IMG/VR virus record: IMGVR_UViG_3300045999_007835
Source of the DNA: an uncultured virus (IMG/VR IMGVR_UViG_3300045999_007835)
Taxonomy: Duplodnaviria > Heunggongvirae > Uroviricota > Caudoviricetes
Direction: 5' to 3' (one strand)
DNA length: 20,000 nt
The position numbers and the translations under genes are program-made. Of this stretch, positions 1 through 20,000 are shown one piece after another (within the stretch, counting starts at the first letter, position 1; each line of letters starts with the position of its first letter). A model generated the notes under the pieces. It made no database searches and was not told the DNA's origin. It worked only from the letters and a program-made list of their open reading frames with translations.

Positions 1-2618
1 TCAAGTGAACTTCTTCCCAATGCCGAATTAAACCTACCTGATGTATTGGCTGCACCGGATGCATCGCCAACAAACACATTAAACCCCGCAGTGGTAGCGT
101 ACCCAGCCGCACGGCCAATGAAGGTGTTGTACTCGCCGGATTGATTGCTATACCCCGCCTGATAACCAACTGCCGTGTTGTTGGAGGCGGTGGTGTTTTG
201 ACCTAGCGAGCCTGCGCCCAAAGCAGTGTTGTAACTGCCTGTGGTGTTAAAATTCAAAGCGGTGTAAGAACCACCAAGTCCACCAACTGCTACATTGGCT
301 GTACCAGTGGTGTTGCTATATGCGGCCGCATAACCAACAGCAGTGTTGTTAGAGGCGGTGGTGTTGAAGTAAAGGGCAAATGTCCCGATTGCTGTGTTGT
401 AGTCTGCCGCCGTCTGGCTCTTCAGTGCCTGATAGCCAAAAGCAGAGTTGTAGACGCCCCCGTTGTCTGTGTAAATGGCTTGGTAGCCCATAGCAGTGTT
501 ACTGCTGCCCGTGGACTTTGTGTACAGAGCCTGATAACCAACAGCAGTGTTGTTAGAGGCGGTGGTGGTGTTGGCAAGTGCGGACATACCCACGGATGTG
601 TTGTAACTACCCGTGGTTGTTTGATAACCGGCATTGTCACCAACTACCGTGTTGTAACTGCCCGTAGTATTGCTGTAAGCGGCTTGATAACCAAGAAATA
701 GATTGCGCGTTCCAGTGCTATTCGTATATCCCGCCTGATAGCCTACAGCGGTGTTGTTAGAGGCGGTGGTGTTGGAGAATAAAGCATCACCACCAAGCGC
801 AGTGTTGTACGCGCCAGTTGTCGTAAAACGCAAAGAGTTGACACCCACTGTGGTGTTGTAGGAACCCGTAGTAACCGCATAACCGGCACGATGCCCAACG
901 CCGACATTCTGTGTCGCGCCATTTGTGGAATACAGGGCCTGATACCCAAGTGCAGTTAGAACAGTGCCCGTAGAGTTCGTATAACCTGCCTGATAACCAA
1001 TAGCAGTAAGTTCAGTGCCTGTGGTGTTTGTGTACGCTGCTTGGTAACCAACAGCGGTGCCGCCAGAGGCGGTGGTGTTGGCGTATAACGACCACATACC
1101 AAGCGCGGTGTTGTAGCTGCCGGTAGTGTTTGCAATAAGCGAAGCAGTGCCGAATGCCGAGTTGTGCTCGCCTGTGGTGTTAGCGAGCAGTGCAACCTGA
1201 CCAACGCCTGTGTTGTACCCTCCGGTGGTGTTAACGTTGAGTGCCCGTTCGCCAACTGCCGTAAGCCCCGATGCTGTCGTAGATGAGGCAAGAGCGGCCC
1301 GTCCAACGGCCACGTTCGCAACGCCTGTAGTGTTAGCGAACATGGCAAGATAGCCAACAGCGGTATTGTCGGAGGCGGTGGTGCTTTGTCCTAATGCGCT
1401 GATGCCGATTGCGGTGTTATAACTTCCTGTTGAATTTTCTTGCAATGCGGCGTACACACCAGCACCACCTGATCCAAACGATGCATTGCGTGTTCCTGTG
1501 GTTGTGTTGCATTGCGAGTTACGACCAAATGAGGAGTTAAATTCTCCGGTCGTATTTAATCGCAATGAACTGTCACCAAAGGCGTCAAGAGTTCCGGTCG
1601 TATTACTGTACCCAGCCTGATAGCCAACAGCGGTATTGTTGGAGGCGGTGGTGTTGGAAAGGAGGGCTTGAGAGCCGATTGCCGTGTTATTCCCTCCGCT
1701 GGAGCCAGAAGCGCCGCTTTGCAACGCAGACCATCCGAGCGAGGTGTTGTTGGTTCCAGTTGTGGTGTAGTAACCCGCTTGGAAACCAACATGCGTGTTA
1801 TTTGCGCCCGTAGACGAATATCCGGCAGTCTGCCCAATAAACGTCCCATAAGCAGCATTTGTTGAGTAACCGGCTTGGTATCCAAGAGCAACCGTGCCGC
1901 CAGAGCCACTGGTGTACGAGTACAAAGACTGATATCCAACAGCGGTGTTGCTAGAGGCGGTGGTGTTGGAGTAGAGAGCCGCTTGCCCAATAGATGTATT
2001 GTTCGATCCAGTAGTCGTTGAATGCCCTGCCTGAGAACCAACTGCGGTGTTATAGAGACCTGTGGTGTTGTTTCTCGCTGCTAGTCTTCCAATTGCTGTT
2101 AACTCGTTTGCGGTTGTATTACTTAGCCCAGCCTCTGATCCGATAACGGTGTTTGCGACTCCTGTCGTATTAGCCGCCAAAGCACTCGCACCCACCGCAG
2201 TGTTGGTGGACACAGCACCGGCTCCACGGCCTACGGTGACTCCGTAGATAGATGCGTCTAACGAGGTTGTGAGCGTTCCGGCAATAGAGACATTTGTAGC
2301 AGTGTCGTAATAGACAGACCTGCCAGCAGGGTATGTACAGAAGACATCCTTAGTCCCGGCTGAGAAGCTGACAAGACTTCCACCGTTAGACGACGCTAGA
2401 ACCGTATCCCGGCTGAGCGTAGTACCCGACGCGGTATACGTACCAATCCCCACCTCCCACTCGTTCACTCCCGGCAGGTTGATGGTGTAGTACGTGGTAT
2501 TCCCATTACCGATAGCTGAGAAGCTCTGAAAACCTGCTACCGCCCCGGCGAGGGTAATAGTCCCGGTCCCAAGAGTTGTGGTCGTTTCTCTAACACGGTC
2601 TTTGACGACTAACGGCAT
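1..2618 (-). CDS. Tail fibre / receptor-binding protein with 17-aa beta-solenoid repeats; partial, 3' end outside the window
   Basis: Manually translated because it is missing from the ORF track. ATG at 2618 follows AGGTG. The N-terminus MPLVVKDRVRETTTTLGTGTITLAGAVAGFQSF...EWEVGIGTY is a typical phage fibre anchor. Dozens of NTTGSxNTAxGYQAL-type repeats follow, with no stop codon through position 1 (872 codons). Confidence 0.88.
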   Translation of the reverse strand, partial: MPLVVKDRVRETTTTLGTGTITLAGAVAGFQSFSAIGNGNTTYYTINLPGVNEWEVGIGTYTASGTTLSRDTVLASSNGGSLVSFSAGTKDVFCTYPAGRSVYYDTATNVSIAGTLTTSLDASIYGVTVGRGAGAVSTNTAVGASALAANTTGVANTVIGSEAGLSNTTANELTAIGRLAARNNTTGLYNTAVGSQAGHSTTTGSNNTSIGQAALYSNTTASSNTAVGYQSLYSYTSGSGGTVALGYQAGYSTNAAYGTFIGQTAGYSSTGANNTHVGFQAGYYTTTGTNNTSLGWSALQSGASGSSGGNNTAIGSQALLSNTTASNNTAVGYQAGYSNTTGTLDAFGDSSLRLNTTGEFNSSFGRNSQCNTTTGTRNASFGSGGAGVYAALQENSTGSYNTAIGISALGQSTTASDNTAVGYLAMFANTTGVANVAVGRAALASSTTASGLTAVGERALNVNTTGGYNTGVGQVALLANTTGEHNSAFGTASLIANTTGSYNTALGMWSLYANTTASGGTAVGYQAAYTNTTGTELTAIGYQAGYTNSTGTVLTALGYQALYSTNGATQNVGVGHRAGYAVTTGSYNTTVGVNSLRFTTTGAYNTALGGDALFSNTTASNNTAVGYQAGYTNSTGTRNLFLGYQAAYSNTTGSYNTVVGDNAGYQTTTGSYNTSVGMSALANTTTASNNTAVGYQALYTKSTGSSNTAMGYQAIYTDNGGVYNSAFGYQALKSQTAADYNTAIGTFALYFNTTASNNTAVGYAAAYSNTTGTANVAVGGLGGSYTALNFNTTGSYNTALGAGSLGQNTTASNNTAVGYQAGYSNQSGEYNTFIGRAAGYATTAGFNVFVGDASGAANTSGRFNSALGRSSL
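160..1970 (-). repeat. Eight dispersed copies of a ~35-nt motif with invariant core CACCACCGCCTC inside the tail-fibre gene
   Basis: Plus-strand gaggcggtggtg starts at 184, 352, 556, 760, 1066, 1372, 1642 and 1954. Spacings are 168, 204, 204, 306, 306, 270 and 312 nt, all multiples of 3. Confidence 0.9.
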
Positions 2619-2625
2619 ACTTCAC

Positions 2626-3135
2626 CTATACGGTAGGAATGATTGTCCAGCCTGTTCCCGGGCTGACCGTAATCTGAATCCAATTTGCATTCTGAGTGTC
2701 ATCTACCGGTTCCCACAAGCCCCGGCGGGTAACCGCGTCAGAGCCGGTTGCAGACTCCGATACCGAAGCCAAGAACGTAACGGTCGTGGTCAAGGAATCA
2801 GCGGCGGTAGAAGACTCTGAGACGGAGACGACGAAGGTAACGGCAGTAGCAACCGAATCCGCGCCTGTCGCGGACTCAGAAATAAAGTTGGGGAAGGAGA
2901 CGAGTGAGGCAACGGAGTCGGCAACGGTGCTGGACTCCGATACGCTAGAGTTGATTTGGAAGGTAGAGGAAACAGTATCAGAACCTGTTGCAGACTCTGA
3001 GACCGACGACAGGAACGTAACAAGACTGCTGACGGAGTCAGCGCCTGTGGCGGACTCAGATATGACGGGGGAGTAAAACGTACCCCCAACCGTTGAGAAC
3101 GGGAGTTCTGCAAAAGACCCGGTTGAAAAGGCCAT
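2626..3135 (-). CDS. Ser/Thr-rich virion protein with six tandem 20-aa repeats
   Basis: 169-aa ORF with repeats of xx(V/I)SES(A/S)TxxD(S/T/A)(V/L); exact 60-nt period; lies among tail genes. Confidence 0.8.
   Translation of the reverse strand: MAFSTGSFAELPFSTVGGTFYSPVISESATGADSVSSLVTFLSSVSESATGSDTVSSTFQINSSVSESSTVADSVASLVSFPNFISESATGADSVATAVTFVVSVSESSTAADSLTTTVTFLASVSESATGSDAVTRRGLWEPVDDTQNANWIQITVSPGTGWTIIPTV
2725..3070 (-). repeat. Tandem 60-nt coding repeat, 6 copies
   Basis: Plus-strand gactc recurs at 2753, 2813, 2873, 2933, 2993 and 3053. Confidence 0.85.
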
Positions 3136-3146
3136 ACCCCACCATG

Positions 3147-3329
3147 TTAAACAGCAATCAGATCGTCTTCCAAGAACCAGCGTTCTTGTTCATTCCCGTC
3201 CACATCAGTCCACTTCAGAAGGCAATACACATTGCCGTCTTCATCCATTCGGAGGGCTAGAACAGGGCCGGAGGGATTAATCTGCCGGACTTTGACTTCA
3301 TCACCCTTCTTGAATTTGGTAGCCATCAC
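3147..3329 (-). CDS. Small SH3/KOW-like protein resembling DUF2158/YodC
   Basis: 60 aa with the pattern KFKKGDEVKV...GP...CxxxW.DxDGxxQERWFxEDDL; ATGA overlap with the upstream gene. Confidence 0.6.
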   Translation of the reverse strand: MMATKFKKGDEVKVRQINPSGPVLALRMDEDGNVYCLLKWTDVDGNEQERWFLEDDLIAV

Positions 3330-3847
3330 GCAGCATCCAGACTGAAGGTGTACGTAACGGTTAGGGTATCGCCGTTCACAACGCTCCTGTCCCCGGGCGA
3401 CTGAAAGTCAGCGGCGGAGAACAAGATTCCAGTATTACCCGGGCTTTTAGCGGCAACCGACGTTAAAAACGCGCCACCAACCGTTACTGAACTCGTAATG
3501 CTATACGTGGCAGGCGAAGCTGAGTTGCTAATAACCGACGGGTCAGCAGTGGTGGCCGTACCAAACACGCATTGCGGGCGATTTGCCCCTGAATAGTCAG
3601 TCACTTCCGTCCAGCCGCCATGAGACGACATCGTGTCACCAGCGGCGGGGTTGTTGGTAGACGAAGCGCCGTACAGCCCGATATACCAAGCGGCAGTGTA
3701 ACCAGCCCCGGTAAAGTACTTGGTGTTCATGTCTTGCAGGCCGCCGTTTACGACAAGGTTCGGTGTCTCCGCCGTCCACTTAATCTGACCTTCCGAGTCC
3801 CGGCATACAACCTTAAACACACCGCCGGCTTTAGAGCGCTCTTCCAT
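3326..3847 (-). CDS. Putative virion structural (tail) protein
   Basis: 173 aa, beta-rich and Ser/Thr/Gly-rich; NLVVNGG, WYIGL and GDTLTVTYTF motifs typical of phage tail proteins; GAGGTG RBS. Confidence 0.7.
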   Translation of the reverse strand: MEERSKAGGVFKVVCRDSEGQIKWTAETPNLVVNGGLQDMNTKYFTGAGYTAAWYIGLYGASSTNNPAAGDTMSSHGGWTEVTDYSGANRPQCVFGTATTADPSVISNSASPATYSITSSVTVGGAFLTSVAAKSPGNTGILFSAADFQSPGDRSVVNGDTLTVTYTFSLDAA

Positions 3848-3855
3848 GTTTCACC

Positions 3856-4272
3856 TCAATTGCTTGAACGGATCAAAGCCGTGGTAGCTGTATCACCCGG
3901 CATTGTGACCGTAAATGTGTTTATGCAGGTTTTGTCAGACCCGAAATCCAGTACCACGATTGACCGATTGGCTTTGCTGGCATTGTAGAGCAGCGCGCAC
4001 CGAGTGGTAAAGGCTGCCGGGACCCAGAGCACGTTGTTGAACGTCACCCATGCAGTGTAGCCACTGCTGTTAATTGTCACCCCGGTTACTACGTTTCCAC
4101 CTGCGCTGTACCCCGTGCCCGTAATCTCATTTTCCGTGGTGTAGACGGTCGTAGACGCATCCAAGTTGGCTTCCGCCGTATACAGCGCGAGCTTCAGCGT
4201 GTCCGTTAGCAGGTTGTGGATAGCCTCATACAACTCCGCCTTAAAGCTGGTGGTCTGGGTCTGGACGATCAT
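3856..4272 (-). CDS. Putative virion structural (tail) protein
   Basis: 138 aa; TSFKAEL...KLALYT...GTGYSAGG...VLDFGSDKT pattern common in aquatic phage tail modules; ATGA overlap with the upstream gene. Confidence 0.7.
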   Translation of the reverse strand: MIVQTQTTSFKAELYEAIHNLLTDTLKLALYTAEANLDASTTVYTTENEITGTGYSAGGNVVTGVTINSSGYTAWVTFNNVLWVPAAFTTRCALLYNASKANRSIVVLDFGSDKTCINTFTVTMPGDTATTALIRSSN

Positions 4273-5198
4273 TTGACCGGGTTCCTTACCTGCCCATCAC
4301 GATAAGCATCCATACGCTGCTTGCCGTCGCCAAGATTCTTGAGAAGCGCCAGTGATTGGCCGTAGAGCTGAGCGTACATATCCATCTGCTCTTTCTCGGC
4401 CTTCATGAACCGAGCAGCTTCAACAACCGTAGCGTTCAAAAGCGCTGAGTCAAAGTTCTCGCCTAGCCAAGTGACACCGCTTGCGTTGGTGACTGCAGAA
4501 ACGGAGATGCTAAAGCCGGAACCTGTCCCGCCGATGCTCGACGCATCGCAAGACAACGTATTCCCCACTGCGTAGAACACGCCGGGGTTTTGAATCGTGA
4601 CCGAGGTCACCGCACCGCCGGAAACAACAATCCGAGCTGTTGCACCAGAGCCAGAACCGCCCGTGAGAGCTACACCGTTATACGTCCCGTTGGTGTACAA
4701 CGAGCCCGCCGTGATGGCCCCCAGCGTATTCAACGCACCCTGAACGATAGACTCAGGGTAGTAGTAATAGTGCAGCTCAACGTAGTACGCCAGATCGGGC
4801 GTAGGGCCTACGATGAACGAGAGTTCCGTCTCCAGATCTGACCTTGGCCCGAAGATCGCGTAGTACTTGGGTACGCCCTTGGAGTTGGGCGGCGGGTACG
4901 CTTCGCGGATGAAGTTCACATCCTTGTTGATCAAGTACGAGTACGTACCGGTGTTGAGAACACCGTTGACAACCCCCGTGATTACGGCAAGAGAGTAGGT
5001 AGACAGGTAGTCCGTCGGCGCAGATAGATACTGATTATCAGTGGTCAACTGCCCATAGACGTTCTTGCGCAGATTGGCAATCTGCACAGAGTTGTAGATG
5101 ATCTGTTCGGCCTGACGGACGAACATCGCCATCTGAGCATCGGTGAAAGTGTTCTCAACGATGTTCGCAACATTGGTTGCCAACTCAGTGTATTGCAT
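4269..5198 (-). CDS. Putative head-tail adaptor / tail tubular protein with an internal Gly/Ser/Thr-rich domain
   Basis: 309 aa; helical N-terminus (FVRQAEQIIY), GVPKYYA and GPTPD...Y.VELHYYY motifs, WLGENF and a helical C-terminus. Confidence 0.65.
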   Translation of the reverse strand: MQYTELATNVANIVENTFTDAQMAMFVRQAEQIIYNSVQIANLRKNVYGQLTTDNQYLSAPTDYLSTYSLAVITGVVNGVLNTGTYSYLINKDVNFIREAYPPPNSKGVPKYYAIFGPRSDLETELSFIVGPTPDLAYYVELHYYYYPESIVQGALNTLGAITAGSLYTNGTYNGVALTGGSGSGATARIVVSGGAVTSVTIQNPGVFYAVGNTLSCDASSIGGTGSGFSISVSAVTNASGVTWLGENFDSALLNATVVEAARFMKAEKEQMDMYAQLYGQSLALLKNLGDGKQRMDAYRDGQVRNPVK

Positions 5199-5201
5199 AG
5201 C

Positions 5202-5354
5202 TTACGCCATCGGCCCACGGGCCATCACGCCCTTAGTTGCAGCACCAGTCCCACGAATCTTGATGCCCGTAGTCTTGACGTTCTTCTCCGGATAGCCCGA
5301 ATTCTTCAGGTCTACCTTGGGAGCCGGCTTCGGCTGATTGGAATCTTTCTTCAT
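5202..5354 (-). CDS. Small basic protein, 50 aa; not in the ORF track
   Basis: Manual translation MKKDSNQPKPAPKVDLKNSGYPEKNVKTTGIKIRGTGAATKGVMARGPMA*; it fills the gap between neighbours with 1-nt and 3-nt spacing. Confidence 0.75.
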   Translation of the reverse strand: MKKDSNQPKPAPKVDLKNSGYPEKNVKTTGIKIRGTGAATKGVMARGPMA

Positions 5355-5355
5355 C

Positions 5356-5532
5356 TCAAGCCCCAGTCATGCGGGTACGCCGCATCGGCTTCTGTTGGTT
5401 TGCAACCTTCGCGAGGTTACGCCCAAGTTGTTTCATCTGAAGATTGGTCTTGCCGCCCTTGGCAAACTTCGTAGGCTTTTTGCCCGGGTGCATGTTGGCT
5501 TCATGCTTATGCACCGCTTTCTTAGCGTCCAT
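5356..5532 (-). CDS. Small basic protein, 58 aa; not in the ORF track
   Basis: AGGAG RBS, then MDAKKAVHKHEANMHPGKKPTKFAKGGKTNLQMKQLGRNLAKVANQQKPMRRTRMTGA*. Confidence 0.8.
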   Translation of the reverse strand: MDAKKAVHKHEANMHPGKKPTKFAKGGKTNLQMKQLGRNLAKVANQQKPMRRTRMTGA

Positions 5533-5540
5533 GTTGACTC

Positions 5541-5930
5541 CTAAGTCGTCACTATCGTTACTGTACCAACAGACGTGACTGCCACCAAGTAATTCGGCGT
5601 CAGCCCCGCATCATTTGCACTTGCTCCGCCTACCGGATTCCAGCCCCACTGAATCTCGCGTGAGCCGCCAGTCAGGTTGCCGTCAGCATTCACGCCGGCG
5701 GTTACGTACGTTGTGTCCCTGCGAGGATTCCGCAAAGCTTGCGGGTCGTCTACAGGATACATACCCAATTGCAACTGGGGGTGATCTGGGTCCCAGCACT
5801 CCCGGCACACTAACACATTGACAGGCTTGGTCTTGACAATCAGTGTGCGAAGGTCGCGCAGGCGGAAGCGCAGGCCACAGCGATCACAGATCGCAATAGC
5901 CTTCTTGCCGCTGGCAAACCGATTACCCAC
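5541..5930 (-). CDS. Phage protein with a CxxC...CxxC zinc-ribbon-like N-terminus
   Basis: 129 aa; CDRC and CREC pairs followed by DPQALRNPR; the GTG start overlaps the upstream TAG by one base. Confidence 0.75.
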   Translation of the reverse strand: MGNRFASGKKAIAICDRCGLRFRLRDLRTLIVKTKPVNVLVCRECWDPDHPQLQLGMYPVDDPQALRNPRRDTTYVTAGVNADGNLTGGSREIQWGWNPVGGASANDAGLTPNYLVAVTSVGTVTIVTT

Positions 5931-6859
5931 TACATCACTCCACCGATGAAGGCCCGGCGCGGCACGAGACGAACTGCAGCTTTCTCACGGTCTTCACCTG
6001 CCGCCAAGTTGAACTGCTCGTCGTACGCCGCTTTCAGCATGTCGAGCCGAGGCATCAGCTCCGGCACTTTCATCGCGATGTAGTACGCAAGCCCCGCCAC
6101 CACGCACGGCAGGAATCGGAAGTTCATGTCTGCAGTTTCAATGCCGTTGCCGGCGTCCTGCACGCGCCTCATGCGCCAGTACACGAACTGATAAGTCTGC
6201 GAGTTGTCCGGCGTGGGCCACACTGTGATGGCCGGCAGGTTGGGGTTGTAGACCGTAGCCCCCGAGGAATGCCCCGCTGCAGTCGTTCCGTTCTGTCCAC
6301 GCACCACACCGCCTAGACTATTACCGTCCAGCCAGCCATAGTAGATGTCTTCGGACCCGAGACGGATGAAACCGGCAGAGGCAAGGTTTGCGGTTGAGGA
6401 GAGTGTGATAGTGGTTGTGGAACTGGTGATGGTCCCGTTGAGCGTAGCGCCCGTGGGCGATACCTGCCCTGACAACCGTTGCACCCAGACCTGAATGGGA
6501 CGCCCCGGAGCTAGCTTGTTCGGGATTGTAGCGTAGGTGGAGACCGAGATGCGGGTGATGTTCAGGTCTGCCTGCGTTGAGGCAGCGTTTTGCCCCGTGC
6601 GAATGACGTGATCGAGCAGGTCGATGGTATCAAGGGGGAGAGCATAGGTGTTCAGCCCGGGCGTCAGGGTCAGCGTACCCTGCTCGATTGTCCACATGTT
6701 GATGCCACGATTTTGCCACTCAATGGTCATCAAGTTCATAGACCGGCGAGCAGTTCGCAGGTCATAGCCAGAACGCATCTCGCGCCCAGCCCGCTCCCAC
6801 GCCTCTTCAGCGATGTCTGTGAACTCTAAGTTGAACGCCGTGGTGCCGGTAGTGGTCAT
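5930..6859 (-). CDS. Putative head completion / adaptor protein with an inserted beta-rich domain
   Basis: 309 aa; EEAWERAG...ARRSMNLM..EWQNRGIN.W, GRP.Q and WPTPD motifs; helical C-terminus LKAAYDEQF.LA..EDRE. Confidence 0.65.
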   Translation of the reverse strand: MTTTGTTAFNLEFTDIAEEAWERAGREMRSGYDLRTARRSMNLMTIEWQNRGINMWTIEQGTLTLTPGLNTYALPLDTIDLLDHVIRTGQNAASTQADLNITRISVSTYATIPNKLAPGRPIQVWVQRLSGQVSPTGATLNGTITSSTTTITLSSTANLASAGFIRLGSEDIYYGWLDGNSLGGVVRGQNGTTAAGHSSGATVYNPNLPAITVWPTPDNSQTYQFVYWRMRRVQDAGNGIETADMNFRFLPCVVAGLAYYIAMKVPELMPRLDMLKAAYDEQFNLAAGEDREKAAVRLVPRRAFIGGVM

Positions 6860-7089
6860 CGAAATCTCGCAGTCTTCTGAGCAATCCCTTTAGGCTGGGC
6901 TACAAACTGCTTGCCCTTAGCTTTCCCGGCTCGCTTGGCCTTCGTAGTCGCTGCGTACTCAGCAGGGCTAAGAGACTTGATCGCTGCCTCTGGCAGATAC
7001 CGCTCCCCCGTTTTAGAGGAGGGCTTTCCGCTTTTGGTCCGCCACTTCTGCGCGGTCCAGTCAGAGAGCGATTTCTGCGGGGCTTTCAA
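6856..7089 (-). CDS. Small basic protein resembling the C-terminal half of DUF5872-like proteins
   Basis: 77 aa; QKSL..WT.QKWRTKSG...GERYLP..AIKSLS..EYAATT..KR...GKQFV; TTG start in a TTGA overlap. Family name is from memory. Confidence 0.7.
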   Translation of the reverse strand: MKAPQKSLSDWTAQKWRTKSGKPSSKTGERYLPEAAIKSLSPAEYAATTKAKRAGKAKGKQFVAQPKGIAQKTARFR

Positions 7090-7373
7090 TCTTTGTACCC
7101 GCCGCCAGCGGCCTTGTACTTCTTTGCCAAGAGCTGGGCTTTACGGGCCGACCACTGGCCTGCACCAGTCCCCTGCGTTGCCTGCCCTTTGATCTGATTG
7201 AACAAGGCTTTACGCATCCCGGGCTTGGTGTAGTTACCCGCTTCATTGACCTTAGACTTAACTTCACCACCCTCAGCGTACTCGTAGAACGCCGTGTCAT
7301 CGCGCCGCTGCTTGCGCTTGGGCCCGGGCATTTTGTTGGGGTTGATCGCCCCCATGCCGCGTGAAGACATCAT
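7086..7373 (-). CDS. Small basic protein resembling the N-terminal half of DUF5872-like proteins
   Basis: 95 aa; GNYTKP.MRK...GQWSARKAQLLAKKYK..GGGY; AGGAG RBS. Family name is from memory. Confidence 0.72.
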   Translation of the reverse strand: MMSSRGMGAINPNKMPGPKRKQRRDDTAFYEYAEGGEVKSKVNEAGNYTKPGMRKALFNQIKGQATQGTGAGQWSARKAQLLAKKYKAAGGGYKD

Positions 7374-7382
7374 GGTGGTCTC

Positions 7383-7685
7383 CTAGATCATCCGACCTTT
7401 AGTCTTGCCCCGCTGAGCACAGCCATCCGCACGCTTGGAGGCGGACCCGACCGATCCACCTTTGGCGTAGCCAGCTTCTTGGTACGCTTCGTACTCGCGC
7501 GCGGCCTCGGGCACGGACTCACGCATCTCTTTTGCGGCCCGGATGTCATCACGCGCAGACTTCGCCATCGTAGGCATGAAGCGAGACATGATGTCTTTCT
7601 CGCCCGCGATACCTTTCTGCATCATCTCGCGAGACCGCGCAAGCTTTGACCGTTCTTTTTCAGTGGGCTTACGGTACGTTGCCAT
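7383..7685 (-). CDS. Small basic hypothetical protein ending in YAKGG...RADGCAQRGKTKG
   Basis: 100-aa ORF tightly packed between neighbours; shares its C-terminal motif with the adjacent gene. Confidence 0.75.
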   Translation of the reverse strand: MATYRKPTEKERSKLARSREMMQKGIAGEKDIMSRFMPTMAKSARDDIRAAKEMRESVPEAAREYEAYQEAGYAKGGSVGSASKRADGCAQRGKTKGRMI

Positions 7686-7686
7686 G

Positions 7687-8055
7687 TCAGCACTTCCCGC
7701 CGCCCATCATGCGGACCTGCGTGCCCTTGGTCTTGCCCTTCTTGGCAATACCGTCAGCAGCGCGCGTGTAGCCACCGGCAGAGTAGGCTTTACCGCCTTT
7801 CTTCATGCCCTTCATCTCGGCCATCTCGTGCTTGACCATCGACTTCGGAGCGCCCTTCTTTTTCATGAAGGCCAGCTCTTTACCCATCATCTTTTTCGAT
7901 TCTTTCATGTCACCACCTCGGTTAAAGTTGCGGCCTTTGTCGGCCTGCATGAATTCCTTGCCAACCTTTTGTGGGATGCCAAGGCGTTTAGAAGCTGCGG
8001 GGTCATTAGCGACCATCGCCATCAGATTGTGTTGAGCTTTGCTCTTGCTTGGCAT
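7687..8055 (-). CDS. Lys/Met-rich hypothetical protein
   Basis: 122 aa starting MPSKSKAQHNLMAMVA; GGAGG RBS; several xxxGG motifs. Confidence 0.75.
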   Translation of the reverse strand: MPSKSKAQHNLMAMVANDPAASKRLGIPQKVGKEFMQADKGRNFNRGGDMKESKKMMGKELAFMKKKGAPKSMVKHEMAEMKGMKKGGKAYSAGGYTRAADGIAKKGKTKGTQVRMMGGGKC

Positions 8056-8233
8056 TTGCCCTCCCAGTAAAACCTTTTACTGTGTCGGTTTCCCAGATTC
8101 GGATTGCAAACCATATTACGGTTAACACCCCGCCAATCAAACCAACAATAGGCGGAAACCATTGCATAAAACCAGCAACGCCCACAACAACGGCAGCGCC
8201 ATCAGCAGCGGTTTTGATTTCTTGTGCGTTCAT
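8006..8233 (-). CDS. Holin-like membrane protein
   Basis: Likely start at ATG 8233, 1 nt after the upstream stop, giving 75 aa. Hydrophobic segments AAVVVGVAGFMQWF and PIVGLIGGVLTVIWFAIRIW precede a charged tail. Holin function is inferred. Confidence 0.55.
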   Translation of the reverse strand: MNAQEIKTAADGAAVVVGVAGFMQWFPPIVGLIGGVLTVIWFAIRIWETDTVKGFTGRANAKQEQSSTQSDGDGR

Positions 8234-8234
8234 C

Positions 8235-8486
8235 TCAGCACTTCCACGCCCTGAGTGATTTGTTAATCCGGCTGTTTGGGTCATTCGCGGTCTTCTCGGA
8301 AGTCAGCTTCTTCTTCATACCGGTCATCCGGGCACAGAATGACTTCTTCCTTGCCCCACCTTCCGGCTGCGGGGCCTTGAGCCCCGGCTTCCCCGGATTG
8401 GCTTTGTTGTAGCTGGCGCGCCCTTTGGCATTCAAACCACCAGAGGGATTCTTGCCTTCTGAACGTTGCCACGCTGGCGTCTTCAT
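8235..8486 (-). CDS. Small basic phage protein, DUF6321-like
   Basis: 83 aa; PAWQR.EGKNP.GGLNAKGRASY...RKKSFCARM.GMKKKLTS.KTA.DP.SRINKSLRAW.C. Family name is from memory. Confidence 0.7.
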   Translation of the reverse strand: MKTPAWQRSEGKNPSGGLNAKGRASYNKANPGKPGLKAPQPEGGARKKSFCARMTGMKKKLTSEKTANDPNSRINKSLRAWKC

Positions 8487-8488
8487 GC

Positions 8489-9079
8489 TTACCCGCAGAT
8501 GATTGTGCAGAACGTAACGTTGGTCAACGTCACCACACAGTAGTCTTGGTTAGACCCCAGCGTCGTCAAGATACCCTCTGCTGCCATATACAGGCTATTA
8601 ACCGCAATGGCTGACGCAGGAGTATTTACCTGAAGCCGGAGCGCGCTAGCCAACCCGTTGGTGTTGAACTTAATAGAACCTGCACTAGCGGTTCCAACAA
8701 AGTACAAACCTTTGATACGGGTCCGGGGGAGAGCAAGACTGCCCGTCGTACCGATCTTGACGTTACCTGCCGACGCACCGCTGGCAACGATGGAGTCCAC
8801 GCGTGCCCAGTAGTTGGTCGAAGTTGCAGTCGTAGCATTGGGGCCCGTCACAACTTCAGAGGCTGAAGTGCACGTCAGATCACCAACCTTAATTCCAGTG
8901 ATCGTGAACGTAATACCGGAGTCATCCCCCGCAGACGTGATGATGACTTTGTACCCGTACCCATTCGGCCCGACAGTGTTGGTCAGCAGCGAAAGAGAAC
9001 CTGCATCTGCAATAGACGCATTCGCCCGATAATAGGCATCGTCCGTCGCAGGCGTTACTGCCCATACGTCATATTGCAT
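8489..9079 (-). CDS. Putative virion structural protein
   Basis: 196 aa, beta-rich and Thr/Ala/Gly-rich; GGAG RBS; lies in the late operon. Confidence 0.65.
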   Translation of the reverse strand: MQYDVWAVTPATDDAYYRANASIADAGSLSLLTNTVGPNGYGYKVIITSAGDDSGITFTITGIKVGDLTCTSASEVVTGPNATTATSTNYWARVDSIVASGASAGNVKIGTTGSLALPRTRIKGLYFVGTASAGSIKFNTNGLASALRLQVNTPASAIAVNSLYMAAEGILTTLGSNQDYCVVTLTNVTFCTIICG

Positions 9080-9091
9080 GACGGACTCCTA

Positions 9092-9616
9092 TTACTGGTC
9101 AGCAAAAGCAGGAGCAGTTGCACCAGTGACGCTACCCCACACCTGCCAGTTAGTTCCGTTAATCGCCAGAACGTTAATCTGCGCAGCGGCGGGGACGTTG
9201 ACCTGAAGCTTGCTATTAGAGTTCCCGTCCGAGAACACAACAGACGCAGCACCATCATCGGTATCGTTAAACGCAACACCACCAATAAAGTAATTGGTGT
9301 TCGACCCGGTGTTGATGATGAAGTCCGTAGCGTCAGCAGCGCCGCCGCCATACACGAACGTAAACATCAGACCTGCAACAGGAGCCGGGAGAGTATAGGT
9401 GTTGTCCTGAGTACCGTTGGGGACAATGTTGATCCGGCCAGCGTTAGCGGCGGCGGTCAGCGAAGCATTACCATCAGCCAGCGATACAGGGGCTGCAACT
9501 ACGCCAGAACTGGAGAATGCCGGACCGACTGTGACAGCACCGGTAGAAGAATTGACAGAGATGGTTTCAAAACCATTCTGCGATCGTACCGGGCCGTTGA
9601 AAGTGGTATTTGCCAT
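9092..9616 (-). CDS. Putative capsid-associated / head fibre protein
   Basis: 174 aa; MANTTFNGPVRSQNGF N-terminus and YTLPA motif typical of the gene after the capsid gene in such phages; GAGGA RBS. Confidence 0.7.
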   Translation of the reverse strand: MANTTFNGPVRSQNGFETISVNSSTGAVTVGPAFSSSGVVAAPVSLADGNASLTAAANAGRINIVPNGTQDNTYTLPAPVAGLMFTFVYGGGAADATDFIINTGSNTNYFIGGVAFNDTDDGAASVVFSDGNSNSKLQVNVPAAAQINVLAINGTNWQVWGSVTGATAPAFADQ

Positions 9617-9619
9617 GAT

Positions 9620-9696
9620 TCCTCACATGCGAGCAAGAGGCGCTGTCTGCATGTCGTCTGGCCGGGACCAGTCAGCACCCCGGATAACCCCGGAAT
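9620..9696 (-). ncRNA. Structured RNA with two potential pseudoknots; candidate Mu-gpT-DE motif
   Basis: Minus-strand pairings: a 9-bp stem GGGGUGCUG/CAGCGCCUC (9673-9681 with 9637-9645); an inner hairpin CUGG/CCAG whose loop UCCCGG matches CCGGGG (9688-9693); ACAUGC (9649-9654) matches GCAUGU (9625-9630). Located downstream of a gpT-like capsid gene. Confidence 0.6.
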
Positions 9697-9701
9697 GACT
9701 C

Positions 9702-9730
9702 TTTGTATCAGGTTGTGGGGAGGGTGTCAA
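9702..9730 (-). promoter_or_regulatory. Sigma70-type promoter for the structured RNA and downstream late genes
   Basis: TTGACA (9730-9725), 17-nt spacer, TACAAA (9707-9702) with a TGn extension; overlaps the 3' end of the endonuclease gene. Confidence 0.6.
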
Positions 9731-10457
9731 CATACTTGAAGCTCCACCCCATGCGCCGCCCCTTAGACAAAGGCTTTCCGGACTTCAACGCGCGGTTCAA
9801 CGTAGGCATCAACAGCTCAAGCGACTGCAGGGTCTCAGTCAGACTCCCATAGCGATGCACAACGCCCTGCGGGTCCGTAGCATCGATCTGCTTGCGCATC
9901 TTGAATTTGGCCTCTTCCGTGTGCGTACGGCCCGTCCAGTGGCTGTAATGCCCCGCCGCTGCAGCCGCCATGATCTTTGCGCGCCCTGCGTCTGAAATTT
10001 TGCGCCCCGGGCCTTTGGGTTTGCCACGCTGCGTGTTGCCAATTTTGCCCCGTACTTCTTCGGAAAGAGTTGTGCCGTACCGGTAGTGGTTGGCGCCAGC
10101 GTGCTTACCTTTGCGGCTCGTGCTGATTGCTTTTTTGGTCGCAGCACTTAGTACCTGACCGAGCCGGGGCGCAAACGCGTCTACGTTGATGTTGTAGCAA
10201 TCAGGCTGACCAACACATTTCATCAAGTACGTGTTCTCGATATCAAACGTGTGCCGACCCTCCGGCACCGTCTCTAAGATCTCAAATACAAACATTTCCG
10301 CACCGTACTTGTTCCACGCCGCCTGAAGGCGTGGGTTCTTGTGTTCGTTACGCTTCAATGCGTAAGTGTGTTGCCAACGTCGCCGCTCAAACGACTCGGC
10401 ACTGCCGACGTAATAATGATTATTTGCCATGTTGGTGATGCGATAGATGACTGCCAT
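9708..10457 (-). CDS. Free-standing GIY-YIG homing endonuclease with NUMOD3-like repeats
   Basis: Probable start ATG 10457 after GGAGG, giving 249 aa. VIYRITN...YYVGS...RR..QH and HKN..LQ.AWNKYG...F.FEILE, with conserved E and YN; NUMOD3-like GTTLSEEVRGKI and GRTHTEEAKFKM; HTH-like C-terminus. Confidence 0.88.
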   Translation of the reverse strand: MAVIYRITNMANNHYYVGSAESFERRRWQHTYALKRNEHKNPRLQAAWNKYGAEMFVFEILETVPEGRHTFDIENTYLMKCVGQPDCYNINVDAFAPRLGQVLSAATKKAISTSRKGKHAGANHYRYGTTLSEEVRGKIGNTQRGKPKGPGRKISDAGRAKIMAAAAAGHYSHWTGRTHTEEAKFKMRKQIDATDPQGVVHRYGSLTETLQSLELLMPTLNRALKSGKPLSKGRRMGWSFKYVDTLPTT

Positions 10458-10484
10458 TGCGACCTCCGTGGAGTAATGATCGGT

Positions 10485-10513
10485 ATTATGCCCCGGAAAG
10501 TTAAATAGGTCAA
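10485..10513 (-). promoter_or_regulatory. Sigma70-type promoter of the endonuclease gene
   Basis: TTGACC (10513-10508), 17-nt spacer, CATAAT (10490-10485), about 28 nt upstream of the ATG. Confidence 0.65.
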
Positions 10514-10542
10514 TTCGCGAGCTTTGTACCGCTAATAGGCAC

Positions 10543-10565
10543 AAAAAAGCCCTCCGAAGAGGGCT
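10543..10565 (-). terminator. Rho-independent terminator after the major capsid gene
   Basis: GCCCTC-TTCG-GAGGGC followed by TTTTTT on the minus strand; cUUCGg tetraloop. Confidence 0.88.
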
Positions 10566-10593
10566 CCAAACACTCGTAAGTGCTTGATTTTGC

Positions 10594-11505
10594 TTAGCTT
10601 GCGCCGGGCGAACCGTAGGCGCCGAGCGGGTCCGAGACGCCGAACGAATAGCGTTCGCGGGCCTTGTACCTAGCGTTCCCAGTGTCGAAGTCCGCATCCA
10701 TACCCGTCTGCATCGGGGTACGAACGAAGTGCTTCAGACCGTTGGGCACGTCGGTCAAAAGGAACCAAGCGTTGGTGTCGGTCAGGTAGTGGTTGATCGT
10801 GAACCCTTCAGGAATCGAGTTCATCGACTTCAGCGCGTTGACGTCGTTGTCAGCGGTCGCCACACGGAGTTCAGTCTCCAAGAGGCGGGTTGCAACGAAC
10901 TGCAACGCTGGAGGAACCACCAGCTTACGCGGCTTGGCGGCGATCAGCAGCCCACGCTCATCGGTCCAGCCAGCGATCTGGATAACGGCGGCTTCCAAAG
11001 AAGTCTCGTTCAGATCGGCAGCGGTTGACGGGCGGTTGCTGTTGGTGCCACCAGAGACCAGCGGATGAGCGGTCGAGAACAGGCTAACGCCGTCGCCGTA
11101 GGTCACGGCGGAGCTAAAGCCTTGGTTCAGGATCGCAGCCGCTTTGACCTGCTTGGTATACGCCATCGCGCGAGCAAGCGCTTTGGTGTACCGCGACGAC
11201 AGACTGTCGTACAGGTTGTCTTCCATCGCCTCTTCGGTGATGGAGAAGCCCATAGCAATCGTCTCGTGGTTGTACCGAGCAGTCCAAGCCTCTTGCGCGT
11301 TGTCGTACGCCAGAGCAGAGCCCTCGTTCTTGACCGGAGCAGCGCTGAAGCCGGAGAGCTTGGTCTCCTCTTCAAACGAACGCTCGGAGGTCTCGGTCTC
11401 GAAGAGCTCTTTGTGTTCTTCGCCGTACCGTTTGTACTCCAGACCGAACAGTGCGTTAAGCCCGGGCAGGAGTTCTTTAAGTAGCTGTGCGCGTGAAATA
11501 GCCAT
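10594..11505 (-). CDS. Major capsid protein, Mu gpT-like with HK97 fold
   Basis: 303 aa; MAISRAQL.KEL.PGLNALFG, KxEG, GFSITEEA.ED, GDGVSLFSTAHP, P.KLVVPP and RERYSFG..DP...YGS motifs; AAGGAG RBS; strong codon bias; followed by a terminator. Confidence 0.88.
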   Translation of the reverse strand: MAISRAQLLKELLPGLNALFGLEYKRYGEEHKELFETETSERSFEEETKLSGFSAAPVKNEGSALAYDNAQEAWTARYNHETIAMGFSITEEAMEDNLYDSLSSRYTKALARAMAYTKQVKAAAILNQGFSSAVTYGDGVSLFSTAHPLVSGGTNSNRPSTAADLNETSLEAAVIQIAGWTDERGLLIAAKPRKLVVPPALQFVATRLLETELRVATADNDVNALKSMNSIPEGFTINHYLTDTNAWFLLTDVPNGLKHFVRTPMQTGMDADFDTGNARYKARERYSFGVSDPLGAYGSPGAS

Positions 11506-11516
11506 GATTTAACTCC

Positions 11517-12356
11517 TTAGACGCCGGTACCGGTGTAATACGAGTGCGTGCCGAAGTTCAGTTTGATCAGAACTTCAGGGTACTGCGTAAACACAATGGT
11601 GGAGGCCGAGGGGATTGCAGTAACACTGCCGGGTACAGCAACAGCCGCATTGATCGTAACGGAAGTATCACCCGCAGCCGCAGCCGCCGATACAAACGAT
11701 CCCGTTTCAATCAATTGGCCGTTAGCAGCCAAATACGCCACATCCGTACCAACCGGAATAGCAGCAGGTAGGCCGCCGCCAGTCAAGGTGATGGTGGTGC
11801 TGCTGGACGAGCCGGTTGCGTTGGTCACGATGGCGGTTTCGGGAACCAAGCCAACCACACGAGCCGCCAAATCGATGGACGTGGTAGTGGCCGACCACAG
11901 CAGTGCAACGGCGGAATTGCCAGTGTTAATGCTGCCAGCGTTCTGGATCAGACCGTAGTTTCGCCCGACGCTAGGAATAGAGCCGGAAGCGATGGTCGTG
12001 CCCGAAGAACACATAACAACCTTAAACACCGTATCCGGATCGTCGCAAACGATGGCTTGAGCATCGCCCGCCAAGGTGCTAGCAGGCCAATACTGGCTGA
12101 ATTGCTTTTGCTTGGTCGTCGGATTGGTGTACGAACAGCCGAGGAATACACCGATAATCCCCGTTTGGGTCGAGTCGGTGGTGTCGGCATTTGCTACAAC
12201 AGTGCCGCGTGACAGATTAACCAGATCACCATAGAAGATGTTCGTGGCGTAACCGTACTGAATGGGCAGGTTACGGGTGGACCCCGCAAATACCTGACCG
12301 CCGATCAGATTGATCGGCTTTAGCCCGTAGGGCTTATCAACCGTGGGGTAAGCCAT
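11517..12356 (-). CDS. Putative capsid decoration / cement protein
   Basis: 279 aa immediately upstream of the capsid gene; PYGLKP, IFYGDLV, GVFLGC.YT and DDPD..F motifs; AGGAG RBS. Confidence 0.65.
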   Translation of the reverse strand: MAYPTVDKPYGLKPINLIGGQVFAGSTRNLPIQYGYATNIFYGDLVNLSRGTVVANADTTDSTQTGIIGVFLGCSYTNPTTKQKQFSQYWPASTLAGDAQAIVCDDPDTVFKVVMCSSGTTIASGSIPSVGRNYGLIQNAGSINTGNSAVALLWSATTTSIDLAARVVGLVPETAIVTNATGSSSSTTITLTGGGLPAAIPVGTDVAYLAANGQLIETGSFVSAAAAAGDTSVTINAAVAVPGSVTAIPSASTIVFTQYPEVLIKLNFGTHSYYTGTGV

Positions 12357-12370
12357 TTAAGACTCCTAAA

Positions 12371-12820
12371 TTATTGACCGCGTCCGAAGGTCACCTTGGA
12401 CTTACGCTCAGCAAAGAGCGGCATCCGAGGATCGTTCTGACGCATAAAGTTTTGATCAACCGACTGGATTTGAGCTTCGTTCTGGTCTTGGTAGTGCGCA
12501 GTACGATCCTCAACCATTTCGATCGGGGCTTTGCAAAGCATCAGCCCACCAATCACGATGTTGTCCTTGAAGCGCGCGTCTTCGACGTTCACAACATGGA
12601 CCTCAGGATGGTCGACTGCTTTGACGGGTTCCCAACCCTCTCGAAGTTTGAGAGAAACATTCATGGGATCAGCCTGCCCACGCGTGCTGATACGAACCCA
12701 ATGAAACGTGTAGCCGGGCTCCGGATTCGGATTTGGCAACACATCGGGACGATTCCACGCACGCTTGCGAGCGGTGCGTTCACGGGTCTCAAGTTCACGG
12801 TTAGCGCGGTTCTCAGCCAT
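12371..12820 (-). CDS. Conserved head-module protein of unknown function
   Basis: 149 aa; PGY.FHWVR, REGWEPV, GGLMLCK and DPRMP motifs; overlaps the upstream stop. Confidence 0.75.
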   Translation of the reverse strand: MAENRANRELETRERTARKRAWNRPDVLPNPNPEPGYTFHWVRISTRGQADPMNVSLKLREGWEPVKAVDHPEVHVVNVEDARFKDNIVIGGLMLCKAPIEMVEDRTAHYQDQNEAQIQSVDQNFMRQNDPRMPLFAERKSKVTFGRGQ

Positions 12821-13841
12821 TTTGTTGTTTCCTCATGTCTTCAGCAACCTGTCGGGCGTATTGCTCAGGCGTAAGCCCAAGCCGTTTTGCGAGTGCGACT
12901 GCGGATGCAGTAAGCACGATTTTTCGAGGAGCGGTGCTGCGGGATGCGGGTGCAACCACAGACGCTTTGCGCTGCTTTTCAGCAGGGGGAGGGGGATCAG
13001 AATCCGCCACATCGGCGTCAAACGCCTCTGGGAAGACCTGTCGCATACGAGTGTTGATACGCTCGTAGTAGGCATCGCTTTGAGGGTCTACACCCTCGCG
13101 GACCAACTTCTGGTGCAGCCCCAACGCAAGAGCGGTCATCTCGTCATCGGATCCAAACCAAGCATTGGCCTGTTGCCAAGCCGCAGCCTTGGTATCTACC
13201 GGTGGCGCAGGAGCGGATACGGGAGGTTGTACAGGAGTTTCAGGTTTTTGTAAAGGAGGCGGTTTCCAATTAGCAACGCGCTCCGCCCGGTTCTTAGCAG
13301 CGATGAGCGCTTCTTGGGCCGCCAAGACCTTATCCGAATCCCCAGACTCGTAGGCGTCCTTGTATGCGCGCTTAGCCTGTTCAAGCTCTGCAGTCGTCCG
13401 CGCTTTGGCCTGTGCCATGAGCGCTTCTTGACTCTTAGTCGACTCTTGCTTGAGGCGGTTGTTCTCCTCCTGCAGGCTCTGCGCGTACCGAATGGCTTCT
13501 TCACGCTCACGCTGTGCGGCTTCCGCACGCCTGCGCTCATCGTGGTAGCCCTTGGCAAAGTGCTTGATGCGCTTCTGGACTTTCTCCGAGTACTCACCAA
13601 GCTCGTCGTCAGTTACTTCTGACGGCGGCTCAGAGGGCTTGCGATTACGGTCTTTCGGAGGCGTATCGTCCTTAATCTCAATCTGGATGTCGGACGCGGC
13701 GTCGTCCGCCTTTGCCGGCGTGCGCTCTAACTTCGGCGGCTTCTCCGTGATGTCCGTTACGTCAGTCGCCGGCTCGACCTCGATCTCTTTCGAGACCTTC
13801 TCAGGGTCCGGAAACTCAAATTCAACTTTTTGCATAGGCAT
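12813..13841 (-). CDS. Scaffolding-like protein
   Basis: 342 aa; acidic N-terminus, long coiled coil, N.WFG.D.EMT and a C-terminal LT.....LAKRLGLT.EQYA helix; lies between portal and capsid genes. Confidence 0.7.
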   Translation of the reverse strand: MPMQKVEFEFPDPEKVSKEIEVEPATDVTDITEKPPKLERTPAKADDAASDIQIEIKDDTPPKDRNRKPSEPPSEVTDDELGEYSEKVQKRIKHFAKGYHDERRRAEAAQREREEAIRYAQSLQEENNRLKQESTKSQEALMAQAKARTTAELEQAKRAYKDAYESGDSDKVLAAQEALIAAKNRAERVANWKPPPLQKPETPVQPPVSAPAPPVDTKAAAWQQANAWFGSDDEMTALALGLHQKLVREGVDPQSDAYYERINTRMRQVFPEAFDADVADSDPPPPAEKQRKASVVAPASRSTAPRKIVLTASAVALAKRLGLTPEQYARQVAEDMRKQQNG

Positions 13842-13851
13842 GGTGGGCTCC

Positions 13852-14217
13852 TTAGGCTCGCGTTACGCCGCGCGGGTCCGGCACAACCGCTTCAATCGAG
13901 TCATCGTTTAGCAGCCGATACTCTTGGTTGTTCACCTTGAAACGTGTGCCCGAGTTGGGGCGGAACATCACAAAGTCACCGACCTTGCACCACGGACCCG
14001 TGGGGAAGCGATCTTTGTCGGAATACGCTTGGTCCCCCATGTCGATCACGGCACCCATCATGGAGAGAACTACTTCTGCATGTCGGGTTTGCTCTGCCTT
14101 CATGAGCCCAGAGTCGTATGCTTCTTCTACCTTGGGTAGAGCAATGAGGATTCGGTAACCTACCGGTTTGGGAAGTTGAGCCTCAAATTCCTCATCAGTT
14201 AGCTGATGATCAGTCAT
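13852..14217 (-). CDS. groES: GroES-like co-chaperonin
   Basis: Likely start ATG 14217, giving 121 aa. PKPVGYRILI, a mobile-loop-like SGL segment, KVGDFVMF..NSG and YRLLNDDSIEAVV fit the Cpn10 pattern. Confidence 0.8.
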   Translation of the reverse strand: MTDHQLTDEEFEAQLPKPVGYRILIALPKVEEAYDSGLMKAEQTRHAEVVLSMMGAVIDMGDQAYSDKDRFPTGPWCKVGDFVMFRPNSGTRFKVNNQEYRLLNDDSIEAVVPDPRGVTRA

Positions 14218-14407
14218 CGTCTTGTTCCATATATTGCTGCGCAAGGTCAAGGATTTCACGCTTTGCGGTCTCTAGACCTCGAATCAAGCCGCAAAGATCT
14301 CTGTACTCCGCGTAGTCTTTAGCTGCGCCAGAGGCCAATGAATCTGCAACCGCCGCAATGTGGGCGGTGATCTTTTCAACCAGCACGTCATAGACGGTCT
14401 TAGCCAT
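14210..14407 (-). CDS. Small conserved helical phage protein
   Basis: 65 aa; L..G.AKDYAEYR...G.IRGL motif; starts directly after the portal stop codon. Confidence 0.75.
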   Translation of the reverse strand: MAKTVYDVLVEKITAHIAAVADSLASGAAKDYAEYRDLCGLIRGLETAKREILDLAQQYMEQDDD

Positions 14408-16726
14408 TTACGCTCTCGGTTTGTTGGCTTGAGCCACTACCTTCAGGGCTTCCAGCTTGAGTTTTTCTTGATCAATCGCGACGTCCGCCTGATCCTTTTG
14501 GGCCTTGCGCTGTACGTCCTGCATCTTGACCTGCAGCTCTTGCTGTTGGAGCTGGAACAGCGGGTCTTGCGCTTGCTGCTGCGCTTGCTGTTGTGCGGCC
14601 TGCGTCTGATGGATCTGCGTGAGCTGCTTGCCAGCGTCTGCCACGAGACGCGAGAGTTGAAGCTCGATCTCCTCCGGCATCTCTTCGTTGGGCGCAGGCA
14701 GCGGCGCACCAAGGCGCTCTTCGATCTGCTTGCGATACATGAACCCAAGGTGCTCTGCGATGTGAGCTTGCAGACCCGCCATGATCTGCTGCGCCTGTGG
14801 GTTCTGCCCGATGGATTGCAAAATCATCGGATCCTGCATGAACGACTGATGCGCAGTCAGATGCGCCTCGTGGTCCTGATACATAAACGCCTTCATGGGC
14901 TTGCCAACCAACGCACCCATGTTCTCGCTGATCGGATCCCGAGGCTTCTGGTCTTCTGCCAGCGGCACGATCTTGTCGCCGTTCTTAATGCCAAGCACCT
15001 CGATCATCTGGCGGTGCAGATACGGCAGATCGTAGATCTGCGGAGCAGTCTGCGCCATTTGGAACGCGGCTTGGTACTGCACCACTCGCTGCGCCATCGT
15101 GGTCGCGTTGGGGTCCGACACAGGGATGACATCTACCTGCGCGTAGTCTTCGCTTCGCGCCCTGCGGTCCACACCCTCGGGGATGTAGTCATACGGCTCA
15201 TCGGCATACTCAGCGATGAGCGCCTTCAGAAGCTTGAACTCCTGCTTCATAGCGAAGTGCACGCGAGCCTGCACCGCAGCCATCGGCTTCAGCACGCGCT
15301 CGAGGATAGCCAGCGTCGTCCCTACAGGCGCGTTTGCGCTCATGTCCGAGACGTTCATATCGCTGATGGCCCCGAGCCTGCGGCCTTCGCTTGTGATCTT
15401 CTCGAGGAGCCCAGCCAGCACTTGGCTTGGCTCCTTATACGGCAGGATGAAGAAGTTATCCTTCAGCGCCCCACTGGGCACGTCCACATCACGCCACTCA
15501 CCCGGCGCAATCGGCGTATCGTCGCCCTTCACTCGCAGCCCCCGAGCCTTCAGACCCCCGGGCAGGTTGGACAGCGTACCGGCATCGACGAGCTGACGGA
15601 TGAGCGATGTGCCTGCAATGGCGTAGCCACCGATGATGTGGATGAGGCCAAGCCCGTAGAAGCCAAACCCCGGCACATACACGTAGTGTACGAAGTGATC
15701 GCGCTTAATGTCTTGATTGCCCGTGGGGTCGTAGTTGCGACGGATGGAGAGCACGTTGGATGTGCCCTTGTCGATGGTGATGATGTACGGGCGCGGCATC
15801 CCTTCTTCGTCGTCAAACCCCGGCAGGCAGTAGTCGACCTGCATCTCGTAGATCGCATAGCGGTCATCCGACTGGAGGGTATAGCCACCCTCTTCCGCCT
15901 TCCGCTTCTCGATGTCCGTGAAGAAACTCACCGGCTCACCAAGATCGATGTCGCGGTAGAACCCAGCCAACTGCAGGCGCTTCAGTTCGTTCTTCGTCTT
16001 ACGCATGATGTGCGTAACGCGCTCAGCGGTCTGGATGTTTGACGCCCCATAGGGCACGATCACATCTTCGGCTGGCAGGTACATCGACACCTGCCGCTTG
16101 AGTTGCACGTCGTAGTAGACCTTCTTGAACGCGGAGCCGGCAAGGCCAAGGCTGTAGAGCATGCGCTCATGCTCACTGCGGTACTCCACCATTCGCTCGG
16201 TCAACTGGTAGTTCATATCCGCACGCACGCGCTCAGCGGCTTCTAGCTTCTGCGGGGTGACGGCACCGAGGATCTTGGTCTTCACCGGGCCCGACGCAGG
16301 GAACGTCTCACTCATGGTCTCCGCTTGGAAGCGGATGGCGGCCTCGAGCAAAATCGTCGAGAACACACCGCAGGCACCGTCCCAAGGCTCTGTCCGGTCC
16401 TCATACTTGAGGCCCAGCACCTCGATACCCTTCACATACATATCGGACCATTCTTTGCGTGCCGACACGTCTGCATCCACCAGCCCTAGCAGCTCTGAGG
16501 CTAGCGACGACAGCTCGCCCTCATCCATGCGCTCAGCAAGGTTCTCGTCAAACTCACCCTCATCACTGAGGGCTTCCTCAGGCACTAGCGTGATCTCCAT
16601 GCTGCCATCGGCCAGCGTCACGCTCTCCGGGTTCACAACCTCGATCTCGAGGCCCGGATCAGCTTCTAACGACTCAAGCCCCGTAGGGGCCGCATACAGA
16701 CCTTTATCAATCAAACTCGTTGCCAT
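14408..16726 (-). CDS. Portal protein with a long Gln-rich C-terminal coiled coil
   Basis: 772 aa directly after the large terminase; PW.GA.GV, GSAFKKVYYD, FYGLGL.H, RQL.DAGTL.NLP and APVGTTLA motifs; AGGAG RBS. Confidence 0.85.
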   Translation of the reverse strand: MATSLIDKGLYAAPTGLESLEADPGLEIEVVNPESVTLADGSMEITLVPEEALSDEGEFDENLAERMDEGELSSLASELLGLVDADVSARKEWSDMYVKGIEVLGLKYEDRTEPWDGACGVFSTILLEAAIRFQAETMSETFPASGPVKTKILGAVTPQKLEAAERVRADMNYQLTERMVEYRSEHERMLYSLGLAGSAFKKVYYDVQLKRQVSMYLPAEDVIVPYGASNIQTAERVTHIMRKTKNELKRLQLAGFYRDIDLGEPVSFFTDIEKRKAEEGGYTLQSDDRYAIYEMQVDYCLPGFDDEEGMPRPYIITIDKGTSNVLSIRRNYDPTGNQDIKRDHFVHYVYVPGFGFYGLGLIHIIGGYAIAGTSLIRQLVDAGTLSNLPGGLKARGLRVKGDDTPIAPGEWRDVDVPSGALKDNFFILPYKEPSQVLAGLLEKITSEGRRLGAISDMNVSDMSANAPVGTTLAILERVLKPMAAVQARVHFAMKQEFKLLKALIAEYADEPYDYIPEGVDRRARSEDYAQVDVIPVSDPNATTMAQRVVQYQAAFQMAQTAPQIYDLPYLHRQMIEVLGIKNGDKIVPLAEDQKPRDPISENMGALVGKPMKAFMYQDHEAHLTAHQSFMQDPMILQSIGQNPQAQQIMAGLQAHIAEHLGFMYRKQIEERLGAPLPAPNEEMPEEIELQLSRLVADAGKQLTQIHQTQAAQQQAQQQAQDPLFQLQQQELQVKMQDVQRKAQKDQADVAIDQEKLKLEALKVVAQANKPRA

Positions 16727-16734
16727 GACGGCTC

Positions 16735-18294
16735 CTAATAGTAAGCCCCGCGTCGCGAGCGGGACAGCAGTTCGGGCTCTTCGTGATCAGTCTGCAGCTT
16801 GAGCAGGCCCCCCTTACGGATGCGGATCAAAGCCAGCGTGCACGCGTCAACATCGTCGTCGTGCTCCCCATTGGGGAACGCCAACAGTTCATCCACAACC
16901 TCAGAGGCCCACCACGTCTCGGGGAACCACACCTGACCACTGGTAAACATATCACTGATAGCGTTCACCCGCGCAATCTTGTCTTGGCCTTTGCCCGGCG
17001 TGTAGTCCTGCACAAAGATCCCCGAGCGCCGCATCTCGTCAATCAGCGGTTGTCCTGAGGCTTTGGCCTCTACGATCGTCGTGTCGGGCGTCCACTCTTT
17101 GACCTGCTGCAGAGCCGTTCGCTTCAGTTCTGGGAACTCGTACTTACCTTTGATGCGGTTTAGCAGGATGACGTTGTCCACCCCGTCCTCGTTTTGCCAC
17201 ACGCCCCACGTCTGGCAGACGGAATAGTCCGACCGCTCGTTCGTAGTCAGCGCCGTATCCCAAGCCTGCACGGTGTAGTCAACTTCCGGGGGGTCTTCCT
17301 TGGGCCACCACTTAATCTGGTCACGCTTGATGATGGCCGCCTCTTGGGCGGTCGGCTGCTGTTGGTACTGTGCGTTCCATTGCCACGCCGGCATCGACGC
17401 CTTCGTGCGGAGCAAGTGCTCCAGACTCCACTGCTCAGGCCACAGCGACTTTTGCAGCTCCGAGGCCGAATCCTGCACCTCTGGGTCGTAGTCTGGGTTG
17501 GCGTACGTCAGGATGGCGGGGAATTCAAAGACTTCGTATTGGTCGGCGTCTGGATTGAGGGTGGCGTCTTTAATCAGCCGGCCAATCAAATCCCGCTGGT
17601 GCCAGCGTGTGTGCAGGATGGCAATCTTGCCACCGGGCATCAAGCGAGTCCGCAGCCCCGCGCGGAACCATTCGTACACCGTGTCGAGCGAAGCGGTGTT
17701 TCCGGCCTTGATATCCTGCTCTGACAGGGGATCATCGATGATCGCCAAGTGGGCACCACGACCAGCAAGGGCACCGCCCACGCCGATAGCAAACACTTCG
17801 CCGCCTTTGGTCGTGTTCCACTTACCTGCAGCCTTGGCGTCGGCTGCAATGGCAACACCCGGAAAAAGCGCCTTATACACGTCCGATTGCATCAAATTTC
17901 GCACTTTTCGGGCCATATCGACGGCCAAATCGGACGTGTGCGAAGCCAAAATCAGCTTGTGATCGGGGTGTTTTCCGAGGTACCAAGCAGGGTAGTAGAT
18001 CGAAATCATCTGCGATTTGCCAAATCGGGGGGCCATAGAGACCGCAATTCGGTCTTTTACCCCGTCTTCGATCTGCATCAGCAGTGCGCCAAGCCGTTTT
18101 AGGTGGGTTCCGAACTTATAGTCGGGGTCAACGGCAGCAATAAAGGCCAAAAAGTCGGTTTGCGCAAGTAGGACTCGCTTTCGGCTGTCAATCTCCTCCA
18201 ACAGCGCCAGCGTATCGGCCATTTCCTCGGGGGAAAGGCTCTTTAAGTTCGCCAAAAGGCGCTGAACGTCACTTGGAGTCGCTAGCAACGGCAT
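16735..18294 (-). CDS. terL: Terminase large subunit
   Basis: Likely start ATG 18294, giving 519 aa. Walker A-like MAPRFGKS, Walker B AIIDDP, TRWH coupling motif, and RNase H-like nuclease residues WDTA, IVEAKASG and HDDDVDA. Confidence 0.93.
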   Translation of the reverse strand: MPLLATPSDVQRLLANLKSLSPEEMADTLALLEEIDSRKRVLLAQTDFLAFIAAVDPDYKFGTHLKRLGALLMQIEDGVKDRIAVSMAPRFGKSQMISIYYPAWYLGKHPDHKLILASHTSDLAVDMARKVRNLMQSDVYKALFPGVAIAADAKAAGKWNTTKGGEVFAIGVGGALAGRGAHLAIIDDPLSEQDIKAGNTASLDTVYEWFRAGLRTRLMPGGKIAILHTRWHQRDLIGRLIKDATLNPDADQYEVFEFPAILTYANPDYDPEVQDSASELQKSLWPEQWSLEHLLRTKASMPAWQWNAQYQQQPTAQEAAIIKRDQIKWWPKEDPPEVDYTVQAWDTALTTNERSDYSVCQTWGVWQNEDGVDNVILLNRIKGKYEFPELKRTALQQVKEWTPDTTIVEAKASGQPLIDEMRRSGIFVQDYTPGKGQDKIARVNAISDMFTSGQVWFPETWWASEVVDELLAFPNGEHDDDVDACTLALIRIRKGGLLKLQTDHEEPELLSRSRRGAYY

Positions 18295-18805
18295 CCTGAA
18301 CGTCCAAATGGGTAAGCGGAGACTCCGGCAGAGCCTCAATCGTCTTCATCAAGCGTTCCCGCAGCAGCTGTTCGAGCTCCTCGGTGGGCCGATGACGCAT
18401 AGTGACCTCGGACTTGTCGGTAAACAGCCCAACGTCGCTAATCTTCCCAAGCATTTCGTAGCATTTGAGCCGAATGCGCGGGTCTGGGTGGGTTGAGTCA
18501 ACAATCAGCTTGTTCGTGACGTAAGTACGGATCTGCTTGGCAGTCTGCACCACCTCCTTGTCGTACTCGTCAAGGATGGCTTTGATCTGAATGACTGTGC
18601 CGGGGGAGGAAAGCACTGTCCCGCTGGGCTCGATGTTCCCCAGCACCACTCCCCGGGCAGTGGCTTTGTCCTCATCCGTGACCAGCACCGAGTCTGAGAT
18701 CTCGGCCAAACTATTGAAGGCGGCGTTAACCCGCGCCTGCAAGTCTTCAAACGTAGGCGGATAGGCAGCGTAAGGGATGTCGAGATCGACATCGGGGAAT
18801 TGCAT
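18269..18805 (-). CDS. Putative terminase small subunit
   Basis: Start ATG 18805 after AGGAG, giving 178 aa. First gene of the operon and overlaps terL; RLKCYEMLGKI..VGLF.DK.EV resembles a TerS oligomerisation segment. Confidence 0.6.
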   Translation of the reverse strand: MQFPDVDLDIPYAAYPPTFEDLQARVNAAFNSLAEISDSVLVTDEDKATARGVVLGNIEPSGTVLSSPGTVIQIKAILDEYDKEVVQTAKQIRTYVTNKLIVDSTHPDPRIRLKCYEMLGKISDVGLFTDKSEVTMRHRPTEELEQLLRERLMKTIEALPESPLTHLDVQDAVASDSK

Positions 18806-18828
18806 ATGCACTCCTAAGAGGTGCAGCG

Positions 18829-18857
18829 AGCGTACCGCGCAAAGTGAACTAAGTCAA
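18829..18857 (-). promoter_or_regulatory. Sigma70-type promoter of the packaging/structural operon
   Basis: TTGACT (18857-18852), 17-nt spacer, TACGCT (18834-18829), just upstream of the RBS. Confidence 0.55.
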
Positions 18858-19089
18858 GTAGATTACTGAGTAAAGCTCTGTGTAGGGAATATTGCAAAAA
18901 ATTTTTAGGGGGGCTTAGTTTTGGAAGGGGGGTGGTTGCTGGGGGCTTGACGTAGTAAAAGGGCGTAGGAATGTGGTGTGCGGGGGGATTGCGCTCAGCG
19001 TAACGCGCGTGGGTCCCATACGCAGGAAAGCGGCCTCCCCCAGTGCGGTGGGGTCCGACCCCGACGGTTTCTAATCCTTAGATGCCAAC

Positions 19090-19117
19090 TTGACATTGTC
19101 ACGTGACCATGTAGAAT
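19090..19117 (+). promoter_or_regulatory. Sigma70-type promoter with overlapping palindromes
   Basis: TTGACA (19090-19095), 16-nt spacer, TAGAAT (19112-19117); palindromes TGACAtTGTCA and GTCACGTGAC lie within it. Confidence 0.65.
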
Positions 19118-19174
19118 GCGAAGCGTGTCAGGCATTCGAGACCGATCGGTCTTCCTGATACACGGAGTAGCATC

Positions 19175-19780
19175 ATGGCAAGTCGCATTGAAACCCGGAT
19201 TCAGGCAGTCGCCAATAAACACCTTCGCGGCATTCACTCTGCGCAGTGCGCAGTCGAACGCGCTCAGGAAAGCGTGGCCGGCAAGGTTCGCAGTGCAGTG
19301 AATGCACTGATCGGGACATGTAAGGTCGAAGGTCTCACGGGCGCGGCAATCGTCGAGGCAATCGACGGATTCTTTTTGACGGCATGCGTCGCGCGTGGCG
19401 CGCTGGGCGAGTCGGCGCGGGCAAACTACAAAACCAGTCTTCGCATGGCCCTTGCATTGAATCGCGAGTTTGCGCCGTCGCTGTTTACTGACAAGGCCGC
19501 TCAGGCCGAGTATGCGAAGGTCCGGGGCGTCGCGGGCAAGGGGCTCGCGGCAGCAAAGCGGAAAGAGCATTCACCCGGAGCGTCAACCGGCGCGAAGGTC
19601 TCGCAAGTGTCGGCCAGTGCAGCATCGGCCAAACCCGAGATTCTCGGCCGGCGCGTGACCGTGGTCGCGCCGGACTCGGCAGACCTTGCGATGATCGCCC
19701 CGATGCTGGCCGACATCGTTTCACAACCCGCGCGACTGGCACTGTTTTGCGACTGGTACAAATCTACGTTCACCAAGTGA
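19175..19780 (+). CDS. Hypothetical Ala-rich basic protein; probable early gene
   Basis: 201-aa ORF with a GGAG RBS, an upstream promoter and a downstream terminator; no family recognised. Confidence 0.72.
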   Translation: MASRIETRIQAVANKHLRGIHSAQCAVERAQESVAGKVRSAVNALIGTCKVEGLTGAAIVEAIDGFFLTACVARGALGESARANYKTSLRMALALNREFAPSLFTDKAAQAEYAKVRGVAGKGLAAAKRKEHSPGASTGAKVSQVSASAASAKPEILGRRVTVVAPDSADLAMIAPMLADIVSQPARLALFCDWYKSTFTK

Positions 19781-19809
19781 TCGACCCGGGGCGCGAGCCC
19801 CGACCCCCC

Positions 19810-19835
19810 AGCCCGCCGCGAGGCGGGCTTTTTTT
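19810..19835 (+). terminator. Rho-independent terminator
   Basis: GCCCGCC-GCGA-GGCGGGC followed by TTTTTTT; GNRA tetraloop. Confidence 0.88.
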
Positions 19836-20000
19836 CGTCCGCGTTTTCTGACCCCGCGCCTCGCGCGGGGTTTGTGATAGTAGCGGGCGGTGGGTGAGTC
19901 TGTGAGTCCGTGAGCCTGCACACGGCAGCGGCAAGTGAGTCCGAGCAACGACAAAATCTAGCGACCTCGCAAGCGAGGCCGGGCAGGGACAACTCTCCCC

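Follow-up and report, generated by a model that had tools for sequence, protein, structure and literature searches.

Genome and fibre gene

The window, that is the whole 20,000-nt stretch of DNA analysed here, corresponds to C1:46335-66334 of a virus record 66,334 bp long, which CheckV rates at completeness 100 and which lacks end repeats. The source was lake water in 24/24 of the runs listed as holding the window stretch, and the virus is called the lake phage below. Terminase, portal, major capsid and SU10-adaptor genes lie in the window, and the contig outside it encodes PolA, helicase, primase, a PD-(D/E)XK exonuclease, a resolvase-like nuclease and an endolysin. The left edge of the window is occupied by the 5′ part of a fibre or spike gene. 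A sequence-only reading of this DNA had described a fibre gene of 17-aa repeats at 160..1970; the gene and its repeats stand, but the bounds do not, since the ORF runs past the left edge of the window. The features of the gene are the following:

1..2618, minus strand: 5′ part of the fibre/spike gene with 17-aa repeats (1,257-aa ORF, C1 48952-45179), extending past the left edge of the window
2250..2618, minus strand: N-terminal domain preceding the repeats, probably a putative virion attachment domain
2162..2249, minus strand: left boundary linker, GVTVGRGAGAVSTNTAVGASALAANTTG, conserved at the DNA level and matched by up to 120/577 genes
1923..1967, minus strand: anchor 1 (12-mer at 1954-1965), left end of the segment common with phage L002
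1705..1970, minus strand: cassette 1, whose 266 nt agree at 98.5% identity with part of the unrelated phage L002
1611..1655, minus strand: anchor 2 (12-mer at 1642-1653)
1341..1385, minus strand: anchor 3 (12-mer at 1372-1383)
1269..1280, minus strand: TTAS peptide serving as control, spelled with ordinary codons and distinct from the anchors
1035..1079, minus strand: anchor 4 (12-mer at 1066-1077)
729..773, minus strand: anchor 5 (12-mer at 760-771)
525..569, minus strand: anchor 6 (12-mer at 556-567)
313..548, minus strand: cassette 6, sharing 89% identity with L797 over 236 nt
321..365, minus strand: anchor 7 (12-mer at 352-363)
153..197, minus strand: anchor 8 (12-mer at 184-195)

The gene is thus laid out as N-terminal domain, left linker, cassette array with anchors of ~45 nt, right linker and C-terminal domain; the cassettes of the array are unique and comprise 3-7 repeats each, and anchor 9, the right linker and the C-terminal domain are located outside the window. 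The second fibre gene of the lake phage is without the anchor.

The fibre ORF matches PHROG families of virion structural and tail spike proteins (E 5e-127 to 2e-94), and an AF2 single-sequence model of 413 repeat residues (window 160-1400) is an all-beta solenoid with pLDDT of 74.7. This model gave VIA Z of 14-18 to beta-helices, tailspikes and trimeric-adhesin heads with no single clear best match, e.g., EtpA (Z 18.1, rmsd 4.4, 395 aligned), UspA1 (Z 15.9, rmsd 8.8, 268 aligned) and BpaC (Z 15.5, rmsd 8.6, 259 aligned). Atlas neighbours of the fibre at 0.92-0.93 bear YadA-like names, a single chain having been modelled. Neither Pfam YadA_head nor Pfam S74 matched the fibre gene, a PDB sequence search with the fibre returned 0 hits at E<=1, and Foldseek with the fibre model found no match at E<=0.001.

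Anchors of the lake-phage gene

The 12-mer CACCACCGCCTC occurs on the minus strand in 8 exact copies, at window positions 184, 352, 556, 760, 1066, 1372, 1642 and 1954, and the chance expectation, even with one mismatch allowed, is 0.14 (200 shuffles, largest 2). The eight identical copies reported from the letters alone are therefore present as claimed, and so are their in-frame spacing of 168-312 nt, the three fourfold-degenerate third positions spanned by ACC ACC GCC, and the TTAS peptide at 1269-1280 that is spelled ACG ACA GCA TCG. All sites (8/8) are direct repeats within one ORF. The suggested search for further copies in the 66,334-bp contig yielded 0 exact ones elsewhere and 4 one-mismatch matches, and AACACCACMGC is present in 6 copies in the genome, all inside the fibre gene. 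The ninth anchor, just beyond the window edge, reads AAC ACC ACG GCC AAT, so it lacks the exact 12-mer. The invariance of the 12-mer holds in this gene but not in the family, in which the fixed part is AAC ACC AC(C/A) GC(C/A) ... TAT; the exact 12-mer is the lake-phage gene's own spelling of a family-wide anchor of ~45 nt, NTTASNNTAVGYQAG.

Mean identity over 45 nt is 80% among the anchors vs 49% (maximum 71%) among 26 non-anchor units, and it amounts to 53% in the 51 nt before the anchors and 41% in the 51 nt from +60. Whole-unit duplication, of which equally similar flanking cassettes had been named as the mark, thus fails to explain the anchor identity, and it was rejected on the unlike flanks together with the lack of intragenic cassette pairs described below.

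Family-wide conservation of anchors and linkers

Two protein-based scans, the best 80 of 92 and the best 80 of 146 being kept, contributed 78 and 80 loci, and five DNA-pattern scans gave at least 125-131 stretches each. The majority of loci came via anchor DNA patterns, so the set is enriched for anchor-bearing genes, and against circularity the codon test was limited to 82 protein-selected non-redundant genes. The anchor peptide is present in 71/82 of them and absent in 11/82. In strict anchors (120, from 59 genes) AAC is used with frequency 0.98 and the first ACC with 0.95, compared with 0.53 and 0.27 in 198 NTTG units. The core AACACCACM was found in 172/194 anchors under a looser definition, in 41/106 other NTTA units and in 50/579 NTTG units, and at GC3<0.25 it was kept by 22/32 anchors vs 3/99 NTTG units. 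Identical synonymous codons were shared by anchors at 0.59 between genes and 0.72 within a gene (mostly pattern-selected genes), and by control units at 0.38 and 0.41, respectively. The proposal that anchor conservation is neither forced by the protein nor a product of codon bias was borne out by the NTTG and background controls, by which codon bias was rejected as the cause.

Third positions outside the anchor core track genome composition, and each gene keeps its own spelling. Per-position conservation is uneven, with +2, +5 and +35 nearly fixed and +23, +26 and +41 loose, which plain homology would not predict. The long anchor pattern had 6 matches among 185,579 genomes, all in MAG contigs. 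In two cultured Roseobacter phages, CRP-7 and CRP-1, the core occurs in 2/3 and 2/4 NTTA units, and CRP-831 has the linkers without the anchor; Pelagibacter phages HTVC111P and HTVC112P and Methylophilales phage Venkman possess the repeats, but the core in 0/10 NTTA units. Selection of the fixed codons for compatibility with a shared pool, and their origin as a by-product of frequent exchange, are about evenly balanced.

The linkers, of which no copy was picked by DNA pattern, are conserved as well. The left linker, a depth peak in 3/4 lake runs, occurs in a freshwater form (66 copies, with fixed codons) and a marine form (51 copies). The right linker (102 copies) is DNA-conserved and retains codons ending in G or C where genes are AT-rich (GGC 1.00, background 0.20). 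The DNA of the N-terminal domain of the lake phage finds a match in no more than one of the 577 genes at any position, and across the family N-terminal parts fall into 87 clusters for 172 sequences and C-terminal parts into 64 clusters for 136, with an S74-like motif in 76/136 C-termini.

Breakpoints and cassette exchange

The breakpoint test was performed on 566 genes, derived from 792 sequences via 740 repeat ORFs. Shared blocks of at least 120 nt and at least 92% identity numbered 251; after ends less than 60 nt from a sequence edge or outside the array were dropped, 116 retained block ends collapsed to 106 events, which are not fully or phylogenetically independent. With the anchor zone taken as -12..+54 of the anchor start and a null that scores a match in either gene, 73/106 ends of shared near-identical segments were located at anchors vs 38.1 expected, and 33/106 away from them, i.e., breakpoints among homologues are concentrated at the anchor and not random with respect to it. 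The same was observed for sharp junctions (48/58 vs 20.1 expected) and for long genes only (39/60 vs 20.5), and none of 20,000 random draws reached the total, the sharp-junction or the long-gene count. Both left ends (34/47 in the zone, 16.5 expected) and right ends (39/59, 21.6 expected) contribute. Simulated in-register random-crossover mosaics, which were run with near-identical BLAST settings and include alignment extension through anchors, had 25% of 598 ends in the anchor zone; at -6..+3 they had 6% of 294 left ends vs 26/47 in the real genes.

Among doubly bounded blocks 17/33 (one a duplicate) equal one cassette from anchor to anchor, and some exchanged cassettes occupy unlike ordinal positions, one being the first of 7 in one gene and the fourth of 6 in the other. 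The 55 partner pairs, almost all of them between metagenomic assemblies, include 24 with enough flank, and 21 of these 24 share less than 10% of the flank at identity of at least 90%. Cassette 1 of the lake phage matches L002 from 3 nt before anchor 1 until the similarity fades 50 nt before anchor 2, and the N-terminal domain and neighbours of L002 are unlike those of the lake phage. The match of L797 to cassette 6 stops at +52 of anchor 7, where another cassette follows, its other end being a contig edge. The cultured CRP-1 has one cassette in common with L537 (89.7% over 291 nt, anchor to anchor); isolate vs isolate, only short pieces of 72-89% mean identity were present among the matches listed. 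The comparison shows exchange boundaries at anchors, transfer of cassettes between unrelated phages, and cassettes at different ordinal positions.

The 678 cassettes form 642 clusters, none of which (0/642) has two members from one gene, and this points to exchange between phages rather than duplication within a gene. One indel was found between near-identical genes, with one end at an anchor. Contigs of 4/24 lake runs showed no cassette-number or deletion variant of the lake phage; the inter-anchor joints listed in lake runs, whose shorter side never exceeded 36 letters, were taken as other phages.

Search for recombination enzymes

The observation that the window is without a recombinase or reverse transcriptase (RT) was confirmed for its 19 ORFs and extends to the 40-41 ORFs outside it. 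In the complete contig PF00589 (tyrosine recombinase, integrase) and PF00239 (serine recombinase, resolvase) had no match (0/1; positive controls 14/14 and 12/14), nor had PF00078 (RT; 0/1), and no known annealase family, Rad52-like included, was detected. A phage annealase acting at the anchors, as had been proposed, is thus unsupported by any known family in this contig. The 294-aa gene at C1 17130-18011, beside the helicase, had matches in unnamed viral clusters and no further lead than Pam3_Gp34 (17% of members). The view of anchors as crossover sites hence survives in part: exchange does occur at them (73/106 ends), but a site-specific recombinase was not found and crossovers are spread, which makes site-specific recombination at anchors unlikely.

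Position of crossovers and proposed mechanism

A change-point fit of 77 events placed 9% of crossovers in -15..-4, 39% in -3..+11, 21% in +12..26 and 17% in +27..44, so that an estimated 61% lie outside the anchor core. The distribution of left ends has two modes, and that of right ends is shifted 5′, with 3% in +27..+44, a pattern that suggests repeated turnover of the middle of the anchor, not one cut site. The anchor and two unrelated linkers, three unlike sequences, behave alike, which speaks for shared homology more than for a recognised site. Homology-driven, in-frame exchange of cassettes between phages is, on these comparisons, the quite probable explanation. Anchors and linkers would serve as high-identity DNA stretches common to otherwise divergent phages, and, given that identity, homologous recombination would cross over there, so that complete cassettes, singly or several at once, would be swapped with reading frame and repeat register preserved. 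The exchange may take place between phages present together in one cell (presumed co-infection) or with phage DNA left in the host. The reaction may be general or relaxed homologous recombination, carried out by host RecA or by a phage annealase, as yet unrecognised, together with the PD-(D/E)XK exonuclease; recombination of the Lambda Red type needs ~30 bp and tolerates ~17% divergence, according to the available text of PMC3945230. Cassette swaps may alter binding or fibre length.

It is unlikely, by comparison, that a factor reads the core AACACCAC(C/A)GC(C/A) and starts the exchange at the 5′ end of the anchor, be it a site-specific recombinase, a nickase, a Chi-like RecBCD/AddAB signal or RecA preferring TGG-rich strands. 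The core does withstand AT bias, which neighbouring third positions follow, the biggest share of crossovers (39%) is in -3..+11 with right ends rare past +27 (3%), and the complementary strand of the anchor is G/T-rich, RecA preferring TGG repeats (PMC3763553, in part). However, PF00589, PF00239 and PF00078 are unmatched in the complete contig, most estimated crossovers (61%) are outside the core, and the two linkers are equally fixed with other sequences that are not C/A-only. AACACCACMGC is confined to the fibre gene, unlike the genome-wide Chi, and RecA nucleation was not enhanced on TG-rich or Chi DNA in the available text of PMC3763553. We likewise give only a small chance to the wider form of this idea, in which unrelated marine and freshwater phages would use a standardised in-frame exchange format, the 9-12-nt core being a polar sequence-specific signal with an unrecognised reader (e.g., the 294-aa protein or a host nuclease-helicase). 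If true, it would mean programmed, recombinase-free diversification from a library of hundreds of cassettes.

Two further explanations would leave exchange either spurious or incidental. Were the anchor kept for protein structure or for an RNA or ssDNA hairpin (attC-like or translational), which is very unlikely, exchange would be incidental to it. The anchor peptide recurs at a median spacing of 258 nt, some copies fold an imperfect hairpin (z -0.7 to -3.4), and anchors average -5.6 kcal/mol in folding energy against -4.8 in controls that were recoded, yet a peptide role cannot fix synonymous bases, and HTVC111P, HTVC112P and Venkman make the same repeat without the core. Column-permuted anchors fold as well (-5.45), and covariation is absent, the pair 8-41 being CT 241 and AG 165 vs CG 144 and AT 89; an attC-like hairpin site was rejected, as no compensatory pairs exist in 811 anchors. 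That assemblers generated the mosaics by joining co-occurring phages at a common anchor is extremely improbable. Phages of one sample do have anchors in common, depth peaks and contigs break there, the partners are nearly all metagenomic contigs, and anchors 5-9 of the lake-phage gene are bridged by no piece among the matches listed. But among 100,000 random pairs of unrelated anchors exact runs of at least 31 nt occur in 0.7% and of at least 55 nt in 0.006%, a single cassette would need two joins, and partner segments are 0-8% different. The two versions of the L103/L667 junction, mapped by hand, come under 2 and 5 different assembly ids, anchors 1-4 are bridged in run X4 with 0 differences and likewise by pieces in X2 and X6, the CRP-1 side of the L537 match is an isolate, and codons are fixed in isolates CRP-1 and CRP-7 too.

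Comparison with known systems

Invertons, shufflons, integrons and diversity-generating retroelements (DGRs) are defined by a recombinase or RT, inverted sites with silent cassettes, the attC hairpin, and template and variable repeats, respectively. Like Cin/Gin/Min invertases, shufflons, integron cassettes and DGRs, the lake-phage array has a repeated site in or between putative host-range genes and a cassette logic. Unlike invertons and shufflons, it has no recombinase, no fixed crossover point and no inverted silent cassettes; unlike integrons, no integrase and no covarying hairpin in the 811 anchors; unlike DGRs, no RT, and its cassettes are unique within genes. The stf invertases are mentioned in PMC3945230.

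The array works like conserved-motif shuffling of distal tail-fibre and adhesin genes in T-even phages (PMC3157838), whose recombination at conserved motifs of gp37-gp38 is attributed there to Tetart 1996, 1998. As far as the text of PMC3157838 goes, the glycine-rich motifs of gp38 number five and keep fixed places within one phage superfamily, in contrast to one anchor occurring 1-9 times in a beta-solenoid, with movable cassettes, fixed synonymous bases and unrelated lake and marine partners. In coliphage tailspikes conserved DNA motifs of 44, 95 and 20 nt flank the receptor-binding domain (PMC10408124), and these short, cross-genus, domain-border stretches, proposed as hotspots, resemble the left and right linkers. 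They are 63-81% identical, flank one domain and, in the available part of that study, were uncorrelated with recombination events, whereas here an internal anchor recurs, splits the gene into many cassettes and coincides with breakpoints. Relaxed Rad52-like recombination likewise leaves mosaics bordered by short above-background homology and exchanges gene fragments (PMC3945230). Its "HR traces" are described, in the portion available, for temperate coliphages with a known recombinase and in ~30% of mosaics; in the present family a single stereotyped repeat accounts for 69% of ends, and Rad52-like families went undetected. YadA-head-like and MAT fibres and tailspike beta-solenoids are similar as repetitive beta fibres with chimeric tips and a frequent S74 chaperone, and a DNA-level joint is not described in the available text of PMC10769870. 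The accessible text of PMC7468147 and PMC12379486 reports variable fibre genes and 100-300-bp tail-gene variants without such a joint, and the anchor motif or peptide was not found in the openly available literature searched.

Biological meaning

What is new is the many-cassette array within one repeat gene, the mode itself being known from T-even motif shuffling. The origin of phage mosaicism is debated between exchange at conserved linkers and random joining followed by selection (PMC3945230, as available). Selection on protein only predicts breakpoints at any 17-aa unit, and the observed ones concentrate at the DNA-conserved unit. Shared anchors also explain the breakage of these fibre genes in short-read assemblies. 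The family offers a countable case in which silent codon positions are held fixed at the joints that move fibre parts between unrelated genomes, and exchange of fibre pieces at the anchor would amount to a common parts pool for otherwise unrelated aquatic viruses.

Boundaries of the array and an indel at an anchor

The cassette array of the fibre gene is bordered by a conserved linker at each end, and in both linkers the synonymous sites are fixed across lake and marine phages:

window 2162-2249, minus strand, left linker
contig (G000 C1) ~45880-45990, minus strand, right linker

The right linker encodes the peptide GNQGGLDIRT...IVLSDGDGNP, and when Roseobacter isolates are compared with many metagenomic loci, its DNA is 83-95% identical over ~95 nt. 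Within the comparison set, the genes of two loci, L345 and L629, are identical apart from a 158-nt indel (L345 1483-1642 vs L629 469), one end of which coincides with the start of an anchor.

Genes around the fibre gene

window 2626-3135, minus strand, 169-aa Ser/Thr-rich protein, immediately upstream of the fibre gene
contig 41827-44412, minus strand, second fibre gene, 861 aa
window 4269-5198 and 5930-6859, minus strand, two SU10-adaptor proteins, 309 aa each
window 9708-10697, minus strand, ORF for a GIY-YIG and NUMOD3 endonuclease, in overlap with the major capsid gene at the end of the latter
window 13852-14259, minus strand, phage-encoded Cpn10/GroES-like co-chaperonin, adjoining the portal gene

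The Ser/Thr-rich protein contains a 20-aa (60-nt) repeat and matched no protein family. The second fibre gene carries related repeats together with an S74 chaperone, and the anchor is absent from it. In both SU10-adaptor proteins the Pfam match spans only about half of the protein.

The rest of the contig

contig 3171-6089, plus strand, MoxR-like AAA ATPase, partnered by a DUF2201 metallopeptidase/VWA protein
contig 17130-18011, 294-aa gene (L806), with helicase and primase on either side
contig 32552-36592, minus strand, 1,346-aa protein

Long low-complexity Gly-Thr and GTQPGT runs mark the 1,346-aa protein, where a poly-Pro tract is also present. The 294-aa gene is widespread among viruses and carries no name; judged by position only, its product is a candidate ssDNA-binding or annealing protein.
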